A DNA stretch of 57,909 bases. It comes from a virus. A program made the position numbers and the translations under genes. The notes under the pieces are model-generated. The model was not told where the DNA came from and made no database searches. It saw nothing but the letters and a program-made list of their open reading frames with translations. The stretch is from IMG/VR virus record IMGVR_UViG_3300045988_069295, positions 1-57,909 of that record; one strand, given 5' to 3'. Shown piece by piece: positions 1-57,909 of the stretch. How positions within the stretch are numbered: position 1 is the first letter of the stretch; the number at the start of each line of letters is the position of its first letter.

Positions 1-119
1 AGTAGCACCCTTTGGCATCCAGCAAGCGAACCGCCACGAGAGCGAGCGCGGCCTTTGTTGCTTGCGACTAAGACAACGTGGCGTGATAAAGATGGAAAAA
101 TGTTGCAAGGAATCTCGCC
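1..119. repeat. Terminal direct repeat identical to 57791..57909 (assembly overlap of a circular molecule, or true terminal redundancy); unique length 57,790 bp
   Basis: Read directly: both copies run agtagcaccctttggcatcc...caaggaatctcgcc with no mismatch seen. Confidence 0.95.
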
Positions 120-231
120 AACAACGTACTTTCTCGGCTGCTACGCAGACGGTCAGTTCTGGGATGAGATAGGCGAAAGACTGCCGAAAGATGTAACGGT
201 GACGCATTGGATGGCGTTTCCGATGGTATGA
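1..231 (+). CDS. DUF551-like small protein, 3' portion; the ORF starts at ATG 57788 and reads across the junction
   Basis: Frame 1 is open from position 1 to TGA 229-231. The joined product is MSSTLWHPASEPP...VTVTHWMAFPMV, with W..EPP and THWM.FP motifs like the next ORF. Confidence 0.6.
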   Translation, partial: SSTLWHPASEPPRERARPLLLATKTTWRDKDGKMLQGISPTTYFLGCYADGQFWDEIGERLPKDVTVTHWMAFPMV

Positions 232-241
232 GGTGATGAGC

Positions 242-451
242 ATGAGCAATTGGATTAATGTCAAGGATAGATTGCCCGATATTCCGAAAAACGATTTTGC
301 AAGCGATTATGTTCTGGTTCACGACGAAAAAGCTGGTGACTGGGTAGCCTATTATGATGCAGACGGTGATTGGTGTGAAGCAAGAGAGTGCATCCCATTC
401 AAAAATGTTACACATTGGATGCCTATGCCTGAACCGCCTACGGAGGACTAA
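242..451 (+). CDS. DUF551-type phage protein
   Basis: MSNWINVKDRLP...VTHWMPMPEPP; GAGGTG lies 6 nt upstream of ATG 242. Confidence 0.7.
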   Translation: MSNWINVKDRLPDIPKNDFASDYVLVHDEKAGDWVAYYDADGDWCEARECIPFKNVTHWMPMPEPPTED

Positions 452-453
452 AT

Positions 454-654
454 ATGGATGGATTTGAAGCGTTAACAGAAGCGATGAACCGGTGTGCTGC
501 ATCACTTGAACAACTTGCAAATGCTATCAGACAGTCCGAAACACAGTGCGGTTACATTAAGCGGAAGCACAATCGACCTGTATACCGTAAAGGTGCAAAG
601 CTACATGAATGCTGCAAACGAATTATGAGAACGAGAGAGGGATTTAGAAAGTGA
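454..654 (+). CDS. hypothetical protein
   Basis: GGAGGA lies 5 nt upstream of the ATG; tightly packed in the + strand operon. Confidence 0.5.
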   Translation: MDGFEALTEAMNRCAASLEQLANAIRQSETQCGYIKRKHNRPVYRKGAKLHECCKRIMRTREGFRK

Positions 655-932
655 AAAAGCTTAAATTTCCTGAGGATTTCTTTGCATACGACAACCCGGA
701 CTGCCCTGATAAGGATATTGAAAAAGCCGTAAACAGGATGAAGAACTGGATGAAGGGTGAGACCTACAAGAGCAACCCTTGGTTCTTTATGGCTGCTGGC
801 AACTATCTAATTGTCGGCCTGATTGCTGAGGATGGACAGAAAACAATATACGTTGCACGGCAGTATTATGAGATAGTCAACATTCCGGGCGAAGGCTGGT
901 TGCGTGAGCCTGGCGAAGAATGCCCGTTTTGA
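651..932 (+). CDS. hypothetical protein
   Basis: GTG start overlaps the upstream stop (GTGA); 93-aa ORF. Confidence 0.5.
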   Translation: MKKLKFPEDFFAYDNPDCPDKDIEKAVNRMKNWMKGETYKSNPWFFMAAGNYLIVGLIAEDGQKTIYVARQYYEIVNIPGEGWLREPGEECPF

Positions 933-944
933 GGAGGGATAAAG

Positions 945-1196
945 ATGGAAGAACTTAAGAGATGTCCGTTCTGCGGGTCTATTCCGACGCTGTATCACGA
1001 TGGATTGCATCAAGTGGATTCAAAGAGAAGATATCACACAACATGGATGATTCTGTGTGAAAAGTGTCATAATGCATCAATGAGCAATAGCGCTTACTAT
1101 AGCTTTGGTGAAGATGGCGTTTTGTCACCGTATGACGAAAAAGACGGACGACAAGAAATCATCAGCCGGTGGAACAGCCGTTACAAAGAGGATTGA
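945..1196 (+). CDS. lar: Lar-family restriction-alleviation-like Zn-ribbon protein
   Basis: RCPFCGS...CEKCHN...ISRWNSR pattern typical of the Lar family; GAGGAGGG RBS. Confidence 0.55.
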   Translation: MEELKRCPFCGSIPTLYHDGLHQVDSKRRYHTTWMILCEKCHNASMSNSAYYSFGEDGVLSPYDEKDGRQEIISRWNSRYKED

Positions 1197-1198
1197 GT

Positions 1199-1858
1199 AT
1201 GGAGCAGGAACACAAGCCGAGAACATCAATGATTCTTCTGTTGGAACACGTCCATGCGATGGACGAGCTGACAGACGAGGAATTTGGAGCATTCATCCGC
1301 AACTACGCGCAGTATGTTGAGACTGGATTTGAGCCAGCATACGACAACGACCGTGCTATGCGGATGCTCTGGAAAGTTGTTAAAGCGTTCGATGATACGA
1401 ATGCGCAGAAAAGACAGGAGCGAATCGAGAAAAACAGACGGAGTGCAAATAAGCGTTGGAACGATGAAAAATGCAAATGCATACAAACGCATACTAATGA
1501 TGCAAATGCATACGCTGGTATGCAAATGAATGCAAACGATGCCTTATCTATATCTGATTCTGTATCTGAATCTGATAAAAAAGAAAAATGTGAAAAGAAA
1601 AATACCAAAGAAGTCAAACGCTTCAAAGCACCGACTGTCGAGCAAGCCAGAGAATACTTTGCCGATAAGGGCTACATGGAATCGGAAGCAGAGCGGTTTG
1701 TTGACCACTTCACGGCAAATGGCTGGAAGGTCGGAAAATCGCCTATGAAGGACTGGAAAGCTGCTGCACGGAACTGGATGCGTAACGCGAAGGGCTGGAA
1801 CGGTGGCTATCAGCAGACAATGGCTGAATTGCCTGACGAGGGAGACTTTCTGCGGTGA
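1199..1858 (+). CDS. putative replisome organizer / replication protein
   Basis: Overlaps the start of the DnaB-like helicase. The Trp/Lys-rich C-terminus (FVDHFTANGWKVGKSPMKDWKAAARNWMRN) resembles phage organizer proteins. ATG 1199 is preceded by AAGAGGA. Confidence 0.5.
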   Translation: MEQEHKPRTSMILLLEHVHAMDELTDEEFGAFIRNYAQYVETGFEPAYDNDRAMRMLWKVVKAFDDTNAQKRQERIEKNRRSANKRWNDEKCKCIQTHTNDANAYAGMQMNANDALSISDSVSESDKKEKCEKKNTKEVKRFKAPTVEQAREYFADKGYMESEAERFVDHFTANGWKVGKSPMKDWKAAARNWMRNAKGWNGGYQQTMAELPDEGDFLR

Positions 1859-3078
1859 ATATTGAAAATCAGACCCAATACATCCTGCTGGGGGCAGTCC
1901 TCACGTTCTCGGAATACGCCGATGTGCTGCAAGACCTTAAAATCGACGATTTCTGCCCTGAACTGCATGATACATTCGCTGCCATTCTCGGATATTGGGA
2001 ACACAACGACAAGTGGAACCCGGTAGAAGTCATGGGACGGTACGATAACTGCAAGAAAGCAATGGGTGAATGTCTGGATGCCTTTGGCGCAGAGTTCATC
2101 CGCAACGTCACCCATGACATGATGCTTGGATGGGCTGGAATCGTTAAGGAGCAGGCTGCATTGTCCAGAGCCAGAGAGATTGCGTTCAAAATTGTTGATG
2201 GCTCGACAAGATACGCAGACCTGACAGGAATTTATGAGCAGCTAGGCGAAGCTATCAACCTGCACAACGAGAGAAGCGATTTCATCCCGATGTGTGACGG
2301 CATAGACAATTACATCCGCAAGCTGGATGATAAGCCAGAGTATATCAGCACAGGGCTTAGAGTGTTGGATAACAACTTGCATCTTGTGCCGGGCAACTTC
2401 GTTGTGATCGGTGGTAGACCGTCTGCTGGTAAGACCGCTCTGTCCCTGCAACTTGCCTGTGAAATAGCCAAGAACGGACGCAAGGTGGCGTATTTCAGCC
2501 TAGAGACCGACCCGGACACGCTCTACGCTCGTATTATAGCAAACCAGCTAGGCGTACCGCTGCACACGGTCAAAAACAAGACTGTCAGCATTAACGAGCT
2601 TGACAGACTGGCAGCCATCAAGAAATATCCGCTGTTCGTTCGTTCTGCCGCTGGTAAAGGCGTTGGGTGGATTAGAACACAGTCCATCAGAATGCAAGCC
2701 AAAGTAGTGTTCATCGACTATTTGCAGCTTATCCATCAAGCCGGAGCGAAAGACCGATACAGTGCCGTCACGGAAATCAGCATGGCACTGCATGAGTTCG
2801 CACAGTCCACGGGAACGCTGGTGGTGGCACTTGCACAGCTCAATCGAGAGACCGCAAGAGCAGGTATACCACCGACTGCCGCAGACCTGCGAGAATCCGG
2901 GCAGATCGAGCAGGACGCAGACGCAATCATCCTGCTGGCACAGAAAGTGAAAACGCAAAAGAGACCAGAAGAGCATTATCACTTTGCGCTTGAGAAGAAC
3001 AAAGAGGGCGACGTGGGGTCACTGGACATCACGTTCCAGATGGAAACGCAGCAGTTCAAAGAATGCGTGTGGATGTAA
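1855..3078 (+). CDS. dnaB: DnaB-family replicative helicase
   Basis: Walker A GGRPSAGKTAL, SLETDP, VVFIDYLQLI, ALAQLNRE and LRESGQIEQDADAIILL motifs. Confidence 0.9.
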   Translation: MNIENQTQYILLGAVLTFSEYADVLQDLKIDDFCPELHDTFAAILGYWEHNDKWNPVEVMGRYDNCKKAMGECLDAFGAEFIRNVTHDMMLGWAGIVKEQAALSRAREIAFKIVDGSTRYADLTGIYEQLGEAINLHNERSDFIPMCDGIDNYIRKLDDKPEYISTGLRVLDNNLHLVPGNFVVIGGRPSAGKTALSLQLACEIAKNGRKVAYFSLETDPDTLYARIIANQLGVPLHTVKNKTVSINELDRLAAIKKYPLFVRSAAGKGVGWIRTQSIRMQAKVVFIDYLQLIHQAGAKDRYSAVTEISMALHEFAQSTGTLVVALAQLNRETARAGIPPTAADLRESGQIEQDADAIILLAQKVKTQKRPEEHYHFALEKNKEGDVGSLDITFQMETQQFKECVWM

Positions 3079-3092
3079 CGGAAGGAGACAAA

Positions 3093-3266
3093 ATGAACAT
3101 TCGACCTATTGATGCTAACGCACTAAAACGATACTTTTCCGATGAGCAGATGAAATATGTTAGCGTGGATGAAACAGATTATACGTTCAATGCATTGATG
3201 TTTGATGTACTAGAAGACGTAATGGTTGCTATCGATAATGCGCCGACTATTGAAACGAAAGGATAG
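3093..3266 (+). CDS. hypothetical protein (RPIDAN...APTIE paralog of 57353..57508)
   Basis: MNIRPIDANALK...IDNAPTIETKG; AAGGAG RBS. Confidence 0.5.
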   Translation: MNIRPIDANALKRYFSDEQMKYVSVDETDYTFNALMFDVLEDVMVAIDNAPTIETKG

Positions 3267-3395
3267 AATCGCTTCTGCGCTCGTATCGTCACAGTAGAAT
3301 AGGCAAGAAAAACAGATAACAGGGTCTAGGCGATAAAGTTACCGTCTGAACCTCATAAATATTTTTCATCAATCAAAAAACGGAGGAAAACGATT

Positions 3396-3677
3396 ATGAA
3401 CATCACTCGACTGGAACAAGAGACCATCGTCAACTTCAATGCAGCGGAAGATACTGCATCGGTCTATACCGCCGACCCGGTGTATATGCGCAAGCTGGAC
3501 AAGCTGTGTGAGCGTGAGCCTGCATCGTACAAGCTGGTCAAGCAGGACAAGGACGGCAAGTGGTATGAGATGCCCAAGCGTCTTGTGCGGTTTGCGACCA
3601 GCAGGATTATGACGGACGAGCAGAAAGAAGCAGCCGCAGAGCGTATGCGCAAGATGCAAGCGGATGGTAGAATCTAA
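3396..3677 (+). CDS. hypothetical protein
   Basis: ACGGAGGA RBS; 93-aa ORF; last gene before the large non-coding region. Confidence 0.55.
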   Translation: MNITRLEQETIVNFNAAEDTASVYTADPVYMRKLDKLCEREPASYKLVKQDKDGKWYEMPKRLVRFATSRIMTDEQKEAAAERMRKMQADGRI

Positions 3678-3922
3678 TCTCCGCTGAAATCTCCAATCAA
3701 CAAACGTATCAGAAAGCATGGAATGGTATCAGGTAGTAAAACTACCCTCTGCGACTATTCCGTGCTTTTTTCTCTTGTTATTTATCGAGAGAAAACGGCA
3801 AGGTCTGATTTTTGGGCAGAAACCGTCTCGATCGAGTGGTGTTTGGGCTGATATGGCCACGACTATCAGCGTGATGCGTTTGCATGCAAATGGATGCACA
3901 TGATGCGTCCGCATCCAATCTT

Positions 3923-3989
3923 CCCCCCTTTCTTCCCCCTCTTTCCCCTACAACCCCTATTACCCCCTATAATCCCCCTAACTCCCCCC
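3923..3989. repeat. Array of seven C4-C6 tracts spaced about 10 nt apart (G-tracts on the - strand)
   Basis: C runs start at 3923, 3935, 3945, 3954, 3963, 3974 and 3984. A 9-bp hairpin CTCAAACAA/TTGTTTGAG follows at 3988..4011. Confidence 0.8.
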
Positions 3990-4299
3990 TCAAACAAATA
4001 AATTGTTTGAGGCCCCCACGCCGAAATGGTGAGACAACTGCAACAACCGGAAACGACAACCAGATGTTTTGCAAAGGTTCTTTCCCCCTACAACCCTCTA
4101 TCTCCAAAAGCTATACCGTTAGCCAGCAGAGCAGACCGTAGGCGGCATCTACCGTCAGGTTCTATTGGCTGAATATAGGCATATCGTCCATCTGACCTCT
4201 ACGTTGCGTCACCCTCTATCGTCCGGCGCACCGCGCCGACCGGGTGACCTTCAACGGTAACGGCATCTAGCCTGCATAGGGCAGTAGCATCTAACCCGG

Positions 4300-4880
4300 T
4301 AGCCACTACGACTATTTCACATGGAGAATTGACTTCATTTTGCAGTCGGTTGGATATGTACAAATGTTGCATATATTATTCCTAGCATAATACTATGAAT
4401 TGTTTAGAATATCATAGTTCGTTACTGGGAATTAAATCGAGCAGGAACAGACCAAATCGGGTGGTACGATTATTTTAGCAGAATAATCCATAGATAGTTA
4501 CTAGGATATATAAGCGTATATTATAATAAGTACGGTTGGTATACGAATTTGGTATGGCTAGTGAGTGAATAAATGAGTGAATATATGCAATAGATTATGA
4601 ATTTTATGCGGTCAGATGACTTAGCGACTATCGCACCTTCATTTCTCTAAAAGGCGAACGACTATTTCACGCAAAAAATACACGACTATTTGACGATGGT
4701 TCGCAAGAAAACGTTACGACTATTACTCTGCGACTATCAGCGAACTACTCATTGCTATACGATATATAGGACTTTCAAATGATAGTCGCCTGACGACTTT
4801 ACGACTATTCCACGACTACTTTATTGGAGAAACTACGACTATTGGCTACGACTATTCCAGCCGGAACGTTACGACTATTG
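4300..4880. promoter_or_regulatory. Candidate (lytic) replication origin: AT-rich core (about 4320..4620) followed by an iteron cluster
   Basis: No plausible ORF, a very AT-rich core and dense CGACTAT repeats; lies just downstream of the organizer-helicase genes. Confidence 0.5.
4625..4878. repeat. CGACTAT iteron cluster: 9 perfect direct copies, 1 inverted copy and 2 variants. Outliers sit at 3752, 3860 and 4309
   Basis: Perfect copies start at 4625, 4659, 4683, 4717, 4731, 4802, 4836, 4849 and 4872; the inverted copy is at 4782..4788. Confidence 0.85.
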
Positions 4881-4894
4881 CTGACCTCTATTAG

Positions 4895-5190
4895 CTATCG
4901 GGCGAAAGCCCGAAAAGAGATGCGGCGAGAGCCGCCAATGGTTCCGCGCCGCCGCCGCGCCCCTGCCGCTGGGCTGCTCCGCCGGGTGGAGGGTGCCAGC
5001 CGGTGCGCCCTGACCGCTGACCGGTGCCAGATTGCAAGCCGCCGGGCTGACTTTGTACAGGTGGAGGCGCTGACCCATCAGCAGGTGCGCCGGGTCTGTA
5101 CTGCTGACAGCGTGCCAGCACTTGCCAGCGATCCGCAGACGGCAGGAGCTGACCCCGCCGGGCTGGCATGGTCTGCGATATGCTACACCC
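4895..5190. other. GC-rich non-coding island F
   Basis: G+C is clearly above the flanks. ORFs overlap on both strands with Arg/Ala/Pro-rich junk translations and no RBS. It shares collinear motifs with island S (7335..7535) in inverted orientation. Confidence 0.6.
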
Positions 5191-5446
5191 TTATATACCT
5201 TATTATAATAAGGCGGCTGGTATCTGGTATGCGCTGGAGGTGTTGCGGCTCTGTGATACGCTCCAGCGTGTCGCAGGCGGTGCGGTATAGTTGGATGCAC
5301 CCGCCACACAACAGCGGCAAAACACGGCAAATAGCTGGAAAAGCCCCCGTAAAGCCCGGTGCGCTGTTTTGTGCCGTGGGTGGTATAACTGCATGGACGG
5401 AATAAAAGCCACTAAAAACCCTTGTATGGGGTTGTATTGTAGCAGT

Positions 5447-5482
5447 GTAAAATAAAAGCCCTGCATCCTCAGCAGATGCAAG
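5447..5482 (-). terminator. rho-independent terminator (second of a tandem pair)
   Basis: TGCATC/GATGCA stem followed on the - strand by GGGCTTTTATTTT. Confidence 0.55.
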
Positions 5483-5483
5483 G

Positions 5484-5514
5484 CAAAAGAAAAGCCCCGC
5501 CAGCGTGGGCGGGG
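5484..5514 (-). terminator. rho-independent terminator of the - strand accessory operon
   Basis: CCCCGCC/GGCGGGG stem followed on the - strand by CTTTTCTTTT, directly after stop 5525. Confidence 0.75.
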
Positions 5515-5524
5515 TGGATTTAAG

Positions 5525-5734
5525 TTAATTCCAAGAAATTTTTCCTTCGTTTTCCAGCCTTCTCAAGTATTCATATTTGTATCGGCCCTCTACGCTTGTA
5601 GAACAATGATATTTTTCATCGTATCTGTAAGGGTATGCTCTCCCTGAATCTCCAACGATGAATTGCACTGTGTCGTCATCGTTAAGGTAGTAGGTGCGAC
5701 CGTCTTTTGATTTTACTTCCTTATACTCTTTCAT
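5525..5734 (-). CDS. hypothetical protein
   Basis: AGGAG RBS; 69 aa; followed by terminators. Confidence 0.6.
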   Translation of the reverse strand: MKEYKEVKSKDGRTYYLNDDDTVQFIVGDSGRAYPYRYDEKYHCSTSVEGRYKYEYLRRLENEGKISWN

Positions 5735-5944
5735 TTTTTTGCGCTCCTTTCTTGCGTGGGCTTGCTACTGCTAGTATATCATACTGCAAGCCCCATTAAC
5801 AGGACTTGCCGGGAATATTTTGCCCTTTTGGGCTGGGGCGGGGTTGCTTTACGGTGCAGCCCCGCTAAAGTATCCGGGCGGCTCATTTGCTGGCTTTAAA
5901 TAATGCGCTGAAAAACCAAAAGAAGAACAGGACGCAAGATAATA

Positions 5945-6133
5945 TCATCTTGAAAAAATCTCCTCTCTGATACTAAACGCCACACCATAAAGTGCGTGAA
6001 ATTCGTGGGGAGATAAAAGCCCAGCGTTATACTTGTCTGTGATGTCACATTCAAGCCGCTGCACCTGAATGCTGTTGTGAGTTTTGGCGCAGTCGGCCAG
6101 CTCTAACAAGATGCTGTCAAAAATAGTCCTCAT
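5945..6133 (-). CDS. hypothetical protein
   Basis: Start moved to ATG 6133 (MRTIF...), which has GGAGGG 8 nt upstream. Confidence 0.55.
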   Translation of the reverse strand: MRTIFDSILLELADCAKTHNSIQVQRLECDITDKYNAGLLSPHEFHALYGVAFSIREEIFSR

Positions 6134-6147
6134 TGCTACACCCTCCA

Positions 6148-6411
6148 TTATACCACGCTGAACCGCTTGTATGTGGTGCGCTTGCTGCACTCGGCGTAAA
6201 TATCCGGGTGCGCGGCCTGTAAAAGCTTGCTGTCAAGCCGGACGCTTTGCACGTCCTTATACATTACCTTGCAAGCGCCTGCGACAACCTCCGGCGCCCC
6301 CTGCATCATGGCAATAATTTCATCCCGCAGGCTGTCCCGCATCTGCTCCGCCTGCTCTGCCAGCCGCTTATATTCGCGGTATTCGTTGCACTTTTGCTCT
6401 AAATCTGTCAT
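6148..6411 (-). CDS. hypothetical coiled-coil protein
   Basis: 87-aa ORF within the operon. Confidence 0.6.
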   Translation of the reverse strand: MTDLEQKCNEYREYKRLAEQAEQMRDSLRDEIIAMMQGAPEVVAGACKVMYKDVQSVRLDSKLLQAAHPDIYAECSKRTTYKRFSVV

Positions 6412-6427
6412 TTTTCAGCCCTCCTTA

Positions 6428-6523
6428 TTAGCTGTTGAGATATGCGATCATAACAAGAGCGCCGGAGATCATGCCGCCAACATACCAGAGGGCAGCCCAC
6501 TGGGAAAAATCAAGAGTAATCAT
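6428..6523 (-). CDS. 31-aa hydrophobic peptide
   Basis: MITLDFSQWAALWYVGGMISGALVMIAYLNS; GGAGG lies 9 nt upstream; below the ORF-track size cutoff. Confidence 0.45.
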   Translation of the reverse strand: MITLDFSQWAALWYVGGMISGALVMIAYLNS

Positions 6524-6527
6524 TTTT

Positions 6528-6749
6528 TTACACCTCCGCATTTTTGCCGTTGGGGTTAATCCAATCGTTCTTGATGTCGTTCCGCTTGCAGTAACGATAA
6601 AGGTTAATCAGTTGCACAAAATCGCCAGCGCTTATATATGCTTCATTATCCGGCGCATCAAGAGAGCAAATAAGGGTCGTTCCGTTGTCCTCCCGTTGCA
6701 CAAGCTCCAACGTTTCGCCGTTGTTCACTTCAAAAACAAGCTTGTTCAT
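6528..6749 (-). CDS. hypothetical protein
   Basis: Start moved to ATG 6749 (MNKLVFEV...), preceded by GGAGGG. Confidence 0.55.
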   Translation of the reverse strand: MNKLVFEVNNGETLELVQREDNGTTLICSLDAPDNEAYISAGDFVQLINLYRYCKRNDIKNDWINPNGKNAEV

Positions 6750-6763
6750 TTTTATACCCTCCA

Positions 6764-7201
6764 TTAAAACCAGTAAAGTAAGTACATATCTGTGCCCGGC
6801 TTGGTAATCTCTCGGATGCAAGGATACAAGCCGTAATTGTCAATTTGCAAGCCGTATTCTGCAAGCTCTTTGTTGAGCTTTACACGCCGTTTTGCAAGCT
6901 GAGCCTGTCGGGTTTTGAGCCACTCGGAATTATAATAGCGGCTGTCGTTGTCAAGCTCCCACGCTCTTGCATCTGCAAGCCCCCAACGCTGCACGCTGTC
7001 AAGGAGCTTTCTTGCTTTTTCGTATGCCTCAGTGGGCACACGATCGGCGGCTTTATCTGCGTCGGTTGTCAGTGCGTCAAGCGTGGCAAGGTCAAACGCA
7101 GCGCGGGCTCTGTTATACCATACACACGCGCGATGGCTGCGGCCTTCGTAATCTCCCGGAACGGGGCGGGCGGTATAATCGATCTCTTTATTGTTCATCA
7201 T
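6764..7201 (-). CDS. hypothetical protein (first gene of the - strand accessory operon)
   Basis: AGGAGG RBS; 145 aa. Confidence 0.6.
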   Translation of the reverse strand: MMNNKEIDYTARPVPGDYEGRSHRACVWYNRARAAFDLATLDALTTDADKAADRVPTEAYEKARKLLDSVQRWGLADARAWELDNDSRYYNSEWLKTRQAQLAKRRVKLNKELAEYGLQIDNYGLYPCIREITKPGTDMYLLYWF

Positions 7202-7231
7202 GGTTTTTGTCCTCCTGTTTTGTGGTGGCGT

Positions 7232-7306
7232 AACACGTTCTTGTGTTGTCTATATAGTAACACGTTCTTGTGTTAATGTCAATGGTTTTGCACACATTCT
7301 TGTGTT
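7232..7306. promoter_or_regulatory. Three operator-like dyads AACAC-N6-GTGTT
   Basis: AACACGTTCTTGTGTT at 7232..7247 and 7259..7274; CACACATTCTTGTGTT at 7291..7306. They flank and overlap the - strand promoter. Confidence 0.7.
7254..7282 (-). promoter_or_regulatory. sigma-70-type promoter of the - strand accessory operon
   Basis: On the - strand: TTGACA, a 17-nt spacer, then TACTAT. Nearly the same sequence as the + strand promoter at 10597..10625. Confidence 0.7.
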
Positions 7307-7334
7307 GAAAATCGTTCATGTTTGAGTGTGTACA

Positions 7335-7535
7335 AATCTGCTCGGTTTCGGACACACTCCGCGCCCTCCAGCGTTCCGCCGCCGTCCCGATCGCCCCGCG
7401 TGGTCTGCCTTGCATCTGGCACGGCCTGCCCTGCTGCCTGTGCTGTGCAGTCTGTCCGGGTGCGCTGGGGCTTGGGGTCTCCACCGGCGGGGTATACAGC
7501 CGCCGCCCAGCCCCGCCCGGTGAGTAGCGCGAAAA
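7335..7535. other. GC-rich non-coding island S
   Basis: Same features as island F. The reverse complement carries CCGCCGGTGGAG, GTGCCAGATGCAAG and CTGGAGGGCGC in the same order as F. Confidence 0.6.
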
Positions 7536-7640
7536 ATCTCCAAAATAAAAAAGGCGTTTTATTAAAGTGGTGGTGATTCACCACCCCCTCTTTTCTGCAC
7601 AAAACACCCCCACCCCTATTGCCAATCTCAAAAATTTCCC

Positions 7641-7671
7641 GCAAAAACAAAAAGACCCCTACAAAGGGTCT
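7641..7671 (-). terminator. possible rho-independent terminator
   Basis: AGACCC/GGGTCT stem followed on the - strand by TTTTGTTTTTG. Confidence 0.5.
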
Positions 7672-7724
7672 GTGTTCTGTGCTATACTTGCCTTACAAGC
7701 CTTGAAAGGGAGGAGTCTACAAAA

Positions 7725-8435
7725 ATGTACGCCTTATTTGGAATGATTGCTCTGGTTGCAACGCCTGTGTTTGGAGCACTGTGTCTTTACAACAAAGCAA
7801 CGCATAAGAAAGACAATCGGATGTTAATTGCTTTCTTTGTATCATTTGCAGTTCTTGTTATATGTTTGGCTGTAACACCAGAGCCATCACATGATGAATC
7901 GGCAAGCTCCGGCGTTACATCTTCCTCCGCCAAGTCTACGGAAACGGAACTGGATGGTAGCTCTATTGAGGAAGTTTCCGAAAGCTCAGCAAGCAGCACT
8001 CCGACATCTCAAAAAGCGGCATCCGAATCTGAACAGCCTATAAGCTCTGAACCCGCAAGCAGTGAGAAGGTGGCATCCAGTGCTTCTTCGCATAACCCAG
8101 ATGATGATATTCCAACGCTTGATTTGGATGACTATGCAAAACAGGCGGCCGACAACGCTGTAAAGGCAAAAGACAAATACGCTGGTAAGCAATATAAGGT
8201 GACATATCAAGTCAACAGTGTATCAGACGCAATGATTAAGTTAGATAATCCGTACACTGTTATGTTCAGTGTGAACTTCGTCACTTCTCACAGCATTGGT
8301 TATACCGTTTATATGGCTGGATTCCCGGAAAACGAAAAAGACAAGATTTCTATGCTTTCTCCCGGCCAGACCGTTACATTCGTCGGTGATTTTGACGGAA
8401 ACAAATTCACTGATTGCCGATTCATAGTTCCGTAA
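7725..8435 (+). CDS. membrane-anchored Ser-rich protein with a compact C-terminal beta-rich domain
   Basis: Two N-terminal hydrophobic helices, a long Ser/Glu/Ala low-complexity linker and a C-terminal domain (KYAGKQYKVTYQVNSV...). GGGAGG RBS and its own terminator. Confidence 0.6.
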   Translation: MYALFGMIALVATPVFGALCLYNKATHKKDNRMLIAFFVSFAVLVICLAVTPEPSHDESASSGVTSSSAKSTETELDGSSIEEVSESSASSTPTSQKAASESEQPISSEPASSEKVASSASSHNPDDDIPTLDLDDYAKQAADNAVKAKDKYAGKQYKVTYQVNSVSDAMIKLDNPYTVMFSVNFVTSHSIGYTVYMAGFPENEKDKISMLSPGQTVTFVGDFDGNKFTDCRFIVP

Positions 8436-8440
8436 ATAAA

Positions 8441-8480
8441 AAGCCAGCGGCTAGATGTTCTCTAACCACTGGCTTTTCTT
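8441..8480. terminator. hairpin terminator between convergent genes
   Basis: AGCCAGCGG...CCACTGGCT stem (one mismatch) followed by TTTTCTT. Confidence 0.55.
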
Positions 8481-8489
8481 ATGGGCTAT

Positions 8490-8771
8490 TTACGATTTAA
8501 GTGTTGGAAACATGATAGGAGCGCTGACTTCTTCCTTTTCCCTGAGAATGTCGAGCAAACAATCATTGTATCCCATTGAATAGCTGTCCTCGCAAAAATG
8601 TTGTACGGACGTTGCTAGCGCTACACTTACAACCTCTCTTGACCGCTTATCCTCTGGCATGATGATTTCTAATGTCTGATTAAGGATTTCATGGCTTTTT
8701 TCTAAAACGGCTTTGTGCTCTTCATTCTCAGCTTGTAGCCGAAACATTTCTTCCGAGTAGTCCATCAGCAC
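8490..8771 (-). CDS. hypothetical protein
   Basis: 93-aa ORF overlapping the end of the Rha-like gene. Confidence 0.5.
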   Translation of the reverse strand: MLMDYSEEMFRLQAENEEHKAVLEKSHEILNQTLEIIMPEDKRSREVVSVALATSVQHFCEDSYSMGYNDCLLDILREKEEVSAPIMFPTLKS

Positions 8772-9541
8772 GTCTCCATTCTAATCTGCTCGCCAACAGG
8801 CAGATAGCCCGCTTCTTTGAGCTTGCTGTAAATGAACTTCTGACCGGCTCTTGTCCAGCGAGTGACCTCTTTCGTCTTGCCGTTCGGCAGCTCGATCGGG
8901 TGGCCGACAACATATCCGTTGCCAAGATACTTCTGGTAAGGAATCCACTGTTTGTTTACAGTATGTTGGATGCCAAGCCCTCTAAGAATCTGGTTTAGCT
9001 TTCGTGCGCTCATGCCGTAGTTCATGGCAATCTGCGTGGTAGTCAGGCTTTCATCGGAAAGCAGCATAGCCTTTGCGTAGTCAGAATCAGGCTTCATCTT
9101 GGCATTTTCTGCTTCCAGAGCCTTTACCTTCTTGCGCTCCGTGTCTATAACACTGTTGGCAGCAATCAGAGCGCGGCTCAATAGCATCTCTGTGGATTCA
9201 GGCTCTGGGTTGGTGAGCTTCTGCTCCATCTGATTGAAAGCATCAATGTACTTGAGTTTCCATTCAAGGGCTTCCTTGCCAGTGAATCCCATAGCAAGGA
9301 GCGTAAACCCATCGCGATTCATCAGATACTCAGGTAGCACTTTGTTTTGGACTGAAAGGTACTCCGATTTGAAGAACATAGAGGACAGTCCAATTTTGGG
9401 CTCTCCTCCCATCAGGTTTTCGATGTCGCGAAGAACGTGCTTGTGCTCTTTTCCAAAATTCTCTGCTACTTCACGACTGGAAACGACAACCTGTCCGTTC
9501 TCGCTGATAAGATTGATAGCATATTTAACCTTTTGTTCCAT
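8765..9541 (-). CDS. Rha-type regulatory / antirepressor protein with a KilA-C-type C-terminus
   Basis: MEQKVKYAINLISENGQVVVSSREVAENFGKEHKHVLRDIENL at the N-terminus and ...TTTQIAMNYGMSARKLNQILRGLGIQ... at the C-terminus. AGGAG RBS before ATG 9541. Confidence 0.7.
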   Translation of the reverse strand: MEQKVKYAINLISENGQVVVSSREVAENFGKEHKHVLRDIENLMGGEPKIGLSSMFFKSEYLSVQNKVLPEYLMNRDGFTLLAMGFTGKEALEWKLKYIDAFNQMEQKLTNPEPESTEMLLSRALIAANSVIDTERKKVKALEAENAKMKPDSDYAKAMLLSDESLTTTQIAMNYGMSARKLNQILRGLGIQHTVNKQWIPYQKYLGNGYVVGHPIELPNGKTKEVTRWTRAGQKFIYSKLKEAGYLPVGEQIRMETC

Positions 9542-9658
9542 AAAAACTCCTATGGTTCTTGCGGAACAAGCCAATTCCTGCTATAATAAGGCTGGAACAG
9601 CTTGTTCCAGTGGTTTTGATGATACGTTCGCTGTGGTCGCCAAACTTTAGCGAGCGTA

Positions 9659-9835
9659 TCATTTTTCGTTTTCATTGGTCTCCGGGATTGGATGCACTTC
9701 AAAGAACGTGTCACGGATGGCTGCTGCCTGTGCGACCTTGTGTTCGGTGCAATAGGCTTTCAGCCACTGGAACTGCCGTTCGGTCAGTGCAACAGTGAAC
9801 GTGTGATTGTGCCGTTCGAGATAAGGACTGTACAT
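9659..9835 (-). CDS. hypothetical small protein
   Basis: Start moved to ATG 9835 (MYSPYLE...), preceded by GGGAGGTG. Confidence 0.5.
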   Translation of the reverse strand: MYSPYLERHNHTFTVALTERQFQWLKAYCTEHKVAQAAAIRDTFFEVHPIPETNENEK

Positions 9836-9855
9836 AAACTCACCTCCCTTCATGT

Positions 9856-9884
9856 AAGTGCAACCAGTATATGCAATATGTTGT
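9856..9884 (-). promoter_or_regulatory. sigma-70-type promoter
   Basis: On the - strand: TTGATA, a 17-nt spacer, then TATACT, upstream of 9835. Confidence 0.6.
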
Positions 9885-9962
9885 GGTTTATCAATTACGC
9901 AAACGCTTAATGTAGTACTGGTATCTGTACAAAATCCAAAAGTTTGTAGACTTGCACAAAAT

Positions 9963-10121
9963 TTAACTGTTGTTTTTGGCTGCTCCGGCTTCGTACCCTG
10001 CCCGGTAGTTCAGTTCGGACAGCTTACCCAGCGCTTCTGCGTACTCCCTATCCTCGCTAGTCGGCTCTTTGCCGTGTGCAAGGGTTTTCAGAAATTCTTC
10101 GGTTGTCGTGGGAAATTTCAT
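9963..10121 (-). CDS. hypothetical 52-aa protein
   Basis: MKFPTTTEEFLKTLAHGKEP...; AGGAG RBS; below the ORF-track cutoff. Confidence 0.45.
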   Translation of the reverse strand: MKFPTTTEEFLKTLAHGKEPTSEDREYAEALGKLSELNYRAGYEAGAAKNNS

Positions 10122-10384
10122 GTTTTTTGCTCCTTTCTATTGCAGAAGCGGTCTGCTTCTGCTATAATAATTGACAGAAACCGAGACTGCGCCCTTGGTT
10201 GCGCAGCTTCTGTTTTGTGGTGGAATAGGTCATCAGTGCAACTTTGGTCGGTGGTGCTGATGGCCTATTTTTTATGCCACAAAGGATAAATCTGCCGTTG
10301 CTGGCTGATTCATCGTGTGTTCTGCTGTCTTAGATTATAGACGCTTGGTATATAGTTGTCAACAGCCCAATTTGTATAATTTGT

Positions 10385-10463
10385 ATCAGATATTTCTGAT
10401 TTTTACGCATTCTAACGTAAATTTACGTTATTTGATAGTGCTTTTGTAAACAAATTAGTTTAC
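10385..10463. promoter_or_regulatory. Three dyad-symmetric sites about 30 bp apart (res-like candidates)
   Basis: ATCAGA-N4-TCTGAT at 10385..10400; an 18-bp perfect palindrome TAACGTAAATTTACGTTA at 10413..10430; GTAAAC-N6-GTTTAC at 10446..10463. Confidence 0.45.
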
Positions 10464-10585
10464 TTTAATGGCAGTTGTCTGAAGTGTATTTTTCGATAAT
10501 TCGTAAGGCACTAACAAGAATATACAATGCGTAAAGCTATAAAAAAGTTTACCGGAAATCTTCCAACCTAGTGATAATAAAAAAC

Positions 10586-10625
10586 ATAAGAATGTGTTGA
10601 CATTAACATGAGAATGTGTTATAAT
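10586..10625 (+). promoter_or_regulatory. Consensus sigma-70 promoter with two AGAATGTGTT operator half-sites
   Basis: TTGACA at 10597..10602, a 17-nt spacer, TATAAT at 10620..10625. AAGAATGTGTT overlaps the -35 and GAGAATGTGTT fills the spacer. Confidence 0.8.
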
Positions 10626-10651
10626 CAAATCGAAAGAGAGGTTTGGTGAAA

Positions 10652-10945
10652 ATGGCAGAGAAGAAAAAGGGCGGCGCTACCAAAAATAAAGTCAATTCCG
10701 GGGACATTCTTCGCTCCGTTATGAAAATCAGAGGATATACTTCTGCATCTCTTGCAAGGCAAATGAAATATGAAGTTTCTTCTTATGTGACAAACCGTGT
10801 TAATGCGGATGATTTGAAGCTGTCCACAATGGCGATGCTTTTGGAAGAAATGAAATACCAAATCGTGATTCAGCCTATTGGTGCTGATGTTGCGTCGGAT
10901 GAGTTTGTTCTTAAAGTTCTTGAAAGAGACGGTGATTCTGAATGA
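10652..10945 (+). CDS. small HTH-like regulator
   Basis: [23 protein letters not shown]-like segment; ATGA overlap with the recombinase gene. Confidence 0.55.
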
Positions 10946-11517
10946 TTTACGGTTACGCTCGTGTCAGTTCTGCTGGACAGGCGATTGACGGCAACAGTCT
11001 TGAAGCCCAGTCTGAACTTCTGAAAGCTAACGGCGCGCAGAAAATCTTTTCGGATGTTTATACCGGCACGAAGCTGCATCGACCGGAACTTGACAAGCTG
11101 ATGGCTGAAATCCAGCCGGGAGACACGCTGATGGTGGCAAAGCTTGACCGTATTGCTCGTTCCGTGAAGGGCGGCATTGAAATTATTGACAGCTTGCTTG
11201 CAAAAGACGTGTCCGTGAACATTCTTAACATGGGCGTGATGAACAATACACCTACTGGTAAGCTGATTCGCACGGTGATGCTTGCATTTGCCGAGTTTGA
11301 GCGCGACATGATTGTTGAGCGTACCAAAGAGGGCAAGAAGATTGCCGGTCAGCGCCCTGATTACAGGGAAGGCCGCAAGCCCACTGAGTATGACCGTAAC
11401 CTCTTTGACATTCTCCATGAGCAGGTTGAGAAGCGCATTCTCACGGTCACGGACGCTGCCAAGCAACTTGGCGTGACCCGCCAGACATGGTATCGGATTT
11501 CTGAACAGAACAGGTGA
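10942..11517 (+). CDS. small serine recombinase (resolvase/invertase family)
   Basis: [13 protein letters not shown] catalytic-Ser motif, LDRIARS, and a C-terminal [23 protein letters not shown]; 191 aa. Confidence 0.9.
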
Positions 11518-11521
11518 AAGT

Positions 11522-11913
11522 ATGGCTAGAAAACTTTACGCAGTAACGAGTGGTGGAGAGGACGAATATCATATCATATCATCACTCTGACCAAAAGCCG
11601 AAAACGTGCAGAGAAAATTGCAGAGATGTACGGCGCTAGAGTTGAAGCATACGTTGACAGTGAGCCGGTAGAAGCATTCAGACGGAAACCAGAAAAGGGC
11701 GAAGAACCAGAACGGACGTGGCTTGTAAAGCGTGAGGGCGGTAAAATTTACGTTATTCCTGAAAGCAACAAGACCAGAGCAAGCAGCGTATTGTTTGGAT
11801 GCCGAATCTTTATCAAAGCACCAGCCATAGAAGAAGCTATGAAGATTGCGGTGTCTATGTTTGCAGATTATGACCTGAGAAGGTCGAAAGGAGCGGCTTA
11901 TGGACAATTTTAA
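11522..11913 (+). pseudogene. ORF split by a frameshift at a (TATCA)3 repeat
   Basis: ATG 11522 has a good AGGTGA RBS but stops at 11588..11590. The downstream frame (ORF track 11626..11913) is open back through the repeat at 11567..11581. Removing one 5-nt unit fuses the two frames. Confidence 0.5.
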
Positions 11914-12217
11914 TGCAATTTACAAGATTCTCAAACTGCTGGATAAGCACAAGGGCGATGAAGAATTTGACTATGAGCTTATCTCTGCAAAAGCAATGAA
12001 GATGAAGGTCTCTGATTGGGAGCAGATTATGATTGAACTGCAAATGAACGGTTTCATTCGCGGTCTGGTCTACACGCAAGACCTGACGAACAAGTTCCCG
12101 CATATTGTAGAGCCGATTCACCCGCAGATTACCTTGAAAGGCATGGAGTATCTCTCCGAAAACAGCATAATGAAGAAGGTAGAAAAAGGGTTAGAAACGG
12201 TCGGGCAGTTCTTTTAA
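11900..12217 (+). CDS. YjcQ-like winged-helix protein
   Basis: MDNFNAIYKILKLLDK...MNGFIRGL...ITLKGMEYLSENS; AGGAG RBS. Confidence 0.5.
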   Translation: MDNFNAIYKILKLLDKHKGDEEFDYELISAKAMKMKVSDWEQIMIELQMNGFIRGLVYTQDLTNKFPHIVEPIHPQITLKGMEYLSENSIMKKVEKGLETVGQFF

Positions 12218-12284
12218 TTGATTTTGAGAAATAAAGTTTCTGAAATCGCATTATAAAACCGAATATTTGATTTTTGTGCAGTTG

Positions 12285-12327
12285 TAGGCACTCTTTACAT
12301 TTTCAGGTAGGGGGTGCCTATTTTTTT
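12285..12327 (+). terminator. intrinsic terminator-like hairpin plus T7 ending 1 nt before the terL ATG
   Basis: TAGGCAC (12285..12291) pairs with GTGCCTA (12314..12320), extendable with G-U pairs, followed by TTTTTTT at 12321..12327. Confidence 0.65.
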
Positions 12328-14997
12328 ATGCAACCAAAGCAGTGTATCGCCATCATTGACAGCATCAAAGCGTATGCAAAACAGAATCCGACCGAAGCAC
12401 AGGTCTATGAGGACTGGTTTCAGGCGGTGGTGAACCTGAGAGATGCCCTGTCACAGGACAAGCGATTCGACGCCTACAAGTACTCTGGTGAGCTGCGCTC
12501 TATCTGTGCAGCCATGATGGGCAAGATGAAAACAGGCGAGGACGTGGCGAAGGTCTATGACATTATCGGTCGGACGTACCTGTTTGAAGCAAAGGATGTG
12601 TTCGACAGCTATTGCATCTACCTTGAATGGAATCGTGCGCCGGAAAAGAAGTTCTATCAGCCGAGACGCAGGGTTCTGAAAGTGCTGGCGGACGACCTTG
12701 AGGACTTGTTTTATAAGCGGATTGACTTCTTGGGAGTTAGTCTACCTGCTCGCGTTGGCAAGGCTTTGAGTGATGATACGCCGATTTTAACGAGAAGTGG
12801 CTGGAAGAATCACGGCGATTTGCAGGTCGGCGATGAAGTTATCAGCCCGAAAGGTCAGTTTGTAAAAGTGCTGGCCGTTTCGCCTAAGTGCCAGCTTGAT
12901 GTGCGTTGCCATTTCTCTGACGGCACATACATTGACTGCCACGAAAACCACGAGTGGCCGGTCTTTAACCGCCATAAGAACGGATTTGATGTTGTCGAAA
13001 CTAAGCGGATGATGGAGGATTATGTTGCCGACACAAAGGACGGTATAAGATTCTGCTATCAGGTTCCGTTCAAAAATTTTGTCGAGGGAGAATATAAGAA
13101 ACTGCCTGTTGAGCCGTACACATTGGGCGCATGGCTTGGCGATGGTCGCAATCAGCACCCGGATATTTGTGAACCTCCTTGTGATCGAGTGATTGTCGAG
13201 CGCGTCATTAACGATGGATACCCGGTTAGTTGGCATACGGTTCACAAGGACACCGGTGTTGAGTACTACGGATTCTCTGGTTTGCGACAAGCACTTCAAA
13301 AAGGCGATATGTGCCATAGTCATCGCCGCTGCGTGAAGCATATCCCAGAAGAATACTTTACAGCCAGCATTGCACAGCGTATGGAATTGCTTGCTGGTCT
13401 GCTCGATACAGACGGTACGTTACGGGCAAAAGAGCATCGGTACGCTTTTTCTACCACAGAGCCGCAAATGAGAGATGATTTTGTCACGCTGGTTTCTACC
13501 TTTGGATGGAGATGTAGCGTGGTGGAATATCCACCTCGTGTATCGTCTAGTGGCATTAAAGGTAATCTGACAGTCTATTCCATCTCTTTTAATCCTACCT
13601 GCCCCATTCCTTGTGTTGTTCCTCGCAAGCAGTTAAAGGAGTTCTCTAAACCTCGCCGTGTGGCGTTCTGTGGATTTGAGCACATCGAGCCGAAGCAGGG
13701 CAATTGCATTCAGGTTGAGGGTGGCGTGTACTGTGCCGGGAATCGTCTGATTCCTACTCACAACAGCACCCTGTGTATCTTTTTCATCACATGGCTGATG
13801 GGCAACCGCCCGGACGTTGCATCGGTTATGAGCGGACACTCCGACAAGCTGACGAATGGATTCTATGGCGAAGTGCTGTCTATCATCACTGACCCTGTGA
13901 CCTACAACTGGGGCAAAATCTTCCCTGACGTTCAGCTTGTGGACAAGAGCGCAAAGGACGAAAGCGTTGACCTGAACCGAAAGAAGCGTTTCCCCACCCT
14001 GACTTGCCGCTCAATCGGCGGCACGTTGACTGGTGCTGTTGAAATCGGCGAGGGCGGCGTTCTGTACAGCGATGACTTGATCGAGGACTTGGAGGAAAGC
14101 CTGAACGTTGAGCGTCTGAACAACAAGTATGATGCCTACCTAAACCAGCTGAAAGACCGTAAAAAGCAGGGCGCATTGGAGCTGATGGTCGGTACACGCT
14201 GGAACGTGCTTGACCCTCTGGGACGCATCCAGAACCAGTATGCAGACAATCCAAAGTACAGATTTCGGGTGATTCCCGCTGTGGACGAGAACGGACACAG
14301 CAATTTCAATTATGACTACGGCGTGGGATTTGACGATGCCTACTATGCCGATATGAAAGCAAGCATTGACGATGCAACATGGTGGGCAAAGTACATGGGT
14401 AAGCCCTATGTGCGTGAAGGTCTACTGTTCCCTGCCGATGAACTGCGATATTACAACGGCGTTCTGCCTGATGGCGAGCCTGATCGCAAGCTCATGGTCA
14501 TGGATATTGCATGGGGCGGCGGTGACTTCACCGCCTGTCCTATCGCTTATGTGTACGGCGATGCCGTGTTCATCCCTGACCTTGTGTTCAATAACGGCGA
14601 CAAGACCGTGACCAGACCGGAAGTCGTGGGCAAAATCATCCAGCACAAAATCAATGTGGTGCGCGGAGAAGCCAACAACGGCGGTGATGAATATTGCGAT
14701 GTGGTAGACAGCCAACTCCGGCAGCAGGGATACCACTGTTCTGTCCGCAGCCAGCGTGCGCCCAGCGGTCAAAGCAAGCTATCCAGAATCATCCAGTATG
14801 CGCCGGACATCAAGCGGTTCTACTTCCTTGACGAGAAGCACCAGTCGAAAGAGTACAAGGCGTTCATGGAGCAGGTGACGATGTTCACGCAGCTTGGTAA
14901 AGTTCCGCACGATGATGCACCGGATAGTCTGGCACAACTTTCCGATGAATTGTACAACGGAATCAGTAAAATTGAGCCTGTCAAGAGGCCTTTTTGA
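12328..14997 (+). CDS. terL: terminase large subunit, interrupted by an intein
   Basis: P-loop LPARVGK | intein | STL, with a nuclease-type C-terminal half. It directly precedes the portal region. ATG 12328 is preferred over the TTG 12274 extension. Confidence 0.9.
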   Translation: MQPKQCIAIIDSIKAYAKQNPTEAQVYEDWFQAVVNLRDALSQDKRFDAYKYSGELRSICAAMMGKMKTGEDVAKVYDIIGRTYLFEAKDVFDSYCIYLEWNRAPEKKFYQPRRRVLKVLADDLEDLFYKRIDFLGVSLPARVGKALSDDTPILTRSGWKNHGDLQVGDEVISPKGQFVKVLAVSPKCQLDVRCHFSDGTYIDCHENHEWPVFNRHKNGFDVVETKRMMEDYVADTKDGIRFCYQVPFKNFVEGEYKKLPVEPYTLGAWLGDGRNQHPDICEPPCDRVIVERVINDGYPVSWHTVHKDTGVEYYGFSGLRQALQKGDMCHSHRRCVKHIPEEYFTASIAQRMELLAGLLDTDGTLRAKEHRYAFSTTEPQMRDDFVTLVSTFGWRCSVVEYPPRVSSSGIKGNLTVYSISFNPTCPIPCVVPRKQLKEFSKPRRVAFCGFEHIEPKQGNCIQVEGGVYCAGNRLIPTHNSTLCIFFITWLMGNRPDVASVMSGHSDKLTNGFYGEVLSIITDPVTYNWGKIFPDVQLVDKSAKDESVDLNRKKRFPTLTCRSIGGTLTGAVEIGEGGVLYSDDLIEDLEESLNVERLNNKYDAYLNQLKDRKKQGALELMVGTRWNVLDPLGRIQNQYADNPKYRFRVIPAVDENGHSNFNYDYGVGFDDAYYADMKASIDDATWWAKYMGKPYVREGLLFPADELRYYNGVLPDGEPDRKLMVMDIAWGGGDFTACPIAYVYGDAVFIPDLVFNNGDKTVTRPEVVGKIIQHKINVVRGEANNGGDEYCDVVDSQLRQQGYHCSVRSQRAPSGQSKLSRIIQYAPDIKRFYFLDEKHQSKEYKAFMEQVTMFTQLGKVPHDDAPDSLAQLSDELYNGISKIEPVKRPF
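12763..13764 (+). mobile_element. 334-aa intein with a LAGLIDADG homing-endonuclease domain, inserted after the Walker A lysine
   Basis: Block A ALSDDTPILT (Ala1); block B ...HENHEW; LGAWLGDGR and LLAGLLDTDG; block F GNCIQVE (Cys at the usual Asp position); block G LIPTHN followed by Ser(+1). Confidence 0.85.
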
Positions 14998-15164
14998 GAA
15001 AAGTGTCATATATAGCAGTGCTTGGAAACAAAAATTTGATTTTGGGTTGCATTTTGGCTTAAAATATAAATAGGAAGATTTGCAGCTTCCTCTATGTATT
15101 GCATTGACGTGGTTTTAGTCATTTTTACTCGTCAGTTTGTTGCATTACACTCCTTTCTCACTCA

Positions 15165-15194
15165 CCCGCGACAGCTGCCTTTCTCTGTCGCGGG
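15165..15194 (+). terminator. perfect 10-bp hairpin downstream of terL (terminator or processing site)
   Basis: CCCGCGACAG / CTGTCGCGGG with a 10-nt loop; the downstream sequence is only moderately T-rich. Confidence 0.35.
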
Positions 15195-15202
15195 GATTAT
15201 AT

Positions 15203-15279
15203 GTTGCGTTTTCGAGTGGACGAAACGTTGTTTGTACTCCCCCAACTGACACGAAGCGGTTCAAACCCGCTACGCAGCA
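15203..15279 (+). tRNA. tRNA-like element with an aberrant anticodon arm (possibly a degenerate tRNA-Thr(UGU))
   Basis: Acceptor GTTGCGT/ACGCAGC, a perfect T arm AGCGG-TTCAAAC-CCGCT and a GG-containing D loop. The anticodon stem GTTG/CAAC encloses 12 nt (TTTGTAC plus TCCCC). Confidence 0.3.
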
Positions 15280-15411
15280 CAACGATTCTCTTGCTTTGCG
15301 TGGATATATTCTCCTGATAATACCTCTGCCGTTATTCCTGGCTCTCAATGTAATGTCTTTAGATTTTTCACATTGCAAAGAGCAATGGCTCCAATTAAGC
15401 CAGGTTTTTAT

Positions 15412-15489
15412 GTTGCATTAGCTCAGTATGGCTAGAGCATCCGGCTCATAACCGGACATACATTGGTTCAAATCCATTATGCAGCACCA
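15412..15489 (+). tRNA. tRNA with a CAU anticodon (Met, or Ile2 if lysidine-modified), CCA encoded
   Basis: Manual cloverleaf: acceptor GTTGCAT/ATGCAGC, D stem GCTC/GAGC, anticodon stem TCCGG/CCGGA with loop CTCATAA, and T loop TTCAAAT (one U-U mismatch in the T stem). Confidence 0.8.
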
Positions 15490-15657
15490 AAATTGCAGCT
15501 TCCCGTTTTACGTCTGTCCGACAGCAGAATGAAACAGCTGCAATGGTTTTCTTCGGGCGAAGAATAGCACGGCTGGAAGTGCGAACAGTTTCCCAGTAGC
15601 TTCTGACAGGTCTGTGCTCAACAGCCTGTTTCCAGGAATATAACGAAAGGAGCGCAG

Positions 15658-15846
15658 ATGAAAGTAAAAGTTAGGTGTAAACATCCTCAAAAAGACGCAA
15701 ACGGCAATCCGTGTGATTGCGGACGTTATCTTGGCGAAGTGGAAGGCAAGTTCTCTCTTCTGTGCCCCCTTTGCCATTGGATTACAATTGGAGATTCCAA
15801 TCTTCCAAAAGAAACGTGGGTCTCCGTGCCGAAGTTCAAGAACTGA
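15658..15846 (+). CDS. small Cys-rich Zn-ribbon protein (Com-like pattern)
   Basis: VRCKH...CDCGRYL...LLCPLCH; AGGAG RBS. Confidence 0.45.
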   Translation: MKVKVRCKHPQKDANGNPCDCGRYLGEVEGKFSLLCPLCHWITIGDSNLPKETWVSVPKFKN

Positions 15847-15938
15847 ATAGCTTTTGAAGCGCAGTTGTAAGCGCAGTGAGATAGACCTTAACAGGTTTGT
15901 CTTGCTGCGCTTTTTATTTTGCCGGAAAGGAGGAACGC

Positions 15939-17447
15939 ATGGCTGAGTATCAGATGGTCGTTGGCGGATTTTTGAATAATCCGCTGACCGGACGCAGACC
16001 GATTGAAACGCCGGAGACGGAAATCAATCGGGAGAACGTGCTGAAAGTGGTAATGGGTAAGGCAGAGCCTATTCATCTGCTGAACAAGAATGAGATTCGC
16101 TTTCTGCACAACTACTACTTGGGCAGTCAGCCTGTCCTCCATCGCACGAAAGAATACCACGCTGAAATTACAAACCGCATTGTAGAGAACCACGCCAACG
16201 AGTGCGTGGGCTTCTACACCGGCTACATGAGCGGCACTCCGTGCTCTTATGTGCGGTCTGAAACGGCAACAGGTGACGGTGAGGAAATCGCCCGCCTGTC
16301 CAACGCCTTGCAGTATGAGGGCAAGGATGCGCTTGATCGGCGGCTCTGGCAGTGGATGTTGGAGTGCGGACAGGGATACCGCATTGTTCTTCCTGACAAG
16401 GGGTATGGCGGCAACTACCCGGACGAAACGCCACTGCTGGTGGACGTTCCCGACCCGGACATGACGTATGTGATTTACAACTCCGGTATCGGGCACAAGC
16501 CGATTGCCAACGTGCTGCACATCCCGCGCAATTATCAGAATGACCTGAACGACCTGATTTGCGTGTACACGCCAAACCAGTACTTTGAAATAGACAACGG
16601 CAAGGTCACAAAATCGGAGAATCATTCTCTTGGAATGCTGCCGATGGTCGAATACAAGCTGAACCCGGAGCGGATGGGTCTGTTTGAACCGGCTATTCCT
16701 GTGCTGGATGCCATCAACGACCTTGAAAGCAACCGTCTAGACGGTGTGGCGCAGTTCATCCAGTCCATTATGGTGTTCACCAACTGCCTTGTGGACGAAA
16801 ATGCTCTAAAGCAGGTCAAGGAACTGGGCGCAATGTGCCTGAAATCTACCTCTGGTCTGCCCGCATCTGTTTCGCAGATTGCAAACGAGCTTGACCAGCA
16901 GCAGAGCCAGACATTGCTTGATTCCATGTTGAACGTGTACCGCAGCCTGACTGCCATGCCTAGTGCTACCGGCAGTGAAAACGCAACGTCTGACAACGTG
17001 GGTGCAGTTATCGTTCGCAACGGCTGGAATCACACAGAAGCAAGGGCGCAGCAGTACGAGAATATGTTCAAGTTCTCGGAACGACAAAGCCTGTCTGTGA
17101 TGCTGAAAATCCTGCGCGATGCGGCTGGTTCTAAGCTGATGGCAAGTGACATCAACATCAAACTGCCGCGCCGTCAGTACGACAACCAGCAGAGCAAGGT
17201 TCAGATTTTCGCACAGATGCTTGGCCAGAGCATTGACCCGCAGTTGGCGTTCACTACGCCCGGTCTGTTCCCTGACCCGCAGGCTGCTTACGAAATGAGC
17301 AAGCCCTTCCTGATTGCCGCTGGCAAGCTGGGCGAGAACGGGAAAGCACCGAAGCCGCAGGAGCAACAGCCTGAACAAGTTGTTGATGCCAACAAAACAT
17401 CAGACGGACAGGCTGACAGCACTAATAAAGAAACAGAGGGCGAATAA
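15939..17447 (+). CDS. portal protein (SPP1 gp6-like)
   Basis: About 500-aa ORF between terL and the scaffold/capsid genes; AGGAGG RBS before ATG 15939. Confidence 0.8.
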   Translation: MAEYQMVVGGFLNNPLTGRRPIETPETEINRENVLKVVMGKAEPIHLLNKNEIRFLHNYYLGSQPVLHRTKEYHAEITNRIVENHANECVGFYTGYMSGTPCSYVRSETATGDGEEIARLSNALQYEGKDALDRRLWQWMLECGQGYRIVLPDKGYGGNYPDETPLLVDVPDPDMTYVIYNSGIGHKPIANVLHIPRNYQNDLNDLICVYTPNQYFEIDNGKVTKSENHSLGMLPMVEYKLNPERMGLFEPAIPVLDAINDLESNRLDGVAQFIQSIMVFTNCLVDENALKQVKELGAMCLKSTSGLPASVSQIANELDQQQSQTLLDSMLNVYRSLTAMPSATGSENATSDNVGAVIVRNGWNHTEARAQQYENMFKFSERQSLSVMLKILRDAAGSKLMASDINIKLPRRQYDNQQSKVQIFAQMLGQSIDPQLAFTTPGLFPDPQAAYEMSKPFLIAAGKLGENGKAPKPQEQQPEQVVDANKTSDGQADSTNKETEGE

Positions 17448-17539
17448 CCCTTTGCATATTCCGGCAGGGAAGCCGGGATACAAATTTCGCAGCGTTGCAG
17501 GGAAGCAACGGTAAAAAAACGCAGGAGGAAATTAACGAT

Positions 17540-18121
17540 ATGAAACTCAATGTGTTGCTTGGTGATGCTTACAAAGAAGGCATGACCGCCGATGAAATCA
17601 TTTCTGCGCTGGAAAAGGTTGCAGACCCTAACGCAGAGGTCGAGAAGCTGCGCAACGCCGTGACGAAAGCCAACGGTGAAGCAGCCGAGTACAAGAAGCA
17701 GCTCAAGGCAAAGCGCACCGATGACGAGAACGCCGCACAGGAACAGGCTGATAAGCTGGCAGAAATGCAGAAGCAGATTGAAGCCCTGACTGCCGACAAA
17801 GAGAACCTCGTCAAGGAAAAGACCCTTGCATCTTACCGTGAGAAGTTCGTTGCACAGGGTTATGACGCTGAATTGGCTGGCAAGGCTGCATCTGCACTGG
17901 CTGACGGTGACATGGACAAGGTGTTTAAGTTCCAGTCGGAGTTCATGACCGCCCACGACACCGCATACAAGGCTTCTCTGCTGAAGGATATGCCCACACC
18001 TCCGGGCGCGGATGGCAATGGCGGCTCTGACAGTGAGGGCGTGGCGTTTGCTAAGAGCCTTGCACAGCAGAACGCAAACACTTCTAAGGCGTCGAGTGAC
18101 GCAATGAGTGCTTTCCATTAA
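17540..18121 (+). CDS. scaffolding protein
   Basis: Ala/Glu/Lys-rich coiled-coil protein immediately upstream of the decoration and capsid genes. Confidence 0.65.
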   Translation: MKLNVLLGDAYKEGMTADEIISALEKVADPNAEVEKLRNAVTKANGEAAEYKKQLKAKRTDDENAAQEQADKLAEMQKQIEALTADKENLVKEKTLASYREKFVAQGYDAELAGKAASALADGDMDKVFKFQSEFMTAHDTAYKASLLKDMPTPPGADGNGGSDSEGVAFAKSLAQQNANTSKASSDAMSAFH

Positions 18122-18134
18122 CAAGGAGGAAAAC

Positions 18135-18503
18135 ATGAAGTTTACCCGAAACACAGTCAACGGAATTAACGATACCATCCTTGCTTCCAATGACTACACC
18201 GCCATCCCCTTTACCGTGACCGAAACTGTTGCGGTTAAGGCTGGCTATCCCATGACGCTGGCTGGCAAGAAAGCTGTTGCTGCTGGCGAGACTGGTTCTA
18301 AGACCATCAACGCTGACGGCATCCTGCTGTATGACGTTGACCCGGCAGAGAACCCCAACGCTTCTCTTCTGATTCGTGGCGTTATCGACACCAAGAAGGC
18401 AGCGGCAAGTTCCAGCTTCACTTTTGACACTGACGCGATCAAGGCGCTTAAGACTGCCGTTCCCGGCATCTTCTGCCGCGACAACATCAGCGTGAACGCT
18501 TGA
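18135..18503 (+). CDS. head decoration-like protein
   Basis: About 120-aa beta-rich protein directly preceding the E-type capsid gene, as in lambda D-E; AGGAGG RBS. Confidence 0.5.
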   Translation: MKFTRNTVNGINDTILASNDYTAIPFTVTETVAVKAGYPMTLAGKKAVAAGETGSKTINADGILLYDVDPAENPNASLLIRGVIDTKKAAASSSFTFDTDAIKALKTAVPGIFCRDNISVNA

Positions 18504-18519
18504 TAGGAGGTAAAACAAC

Positions 18520-19599
18520 ATGGCACTGAATCTTAAGGAAGTCTTTGCCCCGGCTGCGATTGCCGCCTATTGGACGAATGACCCCACCAATGCGATGCCT
18601 TTCGCATCTGACGCACTGTTCCCTGCAAAGAAGAAGGCTGGGCTTGACCTGAAGTGGCTGCGTGGTCACAAGGGCGTTGGCGTTTCCCTGATGCCCAGCG
18701 CATTTGACGCAAAGGCTACGTTCCGCACCCGTGAGGGCTTCAAGTTTGATGAAACCGAAATGCCGTTCTTCCGCGAGGGCTACCATCTGGGCGAGAAAGA
18801 CCGTCAGGAAATCCTTCGTGTTCTGGACAGCAACGACCCTTATGCTCGTGACGTAATGAACCGTCTGTACGATGACACCGCGCAGCTTATAACTGGCGCA
18901 CGTATCGTTCCTGAGCGCATGATTTGGCAGCTTCTGGCTCCTACCAGCGGCGTTCCCGGCATCGCCATCAAGGCAAACGGTGTGAACTACACCTACAACT
19001 ACGACCCGGACGGCGGCTGGAAATCCACCAACTTTAAGGATATCAGTGGTGTCGCCAAGTCTAAGTGGTCTGCGTCCACCGCCACCCCTATTGCAGACCT
19101 GAACGCTGCAAAGGATGCTGTTCTGGCAAGCGTTGGCGAGGTCGTGACTGAGGTGTACATGAACACCGCTACTTTCCGCAACATGATTGCTGCGGACGAG
19201 GTGAAGAATCGGTTCATGACCGTCACCGCAAAGGCAAACGCCGTTCTGCTGGACGCTGAAGCACGGCAGATTGTCGAATCTGCGACCGGTCTGACCATCC
19301 ATCTGTATGACAAGATGTTCAAGGCAGACCAGTACAGCGCAAGCGAGAAGTATCTGCCCGATGGCATGGTGGTGGTTGCTCCTTCCGGCGCTCTGGGCAG
19401 CACTTGGTACGGCACTACTCCTGAGGAAGCCGATCTTCTGTCTGGTCAGTCCGGCGCATCCGTGTCCATCGTGAACACCGGTGTTGCCATCACCACCGAG
19501 CTGACCGTTCATCCGGTCAATGCCAATGTCTACGCTTCCGAAATCGTCCTGCCGTCCTTTGAGCGCATGGACGCTGTGTACTGCATCAAGGCTTACTAA
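18520..19599 (+). CDS. major capsid protein (E-like family)
   Basis: 359 aa; N-terminus MALNLKEVFAP...LFPAKKK..LDLKWL is typical of capsid protein E-type; position in the module fits. Confidence 0.85.
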   Translation: MALNLKEVFAPAAIAAYWTNDPTNAMPFASDALFPAKKKAGLDLKWLRGHKGVGVSLMPSAFDAKATFRTREGFKFDETEMPFFREGYHLGEKDRQEILRVLDSNDPYARDVMNRLYDDTAQLITGARIVPERMIWQLLAPTSGVPGIAIKANGVNYTYNYDPDGGWKSTNFKDISGVAKSKWSASTATPIADLNAAKDAVLASVGEVVTEVYMNTATFRNMIAADEVKNRFMTVTAKANAVLLDAEARQIVESATGLTIHLYDKMFKADQYSASEKYLPDGMVVVAPSGALGSTWYGTTPEEADLLSGQSGASVSIVNTGVAITTELTVHPVNANVYASEIVLPSFERMDAVYCIKAY

Positions 19600-19619
19600 G
19601 GCGAAAGGAGGAAAGCAGC

Positions 19620-19964
19620 ATGGGAGACCAGTATTCCGAAGCGGCAGTCAAGCTGGGGCAGTATATTGCTCCTGCACTTGACCGTGAAATCACGGACGAG
19701 GACTACCCACTCTTCGACCTGCTGCTTGACTTTGCCAAAGACAAGATATTTGCACAGGGCTATCCCTTCGGCAACAGACCGGACGAGTTGCCCTTGCAGT
19801 ATCAGTCGTTGCAGATACGCATTGCAGCGGAACTGTACAACCACATCGGCGCAAACGGACAGACGAGCTATACCAATAATGGCATTACTCGTGTGTGGGA
19901 AAGCTCTGATGTAGCGCAGTCCCTGCTGAACGAAGTGGTTCCGAGAGTAGGTGTTATCGGCTAA
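19620..19964 (+). CDS. head-tail connector (gp6-like)
   Basis: Size and position after the capsid gene; AGGAGG RBS. Confidence 0.55.
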   Translation: MGDQYSEAAVKLGQYIAPALDREITDEDYPLFDLLLDFAKDKIFAQGYPFGNRPDELPLQYQSLQIRIAAELYNHIGANGQTSYTNNGITRVWESSDVAQSLLNEVVPRVGVIG

Positions 19965-20341
19965 TGTTCAATGGAAGCCCGCTGGATAAACGCCCACTGT
20001 GGTATTCAAACCCGGTTGGCAAAAAAACGCCTGTTGTGGACGAGTGGGGTAACGAGACTGGCGAATCCACATACGAATCGTGGAGCGACCCCGCAAAACT
20101 GATGCTGAACGTCAGTCCCCCTACTGGTTCTGCGGAAGCAAACCCTTTTGGAGCGTTCACGGATTACAGCTACGTTGTCAGTTTGTCCAGCAAAAAGCGC
20201 AACACACCGCTTTACGAAGGTACACACGTCTGGTTTCAGACGGATGTTTCAAAGCCTTTCAATTACACCGTGGTCAAGGTCGCAGAGCATATTACAGATA
20301 CGCTGTATGCGCTGAAAGAGGTGGCTGCAAGTGAAAATTAA
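19964..20341 (+). CDS. head-tail adaptor / head closure protein
   Basis: Position only; TAATG overlap with the upstream gene. Confidence 0.4.
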   Translation: MFNGSPLDKRPLWYSNPVGKKTPVVDEWGNETGESTYESWSDPAKLMLNVSPPTGSAEANPFGAFTDYSYVVSLSSKKRNTPLYEGTHVWFQTDVSKPFNYTVVKVAEHITDTLYALKEVAASEN

Positions 20342-20873
20342 AGTGAGGTTGAGCGATGCCGGACTTCGTGATGCGGAACGTCAGATACAGGAGTACAAGA
20401 CCACCCTGAACAAGAAAGCTAGAGCGCTTGCTTTTCGTCTTTCTTGGCTTGGGCTTGAAGTCGCAAAGATACGCTTCGAGAACGCCGAATACGCTGGCTC
20501 GAACGATGTGAAGTGCCATATCAACCAGAAAGACAAGACCTGTACCATCGTTGCAGAGGGCAAGGCGGTTGCTCACATCGAATTTGGCACCGGCGTTACG
20601 CATCAGGGATGGGGCGCTGCCGGAACGGTCGGCCCGCTCCCTTTGCCTGACAACATTGGTGAGCATGGAACATACGGTAAGGAAAACGGCAAGCATAAGC
20701 GCTGGTACTACTACGGCGACCCCGGCAATGCCGGAACCTATGTGGATACCGTTCCAGGCAAGGGGCAGTTGAATTACACCAGCGGTAACGATGCAGCTAT
20801 GGCTATGTGGGGAGCTGTTGAGGAAATGGCTTCTCAAGTCGAAGCAACGTGGAGGGAGGTTTGGAATAGTTGA
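20331..20873 (+). CDS. HK97 gp10-like neck protein
   Basis: Position and the N-terminal pattern MKIKV.LSDAGL... Confidence 0.4.
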   Translation: MKIKVRLSDAGLRDAERQIQEYKTTLNKKARALAFRLSWLGLEVAKIRFENAEYAGSNDVKCHINQKDKTCTIVAEGKAVAHIEFGTGVTHQGWGAAGTVGPLPLPDNIGEHGTYGKENGKHKRWYYYGDPGNAGTYVDTVPGKGQLNYTSGNDAAMAMWGAVEEMASQVEATWREVWNS

Positions 20874-21271
20874 TTGATTATTTCAATTCTATCTTCACGG
20901 TTGTTGCTAAGGAACTGCGAAAGCAAGTACCCGGCATCTTCGTCACTGGTGAAATCAACGACAGCAATGTCAAGAAGTTTCCGTGTGTGCAGATAGAGGA
21001 AAACAGCAACCTCCCGGTTCATCGGGATTCTGCCAGCCGAAGCAAGTACGCTGCCGTTTCTCTGCGTGTGCGGGTCTATTCCAACAAAACCAGCGGACGC
21101 ATTGCAGAAGCCCGCTCTATTGTGAGCATCGTGGATTCTGTGTTGGAACCGCTCAATTTCTATCGAAAATCGTTTGCCCCGTTGAATGGGCTGTACAACA
21201 ATTCCGTCTATCGGATTGATTGCAGCTATGGGGCAACAATCGGAGAGGACGGAATGATTTACCGAAACTAA
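20870..21271 (+). CDS. tail terminator / tail completion protein
   Basis: Position immediately upstream of the major tail gene. Confidence 0.4.
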   Translation: MIDYFNSIFTVVAKELRKQVPGIFVTGEINDSNVKKFPCVQIEENSNLPVHRDSASRSKYAAVSLRVRVYSNKTSGRIAEARSIVSIVDSVLEPLNFYRKSFAPLNGLYNNSVYRIDCSYGATIGEDGMIYRN

Positions 21272-21286
21272 GGAGGTAAACATTCT

Positions 21287-21724
21287 ATGAGTACTGCTAT
21301 CTCCGGTCTGAACACTACCCTTTACTGTGGCGAAAGCGCAACCACTCTGACGAAGCTGTGCGACATCAAGGATGTGCCTGACCTGATCTCCGACCCGAAT
21401 CTTCTGGATGCAACCACCCTGTCTGATGGCATGCAGAAACAGATTTTTGGCATTGTTCAGGCTGACACCAAAGCCTTTACCGCCAACTACAACAAGACCG
21501 ATTACGCCGCCGTCAAGGCTGCTGGTTATGACGATACCTCTGAGAGCAACGTGGACAAGTACTACGCCCTGAAAATGCAGGACGGTTCCGGCTTCACTTG
21601 GCAGGGTATGCATCAGGTCGGTCTGTCCGGCTTTGGCGTAGACGAGGTCGTGGAAATGACCATCAATTGCATCTTCCACTCTACCCCGAAGTTCAGCGAG
21701 AGCCTGACCATTAATGGCGGCTAA
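21287..21724 (+). CDS. major tail protein
   Basis: 145 aa; strong AAGGAGG RBS; precedes the chaperone pair and the tape measure. Confidence 0.6.
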   Translation: MSTAISGLNTTLYCGESATTLTKLCDIKDVPDLISDPNLLDATTLSDGMQKQIFGIVQADTKAFTANYNKTDYAAVKAAGYDDTSESNVDKYYALKMQDGSGFTWQGMHQVGLSGFGVDEVVEMTINCIFHSTPKFSESLTINGG

Positions 21725-21808
21725 TCCGTACAAATCGAATCAATCAAAACGAGCAGAACTGAACAACGGATTTGGTTCTGCTCCTATTTATAAAGGAGAG
21801 CATTTATT

Positions 21809-22156
21809 ATGGCTGCAAAGGTTATCAATTTTCATTCCCCCGATGGCAAAAACACTTATGAGCTGACTTTCACCCGCGAGAGCGCCGAAGCCACTGAGCG
21901 CAACGGCTTCCAGATTTACGAGTTCTCCAACGGCATCAACCCCATCAAGAACACCTCCGCTCTGTTCTATGGTGCGTTCATCGCACGCAACAAGGGCATC
22001 AACCGAAAGACGGTCGATGATATGCTTGTGCATACCGAAAACAAGGAAGGTCTGATAGCTGCCCTGATGGAGATGTACGCGAATTCTATCAAGGCGCTGA
22101 TTGCCACCGATGAAGAGGACAAAACCGCAAAAAACGCAACGTGGGAGATTGTGTAA
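21809..22156 (+). CDS. tail assembly chaperone (G-like)
   Basis: Position, plus a slippery site near its 3' end. Confidence 0.7.
   Translation: MAAKVINFHSPDGKNTYELTFTRESAEATERNGFQIYEFSNGINPIKNTSALFYGAFIARNKGINRKTVDDMLVHTENKEGLIAALMEMYANSIKALIATDEEDKTAKNATWEIV
22129..22135 (+). promoter_or_regulatory. -1 programmed frameshift heptamer A_AAA_AAC (G/GT-type)
   Basis: The zero frame reads gcA AAA AAC. A -1 slip enters the frame of ORF 22141..22566. Confidence 0.7.
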
Positions 22157-22566
22157 CTTCACAGTCTCAAGAACCGGACAGTCGCACAGAGCCATTCTCT
22201 GTGTCTAAGCTGTTCCACGATGTAGAAGCCTATTACATTTCCATTGGCATGACCTATGACCAGTTCTGGCGTGATGATGTTTGGCTTGCAAAAGTCTACC
22301 GTGACGCGGAAGAACTACGCGCTCGCAGAGCCAATGTTGAAGCATGGAGAAACGGCTTTTACACAGCATCTGCACTTTCCTCTACGGTTGGCAATATTTT
22401 CCGCAAGAAAGAGTCTAGCCCAATCAAATACATGGACAGACCGATTCCGCTCACGCAGAAAGAGCAGGACGAGTACGAATACCAACGCGCAATGGAAGCG
22501 CAAGAACGCATCAAGAGGGCAATGTTCTCTATGATGAATCATAAGGACGGTGGTAGCAATGGCTGA
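22141..22566 (+). CDS. frameshift extension of the tail chaperone (GT-like C-terminal part)
   Basis: Open -1 frame overlapping the end of 21809..22156, with no RBS of its own. Confidence 0.6.
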   Translation: MGDCVTSQSQEPDSRTEPFSVSKLFHDVEAYYISIGMTYDQFWRDDVWLAKVYRDAEELRARRANVEAWRNGFYTASALSSTVGNIFRKKESSPIKYMDRPIPLTQKEQDEYEYQRAMEAQERIKRAMFSMMNHKDGGSNG

Positions 22567-25500
22567 TGTTGATATTACAAGCTTGTCCGTAGAAATCTCT
22601 GCGGAATCGCAGGGCGCAGAGCTTAATATTGACAAGCTCACTACCGCCATTTCTAATTTGCGGACGAAGGGTAACGTGTCGAAGGTAATTGATGGGTTGG
22701 ATAAGCTCACCAATTCCCTCACTGCGTTAAAGTCCGCGCAGGGAGATTTTAACGGTCTGGAAAAAGTCACCAGCTTTATCGAGGGCATTACGAAAGTTAA
22801 CGCCAGCGATAGCGCAAAGAGCATCAACATTCTTTCAAGGAGCATCCAAAAGATTCCAGATGCTTTGTCTGGAATTGGTGATTATTCTGATGCTCTGGAC
22901 TCTCTGCGTGATGTAACGGATTCTTTCAATTCGTTGTCTACTATTCAAGCGCCAAAAGGCTTGAGTAGCACCATTAACGCATTGAAGAAAATTCCGGACA
23001 CTATGAGCGGTATGGATTCCGTCAATTCGGACTTGACACAGACGAAAGCAGTGTTGGCATCGTTTAACACGTTACCTACCGTCACCGTCCCGGACGGTCT
23101 GACAAAGATGGTAAACACGCTTCGGCGCATTCCAACCGTCATTGCGGAGACAAACAAGGCTGACTACAAGGGTTTGGGCGACAATATTCGAGAGATTATG
23201 AACGCCCTTACTCCCCTTGCATCTCAGCTTGACAAGGTGGGTAATGCCTTTGCAAAGCTGCCCCCACAGTTAAGCAAGGTCGTGACGCAGGCTAACCGTG
23301 TGACTGCTGCCAACGAACGGCAGAAAAAAAGCTACATGAGCCTTTCCAGCCAGCTAAACGGTTTCATGCGTTCTGCCGCAAAGCTGGTCTCGCTGAAAGC
23401 CATTGCAACCTATCTTGGCAACGCAGCGGAGAAGTTCAACAGCTACTATGAAGCCGCAAACCTGTTTGGCGTGTCCATGAAAGGACTGACAGGCGAAGCA
23501 AGCACGTTCATCAACAAGATGGAGACCCTGCTTGGCATTGACCCCACCGAAGCCATGAACAACATGGCAACGATTCAGGGTCTGACTACCTCGTTTGGTA
23601 TGGCAAGCGACAAGGCGTATGTGCTGTCGAAAAACCTGACGCAGCTTGGCTATGACCTCGCTTCTTTGAAGAATATCCCTGTTGCGGAATCCTTTACGAA
23701 GATTCAGGCAGCTATCTCTGGTGAGCTGGAACCTATTCGCCGTCTGGGCGTTGATATTTCTAACGCACGGTTGCAGCAGGAACTGCTCAATCTTGGCTAT
23801 TCTCAGAGCGTTTCTACCCTCTCTCAGGCTGATAAGGCTGTTCTGCGGTACATTGCCATTATGAAGCAGACAACCGATGCACAGGGAGACTTTGCCCGAA
23901 CTTTGTCCAGCCCTGCCAATATGATTCGTATCTTGCAGGCACAGCTGAACAGTCTGGCTCGCGCCGTTGGTTCTTTGCTCTACCCCGCCCTGAAATCCAT
24001 CCTCCCGCCGCTGATCGCAGCCGTTGAACTGGTCAAAGAGCTTGTGACCGGCATCGCATCGTTAATGGGCGTTAAGGTGGAGTTCCCCGATTTTAGCAGC
24101 GCAAGCGATGCTGTTGGCGGCGTCACGGATGCGATGGACAATACCACCAAAGCGACCGGCAAAGCTGCAAAAGCGTTCAAGAACTACATCATGGGCTTTG
24201 ACGAGCTGAACGTTATCCAGAAGGACAATGGTTCTTCCGGTGGCTCTGGTTCTGGTGCTGGCGTTGCTGGCAACATCTTAGGCGATGTAGACCTGTCCGG
24301 CTACGATATGTTCAAGAACTATGTTAGTTCTTCCGTTGATGAAATCAAAGAGAAGATTAAAGGCTTACTTCCCATAATTGAAGCCGTTGCCGGTGCATTT
24401 GCCGTTTGGCAGCTTGGAAACTTTATCAAGCAAATTAGACAAGTTATTGATGGCATGAATAGCATTCAAAAAGCAGCAGCTATGGTTGCCGTTCTTGTTG
24501 TGGAGTGGGCCATTACACAAAAGCTTTCCGATAGCTTCCTAAAAACCGGCGACACAACAAAATTGTTTGGCGAATGGCTCACCGCCGCAGCCGCGGCGAT
24601 TGGCGGCTATGCTTTGTTGGGGCCGGAAGGCGCTTCTCTTGCGCTTGTTGTAAACGCAGTCGCACAGCTTGAGTCCATCAAGACAAACTTGTCCGAAGGT
24701 GTTGTAAAAGCAACCGACGCATCTGTTTGGCTTCAAGGAATCAGTGCCGCTGTGACGGCTGGAATTGCAGGTGCAGTGTTTACTAAAACCGCTGCTGGTT
24801 TTTCTCTTGGCATTTCCGTTGGTGCTGTTCTCGCTTTGTCGGCTATTACATACGGCGGAACGAAAGGCGGTTCCATAAATCCGGGTGATTCCGTAGACGC
24901 TCTGCTTACTGCACTGACTGCTGCGGCCGGTGGATTTACTGGTGTAACGTTAGCTCTGGCTGCTGGTGCTTCTGTTCCTGTTGCTGGCGCAGCTCTCGTT
25001 TTGGGTGTGGGCGTCGGCGTTGTCTTGGAACAATTGGGCGTTACATTCGGAAAGAAAGACCGCATTAAAGAAATCGAAGATTACATCAAAAGATACGAAG
25101 ATGCTGGTTACACCACCCTTGCTATTCATTATCGGTTAAAAAATCTTGGATTTTCCGATAATGAAGTCAAAATGGCTGAGCAAGGCATAGATTCTACTTT
25201 TGAAATTTTTAATTACACTTTTAATGAAAAACTGGAAGCACTCAATTCGTGGTGGAGCAAAAAGTGGGATGGATTCAAAGAAAATGTCGGAAAATCTTGG
25301 AACAGTCTTACGACGTTTGCTTCGGATTATTGGCAAAACAATTCTTTGATTCACGGATTGATTGACCAAACGAATCAAAACGTTTCCGATCTGAAAAAAT
25401 CCCTTGGCAAAGTGGGAGAAGCATTTAACCAAAGAGTCAAAGACATCGAAGAGAGTGCAGCTAAAGCCGGAAAAGCTGCCGCAGAGTGGGTGAATGGCGT

Positions 25501-27082
25501 TCTCGATAAATTCAGAGAAAAGAGACAAGAGTTTTTTGATGCTGGCAAGAATTTGATTCAGGGCTTCATTGACGGCATTAAAGATTTGAGAGACAAAGCT
25601 ATTAGTGCCGTGACAGGCATTGCCGATTCTGCCGTTGACAAGTTCAAAACGCTTCTTGGCATTCATTCGCCTTCTACCGTGTTTGCCGGTCTTGGTGGCT
25701 ACCTCGTAGAGGGTCTTGCCAACGGCATCACCGCCGCAAAGGGCATGGCTGAACAGGCGATGCAGGGGCTTTCCGATGCTGTGATTGCACTTGGCCAGCA
25801 GTTGACGCAGGACAACTATGGCATTGGCGATGCGAACATTGCCATGACCGCAAATGGTGACGAAACTAGCCTCGAAAAGACCGCCATGAGTCTGCGCAAT
25901 GTTCTGTCGAATGTTGGTGGCAGTCTGTCTGACTGGCTCAAGAAAATCAAGTCTGTGTTTACGGATTTCTCGGATGGCATCAACGCAGTGTCGGATGTCG
26001 GCAAGAAGATTTCGCAGGGGTTCACCGATTCTATTAGCGCCTTGTCCAACACCTCAAAGTCTATCGTTGAAACTAAAAAGGCCTTTAAGTCCGTTTTCTC
26101 TGACATAAAAACGTATGTCAAGAGTAGCATTGCTGAAGTAGAAAACGAATACCATTACAACGGCGCTCTTAGCGCTGCTGGGCTTGCCATTCAAAAGGCA
26201 TTCGAAGGAGCTTATCTCGCTCTCGACAAAGTATCGACTGCCGTTAAAAGTCTTTCCGGCACTATTGATAGCATCAAAAATGTTATCAAGACATTCAATG
26301 ATTTGAAAACCAAAGTTGGCGAGGTTATCGACCAAGTTCCAGCCCTAAAGGATGCTTACAATGGATTAAAGACATTTTTATCCAATCTGTTTGGCGCGGA
26401 TTCCGGCGTCGTGAAAATCGTTTCAGACGGATGGGATTTGATTAAGACCAAAGCTGGTGAAGCTCTTACGTTCATCTCCGGAAAAATCAAAGCGCTTGGC
26501 GTTGGAGGCGCTTCCGGTTCTTCCGGTGGACTAGCTAGTATGCTCGGTGCAATCGGAAGCACAGCTCTTCCGGCTGGCGCTGGCGTTCTTGGTGTTGGAG
26601 CCGCTCTTGGTCTTGGTATTACCGGCCATGTTCAGTGGATAAAGGACTTGAAGAATACCTGGTCTGATTCCAGCAAGAGTTTCGGAGAAAAGGTTTTCAA
26701 CACGGTCAATGATACTCTGACAGACATTTTTAACCCATTTGGCGCAGTAATCAAAATTGCCAAAAACAAGTTCGGTTTCGCCGACGGCGGTTTCCCTGAT
26801 GATGGGCAGCTGTTTTTGGCCAGAGAATCCGGTCCGGAATTTGTTGGTAGCATGGGCGGCCACACCGCAGTTGCCAATAACGATCAGATTGTCGAGGGCA
26901 TCCGTGAAGGTGTTGAGTCGGCTATGGCCAAGCAGAATGAACTTCTTCGTCAGCAGAACGAGCTGTTGAAGGCTCTGCTTGAAAAGGAATCTACTTCCGA
27001 AATTTCCGTTTCCAGCATATCTCAGGCAATCAGCCGGGTAAACCAGAGAAACGGTAAAACTATCATTCCCATTGGCACTTAA
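22559..27082 (+). CDS. tape measure protein
   Basis: About 1,500 aa, helical and Ala/Gly/Ser-rich with hydrophobic central segments; canonical position. Confidence 0.9.
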   Translation: MADVDITSLSVEISAESQGAELNIDKLTTAISNLRTKGNVSKVIDGLDKLTNSLTALKSAQGDFNGLEKVTSFIEGITKVNASDSAKSINILSRSIQKIPDALSGIGDYSDALDSLRDVTDSFNSLSTIQAPKGLSSTINALKKIPDTMSGMDSVNSDLTQTKAVLASFNTLPTVTVPDGLTKMVNTLRRIPTVIAETNKADYKGLGDNIREIMNALTPLASQLDKVGNAFAKLPPQLSKVVTQANRVTAANERQKKSYMSLSSQLNGFMRSAAKLVSLKAIATYLGNAAEKFNSYYEAANLFGVSMKGLTGEASTFINKMETLLGIDPTEAMNNMATIQGLTTSFGMASDKAYVLSKNLTQLGYDLASLKNIPVAESFTKIQAAISGELEPIRRLGVDISNARLQQELLNLGYSQSVSTLSQADKAVLRYIAIMKQTTDAQGDFARTLSSPANMIRILQAQLNSLARAVGSLLYPALKSILPPLIAAVELVKELVTGIASLMGVKVEFPDFSSASDAVGGVTDAMDNTTKATGKAAKAFKNYIMGFDELNVIQKDNGSSGGSGSGAGVAGNILGDVDLSGYDMFKNYVSSSVDEIKEKIKGLLPIIEAVAGAFAVWQLGNFIKQIRQVIDGMNSIQKAAAMVAVLVVEWAITQKLSDSFLKTGDTTKLFGEWLTAAAAAIGGYALLGPEGASLALVVNAVAQLESIKTNLSEGVVKATDASVWLQGISAAVTAGIAGAVFTKTAAGFSLGISVGAVLALSAITYGGTKGGSINPGDSVDALLTALTAAAGGFTGVTLALAAGASVPVAGAALVLGVGVGVVLEQLGVTFGKKDRIKEIEDYIKRYEDAGYTTLAIHYRLKNLGFSDNEVKMAEQGIDSTFEIFNYTFNEKLEALNSWWSKKWDGFKENVGKSWNSLTTFASDYWQNNSLIHGLIDQTNQNVSDLKKSLGKVGEAFNQRVKDIEESAAKAGKAAAEWVNGVLDKFREKRQEFFDAGKNLIQGFIDGIKDLRDKAISAVTGIADSAVDKFKTLLGIHSPSTVFAGLGGYLVEGLANGITAAKGMAEQAMQGLSDAVIALGQQLTQDNYGIGDANIAMTANGDETSLEKTAMSLRNVLSNVGGSLSDWLKKIKSVFTDFSDGINAVSDVGKKISQGFTDSISALSNTSKSIVETKKAFKSVFSDIKTYVKSSIAEVENEYHYNGALSAAGLAIQKAFEGAYLALDKVSTAVKSLSGTIDSIKNVIKTFNDLKTKVGEVIDQVPALKDAYNGLKTFLSNLFGADSGVVKIVSDGWDLIKTKAGEALTFISGKIKALGVGGASGSSGGLASMLGAIGSTALPAGAGVLGVGAALGLGITGHVQWIKDLKNTWSDSSKSFGEKVFNTVNDTLTDIFNPFGAVIKIAKNKFGFADGGFPDDGQLFLARESGPEFVGSMGGHTAVANNDQIVEGIREGVESAMAKQNELLRQQNELLKALLEKESTSEISVSSISQAISRVNQRNGKTIIPIGT

Positions 27083-27095
27083 AGGAGGGGCATTT

Positions 27096-27473
27096 ATGGA
27101 CTACGACCAGTACAATCCGATTCGGAGCGTGGATGGGCAGTATCTTAAATGCCCCTCTTCTTATCAGTGGAAGTTGCAGGATATTTCCGCATCTGATGCT
27201 GGCCGAACGGAAGCAAACATCATGGATAAAAAACGGCTTGGCCAGTGTGTCAAGCTTGAACTTGAATGGAAGTACACCACCATTCAAGAAGCCGCTGTTA
27301 TCCTGAAAGCGTTCAATCCGGAGTACATCAATGTTACCTACCTTGACGCAATGGCTGGCGAGTGGAAAACCAGCGAGTTTTACGTTGGCGACCGCTCCGT
27401 GCCGATGTACAATTCGCGGATGCGCCGTTGGGAAGGGATATCCTTTAATATCATCGAAAGGGCTGCACACTGA
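27096..27473 (+). CDS. distal tail protein-like component
   Basis: Position after the tape measure; AGGAGG RBS. Confidence 0.4.
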   Translation: MDYDQYNPIRSVDGQYLKCPSSYQWKLQDISASDAGRTEANIMDKKRLGQCVKLELEWKYTTIQEAAVILKAFNPEYINVTYLDAMAGEWKTSEFYVGDRSVPMYNSRMRRWEGISFNIIERAAH

Positions 27474-29281
27474 TGGTAAACGTATCGCAAGACGTTATAA
27501 ATTACTTTAACGAGGGAAACCTTCAGACCGCAGCCATCGAATTTTCCAATGGGAAGGAATCTTTTACCATCACCGAAGCGGACATTGTCCAGGGCGGATT
27601 AAAGATTGACCGATACAGCGTGACCGATAGCAAAATTGAGGTCGGCTCTGCGGTAGCGTCTGAGTTATCCTTGAAGTTACGGAACTACGACGGAAAGTTT
27701 GACAACGTTTCGTTTGAAGGGGCCGTGCTCTATGTAAAGGTCGGCGTTTGGAGCGATGACCCGACAGCACTTGGTCATTTTGTTCTTGGGCAGTCCGTTC
27801 TTGGCGCTCTCAATGGCATTGGCAATTTCATTCTTGGAAAGAATTTGATTGGTGATGCAGGAACAAAGGCACAGGTCGTTTGGATTCCATGCGGTCGATT
27901 CATTATCGACACATCTCCTCGAAAGCTGCAAATCATTACGGTTTCTGCCCTTGATTACATGGTCAAGTTCGACAAGGCCGTTGATTATTCGAAAATTTCG
28001 TTTCCGATTCATGTCGATGCGCTAATTCAGAAAATCTGTGAGTTGTGCAGCGTGTCTCTTTTGACCGATGTGACAGTTCTTCCAAACCATCAGTATAGTA
28101 TTGGCGGTTTTCCATCTTCCTCACAGCAGTTGACTTATCGTCAATGCTTACAATGGTGTGCGCAGTTGACAGGCACTTGTGCTTTCATGAACGAGGACGG
28201 CCAGCTTGTTCTTAAATGGTATGAACAAACAGCCGTCACCGTCACGATGAACGAACGGTACACCAGTGATTTGTTGGAGAATGACATTACAATCACCGGC
28301 TTTGCCTGTGACGTGAGTGACAAAGCCACCTATCTTGCTGGAACGAACGAGTATGCGCTTGATTTGAGTGACTGCGGGTTCCTAACCAATTCGTATGATG
28401 GCGTGTTGAAGGAACTTCTTGCCGCACGAGGCGGCTTCTCTTACCGTCCATACAGCGCCACCATAAAGTCTGCTCCGTATTTGTTCCCAATGGATATGAT
28501 TCGCTACAAGGACAAAGACGGCGCATTCCATAATACGATTGTAACCAACGTCACATTTTCGCTGAACTGCAATACATCCATTTCCGGTGCTGGCGAAACC
28601 GTCACAAGCTCTTCTTACATACAGTCTAATAGCGGCGTTACCAACCAGCAGGCGAGCACCAATCGTCAGACGAACGAAAGTCTTGAGACGAAGGCGACAA
28701 AAAAAGAACTTCATAGCATGATGACCTTTACCGAAAGTGAAGGATTGGTTATCACGCATGAAGGATGGAATGGCAAGGTTCAAATCACCGGCGAAGACAT
28801 CCGTGTTGTTCGTGGCAATAACAAAGTTGTCATTACAGACAGTGGTATTTCCATTACAGACGGAAGCGGAAGCTGCACCATTGCCTCTGGAAAGGTTACA
28901 TTCTCCGGACTTTGCCAGGACAAAATTTGGGAGAACGGCGACCCTGGCAGCGGCATTGGCAATGGCGCTGTGATCTGCAACGATGGCCGATTGCGCCAGT
29001 ATTCCGCCATTGTGATTGGATTCGGTGAATACTACACCGGTTTGGACGGCAGCGGAGTGAACGGAAGCGATTTGCAGTATACCGTTTTCCCAATCAATGG
29101 AATTTGGTCGATTGCAAGCCGTGTGTGGGACTATCCGAGAGTCCGAAGAGTCCACGTTTCATATAGCGGGATAACATTCGGGCAAGGTGGATTTTACAAG
29201 GAAAACGCTTTTCAGACTGGTGTGAAATTTGAAAAGCATGACACTTGTTGTGTCCCATGTGCTGTTTACGGATTGATGTAA
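27473..29281 (+). CDS. tail tip / tail-associated (endopeptidase-tail-like) protein
   Basis: 602 aa at the position of Tal-type proteins; the N-terminus resembles phage minor structural protein N-terminal regions. Confidence 0.6.
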   Translation: MVNVSQDVINYFNEGNLQTAAIEFSNGKESFTITEADIVQGGLKIDRYSVTDSKIEVGSAVASELSLKLRNYDGKFDNVSFEGAVLYVKVGVWSDDPTALGHFVLGQSVLGALNGIGNFILGKNLIGDAGTKAQVVWIPCGRFIIDTSPRKLQIITVSALDYMVKFDKAVDYSKISFPIHVDALIQKICELCSVSLLTDVTVLPNHQYSIGGFPSSSQQLTYRQCLQWCAQLTGTCAFMNEDGQLVLKWYEQTAVTVTMNERYTSDLLENDITITGFACDVSDKATYLAGTNEYALDLSDCGFLTNSYDGVLKELLAARGGFSYRPYSATIKSAPYLFPMDMIRYKDKDGAFHNTIVTNVTFSLNCNTSISGAGETVTSSSYIQSNSGVTNQQASTNRQTNESLETKATKKELHSMMTFTESEGLVITHEGWNGKVQITGEDIRVVRGNNKVVITDSGISITDGSGSCTIASGKVTFSGLCQDKIWENGDPGSGIGNGAVICNDGRLRQYSAIVIGFGEYYTGLDGSGVNGSDLQYTVFPINGIWSIASRVWDYPRVRRVHVSYSGITFGQGGFYKENAFQTGVKFEKHDTCCVPCAVYGLM

Positions 29282-29293
29282 GGAGACTTTGAA

Positions 29294-29494
29294 ATGTACA
29301 TGATTACCTATAAAGAGGACGGAACCATTATGAGCGTCGGAAGCGTTGACCCGGCATACAACGCACATCCAACTCCGGACGGTGTCCTGTATATGGAAAG
29401 CATCCCGGATGGGCGGCCTTTCCTACGAACCTATAAAGTCCAAAACGGACAGCTGGTTTATTCACCTACTACTGAAGAACAGGAGGAATCTTGA
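29294..29494 (+). CDS. hypothetical small tail-module protein
   Basis: AAGGAG RBS; 66 aa. Confidence 0.5.
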   Translation: MYMITYKEDGTIMSVGSVDPAYNAHPTPDGVLYMESIPDGRPFLRTYKVQNGQLVYSPTTEEQEES

Positions 29495-31344
29495 CTATGA
29501 GTTATCAAAAGCAAAACTTTGCAAACGGCGAAGTGCTTTCCGCTTCGCAGCTGAACCACATTGAGAATGGCATTGCAGATGTTGAATCTGTAGTCAGCAA
29601 GACGAAAGCCGTTGTCGATAAAATCATCGACCCCACCCTCTCCCTCTCTGGTAAGGCGGCGGATGCGGCAAAGGTGGGAGAGGCGGTTTGTCAGCAAGCA
29701 TATCTGACCAATCCTAAAATCGATAAAAATTTATATATTAAAGATGATTGTACTATTTTAGGTTATGATGGTTGGGACCTGTTAAGTATCCCGGTGATTG
29801 CGGGTGACAAAATTATTGTTTACAGCCCGGTTGATTCAAAATATAACGCTATGTATTCTGCCGACGCTACCAAATATAAAAATTTCGTGTTAAAAAATGG
29901 GATAAATTACATTGATATTCCTGATGGTTATAGAGAATTGAAAATCTCCAATGAACGAGAAATCGCGAAAAATGTTCGGTTTTTTGTCCTTCCAATGCAA
30001 ACAATAAATAGCAACAAAGAAAAGCTAAAAATCGCTGACAACGGAAAATTTCTGCTTGACGAAATTCCATATACGTATATCAACAATGCGGACGGAACTG
30101 AACGAAGCTCCGACGCCTATTCATCATCAGACTACATCGATTTAACCGGTCATAAAAAATTTGTAATTGAGTGTCAAGAAGATTCTGAAAGCAATGCCTT
30201 ATACGATGAATCTTATAATTTTTTGCAGGGAATAGAATATAAAGCAGGATTTACAGAATTTGTGATTCCAACTAATGCAAAATATTTGAGAATATCATGC
30301 CACACTAATTGTCTAAAAACAGCAGGAGTTATTTTTGACAGCTCGATTTCATATCGAAATTTCACACATAACGGAGCGATTTTGCCGCGAGTAAAAGGGT
30401 GGGAGAGTGACCGAGAAACAATCATTGATGAAGCGTATCATATGTTGTTAAATGTATGCAAAAAAAATCCTGACATCATTCCAATTTTTGTATGCACCGA
30501 TAGTCATAGATGGTCACCTCAACATCCGCAAAGATATGTAAACAACATTGATACAGATGGAATGAAAATAGCTAATATAAACCTAGGTGATGATGTTACC
30601 GAACATTGGGATGACTTAAAATTTGATACAATATATAATAATATTAGATACATAAAAAACTATATTGGTGTGTGTGGTAATCACGATAAATGGGATGGAA
30701 CAAGCACAACAGAATATTTTTTACGTAGGATTTTTACTTCTAAAAAAGCAAGATATATTGCAAAATCAAAAAGATGCTGTTATACAGTGAAGGATAATTT
30801 GCATAACGTGAAATATATTATTTTTGACCCTTACTATGCACCAAATTCAGGGGTACCAATGGTAAGCGTTCCAACAGTCGTTGCTACATGGTTCATAAAA
30901 GAATTATCCAAAAATGATGGGTATGATATTATTTTCCTAAATCACCAACCATTGACTGATAACAATATACATAGAGATGGAACAAAGCAAACGTGGAAAA
31001 TGGAGTCTTATGAGGAGCCAATTTTTAGTGCGTTATTTAACGTTTTGAAAAACAGAAAAAACAAGCGTAAAGGTACTTATACAGACACAGACGGAATTGC
31101 TCATCAATATGATTTCAGCCAATGTGAAAACGATTTATTATGCTTATTACACGGACATTCGCACGAAGAGCTGTATTATATCGAAGATGGACTGACAAGT
31201 TATGTATGCGACTGGGACGGCGCTGAATCAACAGGCTATAAATCCACATTTATAGCTATTGATAGAAGCAAAGAAATATTAACAGCGTGGATTGCAAAAG
31301 GAAGTGAAAATGTTGAACCTGCGCTAGAACTAAAAATTAACTAA
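29491..31344 (+). CDS. receptor-binding / tail fibre protein with a C-terminal calcineurin-like metallophosphoesterase domain
   Basis: Fibre-type N-terminus (QNFANGEVLSASQLNHIENGI..., PTLSLSGKAADAAKVGE). C-terminal motifs TDSHR, LGDDV, GNHD, LNHQ and HGHSH appear in canonical order. The segment is visibly AT-rich. Confidence 0.65.
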   Translation: MTMSYQKQNFANGEVLSASQLNHIENGIADVESVVSKTKAVVDKIIDPTLSLSGKAADAAKVGEAVCQQAYLTNPKIDKNLYIKDDCTILGYDGWDLLSIPVIAGDKIIVYSPVDSKYNAMYSADATKYKNFVLKNGINYIDIPDGYRELKISNEREIAKNVRFFVLPMQTINSNKEKLKIADNGKFLLDEIPYTYINNADGTERSSDAYSSSDYIDLTGHKKFVIECQEDSESNALYDESYNFLQGIEYKAGFTEFVIPTNAKYLRISCHTNCLKTAGVIFDSSISYRNFTHNGAILPRVKGWESDRETIIDEAYHMLLNVCKKNPDIIPIFVCTDSHRWSPQHPQRYVNNIDTDGMKIANINLGDDVTEHWDDLKFDTIYNNIRYIKNYIGVCGNHDKWDGTSTTEYFLRRIFTSKKARYIAKSKRCCYTVKDNLHNVKYIIFDPYYAPNSGVPMVSVPTVVATWFIKELSKNDGYDIIFLNHQPLTDNNIHRDGTKQTWKMESYEEPIFSALFNVLKNRKNKRKGTYTDTDGIAHQYDFSQCENDLLCLLHGHSHEELYYIEDGLTSYVCDWDGAESTGYKSTFIAIDRSKEILTAWIAKGSENVEPALELKIN

Positions 31345-31379
31345 ATAGGGCTTTATCCCACTAACAGAAAGGACGTGAC

Positions 31380-32066
31380 ATGATGGCAAAAACTATTTTG
31401 GATGTTTCCCGCTGGCAGGGCCGCATCGACTGGGGCAAGGTCAAGGCAAGCGGCCTTGTCTCCGGCGTGATGCTGAAGACGGTATCCACCAACAGCAAGT
31501 TTTCCAATCGCAAGGACGGGCTGTACATCGACCCGACGTTTGAGCACAACTATGCCGAGTGCAAGCGTGTCGGCTTGCCGGCTGGCGTGTACTATTACAC
31601 CTATGCCGTCTCGCACACCAGTGCCGACGCAGAGCTTGCCCTGCTCAAGACTGCACTGGCTGGAAAAACCTTCGAGCTGCCGATCTGCGTGGATGTGGAG
31701 GACAACAAGCTCCGCAAGCTTGGCAAGCAGGCGTTGACCGACCTGACCGCGTATGCGCTGGCGACCATCGAGCAGTGGGGCTTCTACGCTCTGCTGTACA
31801 CCGGTCTCAATTTCGGTGAGACCCGGCTGTATATGGGCGATGCTGCATTGCGCAAGTACGATGTATGGCTGGCAAGATATCCCAGAGACAAGAGCAAAAC
31901 CAAACCAGAAGACAAGCCCAAAACAGACTTTTCTTTTGGCATGTGGCAGTACACCAGCAGCGCCAGCGTACCGGGCATCACGGGCAACGCAGACCTTTCC
32001 CACGCTTACAAGGACTACGCCGCCATTATCGCGAAAAAGGGGCTGGACAGGCTCCGGGAGGCGTAA
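31380..32066 (+). CDS. GH25 muramidase endolysin
   Basis: LDVSRWQGRIDWGKVKASG...DPTFEHNY...GVYYYTYA...ICVDVED pattern. Confidence 0.8.
   Translation: MMAKTILDVSRWQGRIDWGKVKASGLVSGVMLKTVSTNSKFSNRKDGLYIDPTFEHNYAECKRVGLPAGVYYYTYAVSHTSADAELALLKTALAGKTFELPICVDVEDNKLRKLGKQALTDLTAYALATIEQWGFYALLYTGLNFGETRLYMGDAALRKYDVWLARYPRDKSKTKPEDKPKTDFSFGMWQYTSSASVPGITGNADLSHAYKDYAAIIAKKGLDRLREA
31404..31473 (+). repeat. 70-bp perfect direct repeat, copy 1 (lysin 5' end)
   Basis: Identical to 35200..35269; about 80 bp with 2 mismatches. Confidence 0.95.
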
Positions 32067-32071
32067 GCCGA

Positions 32072-32293
32072 ATGGAGAGTATCGCAGCCGCCCTCATTAC
32101 CGGTGCAATCACGCTGATCGGCGTTTTAATTGCAAACAGCAAAAGCCAAGCCGTGACCGAAACCAAGCTGGAAGAACTGACCAGAGAAGTCCGGGCACAC
32201 AACAATTTCGCCCAGCGCATCCCCGTGCTGGAAGAGAAGATGAAGGTCGCCGATCACCGAATTGCCGACCTCGAAGAAAAGGAAAGGAACTAA
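32072..32293 (+). CDS. small membrane protein (N-terminal TM plus coiled coil), holin-associated / XhlA-like
   Basis: MESIAAALITGAITLIGVLIA followed by a heptad-rich tail; lies between the lysin and the holin. Confidence 0.45.
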   Translation: MESIAAALITGAITLIGVLIANSKSQAVTETKLEELTREVRAHNNFAQRIPVLEEKMKVADHRIADLEEKERN

Positions 32294-32297
32294 TACC

Positions 32298-32543
32298 ATG
32301 ACCAACAAGATTTCCGCCGGAACCGTCGCCCGCACCGCCGTCCTCGCGCTGGCACTCACCAATCAGATTCTGAGCGCAACTGGCCACTCCCCGCTCCCCA
32401 TCGAGTCGGAGCAGCTGGAGCAGATCATCACCACCGGCATCACCGTCGTCGCTTCCCTCGTGGCGTGGTGGGAGAACAACTCCTTCACATCTGCCGCCAT
32501 CCACGCCGATCACGTCCTCAATCAGATGCAGGGCAAGAAGTAA
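32298..32543 (+). CDS. holin (phi LC3-type)
   Basis: Two hydrophobic segments and an AWWENNSFT motif. Confidence 0.65.
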   Translation: MTNKISAGTVARTAVLALALTNQILSATGHSPLPIESEQLEQIITTGITVVASLVAWWENNSFTSAAIHADHVLNQMQGKK

Positions 32544-32555
32544 GGAACAAACCCT

Positions 32556-33020
32556 ATGATTGTGCTAAGCGTATCTCTCGCATCCAATGGCGTTGTTAAA
32601 GTGCCGGGCTATGAGCAGCTGGTGCGCTTTGGCTACACCAAAAACCGGGGCGTGTACCGCCTTGCCGTCGCAGCAACCGGCGAGTGGGAAGGTCTGACCA
32701 TCCGGGCATTTTGGCATGTGCCTGGCGGCAAGGACCCGGCATCCTCGCTGGTGACGGACGGCTATGTGGACGTGCCCGCCAGCGTGACCGCACAGCCCGG
32801 CAATGGGTGCATCACTTTTGAGGGCAGCGACGGCACAAAGACCGTGACCAGCGAAGACCTGCGTTACCGGGTCGGCCCCAATTCTGGCACCGAAGACGGC
32901 ATCCTCCCGGAACCGGGTACCCCGGCATGGGAAGCGTTTGTCAAGGAAGTACACGAATCACTCCACATTGCCACCGATGAAGAGGTCGATGCAATGCTGG
33001 ACGAAATATTTGACGATTGA
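32556..33020 (+). CDS. tail fibre module protein (unknown role)
   Basis: Beta-rich 154 aa. The C-terminal ATDEEVDAMLDEIFDD motif is shared with the next protein. Confidence 0.5.
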   Translation: MIVLSVSLASNGVVKVPGYEQLVRFGYTKNRGVYRLAVAATGEWEGLTIRAFWHVPGGKDPASSLVTDGYVDVPASVTAQPGNGCITFEGSDGTKTVTSEDLRYRVGPNSGTEDGILPEPGTPAWEAFVKEVHESLHIATDEEVDAMLDEIFDD

Positions 33021-33031
33021 GAGGAAACATT

Positions 33032-33865
33032 ATGGCAGACTACGACATCAACCACATTACGAAACTGGGCCACCTCCAGAAGCTCGCTCAGAAGGAAAAT
33101 CAGAAAGCCAACGCTCTCGCGACCCGCTTGGACGCGCTGGAAAGGGTCGGCGCACAGGCCAACAAGATCGAGAGCATCAAGGTGAACGGCACCGCCCAGA
33201 CCATTGCATCCGATAAGAGCGTCAACATCACGGTTCCCACCAAGACCAGCCAGCTGGCCAACGACAGCACCTTCCAGACCAGCGCACAGGTGGTGGCTGC
33301 TATTAACACCGCCATTTCCAAATCCGGCCACGCATCCTTCCAGAAGGTCGATGCAGTGCCGAAAGTCGATGCCGCACAGGAGAACATCCTGTATCTGGTG
33401 ATGAACACCACCACCAAGCATTATGACATCTACGCTAAGATCAAGGGTGACGGCGACAGCTACACCATGGAACTGCTGGACGACACTACCGTGGACCTGT
33501 CCGGCAAGGTGGATAAGGTGGCAGGCAAGGGTCTGTCTACCAACGACTACACCACCGCAGAAAAGACCAAGCTTGCCGGAATCGCAGAGGGTGCAAACAA
33601 GTACGTTCACCCGTCTCATACCGCAGCAACGATCGGTCTGTATAAGATCACCGTGGACGCACTGGGCCACGTCATCGCCGTGACCAAGGTCACCAAAGAG
33701 GACATCACCGGCCTGGGCATCCCCGGCACCAACACGACCTATGGCCTTGCATCGACCACCGCAAACGGCCTGATGTCCAAGGAAGATTATGCAAAGCTGA
33801 ACGGCATGGTGCTTGCGACCGATACCGAGGTTGATGCCATGCTGACCGAGGTGTTCGGGTCTTAA
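33032..33865 (+). CDS. tail fibre protein
   Basis: KGLSTNDYTTAEKTKLAGIAEGAN-type fibre repeat; C-terminal ATDTEVDAMLTEVFGS. Confidence 0.65.
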   Translation: MADYDINHITKLGHLQKLAQKENQKANALATRLDALERVGAQANKIESIKVNGTAQTIASDKSVNITVPTKTSQLANDSTFQTSAQVVAAINTAISKSGHASFQKVDAVPKVDAAQENILYLVMNTTTKHYDIYAKIKGDGDSYTMELLDDTTVDLSGKVDKVAGKGLSTNDYTTAEKTKLAGIAEGANKYVHPSHTAATIGLYKITVDALGHVIAVTKVTKEDITGLGIPGTNTTYGLASTTANGLMSKEDYAKLNGMVLATDTEVDAMLTEVFGS

Positions 33866-33880
33866 CGGAAGGAGCAGCAC

Positions 33881-34144
33881 ATGGCAAGTACAAAACTCCC
33901 CTCGCTGGAACAGCTGAAACGCTCGTTGTCTGCTTGTCAAGGAAAAATCGCAGAAGTGCTCAGTGCTGTCAGTGATGCTCTCTCCGAGATGGACGAGAAA
34001 ACAGCGTCAAAAGAAGATCTGGACACACTGACTCAGCAGCTCATGACGGGCGAACTGCTGGTCGTGCTGACGGCATCGGATGGTTCTGTGCTTGTCACCG
34101 CAGACAGCAAGGCCCTGACCGCGAATAGAAAGATTGGAGGATAA
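33881..34144 (+). CDS. hypothetical small fibre-module protein
   Basis: AAGGAG RBS; 87 aa. Confidence 0.5.
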   Translation: MASTKLPSLEQLKRSLSACQGKIAEVLSAVSDALSEMDEKTASKEDLDTLTQQLMTGELLVVLTASDGSVLVTADSKALTANRKIGG

Positions 34145-34148
34145 TTTA

Positions 34149-34655
34149 ATGGCAAATATTCCTATTACAAGTCTGCCAACTGCATCTGCACCTAGTGCAA
34201 ACGACTATCTGATTTTACAAGGTACGAACACCCAGAAAATCAAGTGGTCGGCACTGGTGAACAAGCTTTACCCGGTAGGTTGCATCTATCAGAGTACCAG
34301 CTCGACCAGCCCTGCGAGCTTTCTGGGAGGCACATGGGAACGTATTAAGGATAAGTTTATTCTGGCCGCTGGCGATACTTACGCAGCGGGGAAAACGGGC
34401 GGCGAGGCAGGACACGCATTGACTGTTGCTGAGATGCCAGCTCATAGACATGAGGGTATCGATATTGATAATCTGTACTGTTTTGGCTGGGAGAACGGAA
34501 GCCGCACTGGCGTGAATTTCAAGAAGTTTTATGGAGGAACGTATTGGGGTGATGACGTACAAAATCGGCTTGCATCTGGGTACGCCGGTGGTTCTACTGC
34601 CCACAACAACATGCCGCCCTACCTGACCGCTTACATCTGGAAGCGCATCGCCTAA
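34149..34655 (+). CDS. phage tail collar domain protein
   Basis: GHALTVAEMPAHRHEG...STAHNNMPPY pattern typical of tail collar / MdpB-like proteins. Confidence 0.7.
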   Translation: MANIPITSLPTASAPSANDYLILQGTNTQKIKWSALVNKLYPVGCIYQSTSSTSPASFLGGTWERIKDKFILAAGDTYAAGKTGGEAGHALTVAEMPAHRHEGIDIDNLYCFGWENGSRTGVNFKKFYGGTYWGDDVQNRLASGYAGGSTAHNNMPPYLTAYIWKRIA

Positions 34656-34673
34656 CGAAAGGAGCATATAATC

Positions 34674-35054
34674 GTGAAAATCATTGACATCAACGGCAAC
34701 CCTATGGAAAACCCCGACCTGTCTTTGGGCTGGCTGGAAGACAAGACACAGACCATCCACCACGATGCTGTGGCGGGCGTGGAGGAGGTCAGCCACTACG
34801 AGACCCTTTCCGAGTACCCAAACGGCGGCAAAGACGTGCAGAAGGTGGTGGACGTGCCCGGCGTGGAAGCAAAAGACGCCTGGGACGAAGAAGAGCAGGT
34901 GCGGGTGTACCACTTGTACACTGCTGAGGAACTGGCCGCACAGGCTGAAGCCCGCGAAAAAGCTGAACAGCAGGCCAAGCTCCCCTCCACCGCCGAGCGT
35001 ATTGCTGCATTGGAAGCGGCCATGCTGGACTTGCTGGCTGCACAGGAGGTATAA
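34674..35054 (+). CDS. hypothetical protein in the position of XkdW-type genes
   Basis: Position upstream of the XkdX-like mini-gene; acidic with an Ala-rich C-terminus. Confidence 0.4.
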   Translation: MKIIDINGNPMENPDLSLGWLEDKTQTIHHDAVAGVEEVSHYETLSEYPNGGKDVQKVVDVPGVEAKDAWDEEEQVRVYHLYTAEELAAQAEAREKAEQQAKLPSTAERIAALEAAMLDLLAAQEV

Positions 35055-35057
35055 CGG

Positions 35058-35186
35058 ATGATCCAGTTTTATGTAACTCAAATCAAGCTGCATCAGTTTG
35101 ACGGCGCTTTTACCATTGAGGATGTCCCTGCCCGCTGGCGGGCCCGCGTACAAGCTGCGCTGGACAAGGAGGCGCAGGATGGCTAA
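35058..35186 (+). CDS. XkdX-like mini-protein (42 aa)
   Basis: MIQFYVTQIKLHQFDGAFTIEDVPARWRARV...; AGGAGG RBS; canonical position before the lysis genes. Confidence 0.45.
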   Translation: MIQFYVTQIKLHQFDGAFTIEDVPARWRARVQAALDKEAQDG

Positions 35187-35279
35187 GCACATCATGGACG
35201 TTTCCCGCTGGCAGGGCCGCATCGACTGGGGCAAGGTCAAGGCAAGCGGCCTTGTCTCCGGCGTGATGCAGAAGACAAG
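35179..35279 (+). pseudogene. 5' fragment of a GH25 lysin gene (duplicate of the start of 31380..32066)
   Basis: MAKHIMDVSRWQGRIDWGKVKASGLVSGVMQK, after which the reading frame runs into unrelated sequence. Confidence 0.75.
35200..35269 (+). repeat. 70-bp perfect direct repeat, copy 2
   Basis: Identical to 31404..31473. Confidence 0.95.
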
Positions 35280-35316
35280 GCGGACGCTGAGGAAATTACA
35301 CTGTAAGGAGGATATC

Positions 35317-35595
35317 ATGGCAAGCACTACATACGACCATTTTGCCAACCCCGGCAAAATGTACGCCGCACGAGAGCAATTTCGTCACGTCACGAAAATG
35401 GTCTGTGGACGTTTTCGCGACCTCACGAAAACATACCATCTCGGCAACGCCAACGAAATGGTGACGTTTTGTCACCGGTTTGCCGTCATTGGCAATATGG
35501 TGCGCAACGCCGGACAGCTGCCGCAGCCCTTCTGGCTCGGTGCTGCCTGTGGCGGCGGCTCGCATAGTCTTTTCGCCAGCGTTGCAAGGACTTAA
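35317..35595 (+). CDS. possible 92-aa ORF in a recombination-junction region
   Basis: Strong AAGGAGG RBS 6 nt before the ATG, but the DNA is full of short repeats and hairpins (CGAAAA..TTTTCG, GTGAC..GTCAC). Confidence 0.3.
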   Translation: MASTTYDHFANPGKMYAAREQFRHVTKMVCGRFRDLTKTYHLGNANEMVTFCHRFAVIGNMVRNAGQLPQPFWLGAACGGGSHSLFASVART

Positions 35596-35773
35596 TGCAG
35601 AACAGATAAAAGCTGTGATAAAACGTGCGCCGCTTGGGAGGTATGACCGGAAAATCGCCCGGTTGCGGTACGTTGACCAGCTATGTCAAGTTGATATTGC
35701 AGCGCGTGTGCCGTATTGTCGGACATCAATCGGCAATAGGCTGAAAATTATTGATAAAATGCTGGATGTGTGA
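35582..35773 (+). CDS. sigma-70 region-4-like / DUF1492-like HTH fragment (start uncertain)
   Basis: ...RKIARLRYVDQLCQVDIAARVPYCRTSIGNRLKIIDKML; only TTG starts are available and there is no clear RBS. Confidence 0.4.
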   Translation: MQGLNAEQIKAVIKRAPLGRYDRKIARLRYVDQLCQVDIAARVPYCRTSIGNRLKIIDKMLDV

Positions 35774-35830
35774 TATACTATATATGCGAGACCGCACTGG
35801 TGTACACCCAGTGACGGTATAGTGTACAGG

Positions 35831-35870
35831 AAGCCAGCGGAAGAACGTTTACCCGCTGGCTTTTCTTTTT
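35831..35870 (+). terminator. strong rho-independent terminator closing the late/tail-lysis block
   Basis: AAGCCAGCGG / CCGCTGGCTT 10-bp stem followed by TTTCTTTTT. Confidence 0.85.
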
Positions 35871-35880
35871 GCACGAATTA

Positions 35881-35889
35881 TGGTATAAT
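35881..35889 (+). promoter_or_regulatory. extended -10 promoter element TGGTATAAT
   Basis: TG-N-TATAAT read directly; no good -35. Confidence 0.4.
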
Positions 35890-36027
35890 TATCTCAACAA
35901 ATCCTCCCGGCCTCTCGAAGAAGCGCATTATGGTGGATATTTGAAAGGCTACGGCCTTTGTAGAGAGCGGCATTGCCTGTGGACGGTTCCGCTCTTGATT
36001 TTAGACTTTGCCGTTTTGGCGGCATAA

Positions 36028-36098
36028 AATCCCCTGCTTTGCCGAAGCCCTGCGTTCCACGCGGGGTACTTTGTAGGCAAAGTGGGGGATTTTTTTTG
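36028..36098 (+). terminator. terminator/attenuator at the end of a roughly 200-nt structured leader or small RNA
   Basis: AATCCCC..CTTTGCC pairs with GGCAAAG..GGGGATT, with an inner hairpin, followed by T8. Confidence 0.6.
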
Positions 36099-36276
36099 CA
36101 AATAAACCGGCAAAACTTTCTATTTTGGCATCATTTTATATAAGTATATTTATATCTTTAAGTGCTCATGCGGATTTTTCCGTGTGTGCGCTTTTTCTTT
36201 TTGTCCTTCGTTTGACGTTCGTTGTCCTTCGCTTTTTGCCGGTGCGGTATACTGGGAGCAATAGGAGGGATGAACC

Positions 36277-36795
36277 ATGAGCTATTACCAAACACCCGGA
36301 GCACCCTATGTTCCGCAACAGCCTGTCAACCCTTACGGCGGTATGGGCACGGTAGGGCTTTCCACTCCCCTGCCAAACACGCAAGTACAGCAGATGCAGC
36401 AGCAGCGTCCGCAGCCGATGAATGGGCAACAGCCTGTTCAGCAGTCGGCACAGGATGGCGGCTGGCTGCTTGGCAGGCCTGTTTCCAGCAGGGAGGAATT
36501 TCTGGCAATACCGTCAGACCTGTACGGAAGACCGACTTACTGCCCAGACTTGCGCAGCGGCGTGATCTACTGCAAGCGGCTGAACCCGGACACCTGCGAA
36601 TCCTATGTGCAGGAGTTCTACAGCCCGGAAGCGTGGCGGCAGATACAGGCGCAACAGGCACAGCAGACCGCTGCACCGACACAGCAGTATGTGCCTATTG
36701 AAGAGTATAACGCCCTCGTCCACCGTCTGGATGAACTGGAAAAGTGGCAGAAGAGCTTTTCTAAGCCCGCTACCGCTACGAAGAAAGGAGAATAA
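36277..36795 (+). CDS. cargo operon protein 1: P/Q-rich N-terminus with a Cys-containing C-terminal domain
   Basis: AGGAGGG RBS; no family recognised. Confidence 0.6.
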   Translation: MSYYQTPGAPYVPQQPVNPYGGMGTVGLSTPLPNTQVQQMQQQRPQPMNGQQPVQQSAQDGGWLLGRPVSSREEFLAIPSDLYGRPTYCPDLRSGVIYCKRLNPDTCESYVQEFYSPEAWRQIQAQQAQQTAAPTQQYVPIEEYNALVHRLDELEKWQKSFSKPATATKKGE

Positions 36796-36797
36796 CA

Positions 36798-37049
36798 ATG
36801 TCCTCTCCGTTTGATCTGATTACTCACAGCCCTATCATGCAGCTTGCAAATCTGGCTCGCGCCGGACAAAACCCGATGGGGCTTATCCAGCAGTTAAGCG
36901 GGCAGAATGCTCCTATCATGCAGGGGCTGAACCTGATTCAGGGCAAGAACGAAGCGCAGCTCCGAACGATGGCGCAGAACCTCGCCAAAGAGCGCGGCAT
37001 CGACCTGAACCAGCTGGCAAGCGTCCTGAATTTGACGCTTCCGAGGTGA
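36798..37049 (+). CDS. cargo operon protein 2 (83 aa, helical)
   Basis: Abuts the upstream gene; no family recognised. Confidence 0.55.
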   Translation: MSSPFDLITHSPIMQLANLARAGQNPMGLIQQLSGQNAPIMQGLNLIQGKNEAQLRTMAQNLAKERGIDLNQLASVLNLTLPR

Positions 37050-37061
37050 GGAGGTTTTACA

Positions 37062-37223
37062 ATGAGCGATTTTGAAAACAGCCATCCCGAAAAAGATTTT
37101 GACATCAACAATCTGTGTGGCAATGACAAACTATGGGTTCCTTTGATGCTTGGCTTTATTTTCGGTGCTGCCAGCAAAAAGTGGGATGACCCGGAAGACG
37201 AAAAAAGCAATCCTCCAAGCTGA
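37062..37223 (+). CDS. cargo operon protein 3 (53 aa, single TM helix)
   Basis: GAGGAGG RBS; ...CGNDKLWVPLMLGFIFGAASKKW...; below the ORF-track cutoff. Confidence 0.5.
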   Translation: MSDFENSHPEKDFDINNLCGNDKLWVPLMLGFIFGAASKKWDDPEDEKSNPPS

Positions 37224-37363
37224 CTTAACAATCCTAAAATAGGCATCCCTCTAAGCGAAACGCTTCTCAGTTTTGCGGACTTGACAAAAACCGCATTTGT
37301 ATGGCTTCGCCCATCGCACACGGCGGTGGGATAGCATAACGCAAAACTGAAAGGAGTTTTGTT

Positions 37364-38236
37364 ATGGACGATTTTGCAACTGGCTATCTGGCTGGGCAGG
37401 ACGGCGGCAATAACAACGGCGGATTCTTCGGCAACGAAGGTCTGTGGGCTGTTATTATCCTCGCCATCATCTTCGGCTGGGGCACAAACGGCTACGGCCG
37501 GAACGGCGGTGACAACGGCATGAACAGCTACATCCCTTATCTGGTCGGCACTGGCGCAACCGGTCAGGGCGGTGCAGACACTCGTGCAGCTCTGTCTGAG
37601 GGCTTCTACCAGCAGGATACCTCCCGCTCTTTGGCGGGTATCCAGAGCGGTATCTGCTCTCTGGGCTATGACCAGCTGGCGCAGATCAATGGCCTCAACG
37701 CCAACATTGCAAACGGCTTTGCTGGCGTGAACAGCGCCATCTGTCAGCTTGGCTACCAGAACGCACAGCTCGTGAACGGTCTGGAACGCAGCGTGTCCAA
37801 CGGCGACAACGCCATCAACCTCGCTATCATGCAGGAAAGCAACGCACGGCAGGCTGGCCAGACCGCACTTGCGACGCAGTTGGCATCCTGCTGCTGCGAG
37901 AACAAGCAGCTGATCGGCGACCTGAAGTACACCATCGCAACGGAGGACTGCGCCACCCGGCAGGCCATCGCAGACAACGCCCGCGCCATCGTGGACAACT
38001 GCAACGCAAACTTCCGCAGCATGATGGACTACTTCACGCAGGATAAGATTGCCACTCTGACCGCTGAGAACCAGAGCTTGAAATTCGCCGCTTCTCAGGA
38101 TCGGCAGAATGCACTTCTGACCACTGCGATGAGCGCCCAGACCGATACCATCCTGAACCGCGTGAATCCTCGCCCGATTCCCGCTTATCAGGTGGCGAAC
38201 CCTAACGCTGGCGTGAACTGCTGCGGCTGCTACTAA
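37364..38236 (+). CDS. cargo operon protein 4: Gly/Asn-rich plus TM N-terminus, repeat-containing helical body and Cys-rich C-terminus
   Basis: NNNGGFFGNEGLWAVIILAIIFGWG; two ICxLGY..AQ.NGL repeats; SCCCE; ends NCCGCY; AAGGAG RBS. Confidence 0.65.
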   Translation: MDDFATGYLAGQDGGNNNGGFFGNEGLWAVIILAIIFGWGTNGYGRNGGDNGMNSYIPYLVGTGATGQGGADTRAALSEGFYQQDTSRSLAGIQSGICSLGYDQLAQINGLNANIANGFAGVNSAICQLGYQNAQLVNGLERSVSNGDNAINLAIMQESNARQAGQTALATQLASCCCENKQLIGDLKYTIATEDCATRQAIADNARAIVDNCNANFRSMMDYFTQDKIATLTAENQSLKFAASQDRQNALLTTAMSAQTDTILNRVNPRPIPAYQVANPNAGVNCCGCY

Positions 38237-38271
38237 CCAACACACTCCCCGATAACACCGGGTGAACCATC

Positions 38272-38306
38272 GGGGCAGGGGGATTCACCTCTGCCCCTGA
38301 TTTTTT
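38272..38306 (+). terminator. intra-operon terminator hairpin that competes with an upstream hairpin
   Basis: GGGGCAG / CTGCCCC plus TTTTTT. It shares G38272-38275 with the alternative hairpin CCCCGAT (38247..38253) / ATCGGGG (38269..38275). Confidence 0.5.
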
Positions 38307-38320
38307 AGGAGGAAAACATT

Positions 38321-38692
38321 ATGGCTTGCAAAACAAGCTGCCGCCTGTGCTCGCACCTCGTCATTTCGGACGCGGTGACATTTGCCAATGACACGCTGAC
38401 CATCAACCTCCCCGCTGGCGCATACCAGAACGGAGAGAAGTATTGCATCGTGGTTGCTCAGAGCATCCCGGACACGACCACCATCAACGCCCCTGTGGTC
38501 ATCACTATCGGCGCAGGCACTACCGCATATCCCTTGACCGACTGCAACTGTGCTCAGGCAACCGCCGAGAGCATCCACACCCGCACCCGCTACGCCACCC
38601 GCGTGGCAACGTCCGCTACCGGCACAGGCACGTTCAAGTATCTTGGCTGCTTCTGCCGCTCCCACGCTGGTGCGCCCGCGTCCATTTCCTAA
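38321..38692 (+). CDS. cargo operon protein 5: 123-aa beta-rich protein with Cys clusters at both ends
   Basis: MACKTSCRLCSHLVISDAV...DCNCAQ...LGCFCRS; AGGAGG RBS. Confidence 0.65.
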   Translation: MACKTSCRLCSHLVISDAVTFANDTLTINLPAGAYQNGEKYCIVVAQSIPDTTTINAPVVITIGAGTTAYPLTDCNCAQATAESIHTRTRYATRVATSATGTGTFKYLGCFCRSHAGAPASIS

Positions 38693-38705
38693 GGAGGTAT
38701 AGATT

Positions 38706-39344
38706 ATGGGCAAGACTAATTTTCGCCGCATGATGATGCTCCGTGACCACGACAAAAACCGTGAACCGGAACGTGACCGCCTTGAGGAAGAGCGTGACCG
38801 CAGGGAGCGTGAGCTGGAACGCCGTCTGCGTAAGCTGGAAGATGGCAACGACCGTTATCCCTACTATCCGCAGGAGGAGAACCGTTATATCGACCCCTAC
38901 CCTATCCCCCGCTACCCTGACATAGAGAATGGGCGCAGAATGCCGCAAATCGGCTTCTCGCAGAACGGAGACTGGGATAAACGGTCTAATCAGTATGAAC
39001 GTGGCGGAGCAGATAGCCGTTCCATCAAGATGCCACGCCAGCACCTCACCCATGATGAAGCGGAAGAATGGTGCGACAGCATGGTGAACGCTGACGGCAC
39101 AAAGGGCTGTCACTGGACGCTGGAACAGACGCAGGACGTTGCCAAACAGCGCAATATCACCTGTGACCCAAATGATTTCTGGGCTGTCATGAACATGATG
39201 TACTCGGATTATTGCCAGGTCGCAAAGCGTCAGTCTGTTGACACTCCGGGCTTCTACGCCGACATGGCAAAGGCGTTCCTTGAGGACGCAGATGCCACAG
39301 ATGGCAAGGCATATCTCTACTGGGATTGCATTGCTGATAAGTAA
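38706..39344 (+). CDS. cargo operon protein 6: Arg/Glu-rich N-terminus with a Cys-containing C-terminal domain
   Basis: ...EEWCDSMVNADGTKGCHW...MNMMYSDYCQVAK...YWDCIADK; AAGGAGG RBS. Confidence 0.65.
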   Translation: MGKTNFRRMMMLRDHDKNREPERDRLEEERDRRERELERRLRKLEDGNDRYPYYPQEENRYIDPYPIPRYPDIENGRRMPQIGFSQNGDWDKRSNQYERGGADSRSIKMPRQHLTHDEAEEWCDSMVNADGTKGCHWTLEQTQDVAKQRNITCDPNDFWAVMNMMYSDYCQVAKRQSVDTPGFYADMAKAFLEDADATDGKAYLYWDCIADK

Positions 39345-39348
39345 AGAA

Positions 39349-39394
39349 GAACCCCTGTGTAGTTTTTACCGACTACGCAGGGGTTCTTTTATTT
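39349..39394. terminator. bidirectional rho-independent terminator between convergent operons
   Basis: 15-bp stem GAACCCCTGTGTAGT / ACTACGCAGGGGTTC followed by TTTTATTT. Confidence 0.85.
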
Positions 39395-39946
39395 CCAAAG
39401 TACAGATTTGGCTTTTATGTCAAATAAGTCTTGTGGATGGAACACAAGGCTTTTATCAAGCTCAACTATGCCAACGATGGAGAATTTGCCGGGGACTTCT
39501 CGCTCGATTTTTGCCTTTGCTTCTTCTTTGTTGCTTGCAAACAAGACGAACGGAGTTTGGAAGTGTCTGCATTTTTCGTCATCATCGTACTGGATTTTGA
39601 CCCAATAAAAGTTTTCACCCACTACTTCTTTCGGTGTTAAGTGTTTTTTGACACTTGAGACATCGTAAGTGCAATACCCGATACACTGTGGGTTTCCGTA
39701 TTTCTCCATAAAATTGTCGTTCCCAATACGAGTTGCCAAAACCATGTGAACGTCTTTCCAACCAACACGGTCATCATTGACCGGTTTATCGTCCATAACA
39801 ATATCATCAGGGGCTATCACTTTCTTGCCAACCGCCAAATTCCAATTATTTGCAATATAATGTGTCATCTGATACCAGTTGTCAAATGTTTTTACTTCTT
39901 TCATGGCATCTTCCAAAGAGCCACGATGAGGTCTATAAACAATCAT
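39389..39946 (-). CDS. hypothetical protein (last gene of the par operon, AT-rich)
   Basis: 185-aa ORF; no family recognised. Confidence 0.6.
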   Translation of the reverse strand: MIVYRPHRGSLEDAMKEVKTFDNWYQMTHYIANNWNLAVGKKVIAPDDIVMDDKPVNDDRVGWKDVHMVLATRIGNDNFMEKYGNPQCIGYCTYDVSSVKKHLTPKEVVGENFYWVKIQYDDDEKCRHFQTPFVLFASNKEEAKAKIEREVPGKFSIVGIVELDKSLVFHPQDLFDIKAKSVLWK

Positions 39947-39949
39947 ACG

Positions 39950-40522
39950 TCAATCCTCCAAGAAATCCTCCAACTCAATCTTCCCGTCTGCCGCTGCAAC
40001 GGCTAGGGCGTAAACGAACTGTCCAATCGTCATTCCGTGCCGCCTTGCTTCACGGTTGATATACTTGCGCTCCTCCTCGCTCATAAGGATGGTAATGCGC
40101 TTTGAACGCTTGCCATCGCCACTTGCAACGCCCTGATGCGATTCCGGCATCGGGATTTTTTTCTTTGTCAAGCCAGCTTCGGCTAGTGCACCGTGAACAT
40201 CGCCTTGTTCGATAAGACGTTGAACTTCTTTCGCCTGCTTCAACTTTTTCGGCTTACTTTCGCTTACTACGGCATTGTTTGACTGTGTTTCGCTGTCTTT
40301 GGCTTGCTTCGGCTTAATACTGCTTAACTGCGCTTCATTAGGCTGTGCACGGCTGTATGTGGCTTCACTGTGCTTAATCTGTACTTGCTCGGCTTCGTTC
40401 GGCTTTGCTTGGCTTACTTCTTCTTCCTTTGGCTCACTTCGGCTTAATGTCTGTTCCGAAAAAATAGGCTGGAAATCAAACCCGCCAAGCAGACCCGTTG
40501 ATTTTTTGCTGGTTGATTTCAT
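39950..40522 (-). CDS. ribbon-helix-helix protein with a long disordered Lys/Glu/Ser/Gln-rich N-terminus (candidate centromere-binding ParG/ParR analogue)
   Basis: C-terminus RITILMSEEERKYINREARRHGMTIGQFVYALAV is an RHH pattern. Start ATG 40522 overlaps the upstream stop (ATGA). Confidence 0.6.
   Translation of the reverse strand: MKSTSKKSTGLLGGFDFQPIFSEQTLSRSEPKEEEVSQAKPNEAEQVQIKHSEATYSRAQPNEAQLSSIKPKQAKDSETQSNNAVVSESKPKKLKQAKEVQRLIEQGDVHGALAEAGLTKKKIPMPESHQGVASGDGKRSKRITILMSEEERKYINREARRHGMTIGQFVYALAVAAADGKIELEDFLED
40251..40450. repeat. Twenty consecutive 10-bp units with consensus GGCTTnnnnn, no indels
   Basis: 8 units start with GGCTT and 16 of 20 have GCT at unit positions 2-4. The array lies inside the region coding for the disordered tail of the RHH protein. 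Confidence 0.85.
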
Positions 40523-40731
40523 TCCTCTACAGCCTCCATTCGTGCGCCACAATTTGGGCAAAAATTGACTGTCCACATGGAGTTTTTTCTAAATACGGCC
40601 ATGCAGTTTGAACAACCAATGCCAGCTACATTCACCTGCGTCCCGCCATTATCTAAGTCGGTATAACTATAATTTGCTTGTTCCCAATGTGCAATTGGGC
40701 GTACAACATGTTCGGTTTTCTTTTTAGCCAT
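40519..40731 (-). CDS. 70-aa Zn-ribbon protein between parA and the RHH gene
   Basis: CSNC...CPNC; GGAGGGGG RBS; start overlaps the end of parA. Confidence 0.6.
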   Translation of the reverse strand: MAKKKTEHVVRPIAHWEQANYSYTDLDNGGTQVNVAGIGCSNCMAVFRKNSMWTVNFCPNCGARMEAVEE

Positions 40732-41497
40732 TTTTATCCCCCTCCACAATCATCTTCGCCAACGCCTTGAAATCCTCTGCGCTGGTACTCTTTGCCGTGT
40801 CGCCACTAAACAGGCTGTGACGCTCTGCCTGCGCCTTACGAACGCCCATAGACGGTCTAATCTTCACGTCCAACAGAGTTGTCCCCATGCTCTGTGCAAT
40901 CACAGGAAGCTGCTCCACAACCTCTTTGGACAGGTTCTCACGGCTCTTGTACTGGTTCAGAAGCAGACCTTCAATTTTCAATGTTGGATTGAAGTATCTG
41001 CGAACATCTCCGATGGTCTGCGAAAGCTGGCTCAAACCAGCTACAGAATATCGGTCAGGTGTCATCGGAACAATGGCACCATTCGATGCGATCAACGCAT
41101 TTACAAGCATAAGACCAAGCTGCGGGGGAGTGTCCAGCACAATGTAATCGTACTGCCCGGACACGCTTTCAAGGGCTTCTCGCAGCCGGAAGTTCTTGCC
41201 CATGTCTCGGACAAGCTGCTCGTCAATGTCCTTCAATGCGCTGTCGGACGGAAGAATGTCACCAGCTTCGCAGTGCTGGATTCCTTCCTCTACCGTACCC
41301 TGCCGGGTCATCACATCAAACAGGGTACATACGTCCTCTGTCTTTGCGCCGTAGGTGTCCGTTGCATTGCACTGGGCATCGCAGTCCACCAGCAAAACTT
41401 TCTTGCCAAGCAACTGTAACGCACCAGCCAGACAGGTGCTTGTGGTGGTCTTTCCTGTGCCGCCCTTCTGGTTGGCGACAGCTACGATTTTTGCCAT
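40724..41497 (-). CDS. parA: ParA-family partition ATPase (short, type Ib-like)
   Basis: MAKIVAVANQKGGTGKTTT deviant Walker A; VLLVDCDAQ; 257 aa. Confidence 0.9.
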   Translation of the reverse strand: MAKIVAVANQKGGTGKTTTSTCLAGALQLLGKKVLLVDCDAQCNATDTYGAKTEDVCTLFDVMTRQGTVEEGIQHCEAGDILPSDSALKDIDEQLVRDMGKNFRLREALESVSGQYDYIVLDTPPQLGLMLVNALIASNGAIVPMTPDRYSVAGLSQLSQTIGDVRRYFNPTLKIEGLLLNQYKSRENLSKEVVEQLPVIAQSMGTTLLDVKIRPSMGVRKAQAERHSLFSGDTAKSTSAEDFKALAKMIVEGDKNG

Positions 41498-41512
41498 TTT
41501 ATCACTCTTTCT

Positions 41513-41779
41513 TTATTCGTATATCGGCATTTCTGCCCACGCTACCACTCTTGCAATAAAGCAAGCGTCCGAAGAAATGTTCAATCTCTGAAACGATGTG
41601 CTTACAAATTCGCCTTTTTCAATAAACGCTGCGACTGTGTTTGTTGCCGTTATAGAGTCATCTTTCAAATAGGCCGTTTTTACCGAACACAAGAACCGAC
41701 CTTTCGTTCTTTCAATGATTTCTGGTGTTGGCATCCCATCATCTTTAACGGAATACCACACAATTTTCTGCTTCTTCAT
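41513..41779 (-). CDS. DUF551-like protein
   Basis: KIVWYSVKDDGMPTPE...VVAWAEMPIYE; AGGAG-type RBS. Confidence 0.5.
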   Translation of the reverse strand: MKKQKIVWYSVKDDGMPTPEIIERTKGRFLCSVKTAYLKDDSITATNTVAAFIEKGEFVSTSFQRLNISSDACFIARVVAWAEMPIYE

Positions 41780-41839
41780 ACCGCTCCTTTCTGCTTTATC
41801 TGCCCACTTTGCTCATTCTGCATAATGTGCTGTATTTGA

Positions 41840-42934
41840 CTACTTTTGCATTGCGTCAATCTCATAAAAAGCTGGAAGATACTCTTCAATCGCACCGTCT
41901 TTCTTCAAGCTGCCAATCAGATACCGCTTCGGGTGGTCAGGCCAAGGGTCACGGCTGATTGAAAGAATGTCTGCACACGCAGCCTTTACGATGTCATAGA
42001 CCGCATCTCTCCGCTTTGGTAGCTTAATAGATGGATGCTCTTCCATCAGCTTTACCTCAACAACCTTTGCAACCTCGATGCACTCTTGGACAGATAGAGC
42101 ATCACACACAGACCAATCGTACCCTTCGTATCCGCTTGTGCGGGTCTTTCTGGCGGCTTTTTTGATTTCCGGCTTGGAATTAGCCGTCTCACAATCAACC
42201 TCGCTAGAATCGGCATCTATGACGGGCTGCTTGGATTTGTACCCGAATCGAAACTCGACCGCTACGACCTTTCGCCCTGTGCAAATCTTCTCAAAGTCAA
42301 CGACAATGTCTGAAACATTGCTGATCTCTTCCACTGCTGGTTCAAGAACTCTGCGGCGTAAAGCCCGAAAGTCGTCATAACTTGCATCGTTTGCCCCCAA
42401 GTGGTCACGCAGCTGCTTCAAACCAATCTTGTTCGATGTTAGAGAGCGATTCATCCAATCTCGAATCATGCTGTACATCAGAATAGATGCTTGCTGCTTC
42501 ATCCCAATCGTATAGCGCAGACGGTATTTGACGTAGCCGCTTCTTGCAATGTCGAAAAACACAGGCCGCAAGTCAGGATTACAGTTGATTGAAACGTCAT
42601 AGGACAAGGATTCTCGATTGAACTTGACCTCTGCCTTTGTGAACAGCGGATACATCACATATTCCGTTCCGTCTGCGTTCAACGGCACCGAAACCACGTT
42701 GCCTAAGAAATGCTTGACCTGCGACTTCAAGTTCTTTGAATTAAGCTTCAAATCCAGCAGTTTGCAATATTCAGCCAGCGTAAACGACACGTTAGAGCTT
42801 TCGGGGTCTCTCGGATTGATACGGCTCAGATAGACCTCAAGCAATCGAAGCTCGCCTGCTGTGTAGTCCGTAAACTTCGCCCAAACCAATGCCTTGCTCT
42901 TTTCGACAAGGTTGTTTCCTGTCAATTCTGGCAT
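41840..42934 (-). CDS. repB: RepB / Rep_3-family plasmid replication initiator
   Basis: N-terminal NNLVEKSKALVWAKFTDYTAGELRLLEVYLSRI... pattern, two winged-helix-like halves, and iterons immediately upstream. Confidence 0.8.
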   Translation of the reverse strand: MPELTGNNLVEKSKALVWAKFTDYTAGELRLLEVYLSRINPRDPESSNVSFTLAEYCKLLDLKLNSKNLKSQVKHFLGNVVSVPLNADGTEYVMYPLFTKAEVKFNRESLSYDVSINCNPDLRPVFFDIARSGYVKYRLRYTIGMKQQASILMYSMIRDWMNRSLTSNKIGLKQLRDHLGANDASYDDFRALRRRVLEPAVEEISNVSDIVVDFEKICTGRKVVAVEFRFGYKSKQPVIDADSSEVDCETANSKPEIKKAARKTRTSGYEGYDWSVCDALSVQECIEVAKVVEVKLMEEHPSIKLPKRRDAVYDIVKAACADILSISRDPWPDHPKRYLIGSLKKDGAIEEYLPAFYEIDAMQK

Positions 42935-42976
42935 TGCATCACCTCATTTCTTCTACCCTATTATACCACTGCATCG

Positions 42977-43126
42977 TGTACACGTCAATGATTCTGTACA
43001 CAATTATTTTTTCAACAATCAACTTCCACATTCTGTACACGATACTCCACTTTATGTACACGATACACTCCACTTCTTGTACACGTTCCTCCACTTTATG
43101 TACACAATGCTCCACTTTTTGTACAC
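42977..43126. repeat. oriV iterons: five tandem units of about 21 bp (CTCCACTTTaTGTACAC) plus two partial copies. Inverted copies sit at 43306 and 43480 and an 11-bp AT-rich tandem at 43145..43166
   Basis: TGTACAC core at 42977, 42995, 43034, 43055, 43078, 43099 and 43120. AACAAGAGATA occurs twice. An 11-bp inverted repeat TTTTCAACAAT/ATTGTTGAAAA lies near 43200..43245. Confidence 0.85.
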
Positions 43127-43538
43127 GTTCTTACTATATATATAAACAAGAGATAAACAAGAGATAAATAATCATCATCAAATAGTGACGACGATACATT
43201 TTCAACAATTTTTTCTCTTCAACGGGCAGATTGTTGAAAACGACAACTTTTTTTGCTGAATAAGAAACGTCCATCAAGTCCTATAACCTACCTGATGGTT
43301 TTATCGTGTACAGAAAATGGAGTGCAATCACACCAATAAGGGACGAATTGACAAGTCACTCTTTGATGAACGAAAATTTTACGAGAGATCGTTAATTACA
43401 CCCCGCAAAAATCCATCATTTACGACTCTATAGGGGACAAAATGACAACCCAAAACTATATTTATAACACAGGTCTATTGTGTACAAAAAGTGGAACACG
43501 TCCCCCTGTATACCGTAAAAACTTCGATAATTCGACAA

Positions 43539-44132
43539 TCAGCGCAAAATGTTTTCTTCGTTGATGGTATAAGAATCGTTTCGTTTCATGGCCGCAGCTT
43601 CCCCACAGTCCTGTGCCTGATACAAAATCTGCATATTGGGTTGTGTTCCGTCTGGGTCTGGGTCGGTTTTGGTGGCCTGTGCCATCTCATAATGCCCTGT
43701 GATGGTGCGGCAGACGGACACACGATCACGCAAAGTCGTGTGAAGGTTGGCTACCATTTCGCAAAGAACGGCAAGGTAATCTGAGCCGTGATTGCCATAG
43801 ATCAGATAGCACAGCAAGTCAATTTCCTGTGGATGGGCGTCTTTGATATGTTCTATCAGCGTATCTCTCTTTCTTTCGGTGCTGGCATCGCCAGCCAGAC
43901 TTTCCAATAATCCGGGATGCAAACAGGCGTCTATGTACGGCTTGACCGCAACACCACAGCACACGAACCACTTTATGATAGTAGGGGCATCTGGGGTCAT
44001 TGTCCCTTGCTCATAACGAAAAATGGATGTCCGGCCTACACCCATTTTGTCCGCAAGCTTCTGTTGGCTAAGTCCAGATTCCGCTCTTGCCATCTCTAAC
44101 GCTTTTGCCACTCGTACCCTATAATCATCCAT
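43539..44132 (-). CDS. XRE-family HTH repressor (CI-like, no peptidase domain seen)
   Basis: SGLSQQKLADKMGVGRTSIFRYEQG; start moved to ATG 44132, preceded by AAGAGGGG. Confidence 0.75.
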   Translation of the reverse strand: MDDYRVRVAKALEMARAESGLSQQKLADKMGVGRTSIFRYEQGTMTPDAPTIIKWFVCCGVAVKPYIDACLHPGLLESLAGDASTERKRDTLIEHIKDAHPQEIDLLCYLIYGNHGSDYLAVLCEMVANLHTTLRDRVSVCRTITGHYEMAQATKTDPDPDGTQPNMQILYQAQDCGEAAAMKRNDSYTINEENILR

Positions 44133-44293
44133 AAATACCCCTCTTTCGACAAAACGATACAAAAGCAAAGAAATTTAACTGATATATTGTTCAAAATGTG
44201 AAACAATAATTGAAAAAAGTCGCTGTTCCATTGAAACAGCGAGATGTGGTATAACTGTACTGTCAAAAAATTCCAAAGAAGAAGGGAACAAAA

Positions 44294-44407
44294 ATGAGAG
44301 AAACTGCAATCTGGAACCATGAACGTATGCCGATCATCGACGGAATGCCTGCCAGCGTTCCCGATGGGCAACCACACACACCTGAACCATGGGAGGAAAG
44401 CGAATGA
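44294..44407 (+). CDS. possible 37-aa ORF
   Basis: Weak GAAGGGAA RBS. An extended -10 (TGGTATAAC) and an 8-bp dyad TCGCTGTT/AACAGCGA lie upstream. Confidence 0.3.
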   Translation: MRETAIWNHERMPIIDGMPASVPDGQPHTPEPWEESE

Positions 44408-44610
44408 ACCGAACCGTAGATGATCTGATTGTCCCATACGCTCGCAGACGGACGCTGGAGCTTGTACTGAGCCTTTCTGGGTACGAAGCTGATAAAGATG
44501 CTTACCTCGAAGCAAAAGGCATTCTGGAACGCGCCGTAGCCGCCTTAGACGATGGGCGTGACCCGGCAGACCGCATCGAACGCATTGACGGGAAGCTTGT
44601 GGAACTGTGA
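44404..44610 (+). CDS. hypothetical protein
   Basis: GGAGG lies 7 nt upstream of ATG 44404. Confidence 0.5.
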   Translation: MNRTVDDLIVPYARRRTLELVLSLSGYEADKDAYLEAKGILERAVAALDDGRDPADRIERIDGKLVEL

Positions 44611-44622
44611 AAGGAGAAGAAG

Positions 44623-44868
44623 ATGGACTTTACGAATGGATTCTATAAAGCCGAGAACCCTGTCGTCCTTGAAGAAGTGAAAACCTTCCTCCAGTCAATG
44701 GAACGGCGTGGAGCAACCGTAAAAGACTTGGACGATGCCATTGTGCAGCTAAACAATGTTTCGCACAGCATCAGCACAAACGCTCTCGTCAAAGCAGATG
44801 CGCTGAACGATTTACCGAATAACCCCTTTCGTTCCATGCTCAACGGAATGTTACAAAGCAAAGGGTAA
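44623..44868 (+). CDS. hypothetical protein
   Basis: AAGGAG RBS; 81 aa. Confidence 0.55.
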   Translation: MDFTNGFYKAENPVVLEEVKTFLQSMERRGATVKDLDDAIVQLNNVSHSISTNALVKADALNDLPNNPFRSMLNGMLQSKG

Positions 44869-44977
44869 CTTAAACTTAATGTGGCTCTTAATCATTGTTA
44901 TTGCAATTTTTGGTTTCCCTGATACAAAGTAACGGATGGAAAAATCATTTAACCTCAGCAAAGTTGTTAAAATGATA

Positions 44978-45005
44978 TTGACTGTACAACAGAAAGGTGT
45001 ATAAT
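44978..45005 (+). promoter_or_regulatory. sigma-70-type promoter
   Basis: TTGACT, a 16-nt spacer, then TATAAT. Confidence 0.6.
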
Positions 45006-45052
45006 CGTATCAAATGAACATCCGAACTTACCGATCGGGAGGATATGTCACA

Positions 45053-45154
45053 ATGAGTGAACAAGAAAGAGCTAAGATTGACCGATTTATCGCATGGCTG
45101 TTGGAACACCCTGATAAGATTCCGGCAGCGGAGCAAGCTTTAGACCTGGAATAA
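45053..45154 (+). CDS. possible 33-aa ORF
   Basis: GGGAGG RBS; has its own promoter and terminator. Confidence 0.4.
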   Translation: MSEQERAKIDRFIAWLLEHPDKIPAAEQALDLE

Positions 45155-45161
45155 CAGAAAA

Positions 45162-45208
45162 CCCCTTGCACAGAGCTACACCAGCCCGGCACAAGGGGTT
45201 TTTATTTT
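45162..45208 (+). terminator. rho-independent terminator
   Basis: CCCCTTG / CAAGGGG stem followed by TTTTTATTTT. Confidence 0.65.
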
Positions 45209-45214
45209 ACCGGG

Positions 45215-45349
45215 TCAGAACCACTTCTTTTTTCGGTTTCTACGGTAACGATATTTTCTGCTGTTGCCATATAGCGCACGGTCATTGCCTTTTAACAAGG
45301 CTCGCATGAACCAGAAGCAAAAGGCACAGCCGCACAACAAATAATACAT
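45215..45349 (-). CDS. possible 44-aa hydrophobic/basic peptide
   Basis: MYYLLCGCAFCFWFMRALLKGNDRALYGNSRKYRYRRNRKKKWF; weak AAGG RBS; directly downstream of the repressor gene. Confidence 0.3.
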   Translation of the reverse strand: MYYLLCGCAFCFWFMRALLKGNDRALYGNSRKYRYRRNRKKKWF

Positions 45350-45358
45350 GGGCTTACC

Positions 45359-45694
45359 TTACATCTTCTCAATCAGGTTTATCAGCGCTTCACGCTGCGC
45401 TGTCGGCATAGATTCAAGCTTTTTTCTAATCCGCTCCACTGCTGCATCGACCTCACTTTGCGGCTGCTGGGGCGGGTTTTCTTTTTGGTCGCCAGTGAGC
45501 AGGTAGTCCACAGTAACACCAAAGTATTGTGCTAACCTTGAAGCGTTATCGGAACACGGCTTTGGGTCTTCGCCTTGTTCATACTTCTTTTTCCAGTAAG
45601 ACCAAGACGATTTCGGCAGTCCAGCATCAATAACGGCTTTTGTCGGTGCAACATTCTTTGAATCGCATAATGCGAGGAAGTTGTCAAAAAACAT
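45359..45694 (-). CDS. XRE-family HTH repressor (second switch)
   Basis: ...SRLAQYFGVTVDYLLTGD; start moved to ATG 45694; divergent from the Cro-like gene. Confidence 0.7.
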   Translation of the reverse strand: MFFDNFLALCDSKNVAPTKAVIDAGLPKSSWSYWKKKYEQGEDPKPCSDNASRLAQYFGVTVDYLLTGDQKENPPQQPQSEVDAAVERIRKKLESMPTAQREALINLIEKM

Positions 45695-45926
45695 ATACTC
45701 AACCTTCTGTTCTTGTGCAAATTGCCGAAGTTCAACAAATTGAGCATAAGCCCTTGTAATGTTCAAAGAATTGTGCTTTAATAGTGCTATCAGGTTCAAG
45801 AAATTGAGCACAATTCCAATCGAATACAAGAGCAATGATTAAATGTTTGAACTTTGTTGACAACATTATATTATCACACTTTTAGTCTTTGTTCAAGTAT
45901 TTGTACAAAGAAAGGGGAGAGAAAAT

Positions 45927-46148
45927 TTGCGTCCAGAGTGGACGGGGGATGTTATTGGAAAACTTTATGTTCATGGGCTGTCTATTAAAGAACTTGCTAA
46001 GAGCATGGGGTACTCGCATGAATACCTAAGCGTCATCCTCAACGGCAAACGAGAACCTACTGGTATCAAAGAAAAGGTTGAAGATGCGGTAAACAAATTG
46101 ATTGAGCAGAGAAAGGAAAGTGAAAATGGCAAACATTCAAGTTTTTGA
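45927..46148 (+). CDS. Cro-like HTH protein (first gene of the early operon)
   Basis: GLSIKELAKSMGYSHEYLSVILNGKR; TTG start preceded by GGGGAG. Confidence 0.6.
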   Translation: MRPEWTGDVIGKLYVHGLSIKELAKSMGYSHEYLSVILNGKREPTGIKEKVEDAVNKLIEQRKESENGKHSSF

Positions 46149-46911
46149 ATATCAGAACAACAAAGTTCGCACTGTTGATGTGGAAGGCGAAGCATGGTTT
46201 GTTCTGAAAGACGTGTGCGAAATTCTGCGTATGGATACTACCCAGCTTAAAAAGGTCGCCGACCGACTGGATGAAGATGAAAAGGGTCGTACCCTGATTA
46301 CGACCCCCGGTGGAATGCAGGAAACATGGATTGTCAACGAAAGCGGTTTGTACCACGTCATCCTACGCAGCGACAAGCCAGAAGCGGCACCGTTCCGCAG
46401 ATGGGTCACAAACGATGTGCTTCCTGAAATCCGTAAGACCGGAAGCTACAACGCACCGCAGCTCACACGCTCACAGCTCCTTGCAACTGCGCTGATCGCA
46501 GCGCATGAGGAGCTGGAGGAGAAGGACAAGAGGATTGAACTTCTGACAGCCGACACGGAACGGATGAAGCCAAAAGAGATTTTCAGCGATGCAGTAAGCA
46601 CCAGTCAAAACAGTATCCTGGTCGGTGAGCTGGCTAAACTGCTCAAGCAGAACGGCATCGAAATCGGCGAGAAACGGTTGTATGCCTGGATGCGTGAGAA
46701 TGGTTATCTCATCAAGCGCAAGGGTGCTGATTGGAACAAGCCAACGCAGCGCAGCATGGAGATGAAGCTGTTCACCATCAAGGAAACGGTCATCTGCCAC
46801 TCGGACGGACATACCAGTGTGAACACCACCACAAAGGTAACTGGCATCGGTCAGGTCTATTTCGTTAATCTCTTCTTAAAGACGAAGAAGAACAAGAAAG
46901 CGGAGGGATGA
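46126..46911 (+). CDS. BRO-N / KilA-C antirepressor
   Basis: MANIQVFEYQNNKVRTVDVEGEAWFVLKDVCEIL...ESGLYHVILRSDKPEAAPFRRWVTNDVLPEIRKTGSY. Confidence 0.8.
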   Translation: MANIQVFEYQNNKVRTVDVEGEAWFVLKDVCEILRMDTTQLKKVADRLDEDEKGRTLITTPGGMQETWIVNESGLYHVILRSDKPEAAPFRRWVTNDVLPEIRKTGSYNAPQLTRSQLLATALIAAHEELEEKDKRIELLTADTERMKPKEIFSDAVSTSQNSILVGELAKLLKQNGIEIGEKRLYAWMRENGYLIKRKGADWNKPTQRSMEMKLFTIKETVICHSDGHTSVNTTTKVTGIGQVYFVNLFLKTKKNKKAEG

Positions 46912-47306
46912 ACATGGAACAAATCATCACCTTAAAGGTAGACCTTGAATACCCGGAAGAGGCGCACCACGCCATTGACGAGGCGACAAAGGTTTACGAG
47001 GCGGACAAGCTGAAGTGGACAGAAGCGGACCTCATCGAAGCAAAGCTTATGGCAATGCGTATTATGAACCGACTGTGTTTGGATGAGTATAGCATCGAAT
47101 GGTGCAGAGTCACGAAAGCGTATGACTACAAGGCGGTTTCTGTTTGGCTTAGTAAACCGGATAATGAAAGCTTTAAGAGAAATGCAACGTGCTGCATCCC
47201 TTCTACTTCTTTTGATATTTGGGTTGCCAAGTGTGTTTGCCTGTGTCGGGCTACCGGCAGGGACGTGCCCGCTTTCATCATCAAAAAGGCTGGTGAGTGC
47301 TGGTGA
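46908..47306 (+). CDS. hypothetical protein
   Basis: ATGA overlap with the upstream gene; 132 aa. Confidence 0.55.
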   Translation: MNMEQIITLKVDLEYPEEAHHAIDEATKVYEADKLKWTEADLIEAKLMAMRIMNRLCLDEYSIEWCRVTKAYDYKAVSVWLSKPDNESFKRNATCCIPSTSFDIWVAKCVCLCRATGRDVPAFIIKKAGECW

Positions 47307-47476
47307 CGTACTTTTACAAAGCACCGAGCCGGAAGCGCAGATTAAAGCTTGCAATGGCGGAGGGCGTGTCCCGGAACGAAGCCAACAATGTACTGTGGAC
47401 GGAAAAGATGCTGAACCAGTGTTTTGAACGGCACAATCGGGAAGCCAGAAAGAAAGACCGTGAACGCGATGAATAA
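47303..47476 (+). CDS. possible 57-aa ORF (start uncertain)
   Basis: GTG overlaps the upstream stop; an alternative ATG lies at 47352. Confidence 0.3.
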   Translation: MTYFYKAPSRKRRLKLAMAEGVSRNEANNVLWTEKMLNQCFERHNREARKKDRERDE

Positions 47477-47816
47477 ATTCTGCGTCCGCTGTGGAGCGTT
47501 TCTTGAAGCTCCGAACGCAAACCAGAAGTATTGTGTCGTATGTGCGCATAACGTCCAGCTTGAGCAGCAAGCGAAATGGAGACGTCGGAAGGGCAAAACC
47601 GAACGAGTGATGGGCCTTTGTGCGTGGTGCGGTAAGACGATGGTGAAGAAAACACCAGACCAGAAGTACCACAAAGACTGTGCCAGAAAGGCCGAAAGGT
47701 CATGTGCACCGGCTGGATATCAATTCAAGCTGCCAGAAAAGCAAAGGCCGACTCCGCCTAGATACAGCATCAAGCAAATAAACGACAAGGCAAAGTCGCT
47801 CGGAATGAACTACTGA
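47469..47816 (+). CDS. Zn-ribbon protein
   Basis: CVRCG...CVVC...CAWCG...HKDC. Confidence 0.55.
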   Translation: MNKFCVRCGAFLEAPNANQKYCVVCAHNVQLEQQAKWRRRKGKTERVMGLCAWCGKTMVKKTPDQKYHKDCARKAERSCAPAGYQFKLPEKQRPTPPRYSIKQINDKAKSLGMNY

Positions 47817-47859
47817 CATTACAGCACGTTGCTTAGTCAGGGGAAGGTGGAACCGCCCG

Positions 47860-48048
47860 ATGAACGGTAAATATTACGGTCAGCGGGAAATCCGCTGGAA
47901 CAGCCGGGAGAAAGAACGGCTGGAACATATCAACAAGCGAAAGGAGAAAAATGAAAGCACTTGTGGAAATCGCCCTGATCTGGGGCATCGTCCTGGCATT
48001 GATTCTGGCAACGTTCCTGTTGAACTTCTGGCTTGTGCATCATATTGA
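47860..48048 (+). CDS. doubtful ORF overlapping the next gene
   Basis: Reasonable GAAGGTGGA RBS, but the last ~100 nt overlap a convincing membrane-protein ORF in another frame. Confidence 0.3.
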   Translation: MNGKYYGQREIRWNSREKERLEHINKRKEKNESTCGNRPDLGHRPGIDSGNVPVELLACASY

Positions 48049-48142
48049 GCTTTTGGTCGGAGCTAAGGCGACATGGTACATCATAGGTGTTGGCGCTCTG
48101 ATGGCCACCTGCTGGATTTTCGGCGTCGGTAAAAAGGCATGA
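47951..48142 (+). CDS. small membrane protein (2 TM)
   Basis: AAGGAG RBS; coherent hydrophobic helices. Confidence 0.6.
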   Translation: MKALVEIALIWGIVLALILATFLLNFWLVHHIELLVGAKATWYIIGVGALMATCWIFGVGKKA

Positions 48143-48384
48143 CGCTGGAAGATGCAATGAGGGTCAGGTACTTCAACATCAACGACCTCAGCCGTAGATC
48201 GGGAGTATCAAGGCCGACGATTTACAGCATCTTGGGCAAGCGAAAGAAGCAGAAAAGTTCCGTTCGGGTCGATACGCTTCTAAAAATCGCAAAGGCGTTG
48301 AATGCAAAAATAGTCATCAAGGAGAAAAAGCCGAACGGATTTGACATTATTTTGAAAGAGGTGAAGAGAGATGAAAACAGTTAA
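48139..48384 (+). CDS. HTH (XRE-like) protein
   Basis: INDLSRRSGVSRPTIYSILGKR. Confidence 0.6.
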   Translation: MTLEDAMRVRYFNINDLSRRSGVSRPTIYSILGKRKKQKSSVRVDTLLKIAKALNAKIVIKEKKPNGFDIILKEVKRDENS

Positions 48385-48631
48385 AGGCACGGTGCTGTGC
48401 TGTATGAGCATTTCGCTTGCTATCGTAGCTCTTGGGTGTGGAAACGCCATTGAAGGTGCTGCGGGCGGATGGGCAATGCTCGGATACGCGTTCCTTGCTC
48501 TGGCGATGCTTTTTGTAGCTCTTATTTTGGCCGCAATTGGCGTAAGCGCCGAAAACGAGCGCATGGAGCAAGAGAGCCGAAAAATCAAGCGCATCCCGCA
48601 TCACACAAACGAATGGAGGGATGCCAAGTGA
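48371..48631 (+). CDS. small membrane protein
   Basis: Hydrophobic segments; 86 aa. Confidence 0.55.
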   Translation: MKTVKGTVLCCMSISLAIVALGCGNAIEGAAGGWAMLGYAFLALAMLFVALILAAIGVSAENERMEQESRKIKRIPHHTNEWRDAK

Positions 48632-48873
48632 AGTGCCCGATATGTGGAAGCGAAAAAATCAAAGCCAATCACAGCACATCACGTGAAGACAACATCATCC
48701 GACGGAGGCTCTGCAAAAACTGCGGTCATACATGGAATACAGTCGAAATAGATATGGACCAGTGGGACTCCGTAACGAGGAGCTTCAGCAAGATGAAATA
48801 TGCCATCTCTCAGTTGGAATCCCTTGTGGAAGAGATGAAGGCAAAAATCCTGAAACTTGGAGGAACGGTATGA
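48628..48873 (+). CDS. NrdR-like N-terminal Zn-ribbon protein
   Basis: VKCPICGS...RRRLCKNCGHTWNTVE; GGAGG lies 8 nt upstream of GTG 48628. Confidence 0.5.
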   Translation: MKCPICGSEKIKANHSTSREDNIIRRRLCKNCGHTWNTVEIDMDQWDSVTRSFSKMKYAISQLESLVEEMKAKILKLGGTV

Positions 48874-49025
48874 ACATGAACGAAATGTACGATTGTTCCG
48901 GTTGTTTTGATCGCTTCGGTGGCGTGGTTGAGCCGCCCGATGACTACTACTTCGCGCCCAGGACGGACGAAGAGCCTGAATGGCAGCGGCCAGATGAAGC
49001 GGATTCCATGTGCTGGGGAGATTGA
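48870..49025 (+). CDS. hypothetical 51-aa protein
   Basis: ATGA overlap with the upstream gene. Confidence 0.4.
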   Translation: MNMNEMYDCSGCFDRFGGVVEPPDDYYFAPRTDEEPEWQRPDEADSMCWGD

Positions 49026-49093
49026 TTTTCGTACAGCCAAGTTAAGCCGAAGTAATAACAATGAAGCCTAATGAAGCCGAAGAAAGGAAACGT

Positions 49094-49702
49094 ATGGACA
49101 ACAGCAAAATTCATGAAGCCTTGATGGCTGTTCAGTCAGAGTTGAAAGCCCCGAAGGGGCAGATGAACACATTTGGCGGTTACAAGTATCGCTCTTGTGA
49201 GGACATTTTGGAAGCAGTCAAACCAATTTTGAAAAAACACGGTTTGCTTCTTACCCTTTCTGATGAACCTAAAGTGTTAGAGGGGTGGCATTACATCGAA
49301 GCGACCGCAAAGGTGGAAACTCTGGATGGTGGATGCGTAACGGTTACTGCTTACGCAAGAGAACCGGAGCAAAAAACAAAGATGGATGCAGCGCAGGTGA
49401 CTGGAACGTCTAGTAGCTACGCTAGAAAGTACGCTCTGAACGGTTTGTTCTGCATTGACGATACGAAGGACGCTGACACGGACGAGTACCAGAAGCAAAC
49501 CACAAGCAAAGCAAACAAGCCTGCGCAGAAGCAAACGGAAGCAAAAACCATCCCCCCATGCGCTTGCTGCGGAAAGCAGTTGCAGCCTATTCAGTACAAC
49601 AACCGCACAGTCACTCCACTGGAAACTGCAAGAAGCACGAAGAAACGCTTTGGGCGTGTCCTGTGTTGGGACTGCGCCCAGAAACAGCCGAAGGAGGGCT
49701 AA
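49094..49702 (+). CDS. erf: ERF-family single-strand annealing protein with a C-terminal Zn ribbon
   Basis: ...FGGYKYRSCEDILEAVKPILKKHGLLL...SSSYARKYALNGLFCIDD. Confidence 0.75.
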   Translation: MDNSKIHEALMAVQSELKAPKGQMNTFGGYKYRSCEDILEAVKPILKKHGLLLTLSDEPKVLEGWHYIEATAKVETLDGGCVTVTAYAREPEQKTKMDAAQVTGTSSSYARKYALNGLFCIDDTKDADTDEYQKQTTSKANKPAQKQTEAKTIPPCACCGKQLQPIQYNNRTVTPLETARSTKKRFGRVLCWDCAQKQPKEG

Positions 49703-49705
49703 ACA

Positions 49706-50122
49706 ATGCTTAACTCTATCGCAATTCAGGGGCGTCTGGTTCACACGCCCGAAGCTAAGGTTACGAAATCCGGCAAGGATGTTTGTACGTTCAGCATTGC
49801 TTGTGACCGTCAGAGTGGCGGTCAGAAGGAAACCGACTTCTTCAACTGCACCGCATTTGGCAATACGGCACTGTTCGTTTCCAAGTGGTTCCAGAAGGGC
49901 AGCCTGATTCTGGTGACTGGCAGCATCCAGACCCGGAAATATATCGACAAGCAGGGAAACAACCGCACCGCAACGGAAATTATGGCGAACAAGGTTGACT
50001 TCTGCGGTGGCAAGTTTGACAGCAAACCCGCCGATCTGGCGCAGGATGCACCACAGAACTATTCGCAGGGAAACGCAGATGACTTCTCTGTGATTGACGA
50101 TGATGGTTCGTTGCCCTTCTGA
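49706..50122 (+). CDS. ssb: single-stranded DNA-binding protein
   Basis: MLNSIAIQGRLVHTPE...TDFFNCTAFG OB-fold pattern and an acidic tail DDDGSLPF. Confidence 0.9.
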   Translation: MLNSIAIQGRLVHTPEAKVTKSGKDVCTFSIACDRQSGGQKETDFFNCTAFGNTALFVSKWFQKGSLILVTGSIQTRKYIDKQGNNRTATEIMANKVDFCGGKFDSKPADLAQDAPQNYSQGNADDFSVIDDDGSLPF

Positions 50123-50134
50123 TTGGAGATGCGC

Positions 50135-50728
50135 ATGAATCAGGAAGAAAAAACGCATTGGACGCAAGATAAAATCTTGCTGTATGTGAAAGCCTGTATG
50201 TCTGCCACTGGTTTAACCAGAATGCCATCAAGAAGTGAATTGAGCGAGTATTACGGAAACGACAAGTTGACAAATGCAATTCGCCGTTTTCCGGGTGGCT
50301 ATTACAAAATAGCTGAAATCCTTAATATCGAAATGAAAGAAAGCGAAACGCAATTCGGAAAGTATGGCGAAGACCTTGCTACAAAACTGCTGGAAGAACA
50401 TGGATTTGCGGTTGAGCGAATGTCAACTAGATACGCCTATGACCTTTATGTTAATGGCAGCGTTAAGGTTGATGTGAAAACGGCAAGGCCGAGCAGAGCA
50501 AATAAGAGTTTTTGCTATTCGTTTAATCTTGAAAAACGATTCCCTACTTGTGATGTTTATTTTCTGATTGCAAAAAACGAAGAGAAGGAAAGCATTTATA
50601 TAGTTCCTGCTTCCATCAACCAGACGCAGATTGGTCTTGGAACTGGAACGACTGTGTACAGCAAATATCAAGACCGATATGACATTATCACTGATATGAG
50701 CAAGGCTTTCGCTTCGGCAAAGTTCTGA
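50135..50728 (+). CDS. PD-(D/E)xK-type nuclease with an N-terminal homing-endonuclease-associated-repeat-like domain
   Basis: WTQDKILLYVKACMSATGLTRMPSRSEL...; AYDLYVNG-SVKVDVKT (D...D-x-K); AT-rich segment. Confidence 0.45.
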   Translation: MNQEEKTHWTQDKILLYVKACMSATGLTRMPSRSELSEYYGNDKLTNAIRRFPGGYYKIAEILNIEMKESETQFGKYGEDLATKLLEEHGFAVERMSTRYAYDLYVNGSVKVDVKTARPSRANKSFCYSFNLEKRFPTCDVYFLIAKNEEKESIYIVPASINQTQIGLGTGTTVYSKYQDRYDIITDMSKAFASAKF

Positions 50729-50781
50729 TCTCCTACCTTATATAAGAGCTGTGCTATCTGGCTGGACGGGCGTTTGGAAAG

Positions 50782-51432
50782 ATGAAAGTTTTAGTTGCCT
50801 GTGAGGAATCGCAGGAAGTTTGCAAAGCATTCCGGGCAAAAGATCACGAAGCCTATTCCTGCGACCTGATTGAGCCGTCCGGCGGGCATCCAGAATGGCA
50901 TATTCTCGGTGACTGCCTAAAAGCTATTGAGGGGGGGCAGGTCGTGACCATGGACGGAACCGCGCATGATGTGCCCCGCTGGGATATGATTATCGCATTT
51001 GTCCCCTGCACAAAGACGAGCAACGCGGGAGCAAGACACCTGTATAAGGGAGGAAAGCTCAATCTTTCCCGGTATTATGAGGGATTGTGTGGCAAGGCGC
51101 TTTTTCTTGCCGTGTGGGCGGCAGATTGCGAAAAAGTGGTGATTGAGAATCCTACCCCCAGCAAGATTTTTGATTACCCAAAGCCTACGCAGGCAATCCA
51201 GCCCTACGAGTACGGACATCCGTACAGCAAGAAAACGCTACTGTGGGAGCGCGGTGTACCGCCGCTGCACCCGACAAACATCGTAGAACCTACCGCGACA
51301 TGGTGTCCGTCTGGCTCTTATTCTCATAAACATGGAGAGCAGCATAAAGGGATGTTTACAACTGACCGGGCTAAAAACCGAGCAAAAACTTTCGCTGGCG
51401 TGGCGGCTGCCATGTCAGAACAGTGGGGTTGA
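50782..51432 (+). CDS. short C5-cytosine-methyltransferase-like protein
   Basis: MKVLVACEESQ..., WDMIIAFVPCT (PC motif), VVIENP (ENV-like), QPYEYGHPYSKKTLLW. Confidence 0.45.
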   Translation: MKVLVACEESQEVCKAFRAKDHEAYSCDLIEPSGGHPEWHILGDCLKAIEGGQVVTMDGTAHDVPRWDMIIAFVPCTKTSNAGARHLYKGGKLNLSRYYEGLCGKALFLAVWAADCEKVVIENPTPSKIFDYPKPTQAIQPYEYGHPYSKKTLLWERGVPPLHPTNIVEPTATWCPSGSYSHKHGEQHKGMFTTDRAKNRAKTFAGVAAAMSEQWG

Positions 51433-51436
51433 TAGA

Positions 51437-51652
51437 ATGATTACTTGCTGTCTCAACTGCACATCACGCCACCAAGCTTGTCACGACACTTGCGAGAAGT
51501 ACAAGGAAGAGAAGAAAGACTTCGAGGAACGCAAAGCGTTCGTGTATGAGCTGAACCACAGCCAGAGCGTGTACCACCGTGATTATGAGGACAAGCACCG
51601 GGAACGTGGCAAGAAGCGGTTTCTCGGAAGTGAATTTAGAGGTGAACGATAA
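51437..51652 (+). CDS. Cys-rich small protein
   Basis: MITCCLNCTSRHQACHDTCEKY. Confidence 0.45.
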   Translation: MITCCLNCTSRHQACHDTCEKYKEEKKDFEERKAFVYELNHSQSVYHRDYEDKHRERGKKRFLGSEFRGER

Positions 51653-51928
51653 ATGGGAGCTTTCATTGCAAGACAACCTAATGGTCTGCTGTGCCGGTTT
51701 TCTTCGGTGGTCGATTGCATTACCGATTACAACATGACCGAAGATGAATACATCGAAATGTGTGCCGAAAAGGCACGAGAAGAAGCAAGAGATGTTCTTG
51801 ACCACTATATGCAACCGTTTGAACTGGTGGACAAGCGATTCTACCCGAACAACATGACAGTGGAAGAACATAAGCGGATTATGAAGGAAATGGAAAAGCC
51901 CGCTGACAAAGAAACTCATATTCCGTGA
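51653..51928 (+). CDS. hypothetical protein
   Basis: Abuts its neighbours; 91 aa. Confidence 0.5.
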   Translation: MGAFIARQPNGLLCRFSSVVDCITDYNMTEDEYIEMCAEKAREEARDVLDHYMQPFELVDKRFYPNNMTVEEHKRIMKEMEKPADKETHIP

Positions 51929-51946
51929 GCTTAGAGGTAAACGAGG

Positions 51947-52138
51947 ATGAACAAAAGAAAGTATAAGCCGGGCGGTTACATCATTTCACTTGATGACTTA
52001 ATGAAGCAGGAGTTTGTTTACTGCGCCGGAAAACTTGTTCACAAAGGCTGGTTTGGTAGTTGGCAACTGCGATATGCAAATAGCGAACTTGCTCGGCTGC
52101 GTATCAGAGAAGCCAAAAAAATCGAGGACAACGAATGA
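51947..52138 (+). CDS. hypothetical protein
   Basis: GAGG RBS; 63 aa. Confidence 0.45.
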   Translation: MNKRKYKPGGYIISLDDLMKQEFVYCAGKLVHKGWFGSWQLRYANSELARLRIREAKKIEDNE

Positions 52139-52668
52139 ACACCGGCAAGCAGTTTGAAGCAGACTTCAAAGCATCCGTCCCATCCGATGCGTGGTGCTAC
52201 CGCCTGAAAGACAGTGCTGCCACCTACTACGGCGGCAACGAGAATCTGTCCTTTTCCATCGACAACATCTGCGACTTCCTTGTGTACCGATACCCGATGA
52301 ACCACCTGTTTGAACTGAAAACCATCGAAACGCCCTCTATCCCTCTGGAAAAGGTGTTCGGCAAGTACGACAAGGCAAAGTGCAAATACCGCAAGGAAAA
52401 GCACATCACAGACATGGTAGAAGCAATGGGGTACAGCGGTCAGACCGCCCATGTGATAGTCAATTACAGGGCGGTCAACCGCACCTTTGCAATCCCTGCC
52501 AGCAAGGTTCTAGCGTTCCGTTACAACGAGAGCCGGAAGAGCATCCCTTGGCAGTGGGCGGAGCAAGAGGGGATAGAGGTCAAAGCAAAAAGGTTGCGTG
52601 TCCATTGGCGGTATGACGTGGATGGGCTGCTAAAGAGATTGGAGAAAGAACATGGGACAGACGCTTAA
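52135..52668 (+). CDS. recU: RecU-like Holliday junction resolvase
   Basis: GKQFEADF...ICDFLVY...LFELKT (D..E-x-K) pattern. Confidence 0.6.
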   Translation: MNTGKQFEADFKASVPSDAWCYRLKDSAATYYGGNENLSFSIDNICDFLVYRYPMNHLFELKTIETPSIPLEKVFGKYDKAKCKYRKEKHITDMVEAMGYSGQTAHVIVNYRAVNRTFAIPASKVLAFRYNESRKSIPWQWAEQEGIEVKAKRLRVHWRYDVDGLLKRLEKEHGTDA

Positions 52669-52825
52669 GTGTGATAGATGCGGGGAGACGTATCCTTTAT
52701 ACGAATACAACAACTTCACTGACATTGAGATGCGTGTGTGGGGTATTGGCGGCCCGTATGACTGCGAGTATCGCCTTTGCCCCTCTTGCATGGCAAAGCT
52801 GAACGACTGGCTGAAAGGAGAATAA
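52652..52825 (+). CDS. 57-aa Zn-ribbon protein
   Basis: KCDRCG...CPSC; below the ORF-track cutoff. Confidence 0.4.
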   Translation: MGQTLKCDRCGETYPLYEYNNFTDIEMRVWGIGGPYDCEYRLCPSCMAKLNDWLKGE

Positions 52826-52827
52826 AA

Positions 52828-53091
52828 ATGGCTGAATATTATGTTGGATGTGGGATATTTGGGGAAATCTATGCCGGAAAAATAACACCACCTGGAAAAG
52901 ATGGTTCGCAGATGTGGAAAAACAAATCGGATGTGACTGACGGAGCAATCGAAGCGGTCGTGAACCATTTCATTATAGAAATGGATCGTGACGGCAAGAA
53001 CAAAATTCAAAAAGCATGGGGAGTTCGTGGCAATAGAACGCTAAAAGTCACGTTTGAACTTGTCCCAAACAAGGAGTGGTCAGATGAATAA
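52828..53091 (+). CDS. hypothetical protein
   Basis: AAGGAG RBS before ATG 52828. Confidence 0.5.
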   Translation: MAEYYVGCGIFGEIYAGKITPPGKDGSQMWKNKSDVTDGAIEAVVNHFIIEMDRDGKNKIQKAWGVRGNRTLKVTFELVPNKEWSDE

Positions 53092-53407
53092 ATTCGGGAA
53101 CTGCCCTCTGTGTGGCAAACAGGTCAAGCCGACCAACCTCCGAAAAATCGCACGACAGAACCAGTTGTACGGCTTTCGCATGGCTCTGGATGGCATTGCC
53201 ACCACATGGGGCGCACTGATTCAGAACCTTCGGTGCGATGCAGACCTGACCGATGAACAGGTGCAGAAAATCATCCGCATTGGTGACAGGTACTGGGAGA
53301 TGGTTGGGCAGTTCAAGAACGAGGACATGACACCTGACGAGTTTGCTGATTACATCACCGCAAAGTCAGAACAGGTCGAAAAAGATCTGAGAGAAAGGTG
53401 GAACTAA
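53084..53407 (+). CDS. hypothetical protein with an N-terminal CxxC
   Basis: MNKFGNCPLCGK...; AAGGAG RBS. Confidence 0.5.
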   Translation: MNKFGNCPLCGKQVKPTNLRKIARQNQLYGFRMALDGIATTWGALIQNLRCDADLTDEQVQKIIRIGDRYWEMVGQFKNEDMTPDEFADYITAKSEQVEKDLRERWN

Positions 53408-53409
53408 CA

Positions 53410-53592
53410 ATGTTTGAATTTGTAACCCGCTGGCTGGTCTGTCTAGTCCTGCTGGCGGTAGTGGTTCAGTCTGAACGGACAATCAAGGACATGACGAACA
53501 GCCTGTTTGAGGAACGGCAAGCAATGCTCGTCTGGGCGTTCGTCAACGTGTGTCTGGTTGCTTGTACGGCTGTTGCGATGGGGTGGAAGTAA
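53410..53592 (+). CDS. small membrane protein
   Basis: Two hydrophobic helices. Confidence 0.5.
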   Translation: MFEFVTRWLVCLVLLAVVVQSERTIKDMTNSLFEERQAMLVWAFVNVCLVACTAVAMGWK

Positions 53593-53594
53593 GT

Positions 53595-53831
53595 ATGGAA
53601 ATTAAATCAATAAATGATATTCCAATGCCGTTTAGCGACATTGATGTTGCGGAAGCGTTTTATCATCATTCGGAACTTTACATGAAAACAGAGAATGTTT
53701 CAACTACGGTAGCAAGCGGAAATTTTACTACGCTGGTTTATAACGCTGTAAATTTGAAAAACGGTTCGTTCAAAAGTTTTGTCGGTTCAGAAAACGTTCA
53801 AAGGGCTAAGGTACATATTGAGAGAGAGTAA
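53595..53831 (+). CDS. hypothetical protein
   Basis: 78 aa; AT-rich. Confidence 0.45.
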   Translation: MEIKSINDIPMPFSDIDVAEAFYHHSELYMKTENVSTTVASGNFTTLVYNAVNLKNGSFKSFVGSENVQRAKVHIERE

Positions 53832-53834
53832 CCA

Positions 53835-53999
53835 ATGGAAAATGAATTTTACTGCCCGATGAAAATGACCAGCAATCCGCTTGGCCGGTGCGTCTGCGAG
53901 AAAGAAAAGTGCGCATGGTGGAGTCAGTGGGATTGCCGATGCGTAATCCGGATAATTGCGCAGAAACTTGGCGGAATCGAAACGAAGATGAAGAGATGA
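53835..53999 (+). CDS. 54-aa Cys-rich protein
   Basis: MENEFYCPMK...GRCVCEKEKCAWWSQWDCRC. Confidence 0.4.
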   Translation: MENEFYCPMKMTSNPLGRCVCEKEKCAWWSQWDCRCVIRIIAQKLGGIETKMKR

Positions 54000-54003
54000 G
54001 AGT

Positions 54004-54195
54004 ATGAACGAGTGGATTAGCGTAAACGATTCGCAACCGAAAAAAGATGGAATCTACTTTGCTGTATATAAGTTTTTGGATTTGAACAATTGCGTTTCAA
54101 CAAGAGAATTTAGAAACGGTAAGTGGATAGAAGAGGTTGGACGTGAAGAGGTCAGGTTCTGGATGCCGATTCCAAAACTACCAAAGGAGGTCTAA
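54004..54195 (+). CDS. DUF551-type protein
   Basis: MNEWISVNDSQP...VRFWMPIPKLP. Confidence 0.6.
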   Translation: MNEWISVNDSQPKKDGIYFAVYKFLDLNNCVSTREFRNGKWIEEVGREEVRFWMPIPKLPKEV

Positions 54196-54198
54196 TAC

Positions 54199-54552
54199 AT
54201 GGCAATCAATAAGAAAATCCGTGAGGTTGTGTATCAGAAATATAATGGACGCTGTGCGTATTGTGGCAGGGAAATTTCTTATAAGGATATGCAAGTAGAC
54301 CACTTCAAACCGTTAAGGGCTCTGGAACCGGATAACAAAAATGCAAACGATATTTCAAATTTGATGCCAGCTTGTAGAATGTGCAATCACTATAAACGTG
54401 CAAATTCCTTAGAGGTATTCCGCAAATACATTTATGAAATTCCAAGCAAGTTGAGAAATGATTACATTTATAAAATTGGAGTTGCATACGGAAATGTGAT
54501 TGAAAACGAAAAACCAATTGAATTTCTTTTTGAAAAAGTAGAAAAGGAGTAA
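54199..54552 (+). CDS. HNH endonuclease
   Basis: GRCAYCG...VDHFKP...NLMPACRMCNHYK. Confidence 0.85.
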   Translation: MAINKKIREVVYQKYNGRCAYCGREISYKDMQVDHFKPLRALEPDNKNANDISNLMPACRMCNHYKRANSLEVFRKYIYEIPSKLRNDYIYKIGVAYGNVIENEKPIEFLFEKVEKE

Positions 54553-54568
54553 AGCGAGGTGAAAACTC

Positions 54569-55321
54569 TTGGCAACACCCCCGAAGCGTGGTCGTGGCAG
54601 ACCACCGCTGACCGAAGCGGAAAAGAAAAAGCGTGAGAAGCGGGCGCAAAAGGCGAAAGAAGAAGCCGCTGCAAAGCGTGAGAAAGAGAGAGAGAAGAAG
54701 AAACAACAGATGCTTAACAAGCGGAAATCTATCCGCTCACAGGTGAGTAAAAAGGTGAAAGAACAGCAGGAGTTGGCTATCGAGAAGTCGAAGATGATGA
54801 ACACAGGAGATTTGCAGTCGAGAATCGGTGATGAAGAGGACAAGAAAATCATCGGCATGATTGCAGCCAAGTATTTTGGCGACCTTCCGAGCGTGGACAT
54901 GAACAACCCCATTGAAGTGCAGCAGCGCCTTGACTTCTTCTTTGATGCTTGCATCGAAGCCAGAATCTCCCCTGTGGTGGAATGGATTGCGCTGGTGCTT
55001 GGCATCGAATGGCCTAGTCTTAGACAGATTATGACAGGCAAGCGCCGTGACGACAGCTTGCAGCAGAAGTACATATTAAAGCTGATTCTGCAAATGCAGT
55101 CCATGTGGGCATATAACGGCATGTATGGTCAGGAGAACCCGGCAGAGTGGATTTTCCGAGCCAAGAACTACTTTGGTATGCGTGACAACGTGGAAGTCAC
55201 CGTTGCGCCGCCTGAGCAGCCGTTGGGCGATGCCCAGAGCGCAGAACAGTTGGCTCAGAAGTACCAGACGGCTTTGCCGAAAGGAATTGACGTGGAGTAC
55301 AGAGAGGTGAAAGAAGAATGA
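54569..55321 (+). CDS. terS: terminase small subunit (gp3-packaging-like)
   Basis: Basic N-terminus; QQRLDFFFDACIE..SPVVEWIALVLGI..SLRQIM; IFRAKNYFGMRDNVEV. TTG start preceded by GAGGTG. Confidence 0.7.
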   Translation: MATPPKRGRGRPPLTEAEKKKREKRAQKAKEEAAAKREKEREKKKQQMLNKRKSIRSQVSKKVKEQQELAIEKSKMMNTGDLQSRIGDEEDKKIIGMIAAKYFGDLPSVDMNNPIEVQQRLDFFFDACIEARISPVVEWIALVLGIEWPSLRQIMTGKRRDDSLQQKYILKLILQMQSMWAYNGMYGQENPAEWIFRAKNYFGMRDNVEVTVAPPEQPLGDAQSAEQLAQKYQTALPKGIDVEYREVKEE

Positions 55322-55398
55322 AAGAACTTGTTGTGTTCTTCTTGTTATCTTGGGCGGTCGCTTTTTTGATTATCAAAAATTTTAACGATAAGGAGTAA
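55318..55398 (+). CDS. 26-aa membrane peptide upstream of the SPFH gene
   Basis: MKELVVFFLLSWAVAFLIIKNFNDKE; ATGA overlap with terS. Confidence 0.35.
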   Translation: MKELVVFFLLSWAVAFLIIKNFNDKE

Positions 55399-55401
55399 AA
55401 C

Positions 55402-56265
55402 ATGAAAAAGGTAGCAACTATTATTTCTTCTGTGGTAGCAGCATTTTTTGTTGCAGTAGTTCTCTTGCTGTGTTTAGAGAGAGTGCCTGTTGGATATGTT
55501 GGCGTTGTTTATTCGGCACGAGGTGTTGAGCAGAACACCTTGTCACAGGGCTGGCATTTTCTTTCGCCAATGAAGCACGTTAGCAAGTTCCCTATCAGCC
55601 AGCAGCAACTTATTTTTTCGGATGACCCGGCAGATTATAACGCAAAGGAACACGCAGACTGGCATATTGATGCTCCTGCAAGCGGTGGAATGGTTGGAGT
55701 AAACCTTACAGTAAATTATAACTTCATTCCAGACCGTGTTGTTGAACTTTACAGCCGTTTTAACGGAATGGATGGCGAAACGCTTGTGGAGAGCCGTATT
55801 CAGAATAGCATTATCGCCTACGTCAAGGAGGTAACACCCCAGTTTTCTGTAATGGATATTTATTCTGAAAAGAAAACAGAAGTAAACAACGCAATCACAA
55901 ATTATTTGAACGAAAAGCTTACCAATGAATACGGAATCAACGTTTCAAGCGCCCTTGTGATTGACGTAGAACTGGATGACACCTTGACTGAAAAGATTAG
56001 AGCGAAAGAACAAGCAAAGCAGGACGCTGAAATTGCTGAGCTGAACAAGCAGACTGCTCTTGCACAGGCTGAGACGGACAAGGTGAAGGCTCAGACGGAA
56101 GCCGATGTGAAAGTGATCGAAGCACAGGCAGAAGCAGAATCGAATCGTATCGTGTCGGAATCTATCACTCCCGAACTGATTCAGATGAAAGAAGCTGAAG
56201 CCAGACTGAAGCATGGGTGGGTTACTGTCAATGGGGCAGATACAGTCGTAACAAAAGCTGATTGA
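55402..56265 (+). CDS. SPFH / band-7 (prohibitin-like) membrane protein
   Basis: N-terminal TM helix, VPVGYVGVVY..., and a long Ala/Glu/Gln-rich coiled coil AKEQAKQDAEIAEL...AQAEAESNRI. Confidence 0.8.
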   Translation: MKKVATIISSVVAAFFVAVVLLLCLERVPVGYVGVVYSARGVEQNTLSQGWHFLSPMKHVSKFPISQQQLIFSDDPADYNAKEHADWHIDAPASGGMVGVNLTVNYNFIPDRVVELYSRFNGMDGETLVESRIQNSIIAYVKEVTPQFSVMDIYSEKKTEVNNAITNYLNEKLTNEYGINVSSALVIDVELDDTLTEKIRAKEQAKQDAEIAELNKQTALAQAETDKVKAQTEADVKVIEAQAEAESNRIVSESITPELIQMKEAEARLKHGWVTVNGADTVVTKAD

Positions 56266-56288
56266 TGGGGAACATAGAGAGTAAAAAC

Positions 56289-56396
56289 ATGACTAACGGC
56301 GATTTTATACGCTCCATGACGGACGAGGGTGAAAAGATTGATTCTTCCGCTGACATAATTTGCCCTCAAAAAAAAAAATTGTCCGTGGTGGAATGA
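56289..56396 (+). CDS. possible 35-aa ORF containing an A11 tract
   Basis: Weak RBS. The A11 tract at 56368..56378 links it to the -1 frame ORF downstream. Confidence 0.3.
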   Translation: MTNGDFIRSMTDEGEKIDSSADIICPQKKKLSVVE

Positions 56397-56548
56397 ATAT
56401 GGATGTCAATATCGTCATTTCTGGGGCAAACATCCAACTTTTCGATTCAATCGTTGCCAAGCGTATCTTTGTGATGGATGGAGAGGATGGAAAGCAGACA
56501 AAGAAATCTTGTTTAAGGACGTTGGGGAGGACGACTAATGCAGACTGA
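56393..56548 (+). CDS. possible small ORF (or frameshift extension of 56289..)
   Basis: GGTGGA lies upstream of ATG 56393/56399; the frame is open back to 56360. Confidence 0.35.
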   Translation: MNMDVNIVISGANIQLFDSIVAKRIFVMDGEDGKQTKKSCLRTLGRTTNAD

Positions 56549-56741
56549 CAGAGGAATCTACCACAAGCGAGTATGCGACCGCTGTGGATATAATCTAGAA
56601 TACTATACCTATGACGAAGATGAGCTATTAAAAGGTTGGGGATGGCGTAGGGACACAGGCGACCTGTGCCCGGAATGCTATGAGGAGTATAAGCGAGTGA
56701 TCGGGCGATTCAATGCCAACAGAAGGAGAAAGAGAGGGTAG
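56538..56741 (+). CDS. Zn-ribbon protein
   Basis: CDRCG...CPEC. Confidence 0.5.
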   Translation: MQTDRGIYHKRVCDRCGYNLEYYTYDEDELLKGWGWRRDTGDLCPECYEEYKRVIGRFNANRRRKRG

Positions 56742-56746
56742 AGATA

Positions 56747-56986
56747 ATGGACATTTACTGCACCACCGAACATTGCTCTTGCATGGGCATCAAGCAGTTC
56801 TCTGCTGGCAAGGCCATCCGATGCACGGCAGAATCCTGCAAGAACAAATCTGAGCCGTCCTGTGGCTCTTGCAAATGGTACGCAGAGCCGGAGGGTGTAT
56901 GCGTGAACGACCAGTCAGAACACGTTGCAGACTTCGTGTGGGACGAACGCGGATGCAAGGAATGGGAGAAGAAAGATGAGTTATGA
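56747..56986 (+). CDS. Cys-rich protein
   Basis: 10 Cys in 79 aa. Confidence 0.5.
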   Translation: MDIYCTTEHCSCMGIKQFSAGKAIRCTAESCKNKSEPSCGSCKWYAEPEGVCVNDQSEHVADFVWDERGCKEWEKKDEL

Positions 56987-57341
56987 CATTTCGCTATGCG
57001 ACCCAGTAACGCATGAAACGCTTGAAGTGGATGATACGCACTTTGTTGCTGGTGGTACTCGTTCCATTGTAGGAACAAAGGAGCTGTGGCTTAATATCAC
57101 CTATAATTATGGAAAGCACTTTCGTCGTGATGATGTGTTGGGTAGCAAGGGCATCCGCTCCATTTACGGCAAAACAGGCGCAGAGAGCATCCCGATGCTT
57201 GAAAAGGCTATTTCTGCACTAGGCGACGATGTAGACGATAGCGACTACTGGCACGCCACAGAGGGCAACGCCAAACGTGCCCTGTACGGTTTGCTTGCGT
57301 TTGCAAAGATGCGCCCTGACGGCGTGTGGGATGGAGATTGA
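56976..57341 (+). CDS. hypothetical protein
   Basis: ATG 56976 (MSYDISL...). Confidence 0.5.
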   Translation: MSYDISLCDPVTHETLEVDDTHFVAGGTRSIVGTKELWLNITYNYGKHFRRDDVLGSKGIRSIYGKTGAESIPMLEKAISALGDDVDDSDYWHATEGNAKRALYGLLAFAKMRPDGVWDGD

Positions 57342-57352
57342 AAGGAGAGAAC

Positions 57353-57508
57353 ATGGAAGTCAGACCGATTGATGCTAATGAACTACGTCAAAACATCGAG
57401 GCGTGGATTCAGGAGTATAACGATGGAACAATAGGTGGCTTGTCTTTAGACGATATACTTGACTATATCGACACTGCGCCAACAATCGAGGTGAAAGACA
57501 ATGGCTAA
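57353..57508 (+). CDS. hypothetical protein (RPIDAN...APTIE paralog of 3093..3266)
   Basis: MEVRPIDANELR...IDTAPTIEVKDNG; AAGGAG RBS. Confidence 0.5.
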   Translation: MEVRPIDANELRQNIEAWIQEYNDGTIGGLSLDDILDYIDTAPTIEVKDNG

Positions 57509-57791
57509 TTATCCAGAATACCTTGAACGAAACGCACTCATTGAAAGAATCAAGAAAGCATATTGCGATGGCTGCGAGAACTACAATGGAGTAAGATGCC
57601 GTGCTTGCGGTATTGGAGATGCCATTGACGTTGTGGAAGATGCCCCGACAACCTTAGAGCGTACTGCTGAATGGATTGTACAGGACGATACATTTACAAG
57701 GTTCGAGTGTAGCAGATGCCACACAAAAAATCATCATACACGTTGGAACTACTGCCCGAACTGTGGTTCTTTGATGGAGAATAGACTATGA
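57501..57791 (+). CDS. Zn-ribbon protein
   Basis: CDGC...CRAC...CSRC...CPNC. Confidence 0.55.
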   Translation: MANYPEYLERNALIERIKKAYCDGCENYNGVRCRACGIGDAIDVVEDAPTTLERTAEWIVQDDTFTRFECSRCHTKNHHTRWNYCPNCGSLMENRL

Positions 57792-57909
57792 GTAGCACCC
57801 TTTGGCATCCAGCAAGCGAACCGCCACGAGAGCGAGCGCGGCCTTTGTTGCTTGCGACTAAGACAACGTGGCGTGATAAAGATGGAAAAATGTTGCAAGG
57901 AATCTCGCC
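57788..57909 (+). CDS. 5' portion of the DUF551-like ORF that continues at 1..231 across the junction
   Basis: ATG 57788 overlaps the upstream stop (ATGA); the frame is open to the window end. Confidence 0.6.
   Translation, partial: MSSTLWHPASEPPRERARPLLLATKTTWRDKDGKMLQGIS
57791..57909. repeat. Terminal direct repeat (copy of 1..119)
   Basis: Identical by direct reading. Confidence 0.95.

Follow-up and report, generated by a model that had tools for sequence, protein, structure and literature searches.

What kind of unit is the block of short plus-strand genes that lies behind the tail operon of this phage, and where would its products act? The window, that is, the whole stretch of 57,909 nucleotides analysed (IMG/VR record IMGVR_UViG_3300045988_069295), was described in an earlier note as carrying, at 35,881 to 39,394, a six-gene unit that fits no phage module and may be lysogenic-conversion cargo for an exported assembly of the envelope or the spore surface, cross-linked by disulfides. 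All six plus-strand ORFs that it listed (g1 to g6) are present, and the block is a real cassette, made up of five conserved genes and a small regulator of its own, the putative regulator g0, which the note had missed (Table 1).

Table 1. Coordinates of the cassette genes and of the associated terminators, RNA and control elements in the window.
Feature	Coordinates	Strand	Description
g0	35480..35773	+	Small sigma-70-region-4 / LuxR-GerE-type HTH protein, putative cassette regulator; HTH part about 35573-35770
Intrinsic terminator after g0	35829..35875	+	Closes late/tail operon; hairpin 35829-35864 with 12-bp stem, -19.8 kcal/mol, z -3.9, then CUUUUCUUUUU (U tract)
Separate small-RNA unit	35881..36097	+	Extended -10 TGGTATAAT (35881-35889), structured ~200-nt RNA, DUF3800-VIII hairpin (36028-36091), T8 (36090-36097)
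Second terminator-like hairpin and U-run	36160..36200	+	Between small-RNA unit and g1; hairpin 36160-36193, -19.8 kcal/mol, z -6.9; kept in close relatives
Probable g1 control region	36203..36270	+	Two GTCCTTCG direct repeats, -10-like TATACT (36248-36253), RBS AGGAGGG (36263-36269)
g1	36277..36795	+	P/Q/Y-rich N-terminus, conserved ~55-aa domain (RPVxSxEEA...G.IY.K...G), C-terminal helix
g2	36798..37049	+	~80-aa helical protein, Met/Gln-rich NPMxLIQQ repeats, Cys absent
g3	37062..37223	+	Optional 53-aa protein, single hydrophobic segment; outside conserved core
g4	37364..38236	+	Core protein: Gly/Asn-rich N-terminus, hydrophobic segment (putative anchor), long helices, Cys/Gly tail
Internal GC-rich hairpin and UGAUUUUUU	38269..38307	+	Between g4 and g5; hairpin 38269-38301, -24.5 kcal/mol, z -3.7
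g5	38321..38692	+	Most conserved member; beta-rich, about 125-135 aa
g6	38706..39344	+	N-terminal half low-complexity, R/E/G/Y-rich; C-terminal DUF7841 domain
Bidirectional intrinsic terminator	39345..39397	.	Closes cassette and convergent minus-strand gene 39389-39946

The order and strand of g1, g2, g4, g5 and g6 are constant across about 90 diverse loci; among 92 such loci, the gene set is g1-g2-g4-g5-g6 in 42, g1-g2-g4-g5 in 15 and g1-g4-g5 in 18. These five core genes are under purifying selection and, since their dN/dS among 97%-identical relatives is only 0.045-0.075 (g1, 0.052; g2, 0.045; g4, 0.062; g5, 0.075; g6, 0.050), they are real genes. The insert g3 (dN/dS of 0.23) is optional: 25 of 80 near-identical phages have it, about 90 diverse loci contain no homologue, and its similarity to the g4 hydrophobic segment is limited to 12 residues. 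Facultative too is g6 (match to PF25223, E 6.7e-26), found in 48 of about 90 loci and replaced elsewhere, in alternative downstream clusters, by a pair encoding 147 and 105 aa. The conserved content is g0 followed by g1-g2-g4-g5, and then usually g6 (DUF7841) or the alternative small-gene pair. The proposed six-gene unit is hence correct in being self-contained, terminator-flanked and plus-strand, but its membership is not, as it includes the optional g3 and omits g0. Thousands of gut phages and prophages carry the cassette as a unit, with g4 relatives encoded on at least 583 IMG/VR stretches and g5 relatives on 115 stretches of GTDB species-representative genomes. Its architecture is well supported, and it is a moron-type mobile accessory cassette of tailed phages of gut Clostridia.

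The assignment of g0 came from a profile of 30 small proteins encoded directly upstream of g1 elsewhere, which matches the ORF at 35480-35773 (E 6.4e-9); a g0 gene precedes g1 in 30 loci, some of which have the cassette at other genomic positions. When 32 members of the family were compared with Pfam, Sigma70_r4_2 was matched by 16, GerE by 13 and Sigma70_r4 by 12, and a representative matches phrog_1190 (RNA polymerase sigma factor). The window's g0 alone falls below the Pfam threshold, and its start is uncertain, with no clear start codon or RBS. Lying where the late operon ends, g0 is as compatible with lytic expression at a very late stage as with expression in the lysogen.

The promoter and the leader assigned to the operon in the earlier note had to be revised. 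The extended -10 element TGGTATAAT is there, but it belongs to a separate small-RNA locus and is followed by two terminators before g1, namely the T8-ending RF03075 hairpin and the hairpin at 36160-36193. What had been taken for a leader of about 200 nt is this variable locus (predicted fold of 35889-36100, -85 kcal/mol, z -3.9), and the stem plus T8 at its end is the Rfam RF03075 DUF3800-VIII RNA (36028-36091; 85.1 bits versus a gathering score of 40.2). The small-RNA unit is modular: its middle part recurs in Faecalibacterium phage Roos, a phage without the cassette, and has been lost by deletion from L031. Among near-identical phages the intergenic region ahead of g1 measures between 277 and 2332 bp; of it, the 75 nt or so next to g1, with the repeats, are conserved in 45 close relatives, whereas the remaining sequence varies. 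From these features we infer that 36203-36270 is probably the true control region of g1. The two GTCCTTCG copies (36203-36210 and 36224-36231, offset by 21 nt) are the only plus-strand occurrences of the repeat, and a -35 hexamer at 17 ± 1 nt is lacking. Analogous repeats with 11- or 22-nt phasing were found in about 11 of 73 other loci, and the direct-repeat signal in aggregate is not significant (mean longest 6.5 nt, compared to 5.4 nt for shuffled sequence and 6.4 nt for a coding control).

Both flanking terminators named in the note were confirmed, and the cassette is insulated by three terminator hairpins upstream and one downstream, the latter (39345-39390) folding at -32.7 kcal/mol (z -9.1) on the plus strand and at -25.7 kcal/mol (z -6.3) on the minus strand. 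On either side lie intergenic regions of variable content, in which small structured RNAs and tRNAs accumulate. Within the cassette, the terminator-like hairpin with a T-run between g4 and g5 had been overlooked; it has counterparts with differing stem sequences in 34 of 80 diverse loci, and may serve to terminate transcription in part or to stabilise the mRNA.

The cassette matches no characterised protein family: searches in Pfam, PHROGs, NCBIfam and PADLOC, sequence and profile searches of the PDB, and Foldseek gave no functional match for its proteins. That the block fits no phage module is thus true with regard to virion, lysis, replication, partition and defence families, but g1, g4 and g6 already belong to phage-derived families without known function (phrog_21718, E 1e-9; phrog_16490, E 8e-41; and Pfam DUF7841, respectively). 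For g1, with 78 homologues at the syntenic position, there was no match in Pfam or the PDB and no name in the source records, and for g2, with 61 syntenic homologues, no family match in Pfam, PHROGs or NCBIfam.

The compositional features reported earlier are all present: Cys in five of the six ORF products, the exception being g2; SCCCE, a C-terminal NCCGCY and two ICxLGY..AQ.NGL repeats in g4; MACKTSCRLC, DCNC and GCFCRS in g5; a Gly/Asn stretch ahead of a hydrophobic helix in g4 and, in a weaker version, in g3; and N-termini that are P/Q-rich in g1 and R/E-rich in g6. The exported assembly deduced from them is not supported, because a hydrophobic segment exists only in g4 and g3, and neither a signal peptide nor a hydrophobic segment was ever seen in g1, g2, g5 or g6 (about 50-90 homologues per protein; hydropathy never as high as 2.0). 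A spore-surface layer, comparable to GerE-controlled Cys-rich coat and exosporium proteins, would suit the moron position at the prophage end, the Cys-rich g4, g5, g1 and g6, the GerE/LuxR-sigma-r4 HTH class of g0, and the many hosts that include C. perfringens, isolated phages of which carry the cassette, and Anaerotruncus, both of which we take to be spore-forming Clostridia. We nevertheless regard lysogenic-conversion cargo of this exported kind as very improbable, given the missing export signals, the lack of matches to coat or exosporium families in Pfam and NCBIfam, and the existence of virulent-looking carriers (phages isolated from plaques, and L088, which has genes of nucleotide metabolism and in which no integrase was seen). 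Moreover, g4 homologues occur in viruses of non-sporulating hosts, full-length in those of Bacteroidota and the archaeal Methanomassiliicoccales, and also in crAss-like phages (hhalign probability of 99.8%) and in a phage isolated on Bacteroides uniformis. The envelope layer common to Bacteroidota, Methanomassiliicoccales and Clostridia is the cytoplasmic membrane, and this host span argues for a membrane role of g4 and against a structural one.

More than 7480 clusters of g4, none with a name, were found in a set of 5.8 billion proteins. Its hydrophobic segment of 12-16 aa, with Trp/Gly on either side, is followed by about 190 aa of long helices with conserved Cys (CCC included), the motif PxPAYxVPNP and the Cys/Gly tail. 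In the AF2 model, of low confidence (pLDDT 51), a hydrophobic helix at 26-36, the putative membrane anchor, precedes helices 84-145 and 152-267. The segment is short for a membrane span, and the net charge of its flanks (-1.2 on the N-terminal and -0.3 on the C-terminal side) does not decide topology. Cys positions are conserved in alignments of both g4 and g5, and in the latter Cys7, Cys10, Cys42 and Cys77 are invariant and Cys3 nearly so (N-terminal CxxxCxxC). About 1490 g5 clusters at 60-75% identity occur in loci whose g4 is only 45-50% identical, and among the 371 g5 clusters at 50% identity there is no genuine fusion. The g5 model is moderate (AF2 pLDDT 63) and its fold has no PDB match; its Foldseek matches in BFVD are only to uncharacterised phage proteins and, weakly, to tail-fibre tips (E 0.01-0.2).

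Those weak matches, together with the long helical rod modelled for g4 and the hairpin after g4, a typical companion of abundant structural genes, would be compatible with an accessory virion appendage (head/neck fibre or decoration), in which a g4 coiled-coil shaft and a g5 beta-sandwich knob are joined via their Cys-rich ends, g1, g2 and g6 are chaperones or adaptors, and the benefit is tied to the gut environment, not to a particular host. Viruses with g4 infect hosts from three phyla or domains, which suggests such a host-independent role, and crAss homologues carry the depositor labels "spike" or "viral fiber". We consider an appendage unlikely, however: g4 has a hydrophobic, Gly-flanked segment resembling an anchor, no structural family in PHROGs, Pfam or the PDB was matched, and g5 at 60-75% identity is paired with unrelated capsid and tail types, a degree of conservation not expected of a docking part. 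Genomic position bears on this too. In the window the cassette directly follows tail-fibre-like genes (Gp10_C), and in Dulem virus 35, Bajarodcaudo virus 2 and a Hadza-gut phage it lies co-directionally within the head-morphogenesis cluster, either between MuF and the capsid genes or behind the major capsid gene. Yet in most loci the cassette follows the endolysin, its genes being the final ones of the prophage ahead of attR, the integrase (adjoined in 26 loci) or a host tRNA/tmRNA, which is where lysogenic-conversion cargo typically sits; in Bacteroides phage C3_41T2LP the g4 homologue is among recombination genes, and a dedicated regulator and terminators at both sides are likewise at odds with an appendage.

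Proximity to endolysin genes also raises the possibility of an accessory lysis or release module, with g4 as a bitopic membrane protein bearing a large coiled coil and Cys, in a layout likened to T4 holin T or i-spanin Rz, and soluble partners tuning lysis timing or completing envelope disruption. A GH25 lysin remnant just upstream of the cassette in the window, holin and carboxypeptidase genes ahead of the g4 homologue in crAss-like cr116_1, the single N-terminal hydrophobic segment, coiled coil and conserved Cys of g4, and the very late expression that g0 at the late-operon end would imply are all consistent with it. We find this quite improbable, since no holin, antiholin or spanin family in Pfam, PHROGs or NCBIfam was matched and relatives have recognisable separate holins, while related phages may lack the cassette, which is at times distant from lysis genes, and the hosts are monoderm, diderm and wall-less cells that differ in the release machinery they need.

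Our best reading, and a tentative one, is that the cassette encodes a regulated complex of the moron type, anchored in a membrane of the infected or lysogenic cell; it is probably not part of the virion, nor an exported layer on the cell surface or the spore. Whatever in this reading goes beyond gene order, conservation and sequence features is our inference. In this scheme g0 would bind the helically phased direct repeats (two GTCCTTCG copies in the window) and activate the -35-less promoter immediately upstream of g1, and the hairpin and U-run after g4 would leave more g1-g2-g4 than g5-g6 message. The main subunit would be g4, with its short Gly/Trp-flanked hydrophobic anchor, a coiled-coil rod of ~190 residues and a Cys-rich tip, on which g1, g2, g5 and g6, devoid of export signals, would assemble on the cytoplasmic face of the membrane; g5 with its invariant Cys cluster and g4 with its Cys/Gly tail would probably meet in a common metal or redox-sensitive junction. 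Counted against this proposal were the three head-cluster cassettes and the weak likeness of g5 to tail-fibre tips and, as regards superinfection exclusion, the facts that known functions of this type are usually single proteins and that no PADLOC model matches the cassette. The least certain step is the activity itself: acting at the cytoplasmic membrane of its host, lysogenic or infected, the complex would most plausibly govern how phage DNA or lysis factors pass that membrane, for example in superinfection exclusion.

The block recurs as a unit in many other phages and prophages. Scanning IMG/VR with g4 (the fourth of its ORFs) gave at least 583 confirmed stretches, the best 80 of which are 96-99% identical; the phage of the window is very common. 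Among these close relatives dN/dS is 0.052 for g1, 0.045 for g2, 0.062 for g4, 0.075 for g5 and 0.050 for g6, a range (0.045-0.075) that marks the genes as real and supplies the conservation and coding signal on which the earlier note had made its proposal depend. When all ORFs of 92 diverse loci were searched iteratively with profiles of the six window proteins, gene order and strand proved identical throughout, with g1-g2-g4-g5-g6 in 42 loci, g1-g2-g4-g5 in 15 and g1-g4-g5 in 18. The six-gene operon that had been drawn stands as five genes conserved together, but g3 lies outside the core, g6 is facultative, and a small helix-turn-helix (HTH) gene upstream of g1, here named g0, had been missed. 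g3 is present in 25 of the 80 near-identical phages with a dN/dS of 0.23 and has no homologue elsewhere in the 92 diverse loci searched; its similarity to the g4 N-terminus comprises just 12 residues in a hydrophobic segment, and we do not claim a duplication. Where g6 is missing, g5 is usually followed by a 147-aa helical/low-complexity protein and a 105-aa protein, and a 128-aa papain-like (Cys...His) protein often precedes g1. The most conserved member is g5, at 60-75% identity where g4 shows 45-50% and g1 20-35%, and its Cys7, Cys10, Cys42 and Cys77 are invariant.

In a collection of 5.8 billion proteins g4 is represented by more than 7,480 clusters (at 90% identity), g5 by ~1,490 and g1 by at least 415, with no names among them beyond a few 'hypothetical protein' entries and no Pfam domain in g1, g4 or g5 relatives other than in two long, probably chimeric proteins. 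Scanning one genome per GTDB species with a g5 alignment gave 115 stretches, mostly from Oscillospiraceae, Ruminococcaceae, Acutalibacteraceae and Christensenellales with some from Lachnospiraceae, and cultured isolates with a match include Anaerotruncus colihominis DSM 17241, Flintibacter muris, Acutalibacter, Muriventricola and Agathobaculum desmolans. A plasmid search returned one weak match, to a Vescimonas megaplasmid, and we set plasmid carriage aside: the block is essentially absent from plasmids and is a phage feature. Terminators insulate this accessory cassette, which is conserved, mobile and under purifying selection and has a small HTH gene linked to it.

The window itself is a siphovirus-like phage-plasmid, whose features are listed in the table together with those of comparison loci. 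The six + strand ORFs lie exactly where they had been placed, and every sequence trait attributed to them was found: five of the six products contain Cys; g4 has SCCCE and NCCGCY, and g5 has MACKTSCRLC, DCNC and GCFCRS; g4 also has a Gly/Asn stretch followed by a hydrophobic helix, and two repeats of ~28 aa; and the N-terminus is P/Q-rich in g1 and R/E-rich in g6. Both flanking terminators fold strongly, the downstream one also on the minus strand. Elsewhere in the window there are a RAGATH-5 RNA and a tRNA gene, and the terminase ORF is unusually long, its N-terminal half also matching P-loop primase and DnaC-like PHROGs, so that it may be a fusion or bear an insertion. Adjoining the ParA/Rep module is a gene whose product has a C-terminal NikA/MobA-like ribbon-helix-helix (Pfam NikA-like, E 1.7e-5), which is consistent with a plasmid lifestyle of this phage.

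Features of the window and of comparison loci (L-numbers) in other phages and prophages
Feature	Sequence	Position	Strand	Remarks
RAGATH-5 RNA	window	5827-5877	-	61.8 bits, gathering 50
Large terminase	window	12274-14997	+	907 aa
tRNA gene	window	15412-15486	+	
Portal	window	15897	+	
Major capsid protein	window	18520	+	
Tape measure	window	22550	+	tail proteins also on + strand
GH25 endolysin, complete	window	31380-32066	+	
Tail-fibre-like gene	window	33017	+	
Tail-fibre-like gene	window	34134	+	with Gp10_C
ORF with partial GH25 domain	window	35179-35595	+	
ORF containing g0	window	35480-35773	+	
Promoter-like site and following terminator	window	35751-35875	+	TTGATA-17-TATACT with TG, 10/12 matches
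Upstream terminator hairpin	window	35829-35864		-19.8 kcal/mol, z -3.9
Extended -10 box TGGTATAAT	window	35881-35889		
Small-RNA unit	window	35881-36097	+	~200-nt structured RNA, z -3.9
DUF3800-VIII hairpin (RF03075)	window	36028-36091		85.1 bits, gathering 40.2; model positions 1-64 of 64; then U-run
Second strong hairpin and U-run	window	36160-36200		z -6.9
g1	window	36277-36795	+	
g2	window	36798-37049	+	
g3	window	37062-37223	+	
g4	window	37364-38236	+	
g5	window	38321-38692	+	
g6	window	38706-39344	+	
Downstream terminator	window	39345-39390		-32.7 kcal/mol, z -9.1
Gene for NikA-like product	window	39950-40576	-	208 aa
ParA gene	window	40724	-	downstream of cassette
Replication initiator	window	41840	-	downstream of cassette
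Repressor-like HTH gene	window	43539	-	downstream of cassette
RAGATH-21 RNA	L002 (Dulem virus 35)	9789-9865		directly downstream of cassette
Skipping-rope RNA	L003	9035-9107		downstream of cassette
RT-18 RNA	L017	1111-1194		~5 kb upstream of cassette
RAGATH-31 RNA	L117	6099-6151		directly upstream of g1, prophage
Twister-sister ribozyme	L148	6008-6087		directly upstream of g1, prophage
HNH-type homing-endonuclease-like insert	L173 (Clostridium phage CPD1)	5600-6223		g2-g4 gap
Full-length g4 (phrog_16490) homologue	L175 (crAss-like cr116_1)	4377-5273		
Full-length g4 (phrog_16490) homologue	L177 (Bacteroides phage C3_41T2LP)	4989-5906		
Full-length g4 (phrog_16490) homologue	L178 (Methanomassiliicoccales virus vir215)	4878-5759		

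The commonest upstream neighbour of the cassette is an endolysin (amidase or C39-like), and the commonest downstream neighbours, on the opposite strand, are a tyrosine integrase (18 flanking ORFs), a serine integrase (8 flanking ORFs) and an HTH repressor. In five integrated prophages (L094, L101, L128, L139 and L148) a host tRNA or tmRNA gene lies within ~100-300 bp downstream; in L099 the distance from g5 is at most ~500 bp. In the complete A. colihominis genome, whose prophage occupies ~1.670-1.687 Mb of NZ_CP102255.1, the tail fibre and endolysin genes are followed by the cassette, directly after it by a tRNA gene, and then by host ruvC. With an endolysin upstream and an integrase or tRNA/tmRNA gene downstream, the cassette is therefore typically the last prophage unit before attR; the window has a ParA/Rep module in place of the integrase. 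Isolated C. perfringens phages CPD1, CPQ4 and XP41-N3 carry the cassette with an HNH endonuclease gene inserted between g2 and g4, and Faecalibacterium phage Roos has no cassette, though it shares neighbouring non-coding DNA.

Placement in the head or structural cluster is seen in three phage lineages. The cassette lies between a MuF-like gene and the scaffold/capsid genes in Dulem virus 35 and Bajarodcaudo virus 2, and follows the major capsid gene in L083. These three locations would suit an accessory virion fibre, as would weak fibre-like fold matches of g5. In L088, a 68-kb phage with nucleotide-metabolism genes, the cassette ends the structural genes. The fold search that had been proposed for all six products was run on the AF2 model of g5, which is small and beta-rich (pLDDT 63): Foldseek gave nothing at E < 1 against the PDB and, against BFVD, uncharacterised phage proteins followed by weak tail-fibre (tip) matches only (E 0.01-0.2, TM 0.4). 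However, neither PDB profiles nor Foldseek against the PDB revealed structural-protein homology or a confident fold match for the cassette, and the majority of loci, as well as the g4 homologue of Bacteroides phage C3_41T2LP, lie outside the structural cluster, so that we consider a fibre unlikely.

Morons and lysogenic-conversion genes, such as lambda bor and lom or HK97 gp15, have their own terminator(s) and promoter and are expressed from the repressed prophage. The cassette resembles them in being optional, present in some related genomes and absent from others, and inserted at varied points between conserved modules; in being bracketed by terminators, probably with its own promoter; and in most often being the last unit before the attachment site. 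Unlike single-gene morons, it has five to six genes and a dedicated regulator, and it also occurs in apparently virulent phages and head-gene clusters. As a genomic entity the cassette appears to be a regulated multi-gene variant of the phage moron, with proteins that have no characterised relative.

The regulator was recognised as a gene for a ~70-aa protein just 5' of g1, on the same strand, in 30 loci, and a profile of these proteins matches the g0-containing ORF of the window (E 6.4e-9). Within the 32-member g0 family Sigma70_r4_2 matches 16 members, GerE/LuxR 13 and Sigma70_r4 12 (best E 3e-9); the window copy alone matched no Pfam model. g0 stays with the cassette despite a different genome position, as in L083, L086, L174 and CPD1. 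The only conserved part of the g0-g1 intergenic region is its last ~75 nt, which hold two GTCCTTCG direct repeats 21 nt apart, a TATACT/TACACT box and an RBS, and in which a -35 hexamer at proper spacing is absent. Striking 11- or 22-nt-phased repeats occur in ~11 other loci, with an aggregate statistic over all loci that is not significant. From the conserved -10-like box and the repeats we infer that g1 has its own promoter, and g0 might activate this -35-less promoter via the phased repeats. Small dedicated sigma-like regulators are familiar from toxin and bacteriocin loci (TcdR, UviA, BotR), and GerE controls coat genes. As in those loci, a small, putatively sigma-region-4/LuxR-type gene stands directly upstream of genes for non-enzymatic proteins lacking signal peptides. 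In contrast to TcdR, UviA and BotR, g0 is a region-4-like HTH alone (~70 aa) and no full sigma factor, and the cassette proteins show no similarity to toxins, bacteriocins or coat proteins.

Around g0 in the window, a strong promoter-like site overlaps its end and the upstream terminator hairpin lies ~50 nt past that site, an arrangement that could yield a very short transcript. The ORF preceding g0 retains, at its start, no more than ~28 N-terminal residues of a GH25 lysozyme domain (Pfam E 2e-4), although the window encodes a complete GH25 endolysin farther upstream, and it looks like the scar that recombination left of a second lysin gene. A 92-aa reading frame inside this ORF begins at an ATG (35318) with a strong RBS, in a stretch that contains three CACGAAAA/AACGAAAT DNA repeats.

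What had been taken for the leader of the operon proved to be something else. Its stem and T8 are the Rfam DUF3800-VIII RNA, and a second strong hairpin with a U-run follows, so that a transcript from TGGTATAAT meets two terminators before g1. The stretch from the extended -10 box through a structured RNA to the DUF3800-VIII hairpin and T8 appears as a stand-alone small-RNA unit, and a modular one: its middle ~90 nt are common to phage Roos, where they lie in a convergent intergenic region, and are missing in L031. DUF3800-VIII is one of the DUF3800-associated motifs described by Weinberg et al. 2017 (PMC5737381), with no function hypothesis there; the Pfam scan found no DUF3800 gene among the ORFs flanking the cassette. 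In contrast to the Rfam family, the RNA is here one interchangeable occupant of a variable intergenic region: it is also found in relatives L024, L031 and L040, and others have tRNAs, a RAGATH-31 RNA or a twister-sister ribozyme in its place.

Among 97%-identical phages both cassette borders are hypervariable (loci L003-L082): the intergenic stretch between g0 and g1 measures 277-2332 bp and houses tRNA-Val, tRNA-Asp or tRNA-Gly in some phages but DUF3800-VIII in other ones, and the stretch downstream of g6 measures 48-656 bp. Skipping-rope and RAGATH-21 RNAs occur on the downstream side of other loci, and an RT-18 RNA lies farther upstream in one. The cassette may be among the gene neighbourhoods in which RAGATH-31, RAGATH-21 and twister-sister were originally found. 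Inside the cassette, a GC-rich hairpin followed by UGAUUUUUU separates g4 from g5, and a hairpin with a T-run, differing in stem sequence, is found at this position in 34 of 80 diverse loci; it might set the ratio of g1-g2-g4 to g5-g6 message.

For the six proteins and their neighbours, Pfam, PHROGs, NCBIfam and PADLOC gave no family with a described function. Matches to uncharacterised families were those of g6 to PF25223 DUF7841 (E 7e-26; residues 109-202, 91.2 bits with a cut-off of 25.2), g4 to phrog_16490 (8e-41) and g1 to phrog_21718 (1e-9). PADLOC-DB 2.0 searched with g0-g6 and two downstream genes gave nothing significant (best g2-PDC-S02, E 0.025, 11.8 bits), and PDB sequence searches found nothing, whether run with just the g6 sequence or with g1, g4, g5 and g6 profiles. 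The few long proteins among 371 g5 clusters and the g4 matches, in which a ROK kinase, CHAP, Big_2 or a collagen tail fibre accompanies partial g4 or g5, look like chimeric assemblies or recombinants and were discounted as domain fusions. The AF2 model of g4 (pLDDT 51, too poor for a fold search) has a hydrophobic helix at 26-36 and long helices at 84-145 and 152-267, and the family conserves W...GWG around the anchor, Cys98, a CCC triplet, LxAENQxLKFAASQ, PxPAYxVPNP and a Cys/Gly tail. All g4 homologues have the hydrophobic segment (mean hydropathy 2.07), which is just 12-16 residues long and whose flanking charges give no topology by the positive-inside rule; g1, g2, g5 and g6 never have a hydrophobic stretch (48-89 homologues each). 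The cassette thus encodes one membrane-anchor-like protein, with no export signals on the others.

g4 homologues with all hallmark motifs are found in many crAss-like phages (hhalign 99.8%, E 7e-29), in the plaque-isolated Bacteroides uniformis phage C3_41T2LP, where the gene lies among recombination genes, and in Methanomassiliicoccales viruses. Some bear depositor labels such as 'spike protein/glycoprotein' or 'outer capsid protein/viral fiber', and small HExxH metallopeptidase-like genes are often near those of Bacteroidota and archaeal viruses. Their neighbours in the crAss-like and Bacteroides phages have no detectable kinship to g5 or g1 (hhalign probability <2%). The exported envelope or spore-surface assembly favoured by the earlier note fits poorly with these findings: g1, g2, g5 and g6 lack export signals, g4-family hosts include non-sporulators, and the spore-coat or exosporium reading, without a Pfam or NCBIfam match, has to accommodate g4 in crAss-like, Bacteroides and Methanomassiliicoccales viruses. 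We rejected the spore-coat reading and regard such an assembly as very improbable.

A role as lysis or release accessory is suggested by other likenesses. g4 shares with T4 holin T and its antiholins RI/RIII, and with the i-spanin Rz, a short N-terminal segment, a single hydrophobic helix and a large helical domain, and the cassette has Cys residues (functionally important in those systems), small partner proteins and proximity to lysis genes. However, Pfam, PHROGs and NCBIfam gave no holin or spanin family match, relatives encode separate holins, and the hosts include monoderm and wall-less cells, in which spanins have no role. We therefore discarded the holin and spanin readings as such, and a lysis accessory more broadly seems improbable.

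We favour instead a site of action at the cytoplasmic membrane, which is the one envelope layer that all hosts of the g4 family share. With the promoter activated by g0, the soluble partners would assemble in the cytoplasm on g4, a coiled-coil scaffold tethered to the membrane, and g4 and g5 may build a metal or redox centre from their Cys clusters. In the least certain step, the complex would act at this membrane in infected or lysogenic cells, in the manner of superinfection exclusion or traffic control. This is favoured because the cassette occupies the usual moron position, has its own regulator and combines with unrelated virion types, and because the cytoplasmic membrane is common to the monoderm, diderm and archaeal hosts. 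Like the membrane superinfection-exclusion proteins T4 Imm/Sp, lactococcal Sie2009 and HK97 gp15, the cassette offers a small, putatively membrane-anchored protein without enzymatic domain in an accessory position; unlike them, it combines Cys clusters and a long coiled coil with a number of conserved partner proteins that are soluble. It resembles them neither in sequence nor in fold, and no Sie, Imm or Sp homology was found in Pfam, PHROGs functional categories, NCBIfam, PADLOC or the PDB. The whole chain, from g0 activation to membrane action, is a tentative proposal to which we give somewhat less than an even chance.

Full-text literature searches found no papers on DUF7841 or DUF3800-VIII and, for the cassette-carrying C. 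perfringens phages, only genome announcements; as far as these searches go, there is no earlier description of DUF7841, PHROG 16490 and PHROG 21718 as linked members of a single conserved and regulated cassette. The cassette is a good candidate for an undescribed phage function, on evidence that falls short of a new mechanism. Possible, if on balance doubtful, is a new phage-encoded machine with a GerE/sigma-r4-like activator, a membrane-tethered g4 coiled-coil stalk, a shared Cys-metal/redox centre, an extremely conserved g5 beta-sandwich head and low-complexity g1, g2 and g6, in which a stalk family spanning viruses of gut Bacillota, Bacteroidota and methanogens would serve a function adapted to the anaerobic gut. 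If true, it would provide, for example, a redox- or oxygen-sensing control of infection or release, with no counterpart in known lysis, exclusion, defence or virion modules.

With five conserved proteins, none having a characterised relative, few multi-gene blocks of human-gut phages are as large and as unannotated. The cassette gives the orphan families PHROG 21718, PHROG 16490, g5 and DUF7841 a shared context in one regulated mobile unit with an HTH gene, and its borders, as small-RNA hotspots that also house tRNAs, provide a genomic context for DUF3800-VIII, RAGATH-21, RAGATH-31, skipping-rope and twister-sister. Culturable carriers are at hand in the Anaerotruncus colihominis DSM 17241 prophage, C. 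perfringens phages CPD1 and CPQ4 and, for the g4 homologue only, Bacteroides phage C3_41T2LP. That the g4 family occurs across bacterial phyla and in archaeal gut viruses suggests a role linked to the membrane or the gut environment, not to a single kind of host envelope.

Follow-up and report, generated by a model that had tools for sequence, protein, structure and literature searches.

A 10-nt-phased repeat array inside a ribbon-helix-helix protein gene as a candidate partition site of human-gut phage-plasmids

A gap-free array of 20 ten-nucleotide units, 200 bases in all, lies inside the coding sequence of a ribbon-helix-helix (RHH) protein gene in a Rep_3/iteron phage-plasmid of the human gut, and it is under purifying selection at the DNA level and is not the echo of a peptide repeat. 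The window referred to throughout is the whole stretch of DNA that was analysed, 57,909 nucleotides of IMG/VR virus record IMGVR_UViG_3300045988_069295, and its relevant features are collected in Table 1. With moderate confidence, we consider the array to be a cis-acting DNA element that lies within coding sequence and most likely serves as the partition site (centromere) of a type Ib ParA/RHH system. It is probably bound by the very RHH protein that is encoded around it, for which it is a candidate binding site. The selection signature of period 10 inside an open reading frame (ORF) is a robust and unusual observation even if the function should differ.

Table 1. Positions of the array, its host gene and the neighbouring features in the window.
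Feature	Position	Strand	Basis
Proposed partition site (centromere), 20 uninterrupted 10-nt units	40251..40450	-	Periodicity and phase-following constraint
RHH gene, 190-aa candidate centromere-binding protein (CBP)	39950..40522	-	ORF, Pfam, AF2, Foldseek, family alignment
RHH DNA-binding domain, aa 138-190, beta-strand KRITILM	39950..40111	-	Pfam, alignment, AF2, Foldseek
Conserved N-terminal peptide MKSTSKKSTGLLGGFDF	40472..40522	-	Kept in all clades, unlike the linker
Small ORF (70 aa) for a zinc-ribbon protein, overlapping parA on one side and the RHH gene on the other	40519..40731	-	ORF, domain search
parA, 257-aa Walker/deviant-Walker ParA ATPase	40724..41497	-	Pfam AAA_31 5e-52 and CbiA; PHROG 164 1.5e-57
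rep, Rep_3-family replication initiator, first gene of the rep-par operon	41840..42934	-	Pfam Rep3_N 2.7e-17, Rep3_C 1.2e-15
Iterons of 21-23 bp, TGTACAC core; replication origin/operon control region	42970..43130	.	Repeat search
xAGCC mini-array, 10-nt spacing, leader of an erf-like gene; relation to the main array doubtful	49034..49078	+	Relatives' loci

Read in 10-nt blocks from position 40251, the array agreed closely with the original prediction made from the letters of the window. Eight blocks start with exact GGCTT (0.28 expected per 200 nt), 16 of the 20 carry GCT at unit positions 2-4, and no indel interrupts the register, all as claimed. The further claim that every block lies within two mismatches of GGCTT applies to 19 of the 20, the exception being block 14 (40381, GTACT) with three mismatches. 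The consensus is GGCTTwnTTy on the + strand and nnAAGCCrAA on the coding strand, the latter being strongly A/G-rich. Base-match autocorrelation reached 0.51, 0.51, 0.49 and 0.54 at lags 10, 20, 30 and 40, against 0.18-0.35 at other lags, and no peak was seen at lag 3 (0.25). The Fourier power of period 10 at 40251 was 4.30, the highest among all 200-nt segments of the window (median 0.69; 99.9th percentile 3.78; maximum of 2000 shuffles 2.84), and the predicted periodicity is confirmed. The strongest Fourier peak of the array is at period 5 (11.8 versus 4.3 at period 10), because AA/TT steps come about twice per unit. Intrinsic curvature was rejected as the role of the array, as bends spaced by half a helical turn would tend to offset one another.

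The array encodes amino acids 25-91 of the RHH protein, a linker predicted to be disordered. The unit of an ordinary coding tandem repeat is a multiple of 3 nt; here it is 10 nt, and the signal at lag 30 is no stronger than that at lags 10 and 20. Keeping the amino-acid sequence and redrawing the codons from the element's own usage in 5000 draws lowered the lag-10 value from 0.553 to 0.323 ± 0.035 (z 6.6, 0/5000) and the lag-20 value to 0.325 (z 6.1), while lag 30 stayed at 0.437. Shuffling the order of the codons gave a lag-10 value of 0.297 ± 0.032 versus the 0.553 observed.

The diversity among 77 unique relatives with 91-94% nucleotide identity followed the same period. Within the array, the 10-nt phase had a significant effect on site entropy (F 4.8, permutation p < 0.0005) and the codon phase did not (F 2.4, p 0.1). 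In the remainder of the RHH gene, period 3 gave F 102 and period 10 gave F 0.56. As the sequences are related, such comparisons can be read only as the rate of one site class relative to another on the same tree. At third codon positions, H was 0.146 at the core unit positions (n=34) versus 0.475 outside the array (n=124, p 2e-6), a three-fold lower variability. The rate of change at unit position 10 is close to neutral even where it falls on a first or second codon position, with H of 0.425 versus 0.055 elsewhere (p 5e-6). Each relative carries AAGCC in register 6-11 times and essentially never out of register. The search for compensated frameshifts within the array found none, and the 23 BLAST alignments scored as gapped reflected codon substitutions outside it. 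An antisense ORF (40275-40568) was dismissed as the source of the constraint, as it would impose period 3 and not period 10. The DNA is thus constrained independently of a peptide that is itself tolerant or dispensable, the pattern expected of an intragenic cis-acting site.

The 10-nt register is retained, with different motifs, in four or more diverged clades between which the linker peptides do not align. The P0137 clade has the unit GAATACAGCG in five lineages (lag-10 0.41-0.48, z 4.9-7.4) and the P0132 clade the unit AGwGGAAGTC (z 5.5); P0136 carries AGAAT at gene nt 100, 160, 200, 220 and 250, and P0140 shows a weak 10-nt signal (z 3.2). Together with the synonymous resampling and the phase of the polymorphism, this bears out the proposal that the 10-nt period belongs to the DNA, and the DNA periodicity is indeed more conserved than the protein, the comparison that the prediction had put forward as a check. 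Strict phasing at about one helical turn holds for the 10-nt array of the window and fails as a universal rule: the sister clade P0126 has the 9-nt unit GAwTSAGCA, and exact helical phasing would therefore not be required. A 9-nt unit would also satisfy the multiple-of-3 rule for coding repeats. The RHH protein occurs in lengths of 150, 160, 170, 180 and 190 aa, which correspond to three-unit steps in the array. Array length is not critical, as some relatives are down to about 8 units.

One relative, P0139 (98 aa), has no linker at all; just past the end of its gene stand four 10-nt AAGTA units in a row (0/20000 shuffles), an extragenic arrangement known from one 567-nt, low-coverage contig (L174). 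This copy is untranslated and lies after a terminator. Judged by eye over about six clades, the motif core loosely tracks the beta-strand of the RHH domain. AGC-type cores accompany R-[IV]-[TS]-[IV] strands, namely KRITILM with AAGCCGAA in the window, PRITIIM with CAGCGGAA in P0137 and RVSV with CAGCAGAAT in P0126/P0136, and AAGT cores accompany R-M-x-I-A strands (P0132, P0139). The element family is very common in human-gut viromes, with >800 protein clusters at 90% identity and >500 IMG/VR contigs. Searches of IMG/VR with P0132, P0136 and P0137 and of GTDB genomes and PLSDB with the RHH protein returned no matches, and INPHARED contained matches in just two records, both of unannotated phages from human faeces.

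In other mobile elements, tandem repeats are known to give rise to disordered protein regions, and a neutral by-product of this kind would explain part of the data: a 10-nt micro- or minisatellite would have expanded by slippage in a tolerant linker, where only 30-nt changes survive the reading frame. The lengths from 150 to 190 aa fit active expansion and contraction in three-unit steps, and the linker, for which disorder is predicted, defies alignment between clades and is missing in P0139. Like those repeats, the array encodes a low-complexity, disordered segment of variable length; their units are normally divisible by three, with constraint at the peptide level or none, whereas the present array has a unit of 10 nt and is constrained at the level of the DNA unit. 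We nevertheless regard a neutral origin as improbable. The units are only ~50% identical to one another and the array is therefore old, yet its core has stayed fixed, in contrast to the neutral drift at position 10. Slippage-driven turnover can hold a core/spacer pattern in a functionless array for some time, but the reduced variability of core synonymous sites relative to other synonymous sites, as well as the recurrence of the register with different motifs across clades and outside the coding region in L174, argue against it, and 10-nt units would be too short for efficient homologous gene conversion.

Constraint on synonymous sites would also fit selection on the transcript, and the A/G-rich coding strand could be seen as a purine-rich periodic mRNA motif for translation pacing, an RNA-binding protein or an antisense RNA. 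This explanation is very improbable, as the array RNA is less structured than its shuffles (z +1.49; 187/200 shuffles fold at least as well), has no Rfam match and stands in an operon where no RNA-binding protein is evident. The 10-nt (or 9-nt) register and the untranslated copy behind the terminator in L174 fit recognition of duplex DNA better.

The genomic context then points to the partition machinery. The gene order Rep3-ParA-RHH is kept in all relatives, with parA and the RHH gene adjacent or overlapping, and the RHH gene is translationally coupled to the Walker ParA. The zinc-ribbon ORF is absent in L086 and L089 and has a 138-aa ORF in its place in L087. In the parA product, the AAA_31 and CbiA matches cover aa 3-226, no extra N-terminal DNA-binding (HTH) domain was found, and PHROG 164 is a ParA-like partition protein. 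The best promoter-like site runs from 42988 to 42960 on the minus strand upstream of rep, where the iterons overlap or adjoin it, and the rep-par genes appear to form one operon driven from this region. Upstream of parA, where the gaps measure 15 nt and 60 nt and leave no intergenic space, we found neither a repeat array nor a promoter-like site. Apart from the rep iterons, no other repeat array was found in the rep-par module. The iterons are a distinct repeat family, unrelated in sequence to the array and 2.5 kb from it. A role of the array as replication origin or Rep_3 iterons was rejected, given that separate 21-23-bp iterons exist and the array units are 10 bp.

The RHH protein consists of the conserved N-terminal peptide, the repeat-encoded linker, two helices and the C-terminal RHH domain. 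The ParA gene and the C-terminal location of the RHH domain agree with the gene context described in the original prediction. Its Pfam match to a NikA-like RHH family (E 1.4e-5, 25.5 bits) just misses the gathering cutoff of 27. A role at oriT, as this match might suggest, was rejected in view of the constant coupling to parA. In the AF2 model, aa 15-89 have pLDDT < 50, and helices 149-161 and 166-178, plus the strand region, have pLDDT 87-95. The top 15 Foldseek matches in the PDB are all RHH proteins, ParG included, although with E >= 1, weak values that arise because the RHH domain is short. By analogy with the tails of known CBPs, the N-terminal peptide is a candidate ParA-contacting and ParA-activating tail.

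A canonical type Ib system has a small Walker ParA without N-terminal HTH, a small RHH-fold CBP just downstream of parA, and a centromere of multiple short repeats that lies upstream of parA and doubles as operator. The present module has the first (257 aa), the second (with a Pfam score just under the gathering cutoff) and the third (20 units of 10 bp, with equivalent arrays in relatives). It departs from the scheme in position, as the array is found inside the CBP gene and not upstream of parA over the par promoter/operator. The centromere reading is plausible on this context, that is, the type Ib gene order, a lone array, the 9-11-bp periods of RHH centromeres and the loose co-variation of motif and beta-strand. 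While the array demonstrably lies in the coding sequence, we infer from the context that the RHH protein is its reader, that its binding has a function in partition and that the N-terminal peptide acts as an activator of ParA.

DNA-level constraint as such says only that something reads the DNA, and the reader might serve another purpose. The array could be an intragenic operator or roadblock by which the RHH protein, or else Rep, the zinc-ribbon protein or some host factor, adjusts expression of the RHH gene and of orf185 downstream of it. It could also be a silencing or incompatibility site, and partition would then be located elsewhere, e.g. at the iterons. RHH proteins are often repressors, and the structural matches include CopG, Arc and antitoxins. 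We consider this explanation unlikely. A protein bound within a transcribed gene would impede RNA polymerase, and the rep-par genes are seemingly one operon from the iteron region, both of which suit such a role, but 20 tandem sites far exceed the needs of an operator and are typical of centromeres. Moreover, coupling of the RHH gene to parA is invariable, its product keeps an N-terminal tail like those of partition CBPs, and no other array is available for partition. Operator and centromere usually coincide in type Ib and type II systems, so this explanation overlaps with the centromere reading.

As a second site related to the array, the prediction had suggested a mini-array upstream of erf. 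Its coordinates are correct (CAGCC at 49034; AAGCC at 49044, 49064 and 49074), and conservation is somewhat higher at its core positions (H 0.126 versus 0.268). Of 80 Erf-anchored loci, 42 have the mini-array, one keeps a single unit and 37 lack it, the last group having a different upstream gene. It is also unchanged in contig 3300045988_046417 (L083/L103), which carries the 9-nt type of RHH protein and array. Missing from so many relatives and showing no co-variation with the RHH type, the mini-array did not hold up as a second site.

If the array is a centromere, RHH dimers would bind it one per 10-bp unit with the beta-ribbon in the major groove, and would coat ~80-200 bp cooperatively, as in the pCXC100 ParB or ParG/ParR-type complexes. 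The long disordered linker would hold the N-terminal peptides off the DNA, where they could engage nucleoid-bound ParA-ATP and stimulate its ATPase, leading to segregation of the phage-plasmid prophage copies. The same DNA is also translated; since the unit length is not divisible by 3, successive units fall into different frames, and every three of them yield a 10-aa pseudo-repeat. A disordered linker would tolerate almost any sequence and leave the DNA free to be shaped by the binding requirement, and the array would change in length only by three-unit (30 nt) steps.

Individual traits of this arrangement are found in known systems, the closest precedents being the pCXC100 parS, the parS inside parT and the pSK41 origin inside rep; we found no match for the phrase "intragenic centromere" in the literature. 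The RHH-type ParB of pCXC100 (Leifsonia xyli) binds nine direct repeats of 9 bp that adjoin without spacers and are weakly conserved, and its footprint has a 9-bp period; the units are non-palindromic and occupied cooperatively by one dimer each (PMC3074162). The present module shares with it the pairing of a Walker ParA with an RHH CBP and uninterrupted, short, degenerate direct repeats of similar period (10 bp here, 9 in one clade). The parS of pCXC100, by contrast, occupies intergenic DNA upstream of parA and acts as operator as well; here, 20 units lie inside the CBP coding sequence. The RHH domain is C-terminal in the present protein, and no sequence homology to the pCXC100 system was detected. 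A parH array has also been described for the TP228 ParF/ParG/parH system (PMC3130281).

Like TP228 ParG and the ParR proteins of R1, pSK41 and pB171, the RHH protein would be a flexible-tailed CBP that coats a short-repeat array (~8-11-bp spacing) and stimulates an NTPase. The ParR systems (R1, pSK41, pB171; parC) use actin-like ParM and not ParA, and the TP228 parH and the R1/pSK41/pB171 parC centromeres are intergenic, overlapping promoters. A partition site within the gene of the protein that binds it occurs in B. subtilis, where a parS lies in spo0J. In SCP2, the parS lies inside parT, as shown by ChIP-seq and synonymous mutation (PMC12260392). The array would resemble both if the RHH protein is its binder; those sites are single 16-18-bp palindromes read by HTH ParB-like proteins that spread or slide, with no 200-bp direct-repeat array forming a whole protein segment and no non-triplet periodicity. 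The pSK41 RepA_N origin has four Rep boxes in the centre of the rep gene, encoding a linker of dispensable peptide sequence (PMC5703833), the same dual-use logic as proposed for the array. That site serves replication initiation by a winged-HTH protein through four boxes, without a 10-nt register read in three frames, and the origin of the present element is separate (Rep_3 iterons).

The furthest-reaching form of the centromere reading, which we put forward tentatively, is a self-encoding centromere, that is, a type Ib partition site made of the codons for the flexible linker of its own CBP. If true, the units would be read in all three frames with the DNA binding code overriding the protein code, and the repeat number would set the length of both centromere and tether in quantised three-unit steps. 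A protein sitting on its own ORF could couple assembly of the partition complex to autoregulation by acting as a transcriptional roadblock, and motif changes between clades would offer a built-in route to new incompatibility or specificity groups, with protein and site in one gene.

More generally, if the array is a centromere, ParA/RHH partition sites can escape searches that cover intergenic DNA alone. The element would be a clean natural case of a non-triplet DNA-binding code dominating a protein code, measurable from population data alone, and the same period analysis could be used as a screen for hidden cis-elements in other coding regions. For this very common family of gut phage-plasmids, the array would provide a handle on how repeat number, spacing (10 versus 9 bp) and tether length act in segrosome function, and on the origin of partition specificities.

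Read in 10-nt blocks, the array comprises 20 units without gaps, eight of which start with exact GGCTT and 16 of which carry GCT at unit positions 2-4. This bears out the gap-free array of the original prediction, although its claim that every block lies within two mismatches of GGCTT holds for only 19 of the 20, block 14 (40381, GTACT) having three. The column profile over the 20 units is G14 G17 C19 T18 T15 w n T15 T14 y, or nnAAGCCrAA on the coding strand. Autocorrelation reached ~0.5 at lags 10, 20, 30 and 40 versus 0.18-0.35 at other lags, with no lag-3 signal, and the period-10 Fourier power was the maximum of the whole window, above all 2000 shuffles. Shuffling the codon order gave a lag-10 value of 0.297 ± 0.032, compared with 0.553 observed.

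An intergenic stretch of C-tracts (CCCCCT/CCCCTA) at ~9-11-nt spacing, followed by the inverted repeat caaacaaataaattgtttg, ranks second in the window by period-10 Fourier power; it may serve packaging, lytic replication as an origin, or regulation. TRF also detected tandem repeats with periods of 10 nt (CAAATGCATA) and ~29 nt, followed by ATCTGTATCTGA repeats.

Coordinates of the array, the rep-par module and other features in the window
Feature	Coordinates	Strand	Remarks
rep	41840-42934	-	Rep3_N and Rep3_C
orf88	41513-41779	-	module member between rep and parA
parA	40724-41497	-	AAA_31 5e-52; PHROG ParA-like 1.5e-57
zinc-ribbon ORF, 70 aa	40519-40731	-	
RHH gene, 190 aa	39950-40522	-	carries array
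N-terminal peptide of RHH protein	40472-40522		aa 1-17
array	40251-40450		20 units
orf185	39389-39946	-	last ORF in list of module
terminator hairpin	39347-39388		bidirectional; ends module
iterons	42970-43130		21-23 bp, TGTACAC core, five to seven copies; upstream of rep
iterons with following AT-rich stretch and repeats	42970-43168		
top sigma-70-like promoter match of region	42988 to 42960		upstream of rep, overlapped by iterons
DUF7841 gene	38706-39344	+	convergent to par module, downstream of RHH gene
mini-array	49034-49078		upstream of erf-like gene
region upstream of erf-like gene	48900-49100		two alternative forms
C-tract run	3880-4000		also about 4080-4100
tandem repeats	1470-1575		

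The 10-nt period had been taken to argue for a DNA-level function, and three independent tests (synonymous resampling, polymorphism and deeper relatives) agree that the periodicity is a property of the DNA and not an echo of a peptide repeat. When the 66-codon peptide was held fixed and each codon was redrawn according to the element's own usage, the lag-10 value fell from 0.553 to 0.323 ± 0.035 (z 6.6; 0/5000) and the lag-20 value to 0.325 (z 6.1), while lag-30, the true peptide repeat, remained at 0.437; therefore, the 10-nt register resides largely in codon choice.

For polymorphism, we used 80 IMG/VR loci out of more than 500 relatives, giving 77 unique genes of 91-94% nucleotide identity, all encoding 190 aa. 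Read as relative rates of site classes on one tree rather than as absolute values, site entropies outside the array followed the usual codon pattern (roughly 0.06-0.13, 0.00-0.05 and 0.40-0.53 at codon positions 1, 2 and 3; F 102 for period 3, 0.56 for period 10). Inside the array the codon positions flattened to 0.13, 0.16 and 0.23 (F 2.4, p 0.1), and entropy was patterned by the 10-nt phase (F 4.8, p < 0.0005), from H 0.48 at unit position 10 to H 0.06-0.10 at positions 2, 3, 5 and 9. Third codon positions had H 0.146 at core unit positions versus 0.475 elsewhere (Mann-Whitney p 2e-6), and first and second codon positions had H 0.425 on unit position 10 versus 0.055 elsewhere (p 5e-6). Thus, constraint on synonymous sites coincides with the conserved positions of the DNA unit, and amino-acid-changing sites are near-neutral where the unit is free. 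The register was kept in 77/77 relatives (lag-10 0.53-0.62), with AAGCC occurring 6-11 times per gene in register and essentially never out of it.

The family is narrow, with no more than 20 clusters at 50% identity in an exhaustive profile-free search; GTDB representative genomes and PLSDB gave no matches, and the only matching records were from uncultured human-faecal phages. The gene order Rep_3 - ParA - (optional small ORF) - RHH gene was found in every relative with enough flanking DNA. The deeper relatives have the N-terminal peptide and the RHH in common, and their linkers are variable in length and unalignable as peptides, yet the linker DNA is still periodic. The P0137 clade (five lineages, 58-66% amino acid identity) has the unit GAATACAGCG (lag-10 0.41-0.48, z 4.9-7.4), the P0132 clade has AGwGGAAGTC (lag-10 0.44, z 5.5), P0136 has AGAAT at gene nt 100, 160, 200, 220 and 250, a 20-nt unit in 10-nt register (lag-20 z 3.6), and P0140 gives a weak 10-nt signal (z 3.2). 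In the sister clade P0126 (loci L081-L085, e.g. L081:3580-3790), ~20 units of 9 nt, GAwTSAGCA, with the peptide x-Q-x, replace the 10-nt array (lag-9 0.45, lag-10 0.20), a one-base difference in period between clades of otherwise syntenic phage-plasmids; codon choice there tilts to the motif (CAG:CAA 14:3 vs 17:18 in neighbouring genes, p 0.03). The sole linker-less relative, P0139 (98 aa), has four successive 10-nt units starting with AAGTA/AAGTT (L174:483-520; 0/20000 shuffles) in untranslated DNA directly past the gene's terminator; on the few data of one 567-nt low-coverage contig, they appear to be the extragenic equivalent of the arrays found inside the gene in other relatives.

Within the window's own family, RHH proteins of 150, 160, 170, 180 and 190 aa (including P0149-P0161, P0199 and P0224) correspond to arrays of ~8 to 20 units, changing by three DNA units per step. 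In addition, rare 164- and 173-aa proteins have lost DNA in lengths other than multiples of 10 nt. Slippage or recombination evidently takes place, as the variation in copy number shows. That the array is a neutral slippage product within a tolerant linker is nonetheless quite improbable, for such an origin leaves unexplained why an old array, ~50% diverged, keeps a fixed core and constrained synonymous sites, and why the 10-nt register recurs with different motifs and beyond the ORF. Most likely, some factor reads this DNA at a 10-bp period (9 bp in one clade).

The obvious candidate for this reader is the RHH protein of the same gene, which would bind its own coding sequence. It has four parts: an N-terminal peptide (MKSTSKKSTGLLGGFDF), a low-confidence segment, two short helices and a C-terminal strand-helix-helix. 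AlphaFold2 gave pLDDT <50 for aa 15-89 and 87-95 for the strand-helix-helix. The C-terminal part matched the NikA-like RHH family of Pfam (E 1.4e-5) with a score of 25.5 bits, below the cutoff of 27, and the best 15 Foldseek PDB matches were RHH proteins only (including AtaR, KacA, CopG, Arc, CdbA, TacA, ParG and NikA), every E-value being at least 1 because the RHH domain has only ~40 residues. The most conserved part outside the RHH is the N-terminal MKxTSKKxSGLLGGLDF, whose K-K...G-L-x-G-x-D pattern may resemble that of the N-terminal peptides with which chromosomal ParB/Spo0J proteins stimulate ParA; in this system the peptide is joined to an RHH, not an HTH ParB.

The window is a nearly complete phage-plasmid of ~58 kb: structural genes occupy the + strand, and the replication/partition module the minus strand. 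Neighbouring ORFs near parA and the RHH gene share a few bases, and the remaining gaps in the operon are 3-60 nt. After the iterons come an AT-rich segment and 2.5 copies of ATAAACAAGAG, the whole being the probable plasmid origin and control region of the rep-par operon. A role of the array as replication origin was rejected, as the iterons sit elsewhere. No repeat arrays besides the iterons and the 10-nt array were found in the rep-par module. The DUF7841 gene (window, L086, L087, L089, L171-L173) directly adjoins the module in several clades, with 1-3 extra genes between in others, and is followed by conserved 125-aa and ~290-aa ORFs.

The predicted mini-array is correctly located and phased, its three phased AAGCC copies being improbable by chance; it is the window's only phased AAGCC cluster beside the main array, with which it has the 12-mer TTAAGCCGAAGT in common. 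A further link to the main array is not supported: it is absent in 37/80 Erf-anchored relatives, whose upstream gene differs, and reduced to a single unit in one more; its motif positions undergo mutation; and it is unchanged in contig 3300045988_046417 (L083/L103), where both the RHH and the array belong to the 9-nt CAGCAGAAT type. Close relatives (L090-L169) carry either an AAGCC-containing leader or a different gene abutting erf, a mosaic junction.

In both ParA (type Ib) and ParM (type II) systems, RHH centromere-binding proteins (CBPs) coat short-repeat arrays. The proposed working of the array resembles that of such centromeres, for example pCXC100 parS, ParR/parC and TP228 parH; in pCXC100, ParB occupies nine weakly conserved 9-bp direct repeats that follow each other without spacers, with one dimer on each (PMC3074162). 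Type Ib features present here are the kind of ParA, an adjacent RHH CBP and a repeat array; the type Ib centromere upstream of parA, overlapping its promoter, was looked for and not found, the module having neither a promoter-like site nor intergenic room before parA. Partition and replication sites inside the cognate gene are already known. A single palindromic parS lies inside spo0J. Another lies inside parT of SCP2 (PMC12260392), and four Rep boxes of the pSK41 RepA_N origin lie centrally in rep, encoding a dispensable linker (PMC5703833). In the searchable literature, we did not find an RHH-type array of many units whose period is not a multiple of 3 and which forms the part of its own CBP gene that encodes the linker.

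The motif core appears to co-vary with the RHH beta-strand, although these few data are suggestive only: R-[IV]-[TS]-[IV] strands (window, P0137, P0126, P0136) pair with AGC-type cores (AAGCCGAA, CAGCGGAA, CAGCAGAAT), and R-M-x-I-A strands (P0132, P0139) with AAGT cores. An RNA element is highly improbable, since the array RNA has less structure than its shuffled versions (z +1.49) and Rfam gave no match. A binding array with a regulatory rather than a partition role is unlikely, and it overlaps the partition reading because type Ib and type II systems often combine the two roles. Given the precedent of RHH CBPs, the lack of another array in the module and of a promoter-like site or intergenic space ahead of parA, and the joint change of motif and beta-strand, we lean towards a type Ib partition site within the stretch of the CBP gene that encodes the linker. 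In this proposal, a ParA-activating tail would be provided by the N-terminal peptide. Since 10 is not a multiple of 3, three units are translated, one in each frame, into a 10-aa pseudo-repeat. The disorder and tolerance of the linker segment would explain how a DNA code can dominate there.
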